A DNA stretch of 61,811 nucleotides, the filler included. It is 12 parts of 12 records of this genome, joined end to end, with 100 filler letters (N's around TTAATTAATTAA, not from the genome) between each part and the next. Parts side by side here need not be neighbours in the genome. Positions count along the whole stretch, not along the records: positions 8,319 to 18,374 come from SRR15195285_12636; 11 more parts are not named here. One strand, 5' to 3'. The notes beneath the pieces are model-generated. The model was not told the origin of the DNA. It made no database searches and saw nothing but the letters and a program-made list of their open reading frames with translations. This document shows positions 1 through 61,811 of the stretch, piece after piece. Each line of letters starts with the position of its first letter. Positions within the stretch are counted from its first letter, which is position 1. The position numbers and the translations under genes are program-made.

Positions 1-1300
1 GGGGGGGGGGGGGGGGGGGGGGGGGGCTCGTAGCTGGCTCGTAGCTGGCTCGTATGTCCAGCGGTTTTCGCAGTAGGGGCTATGGGTGTGTGGCGCCGGG
101 CATAACGCCCTTATACCCGGCGTCAACGATAATTGTGGCATTGACGGAAGCGTGGAGCGCACATTTTTCCATGTGGTAATTTGTGGTGCCTCGGCATGCC
201 CTTCGCACCATACCCCGTACGCTATATCGTCACCCGGTGCGCCCATAGGCTGACCTAGGTTCGAGTCCCGCTTAACAATTGTGTCGTGGTTCACATTCAT
301 CGTTTCATCACGACGTATAAGTCTGGACTCACAGTCAGCGTGGAGATTATTGGTCCGGCGATAAAAAGTCTGAGTGAGCTCTGCTGCAAACGTACAGGAC
401 ACCAATGGCATCTTGGCGCCCCCGCAGTTCCAAACATGTATCGGCCGGTACCATCTGACGGAAAAATTCCCGACGATATGTCAGCGGAAGGCAAATGTAC
501 GATAAGTAAGTTGATTCAAAACTGAGAGACTCTCCGGCAACAGGATGAACCCAGCCGTACGGTATTTTGCAACAGGACGAAAGAAGGCTGGGCAAACGCG
601 CAATCGCACGACCTGAAGGTGAAGCACCGGAGTTTATTGAAAATCATTTTCAGTCGTTGGCGGCCAGCAATTGCCGGGCCACCACCGATTGCCACAACTC
701 AATTCACGGCCGAGTCACGGGAACACCCCTGATTCCAGGAGTATAGTAAGGATCCTAATGCGCGAAACAAATCAGATGGTCACAGGGCGTCACAGAGGCC
801 GGACTGGCCGTGTTACAATCTCGTATACAATTGATATTCAATATCCATTTTTCACTATGGCTAATATGAGCTTGTAATGTGGAATTTGCCACGGTACAAT
901 TTCTCAGTGAGTTCTCCGTACGCCAAACGAATCAAACGTACACTGTGGTGGTGGTGGCGGTGGTGGCGATGCACTTCAACGAGTGGTGAGCGCCTGCCTG
1001 CCTGCCTGCCTGCCAGCCAGCCTGGCTTCCTCTGCATGTTGAGAGCAGCTCAGCTGTTCATTGGTGTGCACGCCGTGGCGCCGCCCTGGTCAATGGGAGT
1101 GGGTGCCCGGTGGGATTGTTGTGGTTCACCCAGTCAATTTCTCAGGGCGCCGGGACTGTCGAATGTGGGCGCTGTAGAGCGGACCTGGTCCTGCCGAGGG
1201 CTGCGGTGCATTCGTGTGCTGACTGTTGGGTGCTGTGTGCGAGGGCAGGGACGCGCCGTCGTATGACAGCGCGATTTCTCGCGGCCCACGCCGGGAGCCG

Positions 1301-3187
1301 ATGCCACTGCCGTCGTTCGAGCTGCCAGATGGTCAGAGCTACGCGCAGGTTGCCGACGCACTCCGGCGTGAGGCGCGCACGCGCTTGCGTTCGCAGATGG
1401 GCACGTCGAAGGACTCGATCTTCTTCGCCGAGCTGATGCCCGCATCGGATCCCCCTGCGCCTGAACCGGCACCGACGCCGGCCGAGCGATGGCGGACTGA
1501 GTACTCGAACAAGTTCCTCTCGCACAGCACTGAGGAGGTCGTCCTTCGCAATGTGCACCCGTACGGGGGCGTGACGTCCCTCGTGGGCACTGGCGAACAG
1601 CCCGAGGCCTCCCCGCCCGTTTCGGAGACGATCGAGCCTGGCGCACTAGATCCAGCGCCAGCTGCATACAACCAGGATGCGTACACCGGCGAGCCAGCAG
1701 CTGCCGTGACTTTTGCCGATGAGCAGCGTGCAGTGCCTTCCCAGCAGATCTCCGAGGAGTCACCCACAGGAGATGCGCAGCACGCACGAGCTGCCAGGGA
1801 GAAGCGGAACCAAATGCGTCAGAAGCAGATCAAGAAAAAGCTTCGCCGGGCGGACACCACGAGCCGCGATATGGCCGACACCGCGGTCGCCGCTGCTATG
1901 GACAACGGCGTAAGTCTATATCCGTGTCCGCTGAGCCGCCTGTATCCGATGCCTTCTGCATCTGTGACGTCGCTGCCGACTGACATCTCATGCTGTATCT
2001 GGCCCTGTACAGCGCACGCCGTTCCACTGCTACGGCCGTGGCGCCAGCACTCACGCACTGCCAGGAGGCGAGCTGCACCCGAGCATGTCTGTTCGTCAAG
2101 GCTGCGGTCGGGACCGCAAGACGCACAATGTCAAGGCGGCCACATTTGCCCAGTCGGCCGGTGGAAAGCCGGAGTATCAGCAGGTTTACAGCAGCGCATT
2201 GTACGGCCGCGACGCTGTGAAGGACTTCGATGACTACATTCGCAGGGATCACCGCACTGCGCTCAAGCGTGGAGAGGATCCGTTGACGAGAGTGGCGTGG
2301 CCCCCGCCGGCGGACGAGGATGAGGAAGAGGCGGAGCCACATAGCTTTCGTCAGTCTCAGCGGCAAAACAATCGACAGGCCCTGCACGCACTCGATTCAT
2401 GGGCGGACACGCACGATTTGGGAACGCAGAAATGGCTGCAACGGTGGCAGAAGCGTCAGCACGACGAGCTCGCAAAGCTGGAGCTCTGGGACCGCCTCGC
2501 AACGCCGGCAGCACACAACCAGCAGCCGAAGATCACACGCTGCACCGAGGAGATCTCATCCGCAGAGTCAAAAGCGCGCGCGGAGGCTCAGGCGTGGGCC
2601 GCTGCCACTGCTTCCGCCGCGGCTGCTGCTCAAGCTGCTGCGACTGCTCCACCGTTAGCCCCAGCACCAGCTCCAGAGCCGGCGCCGAGTCCAGCTCTTT
2701 CCAAGCCGCTGGAAAGCGGAGCCAAAGCTGTGATAAGTGGCGTCGCAAATGCAGAGGCGACTGCCAACGCCTGTGCACTTGCAGCGGGTATTTCGAGCCC
2801 GGCCGTGCGCGCGGCAGTGACGGGGCAGCGCGTCGCGCTGCTGGATAACATGTAAGCTCGCATTGCTTTTCACGCCTTTTTTGCTGAATTGTGCAGCTAC
2901 ATCACTGCCACGGAAACAATTGCGGATACAGGAGTCATACCACTAACTGTCGCGCTGTTGTTCGGCACAGCGGTGACGACGTTGTGCCGCTCAACAAGCT
3001 CTGGCTTGCGCTCAAATCGCTGCTCCTTCGCAGCGATCTCTCGTCCGAGGCGGTTCTCGCAGCAAAGCAAGCGGTGGCGCTCCGAGATGCAGAAGAGATG
3101 GTAGACACGGGCGAGTTTATCCTGGAGCTTATCGCCCTGCAGGAGGACCAGGGTGGCGGCGAGAGTGAAGTGGACGTGGAACCGTGA
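1301..3187 (+). CDS. Spliced protein with a CCSAP-like (centriole/cilia/spindle-associated) motif; start uncertain
   Basis: Exons 1301-1909, 2013-2851 and 2971-3187 join in frame via GTAAGT..AG and GTAAGC..CTAAC..CAG introns. RTPFHCYGRG...RKTHNVKA...QVYSSAL and WRTEYSNKF resemble the CCSAP motifs PFxxYGWG...KTHNV...ESAL and WxTEY. Upstream exons are possible. Confidence 0.5.
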
Positions 3188-3248
3188 TTCACACCACGCG
3201 GAAAGAGGGTAATAGAACACCTTGCGGAAATTTTCCGACAAGTCAATG

Positions 3249-4229
3249 TTACACAGCGTACTGGATCAGCAGCTCCTCCCCTCGGTCCAACCTCACACCG
3301 TCCTCGTTGATCTTGACGCTCAGAGTTCCACCAGAGCTCGAGGCAGCGCAACGCACCACATCTCCGTCGCTGCCTCTGCTTGCTCGCACCTTTGAAGCCG
3401 ATAGATTACGCAGATCGACCTGGCGCAGAGCAATTGTGCCGTGCGCTATCTGGAGTAGCACCGATCCAGTTACTTTTGCGCGGGCGTTTGTCTCTGCTGG
3501 CGGCCCCAAAACGGACATCGTGCCCCAGCAACTCTCGGTGACGAAGACCTCTGGGCCGCGACCCACAGCTGCTGCCGGAGCCACCGACCCACTCAACAGC
3601 GTCAGCTTCTGGGCTTCGCCGTCCCACTCCTGCGATTCCACCAGATGGAGCGCAAAAGCTAGTGGCGATGGCGATGGAGTAGTACTTCTGGCGCGAGCTA
3701 GTAACCACCCATGCAGGGCTTCACCTATCATCTCATCCGGCATCGGGGCGCTATCACCGGCTCTTTCGGGCGTAGCTGCCACGGGGTCAGCAGCCTGCAC
3801 GTTCTGGCTGCCTGCCAGTCTCTTTCCAATGGCCACATCAAGCTGAAGGTCGCCGTGCGAGTTCAGGTTCTCTAGCGCAGCTGCACCAGCCAGCGCCGCG
3901 ACCTCCTCGGACGGTGCATCCGCCGTGGTGCGTATCATTCGCTCGCCAGACGTTCCCTGGACATTAACCACAAGTGTAGCCGAGCCAGGTGCAGCTGCCG
4001 GTGCGGGCTGCTCGAGAGCTGGCGCAGGCAGAGACCCGAGCGCAACGTTCACGCGCATCACACCGTCTTGTGCTGCGCAGCGCAACGCTTCGCGCCACTC
4101 CATCTCGCTCCCAACTGTGATCACATCGCCTTCCTCATCAACGTAGGTCACGCACGGATTCTCCCACCGATTACACAGTTTTGCGAACGAAGCCTCGTTC
4201 CCAGCCTCGTCCCTCTCTAGAGCGATGTC
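3249..4229 (-). CDS. PB1-domain protein, 5'-truncated at the contig end
   Basis: TYVDEEGDVITVGSEMEWREAL matches the acidic OPCA motif of PB1 domains. The frame stays open to the contig edge. The C-terminal part is unrecognised. Confidence 0.7.
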   Translation of the reverse strand, partial: DIALERDEAGNEASFAKLCNRWENPCVTYVDEEGDVITVGSEMEWREALRCAAQDGVMRVNVALGSLPAPALEQPAPAAAPGSATLVVNVQGTSGERMIRTTADAPSEEVAALAGAAALENLNSHGDLQLDVAIGKRLAGSQNVQAADPVAATPERAGDSAPMPDEMIGEALHGWLLARARSTTPSPSPLAFALHLVESQEWDGEAQKLTLLSGSVAPAAAVGRGPEVFVTESCWGTMSVLGPPAETNARAKVTGSVLLQIAHGTIALRQVDLRNLSASKVRASRGSDGDVVRCAASSSGGTLSVKINEDGVRLDRGEELLIQYAV

Positions 4230-4231
4230 GA

Positions 4232-4331
4232 NNNNNNNNNNNNNNNNNNNNNNNNNNNNNNNNNNNNNNNNNNNNTTAATTAATTAANNNNNNNNNNNNN
4301 NNNNNNNNNNNNNNNNNNNNNNNNNNNNNNN
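4232..4331. other. Artificial contig-joining linker (N44-TTAATTAATTAA-N44), first of 11 identical copies
   Basis: The same 100-nt spacer with stops in all six frames occurs at 4232-4331, 8219-8318, 18375-18474, 21611-21710, 25754-25853, 32219-32318, 36790-36889, 42950-43049, 47999-48098, 52357-52456 and 55658-55757. Confidence 0.99.
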
Positions 4332-4563
4332 GTACCATACTAGTAGATGCGCGAGCTCGCTAGCCGCCGCCCCGGCGGCGCCGCCGGCGGCGCGGCCGTC
4401 GCGGGCGCGGCCCCATTCATTCATACCGACTGATGGCAGTTGGGAGTATGCAGTGTGCTTGAGTATGCGGCGACACGCGATGTATCGCAGCGCTGCGCCA
4501 GTAGATTAGCACGCGAGGGACGAAGGACGGCGATCGCGGCGTGCCCGTGCCGGACGGAGGCAC

Positions 4564-7166
4564 ATGGGGTTGCTGCTGTCTGGATGGCTCGTGCTGGGCA
4601 GCTTCTACGCTACCTCGCCTGCAGCAGCGATCGGTGATGCTGCAGGCGCGGTCACCTTCGTGCGCACTGCCGATGGCTACGGTGTCGTCCTGATGGCGTC
4701 ACCTGAGTGGAGACAGCTGCAGCCGCTGCAGATTGAGGTCGTGGCGGCTGACGGTAGCTCGCACTGGATACGCAAGGGCTACGACGTGGTGGAAGCTTCA
4801 GGGCATGGTCATGCCACTGGTGAGTTCACGACACCTGGCGGTGCCCGGCTGGTTGTTGTGGACCAGTTCGATCGCGCTGAGGAGAGCGGTGGGTTCACCT
4901 TCAACAGGACCGTCAGCGTGCTGGACGGTGGAGATGACGAGGTGGCATTCGGCTCCCGCTTCTCGCTGGGTCGCACGGTGTCTGCTCATGAGCTGTCTGT
5001 CTTTATCCCGGGCGTATGGTACGGAAATCGATCGCACGAGGCTACACCGCCGGGTGCCCTTGCAGGTGACGTCGACGCGGCTGCAATCCTTGTGCGCGAG
5101 GATCGACTGCCATTGCCGATGGTTGTTGCCTACGACCCACACAGCGTGGCACTGTGTCTGTCACACGAGCGCCCAAACGGCAGCACGTTCATGGGCGACG
5201 TTGGAACACAGCGGATTGTTGATAGCCGCATGCAGTTCGGCTCAATCGGTGTACTCCAGGGCCAGACTCCAAAAACAGAGCGAGAGTCGACGGTCGAAAT
5301 TGCGTTCCAGTACCCTGGATCGGAAGGCTCGCGCACTTACATAGGCCGCAGTGGAAACGAACAGAGCGATGGCTGGGCCAATCGCTCCCACCCGTTGCAC
5401 GTCGATGCCGGTCCGCATACCTACGTTCTACGATTTACAGTGCACGGCGCTGAGGTCAAAAGGACGACATTTGCACAGGTGATCCAATCGAGCTGGCGCA
5501 ATGCGTTCGATCATGCGAACCCACAGCCTCCTCGGGCCGATGCCGATAAGGCCTTTCAAGCTTCACTGGATCTATTGGATACCATCTCGCAGACCTATCA
5601 CGGCACCCCTTCCGTTCCGTTTGCGACCTCGGTGCGCATCCAGCTGAGTCGGTCTAAAGAGATTGATAGCGGTAATTACACGTCCTTCTGTGCTTATATG
5701 TGTGCTGTGGTGGGCCGAGTAGATTCCAAACGGGACAGTCCTAGACACTTCTTCACAGATGGGTTTCGTCGGCAAGGCCCTGCCGTCGGCGCACCTACTT
5801 CTGCGAGCAGGAATTGATACTGGTCGCCAAGCGTTGATCAGCAAAGCAATTGCACTAGTTGACGTGTGGGTGAGGAATGCGATGACGGCATCGGGAGTGC
5901 CCAAGACGTGGTTCAACACCTGCGCAGCGTCACAGGACCCTGCTGGTACGAACAACTCCGCTGCTCTGCTGCACCAGAGCGCATCTTTCGCCGTCTCGTT
6001 GCGGCTTCGTTCAGCTTAAACTTAGTGATCGGTAGGGTTTGATGGTGGACGTTGCCATCCGGATGAAGAGATCATCGGGACGCTGCAGTGGCGTCGAGAC
6101 TCGCCATACATGGGGCATTTGAGGATCATGTCCGAAGGCTGCCTCGGTGTCCTTCAGTCTTATGAACTGCTGTATACATTGCGCCCGCAGCCACACTGGC
6201 TGGCGTTCGTGGCTGCATACGGTGAGTTTCTGCTAGCAGCCCAGGCTGAGGATGGCTCGATCGCCGGCGAGTGGGGGTGGAGTGAGAGTCGCAGGCCAAC
6301 TGTGCTCGGAAACTTTACGAATGTATCGGATCATCCGATTCCCTTTCTGCTGGCTCTAGCAAACCTGACGAAGGACGGACGATATCACGATGCTGCTGTC
6401 AAGGCTGGTCGGTTCTCTGCAGAGCTCACGAAGGGGAGCTTTCTGTATCGCGGCGGAGCATGTGACAACCCTGATGTGCTGGATAAGGAGGCTGGTGCAT
6501 TGGCATTGCGCGCGTTCGTTTCCTTACACGAGGCAACTGGCGACGAGCAATGGTTAGCGAGTGCGCTCCAAGCTGCGACCTTTGTAGAGACTTGGACGTA
6601 TGCATGGTGCGGGACGATTGCATGCAGACCATGATTGTGTGTGCATGCACGCGCGTGCGTCAAACAGCCTTGATTATCTGTGATGCAACATGTTGCATGC
6701 AGGGAAATTCCATTATTTCAGCATGACCCGCTGTCCGTGTATCCACCTTCACGCACAACTCTAGGCGCCAGTCTGATCGCTTCTGGGCAAAGTGGCGCAG
6801 ATAATTTTGCTGCGTACTGTGTGTATGACTTCTACAAGCTGTACCGTCTCACAGGCGACCAGCACTGGCGCGACTACGCGCTGTTTCTGCAAGACGCTAC
6901 CAAGCAGGTGATGGACTTGGTATGTAAAACCTAGCTCTCTCCGTCCAGCCCGTGAACGTTGCTTTTAGCTTATGTCCTACGGGTCGCAGGATGGCACTCT
7001 TGGGTACGCTCATAGCGGGCTGATGAATGAAGCGATAGGATTGTCAATGCCGGGAAGGGGCAGGGGTGTGGCAAAGTATCTGCCGTGGCTCGGATGCGCA
7101 GTGCTGGAGCCTATGGTCCGATTGCGCGATGAGTACGGCTCATATGATCTCCGGAAGCTGCAATAA
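4564..7166 (+). CDS. Secreted glycoside-hydrolase-like protein (beta-sandwich plus alpha/alpha-barrel, six-hairpin type), 5 exons, ~751 aa
   Basis: Signal peptide MGLLLSGWLVLGSFYATSPAAA. Exons 4564-5631, 5723-5945, 6036-6606, 6703-6919 and 6990-7166 splice in frame. Helical-hairpin motifs include LANLTKDGRYHDAA, LHEATGDEQWLASA and LYRLTGDQHW, plus GGACDNPDVLDKEAG. Confidence 0.65.
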
Positions 7167-7965
7167 GCACGGAAGTCGTACGAGGCCTGAATTCTAATTT
7201 GCGGACTCGGCCGCCAGAATAGTGGTACATCGGGCAACGCAAGCTTCATTATTTTGTATGGGCGCGCAGCCAGATGAAAGGTCAGTTCATCTGGCGTTCG
7301 TGAACGCGGCCGAAAATGGATGCGGCCGAAAGGGAGAAGAGAAATGAGGATTTCCTTGCTGACTGTATCTTGGTATGATGCTAGTTGTAGCTGTGAGTAC
7401 AACTATACTATGGTATGGGTATTAGATCTAGTACAGAGTTGGCAAGGTTGTGTATGAGTTTGCCTACAACTCATGATCCTTTTGTGTGCCCTGGTCAAGC
7501 TACCGTAAATTTACCAAGGTTAATTTACGCTAGTTGCTCCTAGTGTGACCGGAACTTTGGTGAGCATTAGCCCTAGTGTGCACGGTTGGACGGCCGCGAA
7601 AAGTCCGTTCAGATATACTATCGGTCTGTCGGGCACGCACGTGGCCCTATAGCAGTCGTCCCAAGGACGAGCTTGTGGCGCGATCACGGCTCGGGCATTC
7701 CCACGCCATGCAAGCGCGCGTTTGCACGCACGGCGTGGAGTTTATGGAGTTTCTATCGACGAGCGCACGCGAGTATTGCTGAGGCGTTCTCCATGGACAG
7801 CAGCTCGGCATTGCCCAAGCCACGTAGGACAGGACACGGTTTCCAGAAGCCGCGAAGTCAGTTCCACAAACCCCTGTCCTACGAGGCAAGTTGTAGTCTC
7901 AACACGTGTACGCAAAATTGTGTCGAGCTGTAGTTGGTTTTGATTCGTGCCTGATCTGTGCTGAG

Positions 7966-8218
7966 TCACAGCCGAGAACCAAAGGCGCTTTGTACACGAC
8001 CGCCGAAGTGCTCAAGCCTCGTTTGCGCGTACTCGGCAGTGGGCACATCCTCCTCGCCGTCCCACTCGTCGAAGCTCTGCACTCGACCCGGCCAGGCGAC
8101 AGACTTCCAGCCAGCACCACTCCAGCTTTCGGTGGCCAACACCCATGTCTTGACTGCAGTATAAAGCTCACCGTCGAGGTGGTCGTGGGAGTCGCGCATC
8201 CACAAGGTCACTGCAGCG
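7966..8218 (-). CDS. Internal fragment of an unknown protein at the contig end
   Basis: Open frame from the contig edge with protein-like composition (DGELYTAVKTWVLATESW...FDEWDGEEDV). Downstream exons were not resolved. Confidence 0.3.
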
Positions 8219-8430
8219 NNNNNNNNNNNNNNNNNNNNNNNNNNNNNNNNNNNNNNNNNNNNTTAATTAATTAANNNNNNNNNNNNNNNNNNNNNNNNNN
8301 NNNNNNNNNNNNNNNNNNTTGCGGTCGTCGGGGTCGTGAGCCTCCCCTACGGTCTTGGGTCTGACCCGAACCGGCAAGGAACGCGGAGTGTCGCTCGAGA
8401 CTGAGCTACTCGACGCTGACTTTCCCGCAG

Positions 8431-8662
8431 ATCTGTGCAAGGAGATTCTAAAACAGGCAAGAGACTAGGTCTCGATGAAGTTGAGGAGGCACTACATCGC
8501 ACAAAGCGCTACATCTCACTGCGGACCAGCACTGCCTACTATGAGTATCATGGGAACAAGAAGAACCCAGAGTTCTTCCTTCCACACCCAGATGATCCCA
8601 GTGACAGGGTGGTGAACCCAGAGTACTTCCGTCCACACCCAGCTGAAACTGATTTTATATGA
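8431..8662 (+). CDS. Probable last exon of an unknown gene
   Basis: Preceded by a GCTGAC branch and TTTCCCGCAG acceptor ending at 8430. Encodes a duplicated NPE(F/Y)F(L/R)PHP peptide from 29-nt direct repeats at 8563-8591 and 8614-8642. Confidence 0.35.
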
Positions 8663-8962
8663 GAACTGGGTGTGGAACGACTGTGGTAACAGTTCTCAGC
8701 ACGGTGGATCTGTCAACGGCGCTGTGCTGTGGGCACTATTGAAAGACACGGAAACAGGTCCTGTGCTCTGGGCCAACGTTTTAAACTTTGATATGGAGAC
8801 TCTTGGATTTCTGCAAAATGTCAAAAACCCAGCAGTGTGGGTGTTGGTGGCCATCGGCTCTGGGTAGCTAGCGCGTAGCGGTAGCGTTTACGCCCACGCA
8901 GGAAGACCTTGCCGACCGCGCGGATCCCGCGCCCAGCCAGCCCAGCCAGCCCGGCCGTCACG

Positions 8963-9117
8963 TCCCCATTTCCCTTTGAAGGGTTTGGATTCTAGAGTCT
9001 ATTCACTGACCGGGAGTACGGGTATACGGTAGAGTAGTATGCTAGTATATACTAGTACTTCAGTTCAGTGAGTAGAGACTAGAGTCTAGAATCGAAACCC
9101 TCTGAAGGGAATTGGGA
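8963..9117. repeat. Imperfect palindromic (MITE-like) element
   Basis: The left arm TCCCCATTTCCCTTTGAAGGGTTTGGATTCTAGAGTCTA..TCACTGA pairs with the reverse complement of 9065-9117 around a GTA/TAC-rich spacer. Confidence 0.6.
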
Positions 9118-9813
9118 ACTGCAACTACAGTCAAATTTACAGTCATTTCGACTCGGAACTACACTAAAGCCGTACTTTAGATGATCACTCTATTGAATCC
9201 TGACTGGCATTCAGGACTTATTTGAGTCCACAGCCCTCGCAACCCTCGCGACCTCGAGGGAACAGATAGATACAAGTAGACCCACCCCTTTTTTTGTCAG
9301 TCTTTTAGGCCATTTTCCATTCTTTTAGACCCCCAGCAGCCCATTAGGGTATTTTGCAAACTGGTTGTCTAGAGTTAAGAGTACATGTATTCAAGATTTA
9401 TAACTGTCGAACCTGGGAATCACGTTGTCAATCCCCGCCGGTATCCCCGAGGAGCGAGGCCCGAACGAATACGAAGGCCGCCGCGCCGGCATCTCCGCGC
9501 GGCGCGGGGCGCCGTGGTGGCGCGTGGCTGCTACTTCCGGGTAGAGTAGTGCATCGATACTACGTACCGGTAGAAGCGTGCTTGGAAGACAGTGTAGACA
9601 CCTCTAGAGACACGTACAATCGTACATGTACTGCGCGGGCCTCGCCCACATGCTGCGATCGGCGGGACGTTCGTGCAACACGGCGGCGGACTCAACTCAC
9701 CTTAGCGTGCCTGCAGCACACCGCTGCTGTCAATGTCTTCCAAGAGTTCACTCCACTTCCGTCGCTGTCTACACTGTCTTCCAAGCCTGGCCATCTCCGG
9801 AGATTCCCACGCG

Positions 9814-12800
9814 ATGCCCAACTGCCAGGCTGCCGTCATCATGATGGCCGCGCTCCCGGGGCTAGCCCTCGGCCAACCAGTCACCAGGAATCCGGTGAGC
9901 CGATCCCTTCCACTTCAATTGTAGCAGTGGGACCAGCAGCACGACCGATATCGCTGATGCTAAGCCGCTTGGATACCACGCGCCGTTGTGCTGACGCGCG
10001 CCCCATCAGTACACGGGGGAGGCGATCAGCGGAATTGACTACACTGGAGGGCTCTTCACAGCGCCCAAGACCGATCATCCATCTCATGGCATGGCGCCTG
10101 TCACGGCAATTCGCGACCTCGGCGATGGCATCACGGACGGTCCGAAGAAGATGTGCTGGGGCCTGTGTGGTGGTGGGGCCAACTCTGGCATTGGGCCGTG
10201 CCGCAACCGCGACTGGGGAGAGGAACTGTGTGGTGGTCGCAGTGGGCCAGAGGAGTTCCTCGGCCGTACTTGGGTGGAGATGCTGACTGCCCAGGAGGTT
10301 CGTCTACCTTCCTGCCTTTCCACCTACTGTGATTTTGCAAAACAAGCTGACAGAGTGAGTAGCTGCGTGGCAACCAACAAACGCTCAGTGGTTGTATATG
10401 TTGCTGTGTTTACAGCTGGGCGACAGGCTCGCCTACATGGCGCCCGGCAACGGACCACTTGGTGGTGCCGCTATCCCCTGCCCGGCATCGAGCTGCCAGG
10501 CGTGGGGTATCCCGTGCGACGACTGCTTCGAGCCCCCTCAGATGGCGAAGGACAAATTGGCGCTGGCATCGGACTCGGACGTGCACGTATGCAATCGGAC
10601 TGGGTGGGAGTCGATGGATCCCACTCAGTCCCGCAGAGTTGGAGTCGTACCCATCGCTGCCACGCCACCGTCAAGCGACCCAGACGAGTACCCAAATGAT
10701 GTGGCCATCTGGCACAACCACGCCAAGCCCGGCCGCTCCGTCATCTTTGGCAGCGACCGCGGCAGGCACCAAAATCCTGGCCACATCTGGGCCTTTGGTT
10801 TGGACGGCCAGAAGCTCTACACCGTCAACGTGAGTCAGCCGTACCACGTGGACGTGGAGTATGGCTTGTCGCTCGGCGGTGTGCAGCGTGACATTGTGGT
10901 CTCGTGCGAGAGAGAGGAGCAGTACCTACGCGTGTGGAGTATAGAGTCTGACGGCACGCTCAGCCCCGTCGACGGTTGTGCGAGCGTGGATGGGGGCGAC
11001 TGCGGCCTGCCGATCTTCTCCGGGCAGGACTCTGATTCCTGCAACAATGTGCAGCTTTACAAGCGGCCAGACGGCGCAATTTTTGCCATCATCGGTCGTG
11101 ACCAGGCACGTGGGCAGTACCACTACGGCATCCGGGCGAAGGCTGGTCGCTATGACGGCGCGAGCTTCACACCTTTCGACTTCTCACAGTCCCCGTCCGA
11201 GCTGACGATAAGCTTGGATGGTGTACAGCGAGTACTCAACATCGACCAGGATATTCCAGACATGAACACGGCAGCGCAGGTTCTGCAGGACGCTGCCGAC
11301 GCTGTCATTCTCACAGCGTTCATCCGGTCCGCTGATATCCAGGGTACTGTCACCTTCGCAGCGAATGTGGACGGCTCGGGCGTGACGGTGACGGCCAACC
11401 TTCTGTACACCGACGAGAGCTGGCCTGTCACAACGACTGGACATCAGTGGCATATTCACGCTGGTAATCTCACTGGCGTCGACGAGACCCGCTGCAATTG
11501 CGACAACGACGATGACATCTCGCAGTGTGAGCAACCAGAGTGTCCTCAGTGCTATGCCTGTGGTGGGCATTACGACCCCACTGGGCTCGAGGTATCGACC
11601 CCTGATCAGGAGTATTCCTGTGACTCACAACATCCCGATGCGTGCTACGCTGGAGACCTCAGCGGAAAGTTCGGCACACTCAGCATTGCAGCCAACCCGG
11701 AAGAGGTGTCGCCACCGCCGATGGTCGATGATCTGGTCGGAGTCGATAGTTCTCTCAACCTGGGCCAACTGATTGGCCGCACTATCGTAATTCATCAAGC
11801 GAATGGCGGCACAGATCGAATCGCGTGCGGTACAATCCGCTCCGCGCTCGTGGTAGAGACGCGTGACGCAGATGTTGAGGAAGGGACTGGCGCTCATCTC
11901 AGGATCGCCTCTCAACTCGAGTCGGGCGATTCGATGGTGGACATCCCCGCATCTGCCAACTTCCAGAACAGGCATACACGCGCACTCTTTGGCGTTGGCA
12001 CAGTCACGCAGGGACAGGCAGCTGTGCAAAGCTACCGCGACGAGGTCCCCTCGATCGAGGGTTCCTACATTTGGCAGTACCAGCTGCAGGATTTTAATGG
12101 CGATGGCATCGTGGAGGCCACGAAAGTACGCCAATTTGGCACGACGCAAGCTCACGACATTGCTGTGGATGATGAGGCGGGGGTCATCTTCATCATCGGC
12201 TACACTTCGACTTTTCAGGTATGCATACGCGGGCATGGAATCAATCCTTGACTATGTTATCGTCCATGACATATCTCGGAGTCTGTCTCTTCGCATAGTG
12301 ACTACTCGACTCAGTCTTGCTGTTCCTTAGCCTGTTTCTCTGCACATGCCTTGTGCACGCCGGTCTTTTCAGGTGCCGGCCGATCCGGATGCCTATCTGA
12401 CCAGCGAAGAATCAATGCAGCACAGGGCCAAGTTTGGTGGAGAAGGAATCTTCGAGCGCTACCGATATGGCGGGTCTGTCTGGAACGCACGCGGAGAAGC
12501 GAAGCTTTCGACGGTTGACCCAGCAGGTTATGTTTTGATCGGCGACACCTACAACAACACCATCCAGGCCTTCTGCCGTAGCGACAACGACATCCCACCG
12601 CCCATCGCCGAGGCCTCCATTGACGGCAGCGATTTCTCTGGCAAGATCACTTTCACCGAAAGCCTTGACGGCGTGCAAGTGTACGCAAGTATCAAGTACG
12701 AAGGAAGTCACGATGAGCAAACGGTTGGTCACAAGTGGCATATCCACAGCAACGCAGCCGATTCCGACGACTGTGCAAGTGCCGGTGGACACTACGACCC

Positions 12801-13485
12801 CTCTGGACTCGAGCACTCCCAAGGCTACGTCTGTAGTGCCGGTCCATCTCAGGACCAGAGCGAATGCTACCTGGGTGATCTGTCTGGCAAGTTTGGGCCC
12901 ATCACTATCGGTGAGCGTGGGGAGGATTACAATCGTTATCGCCCCGCGTCACCGATCACAGGCCTAGACACCACGCTCGACGTGCGACAGCTCGTGGGTA
13001 AGTCAGTTGTAATTCACGCAGCAGATGGGGGCAGCGAACGAATAGCGTGCGCAACTATCGAGGCTGGCGTTCCAGATGCAAGTACCTTCGCGGGCACAGT
13101 CAAACTGGCTGGTGTAGTGTACAGCTCCGGGCATGAGGTGTCATCCGAAGACTTTGGCGGGGATCTGAACCAAGGCATCGCAGTGGTGATGTCAGACTAC
13201 AGTCACAATTTCCTGATTTTTAACTGGAAGGACATCGGTGCATGCCTCGACATGGAGATGTGTGGCGTCCAGCCTCTGAGTGTTGCGGCTGGCAGTGGCA
13301 AAGGAGCGAGTGGAGCGAGTGACTACGTTGGTCAGAAGAAGCCGATTTCTGGCGGAACGATCGCTGCGGGCCTTGCTCTAGTAGTCATGGTCGGAGTGGC
13401 GGCAACACGCTGGAAAGCCACGGGAGGGTCGGACAAAGGTTCTGAGTCGATTTACGCCGATGAGCCAGACCTCTCGCCGGCCTGA
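9814..13485 (+). CDS. Type-I membrane protein: signal peptide, degenerate beta-propeller phytase with two inserted Cu-only SOD domains, C-terminal TM helix (~1094 aa, 4 exons)
   Basis: Exons 9814-9894, 10010-10297, 10416-12218 and 12373-13485, all joined by phase-0 GT-AG introns. Propeller motifs: NDVAIW..SVIFGSD, HVDVEYG, LYKRPDGAIFAIIGR, YIWQYQL..ATKVRQFG, IAVDDEAG, GYVLIGD, GIAVVMSD..FNWKDI. SOD domains at ~11307-11840 and ~12604-13062 each carry HxWHIH, GGHYDP, CYxGDLSGKFG, G(R/K)(T/S)xVIH and RIAC. TM GGTIAAGLALVVMVGVAA at ~13348-13407. Confidence 0.85.
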
Positions 13486-13629
13486 AAAAACGATATATGG
13501 GGGTGGCGCAGGATGCTGCATCTATAGCAGGAGTAAAACTGCATCAAGTCTTAACTAAATGTACACTTGGCGAATCTGTCCCTCCGCCACATATGCGTTT
13601 ATGTGCATCGGTTTTTTTGTGGGTCAGCA

Positions 13630-16134
13630 TCAGAAGTCGAATGTTTCCTCGTGATATTCGAAGCTCGCCTCCGTCTTCGTCTGAGCGATTGCGTCTTTGA
13701 CAGACACCAGCAGCGCGCTAGGCCCACAGGACAGCACAGCGCAGCTGTCAATCAACTGGTCTGTGCACGCTTGGTCGACAGAGGCAATGATCCTAGTCAT
13801 CCTTGGCCTGCCTTTGCCAACAAACGGCTGCTCGAGCTCGATCTCTGGGTCTTTCGCGCCTCCCTGTTGAATCAGATTCATGCTGATATCGGTAGCTGGC
13901 GCCACCTCTTGCTGCCGAACGAACTTCCTCGGCAACCATCTCTCCTCCGCCAGCTGCACCCAGTCATCGGTTACTGTTAGCGCTTCAAATTGCTCGCCGT
14001 TCTTGATCGAATCGTCCGCGCGATCGTCCATGTTTGCACTCTTGCGATAGCCCACAGTGGCAGCCGTGCTCCCTCCAGCAGCCGCGTCAACCATGAACGT
14101 CTTCGCTGGATCGAAGGACTTCCCGGTAAAATAGATCCGGATGCTGCACGCTGAGTGCTGCTGCGCCTCGATGAGCTTTGGCATGTAGTGATCGATCAAA
14201 CACTGCTCACGCACTGACCAGACCACCCAGACCACCCTGGGCTGTTTTGCCGCTGCGCCACACAGAGCTCGGCCGTCTGCGTCCGCAGCAGTTGCAGCCT
14301 TCATCCGTTCCGACAATGAGTTGAGCACAGCGAACATCGGCGTGCAGCCGATCCCACCGCAGCATAATAGCACCGCGTCATAGTCGTACACCGGCACACT
14401 CAACCTCCCGTACGGGCCGTCCATTCTGACCTTCCCGCCATCCGGAAGGTGTCTACTCGGGTCAGCGCACAGACTGTGCGTCCAGTCACCCAAACTTTTC
14501 AGGACAACATTGATGTTTTTCTCCTCCGGTGCCGAGGAGACGCTGAACGGATGCCATTCGAGCGCAGCGACGGATGGAATTCGAATGAAGAAGTACTGGC
14601 CCGGCTCCTGCAGTTTGAATCGATCGGACTGAATCTGAAGCGAGAGAAATCGTGCAGAGCCGTGCTCTCCACCAAATACCTTTGTGCTCAGCACCTTCGC
14701 GTCACCGCGGAAGGAGCGCACCCCCCGAACAGCATAGTCGCCGATCATGAGTATCAGTGGAAGAACAGCTACGTCAATCTTGCCGAGCTCGAAGTGGTAA
14801 TACAATGCGACGAAGCTTGCGATGGCGCACAGAATGTGCGTCTTGTAAAACAACTCGAAGTGATTCCGGCGCACCCACTCAAGGGAGGTGATGAGTATCA
14901 GTACGAAGCAGCCCCCGGCAAGGATGCCCATGAAATTCTGCACTCGCTTTCTCTTGCCGTCAAGAAACCATGTGTGCTCATTTGCGCCGCCGGGCTCGTA
15001 AGATTGATCGCAAGCCTTTTGTTCATCAGGCGTCGAGTAATCGCAGAACGGAGAGAAGCACTCCTGCACGATAAGGTTGATCCCGACCACGTCGCGTTGT
15101 GGCGTCAAGGACCAGTCAACAAAGAAGCAGGCAGCGTGCACAATGGTCGCAATCGTTGCACTTTGCCCAAGCACTTTGTGAAACCTCAGCGCCCGTTCGA
15201 ACGGGATGCCAAATGCCGGCAGGATGAGGCTGTTCTTCGGCACCGGGATCAGCGACAATGCCACGAGATCCCCGGCCACCTGACCCATGTGCTTGCCGTA
15301 CGTCTGCAGGTGGTAAGACTGCAGTGGTTCGTCGTCGAGCGTATCCCAGGGCCAGTATCGCGCACAGACTTCCGCGCCGTCAACGGTCGAGCATTTCTGC
15401 TCGGGCAGAAACCACCTGAGGAGTAGGCAGAGCAACAGCAGCTTCTGAACCATCTCGCTGAGCGGCTCGCTCGGTCCGGTAAGCACTCGCACGAGCCTAC
15501 GCCCGGTGACAGGTAAGCAGTGCACCTTGAGCATACGCTGCGCACGGCGGCTGAGATCGTCGCGTTGGTGATCTACTACAGAGCAGCCGAACGTGGCAAG
15601 TGCCATGCACCCGAGCAACAACGCGACGCCCACAACTGCCGCCACGTCTGGACCATCGCCGTCGTTCGCGGTGGATCCGAGATACTCATGCGGATGGAAC
15701 ACAACGTCCCCGAGCTTTTCTAGCAGCGGTGGCGCTTCCTGGCACGTTTCGCTGCCATCGGTTAGGACGCGCACGTAGCACCGCGACGTGTTGTAAATTC
15801 GGACGAGCTGCGCCAGGCCCGCCACCGTGCCCGACAGCGCGCACGCGCAGCCTGCGCCCAGCATCGGTGGCCTGTGCCGATCGCCCTTCGCGGCGCGATG
15901 AGGTGGGGGCGGCTCATCGTCCGCACTGTCAAGAAGGATCAACTCTCCGGCATCAGTTGAGTTCGTATCGTGCAGCTTCTTCCTCTTGACCAACTCAAAC
16001 CTGATGAGCACAGCCGTCGTCGCGCCCACCAGCCCCGCCAGCACCGTCAGCACGTTGACGTAGAGCCCGGAGGACTCAATGTCGGCATAGCTACGGTGGT
16101 GTGCGTCCTCTGCGAGCTGCCGAACCATCACCAT
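13630..16134 (-). CDS. Ferric reductase (FRE/FRO family flavocytochrome b), single exon
   Basis: Bis-heme His pairs in RFHKVLG..IVHAAC and KTHILC..YYHFE. FAD motif EWHPFSVSS. NADPH motifs DGPYG, GGIGCTP and SCGP, with terminal EETFDF. First in-frame ATG at 16134. Confidence 0.95.
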   Translation of the reverse strand: MVMVRQLAEDAHHRSYADIESSGLYVNVLTVLAGLVGATTAVLIRFELVKRKKLHDTNSTDAGELILLDSADDEPPPPHRAAKGDRHRPPMLGAGCACALSGTVAGLAQLVRIYNTSRCYVRVLTDGSETCQEAPPLLEKLGDVVFHPHEYLGSTANDGDGPDVAAVVGVALLLGCMALATFGCSVVDHQRDDLSRRAQRMLKVHCLPVTGRRLVRVLTGPSEPLSEMVQKLLLLCLLLRWFLPEQKCSTVDGAEVCARYWPWDTLDDEPLQSYHLQTYGKHMGQVAGDLVALSLIPVPKNSLILPAFGIPFERALRFHKVLGQSATIATIVHAACFFVDWSLTPQRDVVGINLIVQECFSPFCDYSTPDEQKACDQSYEPGGANEHTWFLDGKRKRVQNFMGILAGGCFVLILITSLEWVRRNHFELFYKTHILCAIASFVALYYHFELGKIDVAVLPLILMIGDYAVRGVRSFRGDAKVLSTKVFGGEHGSARFLSLQIQSDRFKLQEPGQYFFIRIPSVAALEWHPFSVSSAPEEKNINVVLKSLGDWTHSLCADPSRHLPDGGKVRMDGPYGRLSVPVYDYDAVLLCCGGIGCTPMFAVLNSLSERMKAATAADADGRALCGAAAKQPRVVWVVWSVREQCLIDHYMPKLIEAQQHSACSIRIYFTGKSFDPAKTFMVDAAAGGSTAATVGYRKSANMDDRADDSIKNGEQFEALTVTDDWVQLAEERWLPRKFVRQQEVAPATDISMNLIQQGGAKDPEIELEQPFVGKGRPRMTRIIASVDQACTDQLIDSCAVLSCGPSALLVSVKDAIAQTKTEASFEYHEETFDF

Positions 16135-17024
16135 CACCTCACCATCACCAATAGCACTCCAGTTGGCACCGAATCCGTCCCCCGGCTAGGTCAGCGGAGA
16201 ACTCACTGAAAATCGAAGCAACGACGTGGACCACCTCGAGTCCGCTGGATTGCAATTAGGGTTGTTTTGACCCCGCTGAGCAGGGCAATTCTGAGCCAGC
16301 TGCTCGCGGTGAGCCCGGAGCTCGAGCTGCCGACGGACCGGCCGCCCGGTGCCAGCTCCTGACCACTCCCCCACCAGCTGCTCCGAATCCATCCACGTCG
16401 TGGACCGCACATTCCGAGACGATCCACATTTCCGGACTTGCCGCGGCGCCGGTTCCGCGTATGAGCAGCTTTCCTGCTTTGGGCATGCGGTTTGCGTCAT
16501 ACTGGACCGAAGATCGGCTCACGTTCTTGAGTACGGTATTCCTACTCAGAGTACGTCAGTACGAGTATCGCACATTCCGAGCTACCGCCGTACTCGTTTT
16601 ATATATTATAGTGCTACCTGTACCTGTACTGTCCTCAATTACGAGTCTACCCTTGGTCCAACGGTTGACGACGCAACTGAACCGCGAACCATTCACAGCA
16701 CAGAGAGTCGAGACTCGAGAGTACGAGAGAGCGCCATCCACGAGCCAGTTCATGCACCGGAACTTCCGCACCGACGCGCCGGAACCGCCGCGGCAAGTGC
16801 GGAAATGTGGATTCAGCCGGCTTTCGCGCGTACCCCGGGGATGTGTGGTCGCTGTTGTACCGCGCGCACATTCCGCTAGTCTGGCAAGGCTCAGTCTACC
16901 GTACCATACCGTACGACTGTCCTCGCCGACCGCCAACGCAGCCGCAAGCGCACAGCCGCAGCAACAACAGGAGCTTCTGGGGCGCCACCACCGCTACGAG
17001 TACCACACCTGCGCAAGCACCGTC
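16135..17024. promoter_or_regulatory. Divergent promoter between the ferric reductase and FEA1/ISIP2a genes, with repeated candidate cis-elements
   Basis: The two genes are head-to-head. A 27-bp inverted pair sits at 16422-16448 and 16786-16812 (26/27 identical). CGCACATTCCG occurs at 16406, 16569 and 16865. Confidence 0.7.
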
Positions 17025-18374
17025 ATGATGCTCAGCAGACTGCCTCTTCTGGCCGCCGCGCTATTTGGCGTCGTCAACGGTCAGTGCCCCGGTGGCAAGA
17101 CGGGCTACACTGACGCGACCTGCGCCATCACCCAGGATGACCGGCTCGATGCACCGATGCTGGCCATCGTGCAGGCCGTCAGCGACTTCAAGACAGCGAT
17201 CGGGGATAAATCTGAAGCCGAATTTGCTCAAGCCATGACCTTCTACAACGCCAATCTCGCGGTGCGCTTGCCCGCGCTTAGTGCGCGCTGTGCTGCTGCG
17301 TACGGCAGTGACAGCTCGGCGGCCCCACTACGACACTGTCGCTGACACTGCCCTTGGCTGCGCAGGGCCCGGTCGCGGACTCTGGCGTCCCAGGCCTCGA
17401 GGCGTACATCCAGGCCGCGGGCACCGGCAGCGGCTCCTTCGACGGCGCTGACGAGGGCAACGGCCGCAAGGAAGCGTGTGTCAAGTCCACCCAGAACAAC
17501 ATGCTCTCTGCCCTCGCCATCGTCAAAGCCACCGCGGCCGGAACTGAGGCCGATGCCGCTGCCGCAGCCCAGCTGTGGAAGGAGGCCAAGACTCTGTTCT
17601 TCGGCAGCAGCACGCTCCAGAGCATGTCACCGTCTGCCACATCCGACAAGCGGTGCAAGAATTACGACACATGCGGCGGCGGCGACCCGTCCGGAGACGC
17701 CAACACAGCATCGAACACCAATATCGCCATCTACGATGCCTTCGCCGCGGGTGAGGCCGACCCGACAACATATGCAGACAACGCCGCCATGATCTCCGCG
17801 CAAAACACCATCGTCTACATGCAGGCCACCCTGCGCTACCTGAACAAGATGGACAACGACAACGATCCGAGCCCAGTTGGCGCTGGCAGCAAGAACCAGG
17901 GCGAGGGCTGGGCTTTCTACAAGGTCGTCGCGCCGTACCTCGAGGCCGCAGATCCCGCCGGAGCCACCACGATCAACACGGCGTACGACCGCGATGTGGT
18001 AAACACGGCTACCACCAACTACTGCACCGGCCTGCCGATCGTCCTGAAGAACCTGCCATCCGGCACCACCCTCGGCGATCTGGGCACCCTGAACGAGGCC
18101 GCCGTGGATCCCACTGTTGGCGGCTGCGTCGGCCCAAGCACGGCTGGCCTGATCCAGGCCGCCGCTGCCATGAAGACCGCGTTCGACTGCGCCGACACCA
18201 CCGTCTCCAAGGCGATCTACACCACCGCCCTGACTGCTCCCCTGTACGCAATGCACGGCTCCCTGCAGTCCCAGGTCCAGGCCCTCACCGGTGCTGACGC
18301 TGGTCTCGACGCCCTGATCGTCACTGCGTTTGATGGCACTGGCTCCTTCGCTGCTGCGGCTGCTGCGGGCGCCG
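17025..18374 (+). CDS. Secreted FEA1/ISIP2a-family (phytotransferrin-like, low-iron-inducible) protein, 3'-truncated
   Basis: Signal peptide MMLSRLPLLAAALFGVVNG; intron 17262-17365. FEA1-domain motifs RKEACVK, WKEAKTLFFG, SDKRCKNYDT, YMQATLRYL and GEGWAFYKVVAP. A second repeat appears to begin near 18140 (..KAIY...LDALIVTAFDGTGSF). Codons are strongly C/G-ending. Confidence 0.8.
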
Positions 18375-18474
18375 NNNNNNNNNNNNNNNNNNNNNNNNNN
18401 NNNNNNNNNNNNNNNNNNTTAATTAATTAANNNNNNNNNNNNNNNNNNNNNNNNNNNNNNNNNNNNNNNNNNNN

Positions 18475-20544
18475 AACACGCCCGGGCTGGTGGTGCCTGA
18501 CCTCTCGTTTGCCCGGTACCTCACGCGAGTGACGTTGACAGACCAGCGGTTGGTCTCTCTCACTGACAGTGGCGCCGCTGGCCTCGGAGACCTGCCGCAC
18601 CTCCGTGAGCTGTACCTGCAGAACAATCAGCTGGAGAACATGGATGGCATCAGCGGCTGCACGGGCCTGCACAAGCTGTGGCTGTGCTCTAACCAACTGC
18701 GCCAGCTTGAGTGCCTCGGACAGCTGCAGGACTTGAGGGAGCTGTGGCTCCAAGACAACAAATTTGAGGATATGAGCGCAGCGGATGGCCCGGGTCTCAG
18801 CGCATGTATCAATCTGCAGGTTCTGGCTCTTGCTGGAAATCCGCTGACGGCGTGTGAGTCTCTGGGGCTAACCACCTTGAGCACGCTCCCAGCCCTGCAC
18901 GATCTTTCGTTCGCTGATCCAATGTTCGGGGCTAGTCCTGTCGTACGCACCAACGGGTACCGCGATAGCGTCATTATGCAGTGTCGCCAGGTCCAAATGC
19001 TGGATGGCGTACGTGTCACTGGTGGCGCCCGGGCGGCAGCGGAGGACAGCTACTTGCGGTCCGTGCTTGAGTTCAACGCTCGAATTGACGGGATTCGCCA
19101 GACTGCGGCAGCCGACGCCGCGGCTGCCGAGCGAAGGATGTTGCGTAACCAAGAAGCACACGAGGCGCACAAGGCAGCACTGACGCGAGAGTGGGAACAG
19201 CTGGTTGCGAGCGTTGCCAGAGCGCAGCACGACATGGCCGCAGCGCGAGACGATCTCTTGGCGACGACGGCGACGAGGCGTGCGGAGCTGCAGGCACAGG
19301 CTGTAGAGCTGACGCGGCAGTACGAAGAGGTTATGGGGCGACAGATGAAGCTCACCGAGGCGGCTCTCACTGCGGAGGACCAAAGACTCGAGCGGATGGA
19401 AGATTTGCTGACGCTGCTTAGTGATTTTGAAGATTACATGTCAGAGCTCGCTGAGCCTAATCGTCGGTCTCGGCCTGAGGCTCCAGCTCATGCCGATAGA
19501 GCACGCGAAGGTGCTACTGATGCGGACGATTCAGAGCCGAGTGATCTCACATGGATGTGGGTGGCATTGCACAAGGGCAGTCGAGGCTTCTACGACGCTG
19601 TGCATGCGTGGACGGAGGCTGCAGGTGTAGGACAAGACAGAGACCGGGGCGATGCAGGGACAGAAGTTGAGGTGGTCGCAGCATATCGTTTGGACTGCTG
19701 CTGCGGCGGCAATTCTGCTGTGTTTGATGCTGCACGTGCAGCAGCCACAGCAGACAGAGGGACAGCAGCACATGGAGAGGAGTGGGTTTCGTTTGTCGGG
19801 TCGGCATGCACGGCAGAAGCTTTACTGGATAGGAGTGAAGGTAGACTGCACCACCAAGAGAACTGGGACGAAGTCAAGACAGTCGTATCCCAGGGTTGGC
19901 GCGGGTGGGTTGACAAATACGCACGCAGGAGCAGCGAAGGTGCGAGTAGTGACGAGGCTGGCGTTGATACACCGCTGACCGTATACAGGAGACTGCCAGC
20001 TTCGAAGCCGATAGAGCGGGAGGCACCAGTGGAGGGGAGTTCTGTGACAGCCGAACACTACCCGCGCAGCACCGCGGTAGTGCTGGCGCGGCTGTGCATC
20101 GAAGGTGGCCGGGCTGTACAGCTGGAAGCGGCCGACGTAGACTACCTAGAGCCGTCGGAGCTTGCTGAGAGCGCCATCCCCGCGGATGCGGACTGGGGGG
20201 CAATTGAGGCGGGCGAAGAGGGCGGCGCGTATTTGCTGCTCGCAGCACACTCACACGCTAGCGCTGCTGACGTTGACGGTGGTTGCAGCAGCAGCAGCAG
20301 CGGCGAGGCAGCATACGCTGACCCGGCTTCCTCGATCGCCGGTCTGCAGGTATCTTACTGCGTGCTGCTTGCGGAGCGTGGTCTTCTCGATGAAGCCCCG
20401 GCTGCCACAGACAGTGGGGCCGCAAGTGGCGGCGCGTCTGGTCTAGGTTGGGGGCTGAGTCCGGCAGTAGAAGCAGAGTGCGCAGCGATCGAGGCGAAGG
20501 CAGCAGCGCTTGAGCAGTTGGCTGTGTCGCAGTGGCAACAGTAG
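18475..20544 (+). CDS. LRRC9-like leucine-rich-repeat protein (SDS22-type LRRs, LRR cap, coiled coil), 5'-truncated
   Basis: Repeats LRELYLQNNQL, LHKLWLCSNQL, LRELWLQDNKF and LQVLALAGNPL. The cap DLSFADPMFGASPV..Y..VI..C..V..LDG, followed by AEDSYLRSVLEFNARI, resembles LRRC9. Confidence 0.65.
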   Translation, partial: NTPGLVVPDLSFARYLTRVTLTDQRLVSLTDSGAAGLGDLPHLRELYLQNNQLENMDGISGCTGLHKLWLCSNQLRQLECLGQLQDLRELWLQDNKFEDMSAADGPGLSACINLQVLALAGNPLTACESLGLTTLSTLPALHDLSFADPMFGASPVVRTNGYRDSVIMQCRQVQMLDGVRVTGGARAAAEDSYLRSVLEFNARIDGIRQTAAADAAAAERRMLRNQEAHEAHKAALTREWEQLVASVARAQHDMAAARDDLLATTATRRAELQAQAVELTRQYEEVMGRQMKLTEAALTAEDQRLERMEDLLTLLSDFEDYMSELAEPNRRSRPEAPAHADRAREGATDADDSEPSDLTWMWVALHKGSRGFYDAVHAWTEAAGVGQDRDRGDAGTEVEVVAAYRLDCCCGGNSAVFDAARAAATADRGTAAHGEEWVSFVGSACTAEALLDRSEGRLHHQENWDEVKTVVSQGWRGWVDKYARRSSEGASSDEAGVDTPLTVYRRLPASKPIEREAPVEGSSVTAEHYPRSTAVVLARLCIEGGRAVQLEAADVDYLEPSELAESAIPADADWGAIEAGEEGGAYLLLAAHSHASAADVDGGCSSSSSGEAAYADPASSIAGLQVSYCVLLAERGLLDEAPAATDSGAASGGASGLGWGLSPAVEAECAAIEAKAAALEQLAVSQWQQ

Positions 20545-20875
20545 AAATTGCCCAGCAACGTGACTGGCCGGCTTGCTCGATGAGAACTGCGAGGGATGTG
20601 GATCAGCCGCTCAGGCTCACGCAATAGAACACGTGGGTGACTGCCAAATATGTATCAGCAATAGAAGTTTGTTGATAGGTACACAGCGCGTCGTTGTCGC
20701 GCCACTCGGCTAGCGTAGGCCATCGGCATCTGGAGATGAGAAGGAAGAATGTAGTAGTCGTCGAAAGGAGGAGGTGGAAGAGAAAAAGGGAAGTGGTGAT
20801 GCTGATGGTTCGCAAGCCTCGTGCTCATTTGGCAGGTATCGCTCGTGTTCGCGCAGCGCGCCCGGCTGCTGCGAC

Positions 20876-21154
20876 TCAGTAGCTTGTGAAGGTGTTGGCG
20901 ATCTCGATGGCCTCGTCTGTCGGAGCGCGGAAGCGGAACAGGAACGGGCGCCCGACTGCGGCAGCCCGCGCCGTGCGCACAGCGGCAGGGCGCGGTGAGA
21001 TACGGTCCGTCCAGCCGTCGGCCATCGGGCCGAGATCCAGGAAGGTCGTCCCGCTGTTGATCAAGGTGCGCTCATCGCCTGAGGAGCGCGAGAAGGTCAC
21101 GATCAGCGGGTCGCGGAGCTGCGCCGTCGGCAGTTGCTGCGAGATGGCGGCCAT
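20876..21154 (-). CDS. Small hypothetical protein (92 aa)
   Basis: ATG at 21154 to TGA. Codons are C/G-ending like other genes here, and the flanks are low-complexity, UTR-like sequence. No motif recognised. Confidence 0.45.
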   Translation of the reverse strand: MAAISQQLPTAQLRDPLIVTFSRSSGDERTLINSGTTFLDLGPMADGWTDRISPRPAAVRTARAAAVGRPFLFRFRAPTDEAIEIANTFTSY

Positions 21155-21712
21155 GTCTGTCTGTCTGTCTCTGTGTCGAGGTCGGTGGGCTGGCGGGGTC
21201 GTGTAGGGTGGTGGTTCGGCAGGTAGCACTGTGTGGTCGGTGATCAAGAGCTCTGTGTGCTGTGTAGGTGGTGGTGGTGGTCTCGGAGCTTGCAGGCGCC
21301 CTTCCGCCAACGCCAGTCCGATCGATCGATCGATCAGAGAGTTCGCGAAGTGCAAGCGATGCTTGCCGATCGATCGCAGTGCATGCCACTGGTCACAAAA
21401 CACTGGTGTCTCGCATGTCTCGGCGACACTGTTCACGCGTGCTCCGTCGGTTCTGCATGTGTTAACACATGCATTTCCCCCGAGGGGCAAATCCGCAGAA
21501 GCGGCGAGCAAATGAAAGAGGCCGGGAGTTCAATTCTCTTCCTGGTCATCCCGGCGCTTGCTCTAATCTAAGAGTCGGCAAAAGGAGGTTTGGCCTTTGG
21601 TGGCTATGAGNNNNNNNNNNNNNNNNNNNNNNNNNNNNNNNNNNNNNNNNNNNNTTAATTAATTAANNNNNNNNNNNNNNNNNNNNNNNNNNNNNNNNNN
21701 NNNNNNNNNNAG

Positions 21713-24700
21713 ACGGTTTTTGAGGCATCCAGAGAGAACACTTCGAAGGCGCACGTGTCCAAAGGAACTACCGAACAGAAATGCCTCGTGGAGTTTCCAG
21801 GGCACGCCCACCAAGAGCTGTGGCTGGCCAAGCCTGACCTTCGGCCAGCGCTCCAGCTCCGTCATGTACGTCACCTGATTGCGTGCATGCTGAGGCTGCC
21901 TGCTTCCGCATGATGCTGAAATCTGCTCGGACTATTGGTGGACGCTTTGCTCAGGCCGACGGTCCGTGGTACCGAAAGGTTGCAAAGACTTCATCTAGAA
22001 CCGATGCGGATGCCAACGAGAGCGTTGAGGAGGCACCACAGGCGACCTCGGGGGATTTTGAGTGGGTGGCACTCGACCCCATGTCGCACAAGCTGCGCGT
22101 CCAGTCAGAATCTAGAAAGCGTCCGGCGCCGACGAGCCCTGCATCCGCCAGTAAGCACCAGCGAGACCACGAGCCGTTCCCTGAGGTGCCTGCTGCGCCA
22201 ACTTACTACCCAAGCGAGGAAGAGTTCGCCGAACCTTTCAAGTATATCCTGAGCATCAAGCCAGAGGCTGAAAAGTTCGGCATCTGCAAAATCGTGCCGC
22301 CACCAAACTGGAAGCCGTCATGGTCGATTGATTCGCGCAACTTCATTTTCGACACGCGCATACAGAACGTGCACCAGCTGCAGGAGCGTGGCGAGTTTCT
22401 ATTCTGGAAGCGGCTGAAAAAGTCTCTAGCGAGGCGCGGCACGCCACTAAAGGTTGTTCCTCGTCTCGATGGCAAGCAGCTGAACCTCTTCGCCCTGTAT
22501 CGCTGGGTGATGCAAGCTGGGGGCCAGGAAAAGATGGACGCAGCCAAATGGGCGGAGGTTGCCAACGAACTAAAGGTGCCCTCTGAGCTACCAGACCGCG
22601 CCAATCGGATATATCAGATGTACAAGACGTATCTAGCCGCCTTTGAGACCGAGGAGAAGCAAAACATGCAACAACAGTCGACCGTTGCTTCAATCGACTC
22701 CGAGCAAAGCAAACCGGCATTCCGCTCTCCAAATGCACTGCCTGCACCTGCAGCCGATCAGGAGAACCAGATCACGAAGCTCGACCAGCGCTGCGAGATT
22801 TGTTTCAAGGCCGATGACCCAGGCAATATGCTGCTCTGTGATGCGTGCGATGGAGGTTACCACACTTTCTGCTTGCGACCCAAGGTGACCGTAGTCCCAC
22901 ATGGCAACTGGTACTGCTCACGATGCAGGATGGAGCAAGTCGAGGAAGTCATGGGTGATGAGCCGTTTGGATTCGAGGATGGGCCCCAGTACACATTGAC
23001 AACCTTCCATACACTAGCTGATTCGTACAAACAGCGTTGGTTCTCTGGCTGTGGCCCAATGTCTACCCCTGACGCTGCCGGCATCGAACGGGACTTCTGG
23101 AAGATTGTCGAGGAGGGGTCGTCAATGCATGATGTACAGGTGCTCTACGGTGCCGACCTACCAACAATCAAGCACGGTTCCGGCTTTGCGGTAGATCCAA
23201 TGGATCCGTATTGCTCGCAACCTTGGAATATGAACGTCATGCCGACGTTGCCAGGTTCGCTACTCCGGCATCTCGATCGGACAGTGTCTGGGCTCATCGC
23301 ACCATGGCTGTATGTGGGGATGCTCTTTGCTGCCTTCTGCTGGCACAACGAAGACAACTATCTGTATTCTATCAATTATATGCACTGGGGGTCTACGAAG
23401 ACATGGTATGGCGTCCCTGGCAGTTCAGCAGAGGCCTTTGAGGCTGTGATGCGGGCCTCGATGCCGGAGCTATTCTCCTACTCGCCAGACCTGCTTTACC
23501 ACATTACGACAATGCTCTCGCCACGCCGGCTCATGGTGTGTCTACGCGACTCATCCCGTGCATTTCCATTCAAACCCCATCGCCGATTGCCGTACAACCT
23601 CCTCGTCTGTGGGTGATTGGTGCGCTACTGCTGCCAATGTGTGCGCAGGAAAAGAAAGTTCCCTGTTACAAACTCAACCAGGAGCCTGGCGAGTACATTC
23701 TCACTTTCCCTGAAGCATACCACGGAGGTTTCTCCCACGGTTTCAACTGCTGCGAAGCTGTCAATTTTGCTACTGCAGACTGGCTCGAGTACGTCTTCAC
23801 TCTGACACGAGTGGATCGCCTGTCAACACGTCATTGATTTTGGCGCCTTGTTTGTATGCTGCGCAGCCACGGTTTCAAGGCGGCAGCACGGTACAGGGAC
23901 TTCAAGCATATCGCCGCTTTTTCCGTCACAAAACTTCTTTTTCAGGTCATCCTGGCCCCCCTCGAGCGAAAGCTAGAGGACGGGTTGGAGACACTCCAGC
24001 TGCTGGAGCGGCACACCCGACGAGTTGTGGAGGAGGAGCGGACGATGCGCGATGACCTTCACAAGGCTGGCCTCAAGATGACGCTGAGAATGGAGGTGAG
24101 CACTGGACGCTGCCCTGCCATAGTCGTGTAGCAGCCAACTAGCCAGCCCAACTGCGTCCAGCATTTCAAGTTTTTGTGCACCTGCGGTGACTGTGTTTTC
24201 GGGTGATGGATGTGGTCTCCATACCGTAGCATGAACCAGCAGCGCCACCCGAAGATGGAGACGAGGACGGGCGGCTCTGCACGATCTGCAAAACCAACTG
24301 TTGGCTGTCATATGGTAGGCCACACTAACGCTGTACTCACGGTGCGAGCAATCTTGTGGATTCCACGTTAAATCCTCGTCTTGCTCGATTGTTTGCAGTC
24401 ACGTGCGCGTGTAGCCCGGACAAAGCTGTAGCGCTTTTCTACGCCCACAAACTGTGCTCTTGCGGTGCGCAAAGCTACCACTGTTCCTATAGTTGCCTTC
24501 GAGCTCAAATGACGTTGCGACGGGTTTGCTTTTGGTATCAGACATGTCACGACGCATTCTTTTCTTTCGTCATACACTCGCTGAGCTCGACGAGATGGTC
24601 GAGTCGTGTTCCGAAGCAGTAGCAGAGGCCAAGAAGCGGGAGGCATGTGGCTCGGGGCCGCCCAGCGGCCAGGACAGCAGCGCAGGAGCGGCCGAGGAAT

Positions 24701-24777
24701 CCACACTAAGGCAGTCCTCCGACGACACAGCTGTAGAGTCGCAAGCAGTCACCCAGATTGCTGCTGGTCGGCCATGA
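21713..24777 (+). CDS. KDM5: KDM5/JARID1-family histone demethylase (JmjN, ARID, PHD, JmjC, zf-C5HC2-like), 5'-truncated, 7 exons seen
   Basis: JmjN APTYYPSEEEF..GICKIVPP; ARID LNLFALY..GG..W.EVA; PHD CEIC..MLLCDACDGGYHTFCL..WYCSRC; JmjC PWLYVGMLFAAFCWHNED and YHGGFSHGFNCCEAVNFA. Introns at 21866-21954, 23536-23648, 23789-23866, 24096-24229, 24315-24398 and ~24464-24541. Confidence 0.93.
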
Positions 24778-25140
24778 TTGATTGGTTGAATGGAGGTTTG
24801 GCAGGCGTCCGCGACCACTAGATCAATAGATCAGTATATCAGCGCAACTAATCCTCAACAAATCTCAACTACCTAATTACCCGAAGGCCTAACTAATTCC
24901 TACTCATCCCAACAACAAAACGGTCGAATTCAATCGGTCAGGAGGCACAAAAATGAGGGAGGAACTGAAATGCGAAACGGTCGTTTAATTACGGTCCGGT
25001 ATCTGCTTGTCGGCTTGTCGATCGCACGTGCATACGATGTGACATGAGAAATCCTCTACTATTCAGTAAGTTTAAATTCGAACGGTCGTTCAACCGGTCG
25101 ACCGGGTACGACCGGTACCGGTTGAACGAACCGTAACGGC

Positions 25141-25753
25141 CTACCCAATAGCGGCGCGGACATCTGTGGCCCGGCGATCAAGACCTTCACCAGCGCCGCT
25201 TCCCATTTTCTTCCAAACCGCTAGCACCATCATTGCACGCGCCACTTCTCGGAATCTCTGCATTCCGCGTGACTTGCGCTTCTGCAGGAAGAAGGACCGG
25301 TTCATATATTCGATGCCCCACGCACCTGCAGTGCCCAGAGTTGTTGTTTTAGTTGAGCGGCTTTGTCGGTGCGCATGCAAGTAGGAGCAGTAGGTGATGG
25401 TACTTACCAAGGGTGCAAATACCCAAGTCGCTGTGCTCTAATGCCCAAAAGAATCTCTCTCGTACTGCTTCCTTGTCCTCCTCCGGAACCTTCTCGAATC
25501 GTGCGAACTGCAGCAGCGTGTCGAGCGCGAAAAAGGGCACGTTGCCCTCGGTCACCGGCTTGCCAGTCTTCGCGTCCACCTCACCCAACTTCAAGAGCTG
25601 CGCATACAGCGTGAATAGTCATTAGTTGTGAGTATACAGATAAATTCGCAACAGAGTCGTGACACTTAGGGCACCCAGTGTCACAGAGGCCTCGTACCGC
25701 GGCGATGATGCCAGTCTTCGCAATGTTCTCTCTGGATGCCTCAAAAACCGTCT
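25141..25753 (-). CDS. 3' part of an unknown spliced protein, convergent with KDM5
   Basis: Exons 25753-25698, 25597-25408 and 25325-25141 splice in frame via GTACGA..CAG and GTAAGT..CAG introns. Confidence 0.6.
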
Positions 25754-26120
25754 NNNNNNNNNNNNNNNNNNNNNNNNNNNNNNNNNNNNNNNNNNNNTTA
25801 ATTAATTAANNNNNNNNNNNNNNNNNNNNNNNNNNNNNNNNNNNNNNNNNNNNTTGTCTCATCAGCCCCGGTCCCGTTCTACTCTTGTACAGTTCATACT
25901 ATTCATGAATAGTAGCGCGTACATTGCGCGCGCTCAAGCACGCTCAAGCACAAGGGTGAGAGTACATCGGCTGACGCTTGCATGACGCAAATGTGTTCCC
26001 CCAGTCACGCCTGAATGCAGTCAAGCCCCCCGTGGGGGACGCTGTGGGCACGTCTTGCGCAGGGCTGACGCGGCACGCCGATAACGGCGGTACCGATCGG
26101 CAGCCAGCGGGCGCCACAGA

Positions 26121-28301
26121 ATGGCATGGGAGCAACATGACCGCACGAGCAAGTTCGTCAGTCCACAGCGACTGGCGAAGCTCAGCGTCGGCGTAATCAA
26201 ATCGAGCCTCTCTGGCTTGCACACGAAGTACGCTGGCGTTACACGGACAGTTCAACTTTCGGACAATGCGCGCGTGGCCTGCGCTGCTGCGCGAGGCGAA
26301 AACCAGGACGACGCCTTTGACGTGGTTTCACTGTTGACCCCGCGGCAGCGAGCCCTGATCAGCGCACCAGCTCGTAGCAAAACCCCGCCTGCAACGAAGT
26401 TCAGGCTGGCCAGCTTCAAGTCTCTCGATTTGGAAGACACTTACCTTACTGGCACACCGACGCAGGCTGTACCGTTGCGCAGGTCACGCTCACTCGATAT
26501 GTCCCGACGTGGTACCTTGCAGCCGCGGGGTGCAACTGGATCAGTTGTGGACTCTGATCTGCAACTCTCCAAAAGAACGGCCGGCAACATTCCTGCCCTG
26601 GCAGCGGCATTGAGCGCCAGGAAGCATGCGATGGTACAAACGGACATCAGCCTCGAGGAGAAACTGCAAGCAGTATTGTCAACCAACCAGCAGCAAGCAT
26701 ATGAACATCATGTTGAGGGTAGCGTAGCATCCAGATTCACGCGCGTAGGAGAGCACTTGGAGATATTTTCAGCCTCTGGACAGCAGTGGTGCCCGGGCAC
26801 GGTGATCGCAATTGCAGCCAAAGAAGTGCAGATCCAATACCACACGGGTGGGCAGGTCGATGGACAAAACACGCGGACGAAGTGGGTTTCTGTCAACAGC
26901 TCTGATGTTCGCCGCAAGGTGAATTCTAAGGATGTTGGACTTGCCGTAGACCAGTCGAGTACAAGCGATCCAATCGACAAAATTGAACTTGGCGTGAAGA
27001 CATCAAGGCAACAGCTCACACCACACGGAAAAGAGAAGGCCAGGCGGGCGCTTATGCGAGTGGGCTCGGTGCGTACAAAAGAAATGATCATGGAGCTAGT
27101 CGCGTGGACGTACTCGTGCAATGCGTTCTCCGGGCTAACCTTAGCGCAGCGCAAGCAAGTATGCATGGAAGTGGATGGTGTGAAGACCCCAGAGAATGGT
27201 CGAATTGTACACAGTGGAAACAAATCGTTCAGGGCTGACGTGACTATCATCTTTGACGGATGTGGTGCCATGTACACGTCTAGGAACAACAACTCTGACT
27301 CTCACCCGAAGAGTCTCGCTACGAAGCTGAAGACGATGAAACGGCGTAATTCTGTTGTGGCTTCCCACTCCCACCAGCGGCGTTCCGCAGTAATGCCAGA
27401 ACCACGCAGCTTTGAACAGTTTTCGGGGCGGCTACCTTCTGTGTTTGAAACCGGAGCGGAGCTCGCACGTGCCTCTCGTCACAACTCTACTTTTCGTTCC
27501 AGCCGCAATGGCTTCTTTGCGGGCAATTCTTTCCTCGTCAAAGTGGAGCTTGTCGATGGTGACGTCGTACTGCCTGAGATCGCATTCCACAACGCCGATG
27601 CAGAAAGGATCAACGCAGATGGCGTTCGAGTACCTGATTTGACAGTGTTGGCCATGGAGGACACGACAACTATGGTGATCCACAACCCGCAGCACATTCA
27701 GTGGTTGAAACGATCCTATGAACAAGATATTCAGCACAAAGTTCGCGACCTGAAACGGCTCCCCAAATACAAAAACTACGAGTGTATACCACTCCTGGCG
27801 AAGCATTCCCGTCGCATGTGGTATCCAGCCGGAACTGCGATCGTCAACGAAAGCGATTTAGCAGAGCATGTGTACTACCTGATCTCTGGCAAAGCTGCCA
27901 TCGTAAAACAAGCTGGCAAGTCCAATGAGCAACAGCTCGATGTGATAGGGCGAGGCGCTTGCATTGGTGACTGGGGAGTCGTTAACGAAAGGCTGAGACC
28001 TGCGTCTTGTATAGCACAAACCGAGGTGGAAGTACTTAAAATTAGGGGGGTAAATTTTCAGGCAGTCGCAGATGATACGCTACTTGGCGAGATTACTGAT
28101 GGAGACGCCGACGCCGGTGGAATGTTTGTCCCAAAGCTAGACACGGACGCAAACGCAAACGCGGATACAGAGACCACTACAGATACAAACGAAACGGCAA
28201 TATCGGAGGACTACACGAAGGCTACGTTCGAGGACACTGGTTCATTCAAGTTGATCTCGCGCCGTGAGATACGTAAAGCTGTAGTGGCGATGAAGAAGTA
28301 G
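26121..28301 (+). CDS. Cyclic-nucleotide-binding-domain protein with a Tudor/Agenet-like module
   Basis: C-terminal CNBD YPAGTAIVNESDLAEHVYYLISG..GACIGDWGVVNERLRPASCIAQTEVEVLKI, preceded by a degenerate, interrupted CNBD. GEHLEIFSASGQQWCPGTVIAI..VQIQY resembles a Tudor/Agenet barrel. Confidence 0.75.
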   Translation: MAWEQHDRTSKFVSPQRLAKLSVGVIKSSLSGLHTKYAGVTRTVQLSDNARVACAAARGENQDDAFDVVSLLTPRQRALISAPARSKTPPATKFRLASFKSLDLEDTYLTGTPTQAVPLRRSRSLDMSRRGTLQPRGATGSVVDSDLQLSKRTAGNIPALAAALSARKHAMVQTDISLEEKLQAVLSTNQQQAYEHHVEGSVASRFTRVGEHLEIFSASGQQWCPGTVIAIAAKEVQIQYHTGGQVDGQNTRTKWVSVNSSDVRRKVNSKDVGLAVDQSSTSDPIDKIELGVKTSRQQLTPHGKEKARRALMRVGSVRTKEMIMELVAWTYSCNAFSGLTLAQRKQVCMEVDGVKTPENGRIVHSGNKSFRADVTIIFDGCGAMYTSRNNNSDSHPKSLATKLKTMKRRNSVVASHSHQRRSAVMPEPRSFEQFSGRLPSVFETGAELARASRHNSTFRSSRNGFFAGNSFLVKVELVDGDVVLPEIAFHNADAERINADGVRVPDLTVLAMEDTTTMVIHNPQHIQWLKRSYEQDIQHKVRDLKRLPKYKNYECIPLLAKHSRRMWYPAGTAIVNESDLAEHVYYLISGKAAIVKQAGKSNEQQLDVIGRGACIGDWGVVNERLRPASCIAQTEVEVLKIRGVNFQAVADDTLLGEITDGDADAGGMFVPKLDTDANANADTETTTDTNETAISEDYTKATFEDTGSFKLISRREIRKAVVAMKK

Positions 28302-28717
28302 CTTAGTTAGAGCCTTATAACTTTGACCACAGCTAGCCGACTGCCAAGACCCGAAATGAATGATTGAATCTCAACGCCTGCGTCACTAGACAGATCATGC
28401 ATAGTATTTTGCGCCAATCCGCTCTTCTGGGGTACATGCAGCCAGTGACATAAGCGAAGGTGGACTAGTTATCACTACACTGAGTCGACTGAGGCTGAGT
28501 GCACTCAGCACGCCTCTCTAGAGCTACCTACAGGTAGAGGATCACGAAGAAGGAAATTCTCAACCTGAGAATGGACCCGCTTTCGATGACCTTTCAAGAC
28601 CACCCGTCGTCGAGCCGCGCCTGTTCTTCCGCGCGAGCATCAGTACTGTATAGTACAGTACTGAAGTTGTATTGGCTGTGTTATGAGTTGATCAGGGTCG
28701 ATGGATCGACACGATGG

Positions 28718-28899
28718 ACTGGGCAGAAGATCGTGGTACGGAGTGGGGATAGAAGCGTGCGCATCTAGGATGCCGCGACGGGCGAGTGTGTGCGCACACT
28801 CGATGGGCACCCACGTGCCGTGTTCTCGGTGCAGGTCAGCCCCGATGGGCAGAGGATCGTGTCTGAGGTAGGGATAGCAGTGTTCGCATCTTGAATGCT
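28718..28899 (+). pseudogene. Decayed WD40-repeat fragment
   Basis: Reads GQKIVVRSGDRSVRI*DAATGECVRTLDGHPRAVFSVQVSPDGQRIVS. TAG at 28766-28768 replaces the W of the WD dipeptide, and the next repeat (RDSSVRILNA) is frameshifted. Confidence 0.8.
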
Positions 28900-29202
28900 G
28901 TTCATGAACACGGAGTTACACTTTTCTCCGTTGGGGCTTCGAGTAAAGACCCCCACGACCCTCGTTCTAGCTCCAATCTAGTACTACCGGGCCCGTCTCT
29001 ACCCGACTCGCGCACAGGTACCCAACCTGCGTCAAACAACAACATACCAGTGTCAACTTCGAACGCATGGTAAATATAGCAGGCATTCGAGACAGTTGCG
29101 CAAAGGTCTATCCAGACAATCTGAGGCTGTACGCTGTATGCAGTACTTCACTGGTCTCTCAATGCCTGGAGAGAATAATTGTAAAGAGTCTTGGGACATG
29201 AT

Positions 29203-32007
29203 TCATTCCAACACGAGCATCCTCAGTTGCGTCTCCTCTCCGCCCGTTACTCGAATTTGCATGTTGCCATTCGCTTGCACTAGCGCTTCATAGCCTGTCC
29301 AGCCCGCAGGCATTGAACCAGTAACTGTTGACGCGTTCACATGCCGAGCATCGAGCGTGACTGTGATTTTCTCTTTTCGAAGAAACCATAGGACCCATCT
29401 CTGCTGCAACACATGAGGGGGCTTTTGTGTTGTGAGAACGATCTGCGTTCGCAAGGACGGCTCTTTGTCCAGCATTCCGCCGGTACAGAGTGGTTGCCAT
29501 TGAAGCCCAGTGCCCTGTTTCGCAGCCTCACACTCCGCCACGACACAGGCATTGCACTCACTAGATGTCTGGATCCAGTCATGGCAGCAAGCTGAGCAAA
29601 CTGTACAGCTGCTTTCGTTGCAAGACTTCTCTGTCTTCACTGTGTACGGGTACGCGTTTCCATAATGTGGTGCCACTGCTGACAGAATTTCGTCCACAAC
29701 GCTCCACACGACATGTGTACTCGAGTTGCTGGCACCGTCACCACAATTTCCAGACCCTGTGCCAATCTGATTGTCATACTTCAGAGCAACAAAGTAGACT
29801 GCTCCGGACCCGTGTCTGTTGCGCGTGACGAGCGGGTAGTGCCCACGAGTCTTGCTGGCTGGTGCGTTCGACACGTTTAGCGAGACAAGAATCTCGGCTG
29901 TTGGAGTACCTTGCGCCAAAGTCACAAGATTTACGCAGGTTGCCGACGAGGGTAGTTTGCGAGGAAGCGAGCCGCTGGAGTTCCATTGCTTCGTGTGGCT
30001 GGTGACAGTCCATGTGTGGTGCCCAGCATGATAGCATTCTGTGGACGACATGGTGAATCCAGTCACCTCTTTCCGGAGCAACAGCCCACTGTCACTCTGG
30101 ACCATCGTGCCGTAGGCGTCGAATCGCAGGGCGTCCCCGCTGAGGACGAGGTTTCCGCCATTGGCGACGTAAGCCTCCAACACCTGGGTCTGCTGTGTCG
30201 AAAGACCGCTAGACTCGACGAGCACAACCGTGCTAAACTGAGCCAAAAACTCTAGTGGCGGACCGCTGAGCCCACTCAGCTGCAGGCTATTGATGAACTG
30301 CATCGAGAGTGATCCTCCCCGCACAGCCAGCAGGGGCATGTTGTAGAACGCCTCCAGTGCTTGCACATATGATTTACGAAAGTAATTATCATATCTCAAT
30401 CTGGTGTTCTCACTGTAGATGATCGCGACGGGGAGGTCAACTTGCGTCGCATTGTCTAGGTACTCATCTGTCTTCGCCTGCTCGCCGTAAAACCACCGGA
30501 ACAATGTCTCGTTGTAGCCACCACTCTTGTGCTCCTGCGTCCAACCAGGGTTCTGATAGCCTGTGGTTAGATTCATCAGCGGTGGTTCGAAATAGCTATA
30601 CATGATCGCGCCTCTAGCAACAGCTTCCCACGCAGCCTCAATTTGTGCATCCCCTGACTGCATCGATGATGTATCGCAGCCAAGCATGCATCCGTTCACT
30701 GTGCCCTTCGTTGCCACTGTCGTAGCCTGTTGCACTGCCCAGAGGAAGACGGAGCTGAATTCGCTGAATGCAACATCATTAGTTTCGGCGCAGGTATTCA
30801 TGTCATTCAACGTCTCACCATCTGTGAATGGCGCGCGGTACGGGCCATATCCATTCGCCCACGTCATGATGTCTGGTTTCTGCTTCAGCATTGCCGCTCG
30901 CAACGTCTTCATCGTTCGTGTGGTCGTGGCACGGTAAAAATCATACTGTCTTCGCCACTGGTCCTTCGGGAACGGCTCGGGCATCTCTTCACCGTACAGT
31001 TGCAGGTAGAATGCCTTGTCTCCGCTCGTATAGCAGTGCCCCAATCCATCCGCTAGCCCATCAAACCGGAAGGCATCCGGCTGATAGCGCGCAACTATCT
31101 CAGTAGTCAGGCTGGTCAGGGTTTCGAGGTGGCCCGGTGCATTCTGACAGATAGTCGAGCCACCTTCAAACGCGCCGGTGACGTTGTACTGCGAGTACGA
31201 GTACTCTGGTCGCTCGCCAGCATAGCGGTTCGAGCTGCCGACGTTCATGTATAGGAAGACACCGAGCGGCTTTCCACGCTTCGTTCGCACTGCTCTGAGC
31301 GCCGTGATCGTGTCGCCTAGCCAGTCCTGGCGTTTGGCAACAAGAGACGGGTACGGACGCGCGCCACTATTCGTCGGCCTATTATACGATCGCAGTAGTC
31401 AGAACGTAACGGTGTGCAACGGCATTTGCACTCCACACGGGTAGCACACGCGACGCACTCACCAGTACGTCACCCATCCAGAATCTGGGTGTGCCTCGAG
31501 CTGTACCGAATCAACGTTCATCGAAACCATGAACTCAGCAAATGCCTCCGCATCGGCCCGCCCAGAATAGTTTTGGAAGCAGGTGTAGTCGCCAATGTTG
31601 GGGGTGTGCGGCGTAGCAGCACATTTGAAATGATGACCGTGAGTGGCTGAGTTGTTGCACCAACACGCGTGGTTGATCGTGAAGTCCAGATGCCGCCGCC
31701 ACTTCGTCGCCCATCCCGGCTTCGCCGCGTACGGCAGCGGCCCAGCTGCTACGGACCCCGCCCGAGCCAGGAGAGGACGTGACGTGAGCGCCAGTATCTG
31801 TTCCGACCATAGGCATGCTTGCAGTCAAACGGGTCGGATGCACGACCCAATTATGCAAAATCGATGATCACAGCTGGCGAAGGTGCTGACGAAGAACAGT
31901 ACAGAATTCCAATGGTAATCAGGCAGCTGATCGAAAGAATTTTTGTATGGGGTTCTGTGAATCGGTACCGTCCGCACCAGCAGGGCAGCTGCTGCCAAGG
32001 CCAGCAT
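29203..32007 (-). CDS. Secreted GHL6/GH151-like glycoside hydrolase (TIM barrel plus GH42-type trimerisation-like domain), 3 exons, ~846 aa
   Basis: Exons 32007-31978, 31797-31463 and 31378-29203 splice in frame; signal peptide MLALAAAALLILAL. Motifs RRHLDF, DAEAFAEF..NVDSV..H..GWVTYWPT, DWLGD, IVARYQPDAFRFDG and LEAYVANGGNLVLSG. Confidence 0.7.
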
Positions 32008-32712
32008 ACTACCGTATATAATGGCGGTCGCTGCCCCGCCCGCCCCCCGGCCTCGCGCTGGTATGCGTAGAGCCACGAAGTGTATCGACGCTGGCGTGCT
32101 GCCAGCTGATGAATCCGTCGGACGAGGAAGGGAGCTAGGGGCACGCCGAAGGCCGCGCCGGGTCCATCCGCCGCCGCGGTGGCGCGCGCGCCGGGCCGCG
32201 GCCGCGCGCCCGCCGCCGNNNNNNNNNNNNNNNNNNNNNNNNNNNNNNNNNNNNNNNNNNNNTTAATTAATTAANNNNNNNNNNNNNNNNNNNNNNNNNN
32301 NNNNNNNNNNNNNNNNNNTATCTGGATAGCTAGAGTTCCAATTAGAATTACACGGATACACGCAACACAGCAACCGCTCGAGTCTGGGAGACTGATGTGT
32401 GATGATGACGCGCGTGATGAGACTCTCTGCATGGCTGGCTGATGCGCGAAGCCGCGAACACCGTACTAATACCATTATAGTATAGAAGTATAGTAGTATA
32501 CCGCGGGACCCGGAGCCGTCGACGAGGAGCAGCGCCACTGCTATGAATAGCCACTACAGGAGCACTGGCAGGGGAGGCCACACGGCGCCCCGCCCCGCCT
32601 AGTACGGCTGGACGATGCTGCTCGCCGAGGAACCGTGTGAAGAGATCCTGTGATGCTGATGGGTGCAGCTCGGGTGGTGTGACTCGCGTGTACCAGACAG
32701 GACGGTCCGGAT

Positions 32713-33324
32713 ATGGGCTGCGCCGGTAGTCGCGGCGCGTGTGTCGACGGGCGTGGCAAGTGTGAAGGACGCCAGAATCCCGCCTTCCCGACCTGTGCAG
32801 CAAAGACACCGGCGCCGGAACCAGAAGTAGAGCCTGGGCTACTCCGCGTCGCAGAGCTGCGTTGTTTGGAATCTCTTGATACCGAGGAGGTTCGGAAACA
32901 ATTCTTCCGCTCGCCGCTGGGTACCGAGCTTGGGAAGGCGATCGTGAAAGACAACACGTGGGACTTCGAGGCGAATTGGAACGACGATGCGCTTAAGCAA
33001 GTCCCGGGCCTGATGCAGCTCATCGTTGCAGTGGCGCGAGAACGACGCTCGTTAAAAGTGCTCCGGTATCTTGAGGGCATCAATGACAGTTGTGACGGGT
33101 TGTTGCCTTCGCCCACAACGTCAGCAAGCGGCAGCGATATCAGCTCACTCACAGAGCCAGAAGGCACGCGTCCCGTGTCAGCCGGTAGACAGCGGGTTGG
33201 CTCAAAGAAAGTACGCAAGCGAAGGTGGTCCAAGCGACAGCTGGTCCAGCAAGCGTCGATTGATCATGAGAGAGTGACGGGGGCTGAGTGTGGACGCAGC
33301 GGTGGAGGAGGGCACCGTGTCTAG
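32713..33324 (+). CDS. Hypothetical protein with an N-terminal dual acylation motif
   Basis: MGCAGS fits the N-myristoylation consensus MGxxxS with an adjacent palmitoylatable Cys. The central helical segment and basic tail are unrecognised. Confidence 0.5.
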   Translation: MGCAGSRGACVDGRGKCEGRQNPAFPTCAAKTPAPEPEVEPGLLRVAELRCLESLDTEEVRKQFFRSPLGTELGKAIVKDNTWDFEANWNDDALKQVPGLMQLIVAVARERRSLKVLRYLEGINDSCDGLLPSPTTSASGSDISSLTEPEGTRPVSAGRQRVGSKKVRKRRWSKRQLVQQASIDHERVTGAECGRSGGGGHRV

Positions 33325-33663
33325 CCCTGCTGTGAGCTAGTGAGCTAGGCAGCCAAGGTGAAGGAGGACGCAGTGGACTCTTCCACTGAACAGCACACAT
33401 CAGATTGTCTATCAAATGGTTATCATTCTCACGCAGAACAGATGTGTTCTGGCTGAAACATCAAGGATGTCGGATCGCCGACATCACATACGAGAAGCGT
33501 GCTGAGCTGCGCTACCTACTCGCAGACCATCACGCAAGCGTGGCTTTCCAGCCACTCGCATTACAACAAAGCAACTGACCCACTCATCTTGCAGGGCGTC
33601 CCCACCAATCCAATTGAGATGCATATCCCAGCGGATCAGTGTCGAAAGAATCCGTTGCAGCGT

Positions 33664-36308
33664 TTAGATGGGAGAATTTGATTCGCCGTTCTGCGCCATC
33701 TGCAACGCCATCTTTTGTGCTTCTGCGGCCTTTTTGAGAAGCGGATCGCGCGGCTTGTTGGTGCCCTGCAAAGTCGATGGTCAGGCGAAGGGCATCGGCG
33801 GAAATCAACACCGAGGTGGGCGGGTGCACGTGCAGCGGCAAGATCAGCTGCTAGTGCAGCGCAAGCGCAGCGCCACAGAAAGGGGCAAGCTATCTCCACT
33901 CCTATGGCGATAGCATAGCTCACCTGCCACGTGAGGAATGGCGTGATGACCTGCGCATCGAGATTCAAAAACTTTGACTTTTTCCGTTCTGCCATCATGA
34001 TCATGAAGTCCTCCTGTTCTTCGAGTTTCTGAATGCGATCCGCTCGCGCCTTGTCAATACCGATGACACCGAAATGGCTCATGACATGATATGCCCCGCC
34101 ACCAAGGACCATCACACAGAAGATCACACAGATCAGAGTGATTGTCAGGATGCCCTGGCCCGCGCCTGCGTATCCTGCCGGGCAGTCGCATGCCTCCTTG
34201 CCTTCTCCTTCAGTATTCAGACAGGCGACGAACTCCTTGCACGTATCAGTACGTTCGCCATCGTCAGTCTCCCATACCTCGCACTTTTGACACTTGCAGT
34301 ATTCCTTCGCCTCCTCCATGCTCAGTATCGTCTCGAGTACAGGCTCGCCGCAGCTGGTCAGGCAGCAGGCCTCTATGGCTCCTTCGATCGCACAGTCCTC
34401 CGCATCACCATCATTGAGGTTTCTGCAAACCCTCTGCGCAGACCCGATCTCTCCGTTATTCCATCTCCTGTCTACACTACAGGACTCGCCCGTGGGTTGG
34501 CGTTCTTCTACGCCGTCTTCTGGCCAGAAGTCTTCGTCAAATAGGTACTGTCCGCACATGTACTTACCACCGTGTTGATCGTCAGTCTTGCCCGCAGCAG
34601 CAGCGGCCTTCTCCTGCAGGCTCTCGGGTAGCCCGATCTCCTTCCACGGGTCGTAGACATCCTCACTGCAAACCGTTTCTCCAGTTGCATGATCCGTCTC
34701 CAAGATGCACAGGCACGTTGGCACCCGGCAGCTAAAGTCTGTCAACGCAGCAAGCCCTAGAGCGAAAGCAATACCCCCGCGGAGTCCGGAGTACCAAACA
34801 ACGTGCTGGATAGCCGGCTTCACAGCTCTGCGGGCTGGGCGTTTCGCGTTGACTAGCGCACAAATCGGGTAGACGTTGAGAGCACGTGAGTAGAGCATGG
34901 AGATGATTGAGATTGCAACCGCAGGCATGGTGAACCACGCCTGCTCGAACAGCGAGAGCGCCATCCCCATGTAGACGAAGACAAATGTCTCACAGCCGAA
35001 GGCCATCACCTTCACCATCTTCTTGATCATTTCCTGCGTAGCTTCCGACAAGTTGATGAACGCATAAACATCCATACCGAAGCCACAGAACAGAATCGCG
35101 ACAATACCGCTGAGCTCAAGCGACTCTGCGAGCATCCATGCCATGTAGGGAAACGCGAAGAGGAAGACATTTTCCATAGGGAAGAACTCTTCGTGGGTGA
35201 GATCGAGATGCTTGAACACTAGCGATGCGGTCGCTGCCATGAGACAGCCCACGCCGAGAGACCCGGAGAAAATCTTGAGAAACATGCCCACTGCTGAGAC
35301 AACTGAACTGAAGCCCGCGGCACACGCCGGCATACCTGGTGCTGGGAACGACATATCTCGCCCGTCAGTGAGCGAGGCGGTCTCACCGGTCAAGTCGCAG
35401 GTGTTCGGGTTGAACGCGGAGACCGTCTTGTACAGCACAATAGCCACAGCGTCGTTCAGAACGGACTCGCCAAACACGAGCGAATACAAGTCGCGGTCGG
35501 CGCCCATCTTGCCGAAGATGGCGAGCACAGTCACCGGGTCGGTCGCGGAGATGAGCGAGCCGAAGATCAAGCTCTCCGTGAGCGTGAAGCCAACGGAGCT
35601 GCTCATGTCGTCGTTTTTGATATCGACGGGGTTAGATGGCTCCTCGACCACCTGCGCCGCTTCGCCGGCGGCGTACATGGTGAGCGCGATCAAGACCGTC
35701 GAAATCAGCGTGCCGCCGAAAGCACAGGCGCACACGCCGCCAATGTTCTGGAACAGCTTCCTGCGCTGCATCTCGTCCATGTTGAAGCCGGCGTCGAGAA
35801 TGATGGGCGGAAGCAGCATCAAGAAGAAGAAGTTCACGTCAAACTTGGTGACGTGCTCCAGCTCGCCGGACGAGTCCATAGCGACCCCGGTCTCCTCGTC
35901 CTCGACAATGAGCCAGCCCGCGATAAGGCCGACCATCAGCACCCCGCCGGCTTCGGCGACTACGTTGATGTGCAGCTCCTCGAGCACGTAGCCACTGATC
36001 ATCCCGAGAACCAGGAGCACGAGCATGAGGAAGATACCGTAATGCTCGAGCTGCTTCTCCTGCTCGGCCTTCGTGCCTTCGACCGCAGACGCGATCTCAG
36101 TCAGCTGCAGAAACACGAAGACGAGCAGGAGCAGCACGATGCTCTTCACCGCGTTCTTGGCCGTGGAAGACATCTCCACCTCCTGGAAGGCGAAAGTCTC
36201 AGCGACGACGTCGTGCCCTCCGTGGCCGCCGTCGCCCGGCGGCGCGTGCCCCGGCTCCGCCGCGTGCCCAGCGGAGCCCGCCAGCGCAGCGCTGCATGTG
36301 CAAAGCAT
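33664..36308 (-). CDS. Na+/H+ exchanger (CPA1, intracellular NHE/NHX-like) with a large Cys-rich loop; start uncertain
   Basis: FFFLMLLPPIILDAG, FGSLISATDPVTVLAIF, VFGESVLNDAVAIVL, LSGIVAILFCG and YSGLRGGIAFAL. Intron 33923-33766 leads to a short last exon ending in TAA at 33664. Confidence 0.93.
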
Positions 36309-36891
36309 CCGCAGCCGAACACACCGCTGTCAGTCCAGTCCGTCTCTGCGTTGCGCGTTGGCAGCAGAGAAGGAACCGGCCGGGCCGCAAGCGCAGCGCG
36401 AGTTGCAGGCGGCAACCGACCGCCATGAGCCCGCATCCCCCTCCTCCTCGCTCAAACTACGTGGCAACTGGGCACTGGCAAAAGCAAACAGCGGCAGCCC
36501 TCGCAGAGCCAGCAGGCGGGGCAGACAAGCGCAGGAAGCAGGAGGGGAAGTGGCTCACGAGAGCGGCCCGTCCGGCGTGAGACTGCTCCCTAATTGCCCC
36601 GCGCTGCTCGAGATCGAACCCTTCCGCTTGCTCCCCCGCGCCACCGGCGGGCTCTGCGCCGCCCCCGTCGGCGTCACCCCCGCCATCGGCGTCACCCCCG
36701 CCATCGGCTCCATCCTTCAGGCCGTACGCTCCAGGATATCCGCCTCCTCACACCGCTCCAAGGCCCCCCCCCCCCCCCCCCCCCCCCCCNNNNNNNNNNN
36801 NNNNNNNNNNNNNNNNNNNNNNNNNNNNNNNNNTTAATTAATTAANNNNNNNNNNNNNNNNNNNNNNNNNNNNNNNNNNNNNNNNNNNNAT

Positions 36892-39800
36892 TGGACCAGG
36901 ATCACCTTCAAACCAGATCTCAAGCGCTTTGCGGGCATGACAGTCTTGAACGCTGATATCGTCGCGTTGATGACCAAACGCGTGCATGACATCGCTGCCA
37001 CCAATGCGGGTCTCAAGGTGACGCTTAACGGCGAGAAATTGAAGATCAAGAACTTCCTTGATTACAGCAAGCTCTTTCTACAGCGTGAAGGCGCCACGGC
37101 TCCAGGAATGCCCCCGCTACCGCTCCTGCATCAGAAGTTTGGAGACAGGTGGGAGGTTGTAGTCAGCATCAGTGACGGACAGTTCCAGCAGAACAGTTTC
37201 GTGAACAGCATTGCGACGACCACCGGTGGTACACACGTTAATCACGTCGCAGACCAGCTCGTCAAAGAGCTCGTGGCCCACGTCAAGAAGAAGAACAAGA
37301 CCACCCTCAAGCCGTTCCAGGTCAAGAATCACCTGTGGGTGTTCGTCAACTCATTGATTGAGAATCCAGCTTTCGATTCGCAGACGAAGAACACCATGAC
37401 GAGCAAGCCGAGCACATTCGGCTCGAAGTGCGACATCGATGAAAAGTTCATCAAGAAGGTGATCAAATGTGGTGTCGTGGACAGCATCATGGCATGGGCC
37501 AAGATGAAGGAATCCGCCCAGATGAAGCGGCAGGATGGCGGTAAGAAGGCCACCGTGGTCATTCCAAAACTCGATGATGCCAACTGGGCCGGAGGTCGCA
37601 AGGGTAAGGAATGTACGCTCATCCTGACAGAGGGTGACTCCGCCAAGGCTCTGGCCATCAGCGGTCTAGGGGTCGTCGGCCGTGACAAGTACGGTGTTTT
37701 CCCTCTCCGTGGAAAGCTTCTGAACGTGCGCGAGGCCTCCCATAAGCAGGTGATGGAAAACGCCGAGATCACTGCAATCAAGAAAATTCTTGGCCTGCAG
37801 ACTGGCAAAGTGTACGAGGACGCAAGCTCTCTGCGCTATGGTCATATTATGATCATGGCTGACCAAGACCACGATGGTTCGCACATCAAGGGTCTGCTGA
37901 TAAATTTCATCCACAGCTTCTGGCCATCGCTTCTGAAGCTCCCTGGCTTCCTGATTGAGTTCATTACGCCAATTGTGAAAGTGACGAAGGGTCAGACAAG
38001 CAAATCATTCTTCACGTTGCCGGAGTACGAGGGCTGGAAAGAGGAGAACGCTGACGGCAAGGGCTGGAACATCAAGTACTACAAAGGTCTCGGTACTTCC
38101 ACCTCGAAGGAAGCCAAGGAATATTTTTCCGCCATGGACCTGCACCGGAAGTCCTTCCGCTACGATGGTGCGGAGGACGATCAGCTGATTGACATGGCGT
38201 TCTCCAAGAAGAAGGTGGAGCAGCGCAAGGTCTGGCTCAATGCATTTCAGGAGGGAACTTTCTTGGACCACACTGCAGAGCAGGTCAGCTACTCGGACTT
38301 TGTGAACAAGGAGCTAATTCTGTTCTCAATGGCGGACAACATTCGCTCAATCCCATCTCTGATTGATGGATTCAAGCCGTCGCAGCGCAAGGTGCTGTTC
38401 AGTTGCTTCAAGCGCAAGCTGAAGAAAGACATTAAGGTAGTGCAGCTCGCCGGTTACGTGTCGGAACACTCTGCCTACCACCACGGTGAGGCATCACTCC
38501 AAGGCACGATCATTAACATGGCGCAGAATTACTGCGGAAGCAACAATGTCAACCTTCTCGTGCCTTCCGGTCAGTTTGGTACCCGTCTGCTTGGCGGTAA
38601 AGACGCGGCTAGCCCACGTTACATCTTCACTCGTCTGCAGTCGATCACACGCGCCATCTTCCACGAGAGTGACGATGCTCTGATGGACTTCCTCGACGAC
38701 GACGGTCTTTCTATCGAGCCGAAGTACTACATGCCCGTTGTGCCTCTGCTGCTTGTCAATGGAACCGACGGCATTGGAACTGGGTGGAGCACGATGGTGC
38801 CGAGCTACAACCCGCGTGACATCGTCAAGAACCTCAAACACCTGCTCGCAGGCGAGGAGATGGAAGCTATGCTCCCGTGGTACCGTGGTTTCAACGGAAC
38901 CATTGAGGTCGACGCCAAAAGTAACCAGAAGTTTAACGTGCGTGGCAAGATTGAGAAGGTCGATGAAACCACCCTGGAGATCAGCGAGCTGCCCATCAAC
39001 TCATGGACCAACACGTACACCGATTTCTTGATCGGCATGCTGAACACCGACAAGGCAGGCGACTTCAAGATTGATAGCTACGTTAACCATTCGTCGGACA
39101 CTAGGGTGTCTTTCACCATCAAGCTTTCAGCGGCTATGATGGCGGAGGCAGAAAAGAAGGGTTTGGAGAAGACATTCAAGATCGCGACGACGGTCAGCTG
39201 CAGCAACATGCATGTCTACTCTCCGGAAGGGCAAATTGTGAAGTACGATCAGCCGACCGACATCATCCAAGCCTTCTATCCTGTCCGCCTTGACTACTAC
39301 GCCAAACGCAAGGCTCTACTGCTGAAGAACTGCAAGCACGAGCTGACGAAGCTCGACAACAAGACACGTTTCATACTGGCTGTTGTCAACGGAGAGTTCA
39401 TTGTCAACAATCGTAAGAAGGCCGAAATTCTTGCTGCGCTTGCGGAGGCAGGATATGACGAGGTGTTTGACACCAAGAAGCCAGGCAAGTCTGTGGAAGA
39501 CGACGATGACGAAAACGATGACGAGGAGACCAGCACCAAATCAAAGTCCACCTGTGGCTACGACTACCTGCTGAAGATGCCCCTGTGGAACTTGACGAAG
39601 GAAAAGGTTGACAAACTCTGTGCAGAGCGCGAGGAAAAGCAGGCAGAGTACGACGCTCTAGAGGCCACTACTCCCGCGGACCTGTGGAACACTGACCTGG
39701 ATGCACTGGTTGACGAGCTTGATCGCCAGGACGAGTGGGATCAGAAGCAGAAGGAGGCGATAGCTCAGATTAAGCCTCCCAAGGCTGCTGCGAAAAAGCC

Positions 39801-40500
39801 GAAGAAGAAGGCGAAGACTTTCAAGGTGTCGATGGACTCTGACGATGACGACATGGGTGATGATTCTGGCAGCGATTTCGAAGTTTCAAAGCCGAAGAAG
39901 AAGAAGGCTGCGCCCAAGAAAAAGGCTGCACCGAAGAAGGCTGCCGAGAAGGCACCAGTGGCAGCCCCAGTGGAGGCGCCAGCACCAGAGCCGATCGTTG
40001 TTGAGGATGTCGAGAGCGAGGACAGCGATGACGAATTCGGCCCGTCTTTGGCGGAACGCATGGCGGCTCGCGGTCTGGCTACCACGATTCCGCCAGCAGC
40101 GACATCGGCAGCTACTGCTATCGACGTAGATGATGAGATTGTAGAGGGCATCGAAAGCATGTCGATCAAGAAACAGCCGGCTGAATCTCGCAAGCGCACG
40201 AAGGCCAAGGTGCCAGCTGCAAACCCAGATGACACCCCGCAGAAGCCTGCCCAGAAGAAGAAGAAGCCTGCGGCAAAGAAGGCCGCGGCAAAGAAGGCTG
40301 CACCGAAGAAGAAGGTTGAGTCGGAGTCAGAAGAGGAGTTCGACTTGGCTGCTGACTCTGAGGATGAGGTCGCTGCACCCGCACCTGCAAGGGCTGGTGG
40401 CCGTGCGCGCGCGAAGGTCGACTACTCTAAGTTTGCCGACGATAGCGAAGATGAAGAGAGTGAGGCAGATGACGATGACAACGAGAGCGACTTTGAATAG
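36892..40500 (+). CDS. TOP2: DNA topoisomerase II (eukaryotic type IIA), 5'-truncated
   Basis: LILTEGDSA, PLRGKLLNV, DQDHDGSHIKGL, YYKGLGTS, YHHGE and the active-site AASPRY, with a Lys/Asp-rich C-terminal tail. Confidence 0.99.
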   Translation, partial: WTRITFKPDLKRFAGMTVLNADIVALMTKRVHDIAATNAGLKVTLNGEKLKIKNFLDYSKLFLQREGATAPGMPPLPLLHQKFGDRWEVVVSISDGQFQQNSFVNSIATTTGGTHVNHVADQLVKELVAHVKKKNKTTLKPFQVKNHLWVFVNSLIENPAFDSQTKNTMTSKPSTFGSKCDIDEKFIKKVIKCGVVDSIMAWAKMKESAQMKRQDGGKKATVVIPKLDDANWAGGRKGKECTLILTEGDSAKALAISGLGVVGRDKYGVFPLRGKLLNVREASHKQVMENAEITAIKKILGLQTGKVYEDASSLRYGHIMIMADQDHDGSHIKGLLINFIHSFWPSLLKLPGFLIEFITPIVKVTKGQTSKSFFTLPEYEGWKEENADGKGWNIKYYKGLGTSTSKEAKEYFSAMDLHRKSFRYDGAEDDQLIDMAFSKKKVEQRKVWLNAFQEGTFLDHTAEQVSYSDFVNKELILFSMADNIRSIPSLIDGFKPSQRKVLFSCFKRKLKKDIKVVQLAGYVSEHSAYHHGEASLQGTIINMAQNYCGSNNVNLLVPSGQFGTRLLGGKDAASPRYIFTRLQSITRAIFHESDDALMDFLDDDGLSIEPKYYMPVVPLLLVNGTDGIGTGWSTMVPSYNPRDIVKNLKHLLAGEEMEAMLPWYRGFNGTIEVDAKSNQKFNVRGKIEKVDETTLEISELPINSWTNTYTDFLIGMLNTDKAGDFKIDSYVNHSSDTRVSFTIKLSAAMMAEAEKKGLEKTFKIATTVSCSNMHVYSPEGQIVKYDQPTDIIQAFYPVRLDYYAKRKALLLKNCKHELTKLDNKTRFILAVVNGEFIVNNRKKAEILAALAEAGYDEVFDTKKPGKSVEDDDDENDDEETSTKSKSTCGYDYLLKMPLWNLTKEKVDKLCAEREEKQAEYDALEATTPADLWNTDLDALVDELDRQDEWDQKQKEAIAQIKPPKAAAKKPKKKAKTFKVSMDSDDDDMGDDSGSDFEVSKPKKKKAAPKKKAAPKKAAEKAPVAAPVEAPAPEPIVVEDVESEDSDDEFGPSLAERMAARGLATTIPPAATSAATAIDVDDEIVEGIESMSIKKQPAESRKRTKAKVPAANPDDTPQKPAQKKKKPAAKKAAAKKAAPKKKVESESEEEFDLAADSEDEVAAPAPARAGGRARAKVDYSKFADDSEDEESEADDDDNESDFE

Positions 40501-40773
40501 TTGCGTGATGATAGATGTGGCCGCTTCTAGTAGACGGAGCTGATGCGGCCTGTGTGACCTGCATGCTAACAACCAACACTTACGTTCACACCTACCGGGT
40601 ACGGTACTAGTACTGCCAGGATCTACTCGTAGGATTAGTCCGAAAGAAACTGACAGTTCAGACCGGTCTCGTGCTTGCATTGAGTTCGTAGCTACTACAG
40701 CCCATCTGCCAACTCCGCATAAGCGATAGCAGCCCGCACGGTCTCCTCCATTGGCCACGCGCCTCTCAGATTG

Positions 40774-42917
40774 TCAGTGAGTCCCTCCACTGAGGTACGC
40801 AGCTACCGCGGTAGACTGCCGTCGAGTCGGGCTCGCAATCGCACCGCCGGCATATGCTGCTGCTGAGTTGCCAGACTCAGAGGTCTCACAGTCTCTAGAG
40901 TCGCTGTCGTTCGCCGCAGTTCGCATGTACACACGATCGTGTTGCCCATCGAGCTGATGCAGTCTAGCTTCTTCCTGAGCACTGCCATTCCTCGCTTGCA
41001 CGACGCTTCCAGCCTCGCGATCAGGATCCAGTGCACCAGTACTAACTCTAGCCGCAGATATCTCAGCCGCTGCATCGCCAATGTTAACAGCTGTACCGCT
41101 CTCAAAATCACGGATCCTGGAACGTGCTGAGTCTGTTGCTGTCGCTCTACCCATACCCACTACTGTCTCAAACGCACTGACATAATTTCGAGCGCTAGTC
41201 GCATCCGGCGTAGAAAAGTGGCTGCTCATAACCTTCTCGGCCGTAGGTGGCGGCAAGGATGCGTGCAGCAAAGCGCCAACAATCGCAAGTGCCGTGGCGA
41301 ACAAGTGGATCGCATTTGTAGACAATGCCCATCCGTCGGTGGCATTGACGCCTTCACCCTCGGGACTGGCAGCAGCTACTGTGGCGCCCGGGGATCCTCC
41401 ACCCCAAACGTGTCGTTGCATTGTAGTCGCGCAGCTTCCCCACCCGGTGGACGCCCAAAACCCTGTCCGAGTGCACAGTGCAGGCACTCATTTAGGCTCA
41501 GTGTTGCTTTCATAGGCAAAGACGCAGAAACTGTGTCCAGCACAGCGGCTGCAGCTATCCGACTAGACATTGGGTGCTTCGGTGTGTTTATGCGGGAGCG
41601 CATGACCCTACCGTATCCCAGTATTATTGTCACGCAAGGTCGTGCCTGCTCCACAAGCCTTGAGACACGAGAACGCATCGGGTAGAGCGCACACACGTGC
41701 GCGCCCCACATTGCTCCAGCAGCAGCTGCCGTCCACAGAAAAAGCGAGTGAACCACCACGACATAGCCTCCCTTTCCGTCCTCCGTGATCAGCTCAGGTG
41801 TTTCTTGCAAGGACTGTCCTGGTGAACCAATTATTCCAGGGAAAGCATGCTGCAGCACCTCCGCAGCCAGAGCAGCCGCAGCAGTCAGCAGGAACTGGTC
41901 GCGGGAGAGTGAGTGGGTGCACTGCACCGCCGAAAGTGCGTGCTGATGCTGCTGTACCGCAATACCGCAGCTGTACAGCGCAGAGGCGCCGACTGCAGTG
42001 ATTCCGACCAACACTCCGCCTCGTACAGTGGATCCAGCCGCCCAGCCCCTCCCCATCGCACCGAAGCCCACCGCACCCCATTCTGAGGAAGTGCAGGGCG
42101 CAGAAAAGGCTGCGGTTAGCACACCAACCACCCCGAAGACCATAGATGCGCGGAATCGGCGCGAGCGGCGGCGGACGGGCAGCCCCGAACCGCCGCGGAC
42201 CGAGGAGGTTCCCATTGGTTGGAGCAACCGCAGCGTCTGCGACACGACAATGCCGTTCAAGCGCAGCGACAGGAGCTCCAGCCCAAACGCCACAACTCCT
42301 ATTGCCGCTACAGATAGCTGCGGCCGGCCTCGCGGCAGTCGTCTGATCGAAAAGACCCCAACCCGACCAGCGATCTCCATCGTCACTGTCAGCAGGAAGA
42401 ACTGCGCGACCATAAGCACACCGAGTGATCGTCGCACTGAGGACAGCTCGAAGACCTCGTTGTTGGCGACGACAGACATACCATACGCCCCGACATTGCC
42501 CACCACGCCAAACACGAGCCAGAACAGCAAGGCTACCGCAGTGGCAGAGTGGCGGCCGACCGCGCTCCCGGCTGCCGGATCTGGCGGCTTCCACTTTTTC
42601 TCCGGATTGGTCGAGTCAACGCCGCTGATGCGCATGACGAAGCCCGTCCAGATCGGGACGGGGATTGCACAGCAGCCCGGAATCATGACAAAGACAGTGA
42701 AGCTCAGGACCACAATAATTATGAATCCCAGCAGCCATAGCAGTAGCCAGCAGAAGGGCAGAGTATACCACGCCTTGCTCACTGGCTGCAGCTGCCGCGA
42801 AGCCGTCTCTCGCAGCGGAGTGACCAAGCGGTCGCTGACCTGGCGCGCCAGCGGCGCATGCCAGGCCTCGCTCGCCGCCGGCGCAGCGTCACCACCATCG
42901 CCCACCGACCCGAGCAT
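40774..42917 (-). CDS. Multi-pass membrane protein, probable DMT/SLC35-like transporter (2 exons)
   Basis: About 10 or more hydrophobic segments. VSQTLR...RRFR..MVFGVVGV and the terminal HLFATALAIVGALLH resemble DMT-family patterns. A phase-1 intron at ~41610-41464 links ORFs 41376-42917 and 40774-41487. Confidence 0.5.
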
Positions 42918-43049
42918 CGCCGCCCTCAGCGCTGCCCTCTACTGCGCTGNNNNNNNNNNNNNNNNNNNNNNNNNNNNNNNNNNNNNNNNNNNNTTAATTA
43001 ATTAANNNNNNNNNNNNNNNNNNNNNNNNNNNNNNNNNNNNNNNNNNNN

Positions 43050-43492
43050 ATCTACGCTAACGCCGCCACCCAAGCGTCATGCAGTGCACCCACCCGTCCT
43101 CAGCTGCGTCGGGTCGCCACAACGCCGCCAACGCCGGAGGGTATCCTGCACGAACGTCTTGCTCAGCTTCACACCCTGAGCCACGAAGTGCGCCGCAATG
43201 GCGCGGCTGCTCGCTGCCGGCGTCCCATAGTTCAGCTGGTACTCTTCGACTACGGCCCAGCCGTAGTCGAAGGACAGGCGGTACCACACTGCGCGGTGAG
43301 GCCTGCTGACGCCTGCCGCAGCACCCAAGGACGTGGCTTGCCGCCGCCGCTTTCGGCCCCTGCCGCTCGGCATCGACTCTTGTCCTAGGCAAGGCCGCGC
43401 TGACAGCCTCAGTACGCCGCGCAACCCCCCCTAGCACCCCCAGCACGGGCGCGCCGCCATCGCCGCCAAACTGCAGGTTTTTATCCAACACG
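43050..43492 (-). mobile_element. Tc1/mariner (IS630-like) transposon left-end remnant
   Basis: RLSFDYGWAVVEEY...SSRAIAAHF..GVKLSKTFVQDTLRRWRRCGDP resembles the N-terminal paired-like HTH of Tc1/mariner transposases and is cut by an in-frame TGA at 43077-43079. The upstream minus strand reads TA|CGTGTTGGATAAAAA, a plausible TIR next to a TA target. Confidence 0.55.
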
Positions 43493-44172
43493 TATTATTA
43501 CACTCCGACCCTAAACCCCTGTCCTAGCTAGCATAATCGTGGCACCATGCGCAGAGACCCACTTCTGCAATGGTCCAACCACGCTGGGGCCTCGGCCACA
43601 CCAGAAGTTCCTATACAGGTAAGCCCTGCGACCATTTTCGGTTATTCGCCAGCGCGCGCGTTCGAGCGTACGGCGTAACCTCCCGCCAGGAGATCTACCA
43701 CCGACGCGTTACCTCCGGCGCGATTTCGGATTTGCGTGCTCTTGAGGCCCACGCGCGCGCGCGCGCGTGCGCGAGCTATATATCATAGGAATCCGGGTAT
43801 AAGTTAGCTAGAATGCTGCTGATAACTCTGGAGTACTCGTGGTACTGGTGTACTCGCGCACGGAAGATTCAACGCCGGTAAGTCGTACTGCTCGCGCATA
43901 TTTCGTCACTCTGGTTCTGCTATCGAACGATACCAATCTAGCTTAAGATACAGTAGTATACTGTACCCAATATTATTGTTCGTGAGACTAGTGCGCTACT
44001 TGGAATTGTACCAGTTTTCAGTGTACCGCCAGATTGACACGGCACACCCACGCGCCGCCGGCCTCGCGCGCGACGACGCGCGCGGCGATCGATGGCGCTT
44101 CGGAGCTGAGCTTCATATACGTGACGGTCGGCGGCGTGCTCGCGTCGTCGGCGTTCGTTGCGCGGCGGTCCG

Positions 44173-45582
44173 ATGGTGCCGGTGGGACACACACGGTTCT
44201 CCTGGTTGCTCTGCACGGACACATCAGCAGTTGTGCCGCACAGCCACACACGGTACTCTTGGATCTCGCAGAATACGCAACCGGCCTTGGGACAGCGTGG
44301 AGATTTAGCTGAGAAAATATCTGGCCCCTCTGAACACGGCGCGGAAACTCGCACAGCACAACGCCCTGTGGAGGCTGCCCACCCTACCACAGATCGCCGG
44401 CGCCGGCGGCGCACGAGCAGCCGCAGCGATACAAATAGTCGGCTTCTGGACCCTGCACTGGCAACACACTTGGCAAACAGCGCGATTGACCGGCGGCAAC
44501 GAGCCCCCGAGCCGTGGCCTGTGCCGCTGCAGCCGCAATCGCGGCTGCAGCGCATCATTATTGGACTGGGTAGCGGTCGATGTGGCACACAGTCTCTTAC
44601 CGAGCTTTTCTCCGCCCAGCCAGATTGCTGGGCAGAGCACGAGATGATCGTCAATTCGAGTATGTTGGAGTGGGAGGCAAGAAAGCTTGCTGGCCAGCGC
44701 TGTGAGTCGAACAAGGTTCGCGCGTGCTTGTTCCGATCGCTCTCCTTCATTCGTAAGACTAACAGGTGTGATGCAAAACACAGGTAGAACGCTCGACGAG
44801 GCGGCAGATTGGCGGTTGGGGCGCGTGATCGACCAGTACAAAGAGTTTCATAGGTCGGGCCACTCATCTGCCGCCTGCGTCAGTTCCTCCGGCCTCGCAT
44901 ATGTGCACGAGTACCTGTCGCTGGATGCCGCGGGATTAGGCCCGACTGTACGCGTAGTCGTGCTGCGTCGCCCTTGTGAAGAGGTCGTCAGGTCTTTCAT
45001 GCGCAAGACGACAGATCGGAATCACTGGCAACACCCAGACGACTGGAAGGGCGGCGATGATAGTGATGGCGTCAACCGACCTGGCAGACCGCGTTGGCAG
45101 CGTGATAAAACATGGGACCGAATGTTTCCCAATATGCCAATGCCATCGGTTCTTGCTACCGAGTGTACGACCGTGTCAACTGACTCGAGCAACGACCCGC
45201 GGAGTACGTTGGATCAGGCGCAGCCTATTGGAACTCGGGCCAAACAGGAGGCAATCCGCCAATATTGGCAGCTGTACTACACAGTTGTGGACGGCCTATG
45301 CACGCGCTACCCGGAGCGAGTGCGTGTCAAAACCCTGCCCGATCTGACGGTTCACTTGCGATCGGCTGCCTTATCTTTTCAATTGGCCTGTTGTCAATAT
45401 AGGTGCGTTGCTTCGAAATGTTGGAGGTGCTGGGCAACCCACGAGTGCAACGCGAAATGCTCGAGTGGGCAGGTTGGCGGAGAGACAACTTTGCGGTGAA
45501 CACGAGCATCGTGCTGAACAAAGGCGTTGATACGATCAAGCAGGTCGATACGTCTACGTACACCGCGGGTACAGCCACCTGA
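44173..45582 (+). CDS. Sulfotransferase-like protein (3 exons; start uncertain)
   Basis: 5'-PSB-like IIGLGSGRCGTQSL..HE and 3'-PB-like VVVLRRPCEEVVRS. Introns 44702-44783 and 45320-45402 splice in frame to TGA at 45582. Confidence 0.7.
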
Positions 45583-45635
45583 ATTTTGTACAATGAAATC
45601 AGTACCGTACTGATACACTTTTTTTTGATTGCCGT

Positions 45636-47510
45636 TCACGACAGATATACCGAGGTTGCGGCCTCGGTCAACCCCATCCTCGACAGAGCCACCATCGCAC
45701 TCCACTGCGTAACCGCATTCAGCTTGTGTGGGATTGGCGAGGCGAGCACCTCCATGAGGCAAGGTTTTGCGATCGCTGGGACGGCAGGGTGCGTGGCAAG
45801 GCGCATCAACGCAGACGCCGCTGCTTGACGCACTGTCTCTCTGTAGGAGCCCGACTGTTCGTACTCGAAGCTCTCGGCCGAGTCGATGTCTTCGAGCGCC
45901 TGAACGAGCGCGTGTGCCGCTGCTTCTGCTACGTGCGCAGGTGCGTCAACCCCCACGGCGTAGCCGAGTGACTCGCATGCATTCCTGCGCACCCACACAT
46001 CCTTGTCCTCCAGCACAGCAGCAATGAGCGCGCCCGCTGCTTCGGTGACACCGGGTCCAATGCTGCCGATGGCAGCTGCGGCCGCAGCGCGCTGAAACCA
46101 TGGCAATACCTTCGATCGTAGTGCCCACAGCAGGACAGGAAGCACGGAAGAGCCAGCAGCAGCGAGGCAGTGCATCGCGTCCAAGTCGGATGGGTTAGTT
46201 CCTGAAGGGTTGCAGGCCTTTGATTGCCTGCGAGGGCCTCGAAACTCATTCGTACTGTGGTTCCACGCCTCCAGAAGAATGCCATTCACGGTGGCCTCAG
46301 TTGCTGGGGAGCCCAACATTGTCATCAACTCTTCTGCAACAACACTGTCGGTCGCAGCATGTACTGCGCACTGGAAGATGGCACGCACGCGCTCTTTCTC
46401 TGTAATGTTGTTGTTATCCTCAGCTAGTGAGGCCGTGCTAGGCACAGCAGCCGTGGCCTGGTACGTGTCCACGGCTTCTTTGCCCAGGAGCCATCGCCAG
46501 GTGGCCTCCGCTGCATCATCGTCCTGGTCACCATCGACAGGCCACCATGTTGTGTCACCATGGTGGTCCCAACTTGGCGTGGCACTCATGTACGGCTCTT
46601 CGGTTCGGACGAAATAGAACTTCAGCATGTAGCGCTTCTTCTTCTCCCCCAACTCACCGGAATAGTTTCGCATTGCCCTATGCCACGTGTCCCCGTGAAT
46701 GACCACGACGCTACCGGCCTCCACGGTCAATGGCTGATCCACCTCTGTGGTCTGGAAGCAGTCCGTACTCGAGACGACTGTGTGCGAGTAGCGACTTGGA
46801 ATGATCCCAGTTGGACCTATATCCAGCGTCGTTCGCTGAGGGTAATAGAGTGCCATGCAGATCCGGAAGGCGTGCTTGTGCCGTGTCGCTGCCTCTGGAC
46901 CGTAGGGATCCTTGTGCCACGACTGGTTCGTCGCGCCTGCTTGGTTGAGATGCGTCGCGTTGTGCTGGTGCATCACATAGCCTGGGCCGAGCAGGCTGCG
47001 TAGTGCCGCGGCCACCACTGGATCCTCATAAACAGCGAGCAGGCCATCCATGTGAATGCCGAACTCACCTCGGTTGCCACCGTAGCCTTCGCCCCCGGGG
47101 CCATGCAGCCGGTCAAACTCCTCGAGGTTCGCCCTGTGGAACTCTGCTGACTTGGAGGGCTTCACCACGACGAATCCACGCGCGCAGAACTCCCGGACCT
47201 CCGCGTCGGCCAGGCCTTCTGGACCCGGGCTGACCATCGGAAGCAAATCGGTGCGCTGGCTCGTGACCAGCGGCGTTGCACTGATGCCACGAAACTCGCC
47301 GCTGTAGTTGTTGTACGGAAGTTCCGCTCTCCCCGTCCGTGCACCTGCGCCAACCTCAAGCTTCTTCGCTTCGGCGCGCAAACGCAGCTCCTCCTCCTGC
47401 GGCCTCGGTCCTTCAGCCTCTGTCGCTGTGATGGGCGACTCCATGGCGCTAGGTGTACCCATGAGGGCACGAGACAGCGCACCGAGCCGAACCGCCGCTT
47501 GAGAGCGCAT
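45636..47510 (-). CDS. Phytanoyl-CoA dioxygenase-family (PhyH) 2OG-Fe(II) oxygenase fused to HEAT repeats
   Basis: FCARGFVVV, QSWHKD (HxD), GPTGIIP and AGSVVVIHGDTWHRA. HEAT/PBS-lyase repeats RAAAAAAIGSIG, DKDVWVRRNACESLG and VRQAAASALMRL. Confidence 0.85.
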   Translation of the reverse strand: MRSQAAVRLGALSRALMGTPSAMESPITATEAEGPRPQEEELRLRAEAKKLEVGAGARTGRAELPYNNYSGEFRGISATPLVTSQRTDLLPMVSPGPEGLADAEVREFCARGFVVVKPSKSAEFHRANLEEFDRLHGPGGEGYGGNRGEFGIHMDGLLAVYEDPVVAAALRSLLGPGYVMHQHNATHLNQAGATNQSWHKDPYGPEAATRHKHAFRICMALYYPQRTTLDIGPTGIIPSRYSHTVVSSTDCFQTTEVDQPLTVEAGSVVVIHGDTWHRAMRNYSGELGEKKKRYMLKFYFVRTEEPYMSATPSWDHHGDTTWWPVDGDQDDDAAEATWRWLLGKEAVDTYQATAAVPSTASLAEDNNNITEKERVRAIFQCAVHAATDSVVAEELMTMLGSPATEATVNGILLEAWNHSTNEFRGPRRQSKACNPSGTNPSDLDAMHCLAAAGSSVLPVLLWALRSKVLPWFQRAAAAAAIGSIGPGVTEAAGALIAAVLEDKDVWVRRNACESLGYAVGVDAPAHVAEAAAHALVQALEDIDSAESFEYEQSGSYRETVRQAAASALMRLATHPAVPAIAKPCLMEVLASPIPHKLNAVTQWSAMVALSRMGLTEAATSVYLS

Positions 47511-48590
47511 ACCGTCTATCACGCTGGTGCCCAGCCGGCCCCCTCGCTCAGCACGTCAGCGCGAGCAGAGGCTCCCTCCGTCGCGAGCGCGCGCGCGCCG
47601 TTCGTCGTGCGCCATGGAGATCGAATAACAAAATGCCCATGTCTTCTAGGGATCCGGACGCGCGCGCGCGCTGGCGCGCGACTGCATTTGTTTTTCACAA
47701 AATGACCCGGGAAGGAGTGCAGGTAAATGCAACCTACACTGTACACATAATACAACATACTTTTGATTGTACGATTCGAATATGTATCATCAGCAGTTCC
47801 CTGCTGTGTACACTGTTTCAGTGTAAGCTGGGCACTGCCGTCGGCGCCCGGCGCGGCGGCGGCGGTATACTCTATACTGCTACAGCTGTATATAGTACCG
47901 GTATACAAATTGTATCAATAGTCGCACGCATCACATACGTGTATACCAATATAGATAGATTACCAATATAGAGTGCTACGCCCGAGAAAAGGCCCCAGNN
48001 NNNNNNNNNNNNNNNNNNNNNNNNNNNNNNNNNNNNNNNNNNTTAATTAATTAANNNNNNNNNNNNNNNNNNNNNNNNNNNNNNNNNNNNNNNNNNNNAC
48101 GCGCCGGAGTGAATTGATTAGTAAAATATTCGCCGCCGCCGGGATGAGTTGAGCCAGCGATCGCGACGCCCCTGGGCGGGGCACCGTCTGGCGGCATTCA
48201 GCGGACGGAATCTTCTCTGTTGGTATCGGTCCTTTGTCCCACGAGCTTGCGGCGCAGATCGCCTACCCTGTCGGCGAGGAAACTTGGTGACATGGCAAGG
48301 CATTTCACAGCTAGGTCTGGGATCGGGTTTGCCGGATGAACCACAACCCCCACTAATAGCTGATTGGTGAACGCGTCTCGTCACGAGTCTTCAACTGGGA
48401 AGCAATTGCTGCGCTGGTCGCAGGTGCTGCGCTGATGGTTTTGATAAGAGGGAAAGGAGGGCACTCTCTAAGGTCGATGACGGCAAGACGCCGGTCGATC
48501 TACTAAGATAGCAGATAGAATACCAATGAAAAATTGGCTCTCTCATTGGTCTTGACAGTCCTGTCAGCTAGGTATTCACCCCTCCCGGAT

Positions 48591-51500
48591 TCAGCTCAGT
48601 GCCACCGGCACAGTGATGTCATGACCGTTGCCCCGCGAGAACACCAGGTTGTGTGTTCCTGTGTAGAGCTTCGAATTTCCGTTGGTCGTAGTGACGCTCA
48701 GCTCCAGCGCCTCGATCTCAAACTGGACTTGTGTGCGCTCTCCTGGGTCTAGTGTCGTCCGTTCGAAGTCAATGAGCCGCTTGATCGGAAGTGGATGAGC
48801 TCCGTTCACAAGACTTCGAATGCCGTCGGACAAGCTATCGAACACAAATATCACCTCATCACCACTGCGGTCGCCGGTGTTCTTGAGCTCACAGAAGCAC
48901 GCAAAGTTTACCGTTGCTGAGTCAGCCTGCCGTTGGGAGCAGGAACAAGGGTCGTGGGTGAACGTCGTCAAAGACAGGCCATCACCAAAACTGTAAAGGG
49001 GCTTCCCTTGAAAGTAGCGGTACGTCCGTCCAGGGGCGAGGCTCATATCGTAGTTCGTCAGGGCCACCTGCATGACGCAGAGTGATACCAACACAAGTTC
49101 AGAGCTTCGTAGCATGACCACATTCAGGCCTAGACGTCCACCGATGGCGACACGGCCGGTAGGTTGTGTCATCTGGTAGCACCACAACAGGGACTTGGGG
49201 TTGTCACTTCGGTAGCTGCGACTGTAATATTCCGCACCTGGCTGGTGTAGTTCTTGTCATACATTGTATAAGGGAGCTTGCCCTGTATATGATTTTCACA
49301 GCACGTAAGAGCATTCACTCAGGGTTGGGAGCATAAGCACAACAGAGACATCTGGTGGACCGATTCAAACCTACCCAGCTATTTGTGACGCCAAACAATG
49401 CCTCCGCAAGCTGTCTCGCCCCGAAACCAGGATTGAATGCCTCAACAATAGCATCGGCATCATCAACTAGCTCATCAACTGCCAGTGGTCCCCCGTTGGT
49501 CAGCACCAAGACCGTCGGTTTGTGCAGTGCAAGCACCGCCTTCGCAAATTGCTCCTGCAGTCCCGGAAGCTGGTTGTGTCGTGTGTTCAGAAGGTTAGAG
49601 AAAGTATGTGAAGCAACCAACAGCGTGACAGGACTGCACCTCACCTCAATGTCTGGCCGATCAATTCCCTCGTGTTCAATGGACTTGTCGATACCGAGTG
49701 CAAGAACAACCACATCTGCCGCACGCACCAGCCGTAGTGCATGAGGAATACCTGATGCATTCATTGATTTTATCCCCACTCCTGTGGCATTAGATGTTAG
49801 GCCTCCCTTATTGAGCACCCGAAGCTGTGACGCTATCGTCGGCACGCAGTCCAAATTGTTCTGGTAGCGATCGTGCAGTCCATAACAGATATCATCTCCA
49901 AAGTAATCACTGAACAGACCCTGGCCACTTGACTGTGGCCCAACAATGGCGATATGCTGCCCTTTCCCAGCCTTTAGTGGCAAAACGCCGCGGTTCTTCA
50001 GCAGAACGAACGACTGTGAGGCCGCCTCATCCCGCACCCGCAAGTGATATGGAGCTCCGATATCTTGAGCTCCAAACTTCGCCCACTCAATCGTCTCAAG
50101 AGCATCAAAGAGCCCCACGCGGAACAGCGGTTTGAGTGCACGTCGTACCGCCTCGTTAATTGAAGACATGCTCGTCAAGTTTGTCCTCACAGCATCGACA
50201 AGGCCATCTAGCAGAACGAAGCTACCCATTTCGATGTCTGTCGACAAGGCGAAAATCAGCAAGTGAGAAAGGGCAAAAGATCCTGTGGGCGAGGATGTTC
50301 TCTGACCTGTGCCATTGTTGAGCGCCCTGGTAGGCACGTGTTGATTTAGACAACAATCCCAACCTCTGCAACAAAAACACTTGCAAAAGGGTAGCGGTAT
50401 GGCTCACCATGCTGCTGCTGCCGCATCTGATGGCGCACGAGCTGGGAACCCACGCAAATTGATGATTGCCCCGCAGTCCGACGTAATTAGCGCGTCCTTG
50501 TTATTCCACCTGTCGGGTCGTGTGTTAATTCAGCGTAGATGAAATGACTTTCTTAAACTACCGCTCACTTGTTGCGAACGATCTCGTTGAGAATGTGACC
50601 GTTTGCGCATGATGGCCGACCCATGGGTGCATTGTCTGTGTCTCGTGCGACAACAGACACCAACGTCAGGCCAACGCAATCTGAGTCCGCGAGCGAGGCA
50701 GTGTGACCCAATGCGCAGGAAACGCACACGAACACATTGCACCACTGGCTCCCCCTTCAAAAGCGATTTTATATTGTGGCAGGTATGTGTCATGCAGGTC
50801 AAAGTCGGAGATATTCTCTACATCGTGCCCTCTTGCTGTCTCTTGTGAGTCTGTCCGCAGCACGCATGAGGTTTTGATACGAGTGATACCTCAGCTATTG
50901 TCCGTTCTTGCTCGTGTTACACAGCAACAAGCCAGAAAGCGTATGCGCGCGCGTGCTGACACTTAGCTCACATGCAGTGAAATGCTTCAGCAAAGCGATC
51001 ATCTTTGGATGGCCAGCCGCGTCCCGCTCTTGCATCCCGCCAATGAATTCAGATGCGTACATCCCTGCATGGACTGGATCTTCGCTCGGAAGCTCCGATA
51101 GCCGTCCGAATCGTGGGTCTCGCGGATTGTTGATGTTGGGACCTAGATACACGCAGCGCACACGTGCAATACCAAGACACATTCCGCAATTACTCAAGGA
51201 AAACGGGGCGAAGTATCGTTGGTGCCCGCGCACCGTAGCCCGTCAGACCTATTGTTTCAGTGTATGTCCCGCCCGCGTCGCGATACCAACCGATGTTATT
51301 CATGGCCCGCATTTCATTGCCAATCACCGTGCCTTTCAGTCGCCAGCTTGTGCGATTGAACGATGCACCAAGTCCAAGCGGCCCACAGAATGTTGTGGCA
51401 CAATGGCCGGGCGAGAGGCATGCCGACGACACGCCTGAGTTGGACTCTTCTAGCCACATGTACTCTCCAAGTCCGACCCGCGCTGCACCCACTGTGTGAG

Positions 51501-52205
51501 TGTTGCTGTGTTGTGCCGTGTGCCGAGAGAGTTAGAAAGTATGTACAGTAGACACCAGTAAGAGAGGACTGAAACTCACCACGGGTTGCCTAACGATTTT
51601 GTAGGCGACAGCAAACCAATTTTCTCTGTCAGGTTCAACTCGGAGATCAGCGATGCGATCCGCTTGTCGTGCGTGGTAGAACGGTTGCACCAAGGAAGTA
51701 ATGACCCCGGCGGCGCGTCACATCCACGGTACATGGGACTAGGACGAAATATGGGTGTGAAGTTCGTCCGCGCATAGAATGACCAGCTGCTGTCCGCGTT
51801 GCTAGAGATGCCGCGCTTGAAGTACACGGTGCCGACCGTGGTCGTGCTGTTGCTGGCCTCAGCGGCGCAGCTCGCGTTGCTACCGAACGTGAACGCAGCG
51901 CAGCTCGTGTTTCCGAGACACCACGATGAGGCTTCCGCCAGTGTGAGGTTCTGCTTTTGCGCCAGATCGCCGCCCGCCAGCCCTGCGCCCTGGGAGCAGC
52001 TGTACCTGCTCCGACCAACGCGAGCCTTCGTTGAGCAACTCCCAAAACAGTACTCCCACTCCAAGAAAAGCATTGAGTCTATGGAGTACTGTACAAGAGA
52101 ATACTGTAGCAGGTACGCATCTACGGCAGCAGCTCCCAACGTGATGCCATCTGCACCTGTGCGTCCAGGGGGCAATCTCAGGCCCAAGAGAACCACCAGC
52201 AGCAT
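48591..52205 (-). CDS. Secreted GH3 beta-xylosidase/glucosidase-like protein, multi-exon
   Basis: Signal peptide, then LNLTEKI, EYMWLEESNSGV, GPNINNPRDPRFGRLSELPSEDP, LKHFTA, GAMCS, ITSDCG (nucleophile region ~50472-50490), VLLKN, EHEGIDR and GRTYRYF..FGDGLS, with a C-terminal FnIII-like domain. Exact exon borders were not all resolved. Confidence 0.92.
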
Positions 52206-52456
52206 GCTTCTCCAGTCCCTCGCTACGGAGCTGTAGGTTGAGCGCGAGATATACTATACTATATAGTATGCACGCACACGCGTGCGCATGTAGACCCACA
52301 GTGAGGACACGTCCGACACGATGTGTCCGTCCCGACTAGGGTGCAGTGCCCAGGTTNNNNNNNNNNNNNNNNNNNNNNNNNNNNNNNNNNNNNNNNNNNN
52401 TTAATTAATTAANNNNNNNNNNNNNNNNNNNNNNNNNNNNNNNNNNNNNNNNNNNN

Positions 52457-55400
52457 GCATTGCAAAGACGCATACATTACAACAAACTCTTTCTTCCTTG
52501 GCATTTGGATATCCACGCGGAGTCGTTTAGGACTATAATGTGATGAATGCGTGCGTGCCAACTGAGATGTAAGTGCGCCACCATCTTTGGTACTCATTTC
52601 TGGTTCAGGCTGCGTGTCTTCATCTTCCTTTCCTTCTGTGGCTCCATGGAGATTTGCAGCCCATTGTCCAGCTGGGGAATTTTGGACCTCGATCAGAATG
52701 TTCTCGCAATCAAAAGCCTCGTGCTTCTTAGCAGATGCGATCATTTCGTTGCGCGTGACGGAAGCTTGCTTCGGGTGCGCACGCAATAGCTTCTCGTAGA
52801 TAAGATCGTAGGTACCTGGAACCCGCTGCCCAAAGGTCGGAAAGGCGTCCTTGTCGTTGACCGCAGCAACCATTGCATCCTTGAGTTTGTCGAATCCTTG
52901 GCCAGTCTTGGCGCTGACAGCGATGACAGAGTCCGGATCCAACTGGAGTGGTTTGTTGAGGACCCTCTCGAGCTGGTTTTGGCGGTTGGCTGCGAAGACA
53001 TGGTTCGGGTCCTGCATGGAGGAGAGCGAGTCGAGCTCCTGCTTGTGCTTCGCTTCGTACTCCTCCAGCTTTTTCTTCAGGCTCGTCACCATGTCCCGGC
53101 AACGCTGGTCGGCCTCGTCCTCGCCTCCCTCCACCTCGTCGGCATGCGATCCGACAGGCAGCACCGTTGAGCCGGGTGCGCAGGTCTGGATCAGCGTTGA
53201 CCACCGAACCTGCTCGTCCACCATCTTGTCCGTAATCTCCTCCTTGAGGTTCCACAGTAGCAGGTACAGCGTGTCTTTTGTAAAAACGTTTTGGTGCGCC
53301 TCCATGTACTCATTGTGACCTCCGGCATCGTAAGCGACGAACTCGATCTGGCCCAGTTGCAGTCGGTGAATCTCAAGACCGATTGTGCGCTGCTCCTTCG
53401 TGGTCAACTTGGGGCAATTATTGATCAGGCTCAACAGCAGACTGGACTTGCCCGCCTGCGATGGACCGCACAAGAACAGCTTCACGCTGTCATTATGTCT
53501 GGGGCCATGGTGTAGATCTTTGATGTACTGTTTGGTCCCGTGCAACCCCTTCTGCTCGTGGATAAGTGCAACATGTTCCAGTGCTGGATTGTCGGATATG
53601 TCGAGTTCAGTTAATTTTGACAGGTAATTTAAGTCTAAGGGCAACTCCTCGATGGCATTGTTGGCAAGGTTGAGCCACTGGAGCGTCTGTATTTCACAGA
53701 GCTCCTGTGGAATGACTTTGATCTTGTTGTGCGAGAGGTCCAGGTTGACGAGTCCTTCAGCATTGTCCCTCAACGAGACGCACAAACTCTCCGCTTCAGA
53801 GTCTCCTAGATCTTGCGAGCGGAAACTGAGCTCGCAAAGCTTCTTCGCAATATTGAGGTGTTGACCGACAAGGTTTGTCCAACTGTCGAGGTCCAGCTCA
53901 AACTTGCTAGTTGCTTTGTTGTGGTCAAAGATTAGCTCCACCAGCTCCTGCTTCGCGTTGGTTTTACGGTTCAATGCGAGGTGTAGCGGTATTTCGCCAT
54001 CCACATTCTTTTCGCTGCATGCCGTGCTGTGTTCTTCCAGAATGCGCGTCACGCTCGAAATCTCCATATCGGGGTGTTGCAGAGCAAGATGCAGCGGCAA
54101 ATCGTCCCGTGCAGTTTTGACTTTGCAAGCCCCGGGATGTTCTTTCAGGATCTGGTCCACCAGCTCTCCCGTTGGAGTCCATTGGGTCTCCAACGCGACA
54201 CTAGGCCTGGTGAGCGCGAGATGCAGCGGTAAGCAGCCATCCGGATCTTCACGTTTGCACGCCTCACGATTTTGAGCCAAGATTTTTTGCACGGTTGAAG
54301 TTGCCGCGTCAGACTTCAACGCTATGTGAAGCGGCAGGTCCGACCTGTCCGGCCTGTCCGGCAGGTCCGCTCGGACACCTGTTTTGCACGCCTCTGGATA
54401 TCGCTCTAAGATCTGCTCTACGACGTTATGGCGTGCATTGTAGTGCAATGCAAGATGCAATGGCAAGCTGCCCTGGTGGTCGCCCTGGGTGTTGTCCGCG
54501 ACTTTACATGCGTCTGGATGCCTTTCTAGGATCTTCTTCACAGCGTCACAGAAGTCTTTTGTGTCCACCGCGCAGTGCAACGCTGCATGTAGCGGAAAGC
54601 TTCCATCTTCCTGTCTGGTGGAACAAGCCTCTTCCGTTGCGAGGTCGAACGTCTCGATAGCGTCCCAGTCTTGGCGCTGGAGCGCTACTAGTAGCCCCGA
54701 TTTTTCGCGCAGGAGATTCACCACATCGGACGGCGCGCTATTCTCCTCCGCGACAGCGATGTCAAGCGGCCGGTGGCCGTTGTTGTCTTTTTGTTGGCAC
54801 GCATCCTCATTTGCGTGCTGCAGAATGCAGTCCACGACTGCTTTCGGGGCTTTTGACGCCGTGGCAAGGTGCAGAGGCTGCCGATCTTCGCCGTCCGGCT
54901 TGTTGCAGGCATCCGGGTAAGCCTCAATGATCGCCTTGACAACCTTTACACAGTCGCTTTCTGACTCCACATATTTGTGAAAGTGCTCAACAGCAAGATG
55001 CAGAGGCAGGCGCCCGTTCTTTATATTCTCTCTGCAAGCGTCGTTATTTCTCTTTAAAATCTGCTGCACTATGTCGGGGCTTGCCTTGTGCATCAAGGCC
55101 AGATGCAGTGGGAGCCGACCTTCCTCATCCTTTTGGTTTGTGGTTGTGGACGCCTCAAGCACCTTTTGTACCGCCCCGGGCGTCGCACGCTTCTTCAACA
55201 CATCATGCAGTGGATAATCCCCTTTCTCGAATTTCATGTCGTCCTGGGTCAGAGGACTCTCTTGCTTGGCGATGATCGCTTTTGAACAGTCCTCCTTCGT
55301 TGCGAGGTTGAACTTCTCGATAGCGTCCCAGTCTTGGCGCTCGAGTGCGACGCGCAATCCCGATTTCTCGCGCAGGAGATCCAACACCTTGTCTTTCCCG

Positions 55401-55657
55401 GGCTCTCGCAAGTCAACTGGCCGCTTGCCTCCCTTCTTGTCGAAACTGACGCAAGCTTGCTTGCTTTCCTCGCGGATGTACTGCACGACCTCAAGTGGCG
55501 CATTGCACAATCGTAAGCAGGCTTCATCATGTGCGTCGAGGATGCACCGCACGACCTCAAGCGGCGCATTGCACACCGCAGCGAGATGCAAGGGCAGCAG
55601 CTTTTCGCTCTCTACTATATTCTTCTTCTTCTTCTTCTGCGAAGGCACAGCGCGGGC
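52457..55657 (-). CDS. Roco-family protein: ankyrin repeats, LRRs, Roc GTPase and start of COR; truncated at both ends
   Basis: About a dozen (L/Y/F/Q/I)PLH ankyrin repeats; LRRs LDLSHNKI, LNLANNAI and LDISDNP; P-loop GPSQAGKSS, switch I RTIG, YDAGGH, VGSHAD and VSAKTG; COR-like VPGTY. Confidence 0.9.
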
Positions 55658-55757
55658 NNNNNNNNNNNNNNNNNNNNNNNNNNNNNNNNNNNNNNNNNNN
55701 NTTAATTAATTAANNNNNNNNNNNNNNNNNNNNNNNNNNNNNNNNNNNNNNNNNNNN

Positions 55758-55782
55758 GCTGCTGCTGCTGCTGCTGCTGCTG
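55758..55782 (-). repeat. (CAG)n polyglutamine tract at the contig break
   Basis: gctgctgct... on the plus strand encodes a Q run at the end of the codanin-like ORF. Confidence 0.9.
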
Positions 55783-58700
55783 CACGAGCTGTATAAAAGT
55801 ATCACCCACCTGAGCCAACCACGACGGCATCGTCTTTGCTGTGCCGCCATCATTCCTAGAACAGCCTTTCCCATGCGAGCGCTGGTCGACTTGTCTGCTG
55901 TAGAATTGCATCCAGGCCTCACTCACAGTCAAGGCCGAGCTGAGGCACACACTACTCGACCGCTGAACTGCAGTATCAGATCTTCGTTCCCTCTCTTGTT
56001 GCTGTGGTTGCGTGGCTCTTGTAGCTTCTTTGGATGACAGCTGCAGCCGAGGCACGGACGATGCGACAGCGACCGATACCGACAAAGCATTCAACAGATA
56101 TCCATGGTTGCTTGCCCAATGAGCACATAGCGTCCCAATAGTGCTTATGTTGCTGCCACTGCTATAGGTCTTTTTGGAGTGTTGCTGCTGTAGATTGGTG
56201 ACGTGATCACGCCACCCAGCCGACGCAATTGCCCAATTGGCAGCTGCATCCATCACCATCGTGGCCCAGCGCAACGGTCGGTGACGGTTTTGCTGCCTTT
56301 GCACCTGTTGCCACAATTCACCAAAACGTCCAGTGCTACTGGCATCGCCGACCAGCACATCGATGGAACTAGTGCGCTTGTCAGTCCCGTAGATTTGACC
56401 ATTCCCAAGCTGAGCGTGAATCACCCACAAGACTCTGAGGCCTGCCTGTACCACCATATCCAGCCATCGTCGGCGCTGCTCCTCAACTGCGGCAGCAGTG
56501 GCAGCGCTTACGGTGCTGCCACTGCTAGTAGTTCGTCGTCCTGCCAGTAATGATGTCGGATCACTACTAACGACGCCACTGCTGCTACTGAGGTCAAACG
56601 GTGCATACCGTAGGCGATGGCAAAGCAAAGCAACTGTCAGCTCCCCTATGTTGCAGTACATACCATGCCGCTCCATTAGCAAGGCATAAGCAGACCGCCC
56701 CTCAGCCTCACCAGCAGACGCACTACCATCAGTTTCGACCCGACCCACTGTCGCTACTGGTTCTGTCTCTGTCGTTGGCGACGTTTGCAGGTCTTGTTTC
56801 ACTTGCGTCAGCACCTCTACAGTGCGTTGCAGCTCTACACGGGCATACACCTGCCGAAGAACTTGCACCTTTGGGCGATTGCCGACACTACCAGCTGCCG
56901 CTGATCCCGCGATTGAGGACGAAGAGCCCAGCTTCTGATCTCTGGCGCTATGATCTTTCTCTTGGTCTGTTCTGAGGCTATTTCGAGCACCTGAGGTCGC
57001 GTCAGTACTCCCACGTGCTGTCACTTCTGTCTGTTGCCGGATCTTCCCTTCCTGCGCTGCTTGTGCTGCCTGCAGGCGCTCGCGCTCAGTTGGCAAAGGC
57101 ACTTCGAAATCCAGTAGCATTCTCAGCTTTGCTGCAGTAGCGCGCAAGACATGGTTGTACCTCAGCAGCTGCGCTGGCGCACTCAACGGCTGATTGCGTG
57201 CGTCTGCTACTACTGGTTCTGGTGACGACTGGTTGGCATTCAGCTGCAGCAGCGCAAGACGGTGTGCAGTGCGAGCTGCTGCGCCCACTTTGCGACGGCT
57301 GCTATCCGCACGCTTTAAGGCACCGTCAAAAGCTACCCCTGCTCTATCTGCAGCAGCATGCTGCTCATCATGCAGTCCGTGTTCAGCTTGTGCTCCTGCT
57401 GCGCGCGACAAGTGCTGAAGCAGTGCCGGGTCAGTGCCTGCCGGTGCAAGGCAGGTCAACGCCGGCTCTACCTTGGTAGCCACGGCCTGTTGTACCGTCT
57501 GTTTCACTGAAGCTGCGGCCTGTCTCTTTGCCTGTTCCCTCATCGTCGCGGCCAGGCGATCAACCTCCCGACTGTCGTATGGCAAGCCATCCATCACAAT
57601 CATATCGTGGAGGCAAGAGGCCGCACGAGTGGCTTGCGCCTCCGCACTCTGAAGTGCAGCACCAATGGCATGTTTCGCAACAGTGGAGACCACAAAATTC
57701 AGTGAGGTAGTGAGCTCCGGCTCGGCGGTGCACATCTGCTCTAGCAGCTCTGCCTGCTTCTTGGCTTGTTCAACTTTGGACGGTGAGGGTCCTGCTGTGC
57801 TGCCAAAAGGGCTGAGCGACAGCGAGCCATGTGGGTTGGCGCTATCGATGTTTCTGATATGGCCACCATGGCTGGATGAGACCAGGCTCGTAACTCGAAT
57901 CTTTCGCATCGACATCGATCTCTCCGCAAGCGTCTGCAAACTCACCACAGCAGCAGGGCGCGGTGTGGTTGGTTTTGAGCGTCTGCCAGAACGGTGAGTG
58001 CCATCACCGCCACCGCTCCCTCCTCGAACAAGCGACTGTGCCCCAGCAAGCATCTTTGCGCTCTCGCTAAGTTCAGGAGAGAAATGCACCAGCACGTTCT
58101 CACCAATCAAACTAACCACGCCATCCAGACACAGATTGAACTCGGCAATATCACCACCACTGCTGCTGGTTGCCGTCGTAGCAGTGTTTGTTACGTTAGG
58201 TGTAGTCTCCGACAGCAGTACCGCGTGCCGAGCACGTCGTAGTTGATTGTCGAGGGCCTCACAGCGCTCTGCGCGCTGTAGCTCGTCTGAGCGACGATAA
58301 GCTGCAGCAGTGGCAGGTAAGTCAGCCAGCCCACAAGCTTCGCTGGCTGTCCGCAATGCAAACAGTGCTGACGACTTTGATGCCGAATGCCCAACCGGAC
58401 TCGGTAAATTGACTGTCTGACGCAAGAAGTCTTCTAGCAGCGCAACTACACAGAGCCGAGTGTGATTGAGCGTGCTGTTGAGGGTTGTTGCTCTTTCCAT
58501 GCAGCCTACGCCGTCCGTCACCCCCAGCTCTTGCTCATCGCGCAGGTTGTTTAAGCGCGACCCGTCTGCTTTCATGTGTGTCAGCTGACGCGATATGGAA
58601 CGTAAGGTGGGCAGCACTTCGCCCTGTATGTAGTGGGTATGATAGGATGGTAGATCGAAAGCCATCATACGCAAGTACTCCAAGACCCACGGCACTGTCA

Positions 58701-61700
58701 GAGACAAGCTACCCTGGTAAGATGCGCGCAGAACGTACTGCAGCACATCAAAGTAGCCAGGAACAGCTGCACTGCGCTGTGCAATGCTCTCGTGGTCGTT
58801 TCTCGCCGCAACAAACTCCGGACTGCTTGCCCCTTTCCCACCTGTAGCAGCACTTGGTGACGCCACCCACTGCCCATGCTGCACCGAGGTGAAACGTAGC
58901 CATCCTAGGAATTTTGCACACACTGTCAATTTAATTAGCCGTTCCGGGAAGTCTGTCACGACAATTTTGTGATCAAAGTCACTCTGAGCATTGGCGCCAG
59001 CTTCCTTTTTCTGCTTATCCTCCTCGTTGTCCTGCCCATCCAGCTCTTGCTGCTTGGCCGTCTCCTGCGGCTGCGAATTTTGAGCACGTGGGGTCGCGAC
59101 GGTTGTGGTGCTTGGGCAGCAAAGCTCATCGATTTTTGCTGCGAGTGATCGCGCTAGCACTTCACTGAATCGGTGCGACTCTGCTGAGAACAAGAACCGA
59201 AAGAAAAACGCTTGCTTGCCAGCAAACAGCCCAAGCTCTGGTGCGTCTTCAGGATTAGGTAGGTCAACTGAAGTTGCTAGTGCGCCGTTGCCTCGTGTGC
59301 GACCACCCCCGCTACCACCCTGGTTTCCACTGCGTCGGTTATTGTTGTTGCCACCGCTGCGGTTGCTTTTCTGGTTGTTGGGCCTTCTATTGTTTGCCGA
59401 AGATGACAATGTCTTCTTTCCACCCCCGTTTTCACCTGCATGTCGTTGGTTGTTGCCGCCGCCGCGACCACTGCGAGACGAGTAACTTGTTTGGTTGCCA
59501 TTTCCTCCATGCATGCCATCCTTGCCTGACGTCTTCCTGCCGGTTAGCTCTGCAACTGTTGCTGAACCACTCCCGCTGCCGCCACTGCTACTGCTAATGA
59601 TGCTCCCGCCACCCGTTCCTACGGCCCCACCGCCCATTCTTTGTGCAAGTGAAGCAGTCTTGTCTGCATTGGTGTTAAGCCTGCTGAGCTGGGAGGATAC
59701 ATCCTCATCACCCTCAGTGAAAGCTGATGTCAGAAGCTCACATTGGAAAAATTGAACAAACCACGCGTAATTCTCCAATGCCAATGCAGATACTGCTGGG
59801 TGCTCAACAGATCGGCCGTCCCTGCTGCTGCGAATCTCGGGTCCGCCATGAAGGAAGCGCGGTATTGCCTCCTGCAGTTGACGATCCAACTCTGCTCGCT
59901 TTTCTGCGGTGCTGAATGGCGTCTCAAACGCTTTCTGCATCTTCTTAAACTCATCGCGTTTCTTCTCTCGGTTGTTGAAAAGCCATTCGCGGGTCTTCCA
60001 GCGATTCTTATCGTCGACTTCCGCAAAGAATTGAGCTGAAACGGACGCATTAGGCAAACGTTCTAGCCCTAGGTAGTCGTAATGCTTCGCTTCAAGGGCA
60101 GCAGCAGCAGCCGCACGCACGGCATTGTCGTGGGCATGTACCATCCGCTCTAGGAGGCCGGGAAATACGCGACATGGCACATCGCCTCTGCTGCGACTGA
60201 CACTCCCAAGCAAATCCGGCAGCAGTGATAACAGTGTCCCAAGCATGGAAGGCCCAAGATTCACTAACACTGTCTCTGCAGCTTCGATCACAGATCCAAG
60301 GAAAATCGAGCAAGCTCCGCGAGACCGCAACATCATAGGCATTACTGACTTCGCAGTCTTCTCGATTTGCTGCGGGCTCCGTTCCTGGTGAACGCCCGGC
60401 CCGTCTAGCGTAGCACGACTGTCGCCATCTGGCGACAGCTGCTTTGCCTCTGATTTAGCATTGCGTTGTGGCTCACCATGAGCTAAGTCAATCGCAACCC
60501 ACTCTGCGCACTGGTCATTATCGGAAGATTTAACGCTATTCTTACGACCATACTGTGCACTAGTGTCATCCCAACCGTCAACATCAGTTTCTTCACCGCC
60601 ACTGCCACTACCACAGCCAGCACCCGAATGCGAGTGAGAGGCCGCTGGTGACATTTGCATTGACAACGGCTTGCGTAAGGTGTTGACGATCAACCGACAG
60701 AGCAAATTAATCTCCACCGCCACCCGCGGCACAAGGCCATGCTTGAGCGCCGCACCGTACACATGGCCAAGCGCCCGCAACGCTCCCCACTGTGGGATCG
60801 ATTCCATTTGGACCATCGCCGCCAATGAGAACGAGCCTGCACCTGCGCTGCCGCCAACCTGCCCAAGGCCAAAACCATCGCCTGGCCCTACGATGAATCT
60901 GCCAGACCTACTAGGGTCGGTGCTGCTAAGGCTTGGTGTTGTGGGGGACGGCATAGAAGACGAAGTCATCGATGCAGCCGGCGTCGGCATTTGGGTGGTG
61001 AATAGAGTCGTTGCAATACCACCAACACCACCGACAAAGTTGTGGCTGTGACTTTCCTCCTCCCGATGCTGCTGCTTCGGCGAAGATGAAGAAGGCGACA
61101 GAGGTGAATGTTCTGCCGGTACCGGTGCTGGTGTTGGCGCGGCAACTAGACTTTCGGTAACAGGGGCAGGGGCAGGGCCGAGCGAGAATCCAGACAGTGA
61201 CGCCATGTACCCAATCCTGTCGTCGGACGGTCGACGTGCTGATGGCGACAGCGTCATATCCTGATCAGTACCATCACCGGCGGCGGCATCGTCCTCATGT
61301 CTCGCGCTGGTCTTCAAGTCCACATTCCATTGACTGTTAAGCTGCCGAGTTGACGGCGGCGGTGGTGTTTGTACCTGCTTCTCTGCTGCCCATGCTGCAG
61401 GTGGGGTGATGTCATAATACCCTGAACTGCTGTCACGATTGCTGCTACTCCCCATCATCATCTGTGGATCTACTGAGCGCCGACCAGACGCCTCATTGAT
61501 CGGATTGTACGCCAGTGACATGAACTCCTCTCTGACACCGCCTGAACCCTCGTGGACTCCGCCTGAACCAAAGCCCACAGCACCCTCCTCCCGATGACCA
61601 CCGCTAGGAAGAGGACAGCTGTCGATCGAATCGACTGCCAGCAAAAGACCTGATGACAATCCGCCGGGCAAGTTTGCGGCTTCTCCGCCACGCACATCTA

Positions 61701-61811
61701 AGTTTAGAGGCCGTAGGTGCTCGTCAGGAGGCGTCGGTGCACGCAGCTGCAGCGGCAGAACTGGCTTGTTACTGGACAGCGTAGGCTCTGGCTCCGGCTC
61801 CGGCTCCGGCT
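55758..61811 (-). CDS. CDAN1: Codanin-1 (CDAN1/Discs lost)-like protein; open at both ends
   Basis: FNNREKKRDEF, ENYAWFVQFFQCELL, QAFFFRFLFSAESHRF, AKFLGWLRF and SLTVPWVLEYLRMM match codanin-1 conserved blocks. The frame is continuous for about 2000 codons with long low-complexity inserts. Confidence 0.75.

Follow-up and report, generated by a model that had tools for sequence, protein, structure and literature searches.

Within the window, meaning the whole stretch of 61,811 nucleotides that was analysed (filler included), positions 9814-13485 of the plus strand hold a four-exon gene of a marine microbial eukaryote, encoding a protein of 1094 aa (27+96+601+370; Table 1). The protein begins with a signal peptide, predicted from the hydrophobic core VIMMAALPGLAL in an exon that ends in ..VTRNP in phase 0, and continues with a conserved Cys-rich head, a three-part phytase-like propeller with two SOD-bearing inserts, a TM helix and a short tail. 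The head is the best-conserved portion of the protein, being 80% identical to the relative P0153 from the Met at 10091 onward, compared with 29-65% in other parts; its cysteines are spaced as CxxxC, Cx4C and CxxC, and it matches no Pfam family. The predicted membrane anchor is a single hydrophobic segment at exon-4 residues 325-343 (Kyte-Doolittle 2.07), followed by a tail that is 75% identical to that of P0155, an orthologous ORF.

Table 1. Features of the propeller-SOD gene and its convergent neighbour, in window coordinates.
Feature	Position	Strand	Basis
Exon 1, 27 aa: start codon and predicted signal peptide	9814..9894	+	sequence, hydropathy
Intron 1, 115 nt, GT..AG	9895..10009	+	position shared with metagenome contig L001
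Exon 2, 96 aa: first 27 aa kept in a relative; Cys-rich head from Met at 10091	10010..10297	+	tblastn, identity
Intron 2, 118 nt, GT..AG	10298..10415	+	P0155, P0153, P0004 continuous over junction
Exon 3, 601 aa: remainder of Cys-rich head; propeller segment 1; SOD1-bearing insert 1; start of propeller segment 2	10416..12218	+	76% identity to P0155
Propeller segment 1, phytase-like	10638..11108	+	PF02333; exon-3 residues 75-231
Insert 1, ~315 aa: linker, SOD1 (11307-11843), second linker	11109..12053	+	alignments; Sod_Cu 28.6 bits
Propeller segment 2, first part	12054..12218	+	exon-3 residues 547-601
Intron 3, 154 nt, GT..AG	12219..12372	+	RNA contig; P0155, P0153 continuous over junction
Exon 4, 370 aa	12373..13485	+	gene model
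Propeller segment 2, second part, at exon 4 start	12373..12582	+	exon-4 residues 1-70; P0045 198-321 vs P0155 597-716
Insert 2: SOD2 domain	12604..13062	+	Sod_Cu 42.2 bits; predicted fold
Propeller segment 3, last blade	13084..13287	+	exon-4 residues 238-305
TM helix, then conserved 24-aa tail, stop 13483-13485	13345..13413	+	hydropathy
Ferric-reductase-domain (FRE/NOX family) membrane flavocytochrome, convergent, 9 predicted TM	13630..16134	-	Pfam, hydropathy

The Phytase profile PF02333 matched at E 9.6e-11 with 41.7 bits against a cut-off of 21, the strong match being limited to the first ~130 of 375 profile positions. The first propeller segment is matched by 67 phytase-only homologues and aligns with the Bacillus alkaline phytase 3amr (chain 13-114 with exon-3 residues 80-183). 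Chain 147-197 of the same structure aligns with exon-3 residues 543-594 in the second segment, and the last blade, exon-4 residues 238-305, matches residues 325-392 of the insert-free, TM-anchored homologue P0045 (E 4.3e-12). The flanks of the first insert are separated by a median of 4 aa in the 44 phytase-only homologues that match both of them, compared with 319 aa in the query. Likewise, P0045 and P0155 align in three collinear pieces (45-194/126-284, 198-321/597-716 and 326-384/886-944), and P0155 carries 312 and 169 extra residues at the two sites where P0045 has 3 and 4. When P0155 is modelled with AlphaFold2, its three segments fit onto 3amr as a single body, with Z 37.2, rmsd 2.4 Å, 22% identity and 311 of 352 residues aligned (VIA-align, model range 126-948); non-phytase six-bladed propellers score Z 24.4 or less. 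This fold comparison applies to the orthologue, which is 76% and 72% identical to the two large exons, rather than to the spliced protein of the window, and the model has a mean pLDDT of 63.6, with 65-80 in the SOD parts. Because of the contrast between 4 and 319 aa, the collinearity with P0045 and the one-body superposition, the alignments and the model show insertion of the SOD domains into a single propeller rather than a tandem arrangement. The sequence-only reading, which had proposed two SOD domains inserted into a membrane-anchored propeller, is thus borne out: its segment and domain boundaries agree with ours to within a few bases, and the six-bladed propeller that it expected from three segments holds on the orthologue.

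Only one natural protein has been described in which a Cu/Zn-SOD domain occurs together with a six-bladed beta-propeller, DrSOD of Deinococcus radiodurans (PMC12362111), a structural match (PDB 9m58/9m59). In that soluble protein, however, a bimetallic bacterial Cu/Zn-SOD and an SGL lactonase propeller are fused in tandem; it contains no insertion, its propeller belongs to another family, and it has no reductase partner. In the present protein, a whole enzyme domain has been inserted twice in propeller loops.

The two SOD domains are 38% identical to each other. The second reaches 42.2 bits with the Sod_Cu profile PF00080, and the first 28.6 bits, just below the cut-off of 28.9; Sod_Cu matches often end at about profile position 110 of 133. 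In phmmer searches of the PDB with a threshold of E<=1, the second domain matched 95 Cu/Zn-SOD sequences, the best of them at 7.5e-5, and the first matched none. The AlphaFold model of the window's second domain (pLDDT 75.3, pTM 0.72) retrieved Cu/Zn-SOD-fold chains in all 50 best-listed VIA matches (Z 9.2-10.4, rmsd ~3-3.6 Å); SOD5 was not among these 50, the scores being tied, and the fold search does not separate subclasses. The SOD parts of the P0155 model matched SOD1 chains in Foldseek with probability 1.0 and TMt 0.6-0.74. Motifs of the first domain are HQWHIH, CGGHYDP, ACYAGDLSGKFG and IVIHQANGGTDRIACG, and those of the second are HKWHIH, AGGHYDP, ECYLGDLSGKFG and VVIHAADGGSERIACA. The first domain has an additional Cys/Asp-rich loop at ~11493-11561.

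Across 12 aligned domains, H39 and H56 do not vary, and conservation is at least 90% for H41 and H131; from the alignment coordinates, we take these four to correspond to His46, 48, 63 and 120 of SOD1. All four copper ligands are present in both window domains, as the sequence-only reading had noted together with the Arg and Cys. R139 and D85 are invariant or nearly so, and the cysteines of the predicted disulfide bond are conserved at the sequence level (C50 invariant, C142 at least 90%). Seven residues separate the last copper-binding His from the catalytic Arg in both domains, in line with the proposed loss of the electrostatic loop and a very short loop VII. The claim that both extra Zn-loop histidines are missing stands for the first domain, with Val and Tyr at the Zn-only positions, and fails for the second, which has His and Tyr. 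This His (LEH, in the alignment to 3ce1) occupies the first Zn-loop position and is replaced by Thr in P0155 and Ala in P0153; because only 2 of the 12 aligned domains carry it, it is not a conserved ligand.

Cu-only SODs are described as having the signature pair E110/D113 (PMC13017621, available text). This pair is incomplete in both window domains, where the Asp is retained and Glu110 is replaced with Tyr, the substitution noticed earlier; all four domains of P0155 and P0153 have the same Tyr. A regular-expression count at this position across the homologues gave Glu in 160 and Tyr in 30 of 222 motif matches. The assignment to the Cu-only class is therefore one by sequence features: the fold, the copper histidines, the Cys pair, the loss of the Zn site and the short loop VII agree with the signature proposed for these domains, whereas Glu110 does not, and copper-only content and activity are predictions. 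Like the fungal and oomycete Cu-only SODs of the Candida albicans SOD5 type, the domains have the Cu/Zn-SOD barrel, four Cu-His, the Cys pair, the D113-equivalent Asp and a loop VII/electrostatic loop that is very short, and they are predicted to be extracellular and tethered to the membrane; they differ in the Tyr, in a further Cys pair that is conserved in what was the Zn loop, in lying within a propeller rather than standing alone, and in having a TM helix instead of GPI as the anchor.

Among the database proteins most closely related to the SOD domains, many consist of repeats, with as many as 10 Sod_Cu stretches. CSRP similarly places several SOD domains of the Cu-only type on a single extracellular polypeptide, a location that is predicted here. 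Its repeats, however, are arranged head to tail with linkers of 5-9 residues (PMC13017621, available text), whereas the layout of 4-12 tandem repeats is absent from the window's protein, in which the two domains sit in loops ~255 residues apart, with a linker and propeller blades between them. SOD modules of the Tyr type also occur in fusions with MFS transporters and with a Na/H exchanger, as detected by Pfam on homologues, so that this variant of the second sphere of Cu-only SODs recurs on other membrane proteins.

The main functional clue, overlooked in the sequence-only reading, is the convergent reductase gene and its fusion to the propeller-SOD protein in relatives. The reductase matches PF01794 (1.4e-19), PF08022 (1.2e-14) and PF08030 (1.5e-11), and among solved structures it is closest to human NOX2 (E 1e-27). 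It is 45% identical (314/700) to residues 944-1687 of P0153, a protein of 1687 aa that contains Phytase, two Sod_Cu, Ferric_reduct, FAD_binding_8 and NAD_binding_6 domains in this order and is 52% identical to the window's protein across the whole of exon 3. The fused form is represented by five full-length members of 1686-1694 aa on five contigs; a sixth member has an in-frame retained intron, which indicates that these contigs are genomic. In the fused and the split forms alike, hydropathy predicts three extra TM helices that separate the ectodomain from the six-helix core, and these would place the ectodomain opposite the side of the NAD(P)H domain.

Paired histidines in two helices of the reductase align with the haem ligands H101/H115 and H209/H222 of NOX2, the spacing of the second pair being one residue wider than in NOX2. 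According to Zhang et al. (PMC3591440, available text), His-101, His-119 and Thr-178, together with Gly-179, distinguish ROS-making NOX enzymes from metalloreductases. Two of these four positions are kept in the reductase (His-101 and Gly-179), His-119 being Ala or Phe and Thr-178 being Met, in an alignment whose TM3 piece is weak by itself (-2.5 bits) and is anchored by the haem His only. Pfam searches found no EF-hand family in the reductase or in P0153.

By analogy with DUOX or with the Fre8/Sod5 pair, the tethered ectodomain may dismutate superoxide made at the outer face of the reductase, a reading to which we give about an even chance. The gene product would be a type-I cell-surface protein whose ectodomain combines a bacterial-type six-bladed propeller with two Cu-only-type SODs, and it would act jointly with the flavocytochrome encoded tail to tail with it, perhaps in physical contact. 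The reductase would pass electrons from NAD(P)H in the cytosol along two haems to the outer face; O2 could there be converted to superoxide, as product or leak, and the tethered, open-site Cu centres of the two SODs would turn superoxide locally into H2O2 and O2. In the fused relative, both parts would operate within one polypeptide of DUOX-like order, with the ectodomain followed by the extra TM helices and the six-helix reductase core. The architecture, the four-His site, the presence of a partner, the fusion and the topology all speak for this reading. On the other side are the two NOX positions missing from the reductase and the wider spacing of its second His pair, the Tyr in place of Glu110, the score of the first SOD domain under the Pfam cut-off and its want of PDB matches, and the use of an orthologue with modest pLDDT for the fold model. 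The occurrence of Tyr-type SODs on transporters also suggests that the module may be a general surface module, not specific to reductases.

Both comparisons have limits. DUOX, described as having an extracellular domain and extra TM (PMC3591440, available text), resembles the arrangement proposed here in that extra TM helices connect a superoxide-processing ectodomain with a NOX-type core; its ectodomain is a peroxidase homologue, and it has EF-hands and the NOX signature, whereas the present system has a propeller with SODs, no EF-hands and neither His-119 nor Thr-178. Fre8 of Candida albicans has been reported as the partner of the extracellular Cu-only Sod5, yielding H2O2 (PMC5728582, available text), and the likeness lies in the pairing of a surface reductase-family enzyme with an extracellular Cu-only SOD; unlike in the window and its relatives, the same text reports neither fusion nor adjacency for Fre8 and Sod5.

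Apart from the window's own ORF, none of the best 150 representatives had a propeller and a SOD match in one protein, and Pfam on 99 of these 150 found neither a protein with both Phytase and Sod_Cu nor any Ferric_reduct domain (0/18, 0/14 and 0/67). The family surfaced only in length-directed searches (two matches and two matches), and a metagenome scan added two short contigs, of 2047 and 1199 nt, that have no flanking genes. We found no account of this architecture in the literature searched; automatic cataloguing in InterPro/CDART is possible.

More tentatively, the family may represent an undescribed surface redox machine of marine protists, in which a propeller with two Cu-only-type SODs is wired to a reductase in cis (1687 aa) or in trans, as an analogue of DUOX with SOD in place of the peroxidase. 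If so, no natural fusion of a reductase with SOD would have come before it. The Cu-only class is given as known only from fungi and oomycetes in the available text of PMC13017621; open-site SODs of this type, in the Tyr-for-Glu variant, would then reach beyond fungi, oomycetes and animals. The partnership of NOX/FRE enzymes with extracellular SODs (Fre8/Sod5; animal NOX with EC-SOD) has so far been a matter of co-expression and genetics, and a natural fusion, along with a second lineage in which the parts are split but adjacent, would supply direct evidence of it at the genome level. Such a compact system would allow tests of superoxide channelling at the membrane, and would bear on the ways in which marine plankton make or control superoxide and H2O2 outside the cell, and perhaps on Fe/Cu acquisition.

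Because the reductase lacks the NOX signature, a role in metal acquisition is also possible, though we hold it to be rather doubtful. The neighbour would then be a true ferric or cupric reductase for reductive Fe or Cu uptake, and the ectodomain would serve uptake by presenting Cu(II) or another metal complex, by accepting electrons at its Cu sites, or by shielding the uptake site from superoxide. The FRE-like rather than NOX-like character of the reductase at two of the four positions of the published test (PMC3591440, available text) fits this possibility, as do the conserved Cys-rich head and the description of Cu-only SODs as loading copper from outside and holding it weakly (PMC13017621, available text). 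However, the conserved Arg and the full four-His site look like an apparatus for superoxide catalysis, and the 20 large ORFs scanned included no gene for a permease, a multicopper oxidase or CTR. A further lead towards metal acquisition was a secreted neighbour at 17031-18340, which scored 0.91 in the Atlas search as a Fea1-type low-iron-inducible protein. Its identity as Fea1/phytotransferrin was not upheld, since this score was the sole support and Pfam did not confirm it: PF07692 was found neither in the ORF, nor in any of the 14 homologues scanned (E<=1), nor in the precomputed Pfam annotation of 18 homologues.

It is improbable that the protein is a cell-surface alkaline phytase scavenging phosphorus, with the SODs as a stabilising or protective add-on and the reductase adjacent by accident. 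The PF02333 score above cut-off and the far better fit of the model to Bacillus phytases than to other six-bladed propellers (Z 37 vs 24 or less) are what such a function would predict, and the motifs VDDE.G, VR.F and NF....W from the list of beta-propeller phytase (BPP) motifs in PMC4017775 (available text) are recognisable. Yet the BPP signatures DA[ATE]DDPA[ILV]W and NN[VI]D[ILV]R[YDQ] of the same text are absent: the window has EYPNDVAIW and YHVDVEY, and P0155 and P0153 are alike. The three family members all show ND[VA]A[IV]W in place of DDPA[ILV]W and YHVD in place of NN[VI]D, whereas P0045 and 33-34 aligned phytase-only homologues retain the signature motifs. For this comparison, only the N-terminal columns of the MAFFT alignment (A1) were used, the middle of the phytase-only rows being misplaced onto the first SOD domain. 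In a by-eye alignment, the counterpart of GEH[LF]TAD[IV]EG is GEGIFERYRYG, with basic in place of acidic residues. Because the two published motifs are altered, 'phytase' is used here, on sequence and model grounds, as a statement of fold and family only. Relative to the Bacillus enzymes (3amr/1poo/1qlg), the protein shares PF02333 by score and, judging from the orthologue model, the six-bladed fold, but differs in its two large insertions, Cys-rich head, TM anchor and changed signatures. The fusion to a reductase on five contigs also speaks against chance adjacency.

That the gene model is an artefact, assembled from separate genes or from a pseudogene, is very improbable indeed, given that two orthologous ORFs cover all the segments at 72-76% (P0155) and 52-58% (P0153) identity and run without introns across the junctions of introns 2 and 3, and that all three introns are GT..AG and in phase. 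The four exons and the 1094-aa length put forward earlier were reproduced, and the ORFs that span both exon junctions uphold the view of one protein rather than separate genes. The spliced protein was absent from the protein collections searched, in which only the exon-3 ORF (P0003) was found. The RNA check of the introns gave a divided result. At intron 3, a contig from run X2 lacks precisely the 154 nt bounded by GT..AG, its short side covering only 23 nt; at intron 1, an RNA-library contig (X3, record 5) is unspliced over 9866-10016 and counts against that intron. The seven RNA runs contain only 5-8% of the sampled words, and the four that were aligned yielded scattered pieces, so that stretches without RNA cover are uninformative for the gene model. 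The N-terminus of P0159 is identical to exon 2 at 26 of 38 positions (tblastn, E 4e-15). In the metagenome contig L001, an ATG-initiated exon of 39 codons with a basic n-region and a hydrophobic core ends in ..ATKNP and is followed by a 67-nt GT..AG intron and an exon opening with YTGQAISG, a junction that corresponds to the exon 1/2 junction of the window's gene and is thus kept in this relative.

The product of the four-exon gene matches the Pfam families Phytase (PF02333; E = 9.6e-11, 41.7 bits against a cut-off of 21) and, twice, Sod_Cu (PF00080; 42.2 bits, and 28.6 bits against a cut-off of 28.9). The sequence-only reading took this for a propeller interrupted by two SOD domains. Exon-3 residues 80-183 and 543-594 match, collinearly, residues 13-114 and 147-197 of the chain of a Bacillus alkaline phytase (3amr; PDB search), with a spacing about 330 residues greater in the query. 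Exon 3 was searched against 1.84 billion representatives and gave 544 matches at E<=1e-3; the best 150 of these 544 (phmmer) sort into 67 propeller-only and 83 SOD-only proteins, the latter including the window's own ORF. Between the segments flanking the first insert, the median gap is 4 residues in those phytase-only proteins that match on both sides (44 among the best 150 of 544), against 319 in the query. P0045, an insert-free homolog of 480 aa with a C-terminal TM helix of its own and no SOD domain, aligns with P0155, an orthologous ORF of the split form, over three blocks that follow the same order (41%, 33% and 46% identical; E = 3e-27, 7e-6 and 1e-11, respectively), and P0155 has 312 and 169 extra residues at the sites where P0045 has 3 and 4. 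The gaps in the homologs, the P0045 alignment and the fold superposition described below uphold the interrupted propeller: the SOD domains are true insertions.

Positions of the gene parts and neighboring features along the window
Feature	Position	Strand	Remark
Exon 1	9814-9894	+	
Exon 2	10010-10297	+	
Exon 3	10416-12218	+	
Exon 4	12373-13485	+	
Cys-rich head	10091-10297 and 10416-10625		N-terminal
SOD1 extra loop	about 11493-11561		
Stalk-plus-first-TM copy	13288-13413	+	match to P0153
Stalk-plus-first-TM copy	13630-16185	-	residues 1-60; match to P0153
Reductase gene	13630-16134	-	
FixS-like segment	15529-15636	-	reductase residues 184-219
Secreted neighbor	17031-18340	+	

A fold model was made for P0155 from a 48-row alignment, to stand in for the window's own spliced protein (mean pLDDT 63.6, pTM 0.51); pLDDT is near 90 in the propeller, 65-80 in the SOD parts, and below 50 in the N-terminal 110 residues and the linkers. 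The 3amr structure superposes on model range 126-948 with a Z of 37.2 and an rmsd of 2.4 Å (311 of 352 residues aligned; VIA-align), the best Z among non-phytase propellers being 24.4. Foldseek likewise placed 3amr at the top (E = 3.1e-8, TMt 0.60); SOD chains came next, with a probability of 1.0. By these superposition and Foldseek results, the three propeller segments form, in the model, one six-bladed propeller; this is the AlphaFold and Foldseek check suggested earlier, run here on the ortholog.

The two SOD domains are 38% identical to each other. A 12-row domain alignment shows full or at least 90% conservation of the four Cu-binding His, both disulfide Cys, the Arg and the Asp that is retained, and an additional Cys pair flanks the former Zn loop; only 7 residues lead from His to Arg, which makes for a very short loop VII. 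The E110 position of the E110/D113 signature of Cu-only SODs (as given in the available portion of PMC13017621) is Tyr in both window domains and in all four domains of P0155 and of P0153, a relative fused to a reductase, in agreement with the Tyr already pointed out in place of the usual Glu. Of the 12 aligned domains, 8 have Tyr at this position, 2 have Phe and 2 have Glu, and a rough regex count of motif matches among stored hits gives Glu in 160 and Tyr in 30 of 222. The absence of the Zn-loop His, also claimed from the sequence, does not hold fully for the window protein: at the first of the Zn-only ligand positions, its SOD2 carries a His that P0155 and P0153 lack. Modeled on its own (pLDDT 75.3, pTM 0.72), SOD2 finds solely chains of the Cu/Zn-SOD fold among its best 50 matches (Z 9.2-10.4), a search that does not separate Cu-only from Cu/Zn types. 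In SOD1, an additional loop, about 23 residues long and rich in Cys and Asp, separates the second Cu-His from the disulfide Cys; it is modeled with low confidence, kept in P0155 and P0153, and missing from SOD2.

Among other SOD relatives (P0106, P0134, P0147, P0041, P0013, P0006 and P0150), several have Tyr or Phe at the Glu110 position, and the partners joined to these relatives are MFS transporters, a Na/H exchanger, EF-hands, or a TM helix with SH3; in P0134, the SOD follows the MFS domain and possibly lies inside it. Others are 3-10-fold SOD repeat proteins. The Tyr/Phe-type module, present on MFS transporters, a Na/H exchanger and an EF-hand protein, may recur as an ectodomain among membrane proteins of protists.

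The propeller-SOD gene lies tail-to-tail with a reductase gene, with 144 nt between the stop codons. The reductase comprises Ferric_reduct, FAD_binding_8 and NAD_binding_6 domains, and among solved structures human NOX2 is its best match (E = 1e-27). A search limited to longer proteins yielded P0153 (1687 aa), which is 52% identical across the whole of exon 3 and has the domain order Phytase, two Sod_Cu stretches, Ferric_reduct, FAD, NAD. Its 90%-identity cluster includes five full-length members (1686-1694 aa) on five contigs, and because one cluster member, P0159, carries an in-frame retained intron, these contigs are genomic. The window reductase ORF is 45% identical (314/700) to residues 944-1687 of P0153, whose stalk and first TM (about residues 944-1005) are matched by both window proteins. 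From these matches, the two window genes appear to correspond to the halves of the fused form, with the stalk and TM kept in both, and the duplicated segment hints at the route of fusion or fission. Because P0155 terminates in the tail seen in the window protein, the split form occurs in at least two organisms. By hydropathy, nine TM segments precede the FAD domain in both fused and split reductases, three of them extra, and we infer that these three put the ectodomain opposite the NAD(P)H domain. A marginal FixS Pfam match in the reductase (23.5 bits against a cut-off of 23.1) falls on one predicted TM helix and probably arises by chance from the hydrophobicity of this segment.

Complete with its Arg, the Cu site would provide the apparatus for superoxide catalysis, and it is tied to a transmembrane electron carrier, fused in one lineage and adjacent in another. 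This association suggests that the substrate would be superoxide from the outer heme of the carrier, which the ectodomain would turn into H2O2 and O2 for signaling or defense, or for self-protection. The layout would be the same as that of DUOX (per the accessible part of PMC3591440), and the cooperation the same as proposed for Fre8 and Sod5 (likewise from part of PMC5728582). By this analogy, we give about an even chance to the ectodomain dismutating superoxide made at the outer face of the reductase.

A role in metal uptake is a serious rival, possible if tentative, on account of the reductase itself. Of the four positions proposed to mark ROS-making NOX enzymes, the reductase lacks His-119 and Thr-178 and keeps His-101 and Gly-179. 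Relative to NOX2, the spacing within its second His pair is larger by one residue, as in the FRE pattern. The TM3 piece of the alignment with NOX2 is weak and held by the heme His alone.

A pure phytase role is less likely than metal uptake, and we consider it improbable. Among the matches listed, the nearest uninterrupted relatives are largely bacterial-type BPPs (beta-propeller phytases); the long ones have an unbroken strong PF02333 match in all 14 cases and a type-IX secretion tail in 5 of 14. The two published BPP signature motifs, which include DDPA[ILV]W and NN[VI]D (in the portion of PMC4017775 at hand), read ND[VA]A[IV]W and YHVD in the propeller-SOD family, and other motifs listed in the same portion (VDDE.G, VR.F and NF....W) are discernible in the window protein. 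DDPA[ILV]W and NN[VI]D are kept in 33-34 aligned phytase-only rows and, as the canonical DDPAIW and NNVD, in P0045, which, TM-anchored and insert-free, appears to represent the ancestral scaffold. For the window propeller, 'phytase' denotes a family and fold assignment, and phytate hydrolysis is putative.

A gene-model artefact, again less likely than metal uptake, is very improbable. The window DNA is eukaryotic nuclear (G+C 50-62%) and also contains JmjC/ARID/PHD, cNMP-binding, Na/H-exchanger and GH3 genes. Two long plus-strand open frames (10359-12251 and 12331-13485) and two short pieces upstream are joined by three GT..AG introns, all in phase, into a 1094-aa product, the same exon set as proposed in the sequence-only reading. 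P0155 (1017 aa) is 76% identical (455/602) to exon 3 and 72% (269/374) to exon 4 and, like P0153, runs unbroken across the exon 2/3 and exon 3/4 junctions. At intron 3, an RNA-library contig omits exactly 154 nt with GT..AG ends; its short side of only 23 nt is weak alone. Exon 1 was initially in doubt because the ORFs of three orthologs start at a Met within exon 2. P0159 extends 5' of this Met and there shares 26 of 38 residues with the window (tblastn E = 4e-15), and L001, a metagenome contig with a relative of the 5' part of the gene, has a 39-codon exon that begins at an ATG, encodes a basic start and a hydrophobic core, and ends in ..ATKNP, followed by a 67-nt GT..AG intron and an exon opening with YTGQAISG; the window junction of exons 1 and 2 is ..VTRNP/YTGEAISG. 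Thus, exon 1 and its predicted signal peptide are supported by comparison. Against the splicing of exon 1, one RNA-library contig is unspliced across intron 1; it may represent pre-mRNA or DNA.

In one oligo-dT RNA run, two contigs of 151 nt lie at the 5' part of the gene (9866-10174), one of them the contig unspliced over intron 1, and the run does not cover the gene 3' of these positions; possible sources are pre-mRNA, carried-over DNA or a distinct transcript of the 5' part. The L001 relative (258-324 and about 423-555) shares intron 1 with the window gene, has a second intron (after ..MVPVT) where the window is continuous, and changes frame near the equivalent of the exon 2/3 junction.

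In the available part of their review, Peterson and Culotta (2026, PMC13017621) assign open-site Cu-only SODs to fungi and oomycetes and CSRP to animals and Capsaspora; a term search found no mention of phytase, propeller or NADPH oxidase. The only SOD-propeller combination described is DrSOD, in which a bimetallic SOD of bacterial type and a propeller of the SGL lactonase family are fused in tandem (accessible portion of PMC12362111), whereas here the SODs are inserted. Our searches of the literature returned no description of SOD domains inside a phytase-type propeller or of a reductase-SOD fusion.

The N-terminal head contains 8 Cys (spacings CxxxC, Cx4C and CxxC) and is the most conserved part of the protein: it is 80% identical to its counterpart in the distant fused P0153, whereas other parts reach 29-65%. 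The head matches no Pfam family and has a pLDDT of 27-43 in the P0155 model; it may serve as a metal site or for docking.

Divergent from the reductase gene lies a gene whose product has a signal-peptide-like start and 18 marine homologs, all unnamed and with no Pfam domains. Atlas places this protein closest to Fea1-type low-iron-inducible proteins (0.91, 206/256 features), a likeness for which Atlas is the one source and which HMM searches did not confirm. Pairs of 44-base N-runs with 12 bases between them occur at 11 places (e.g., 4232-4331, 18375-18474 and 36790-36889), every 3-6 kb, and appear to reflect masking or scaffolding and not biology; one such pair interrupts the gene at 17031-18474.
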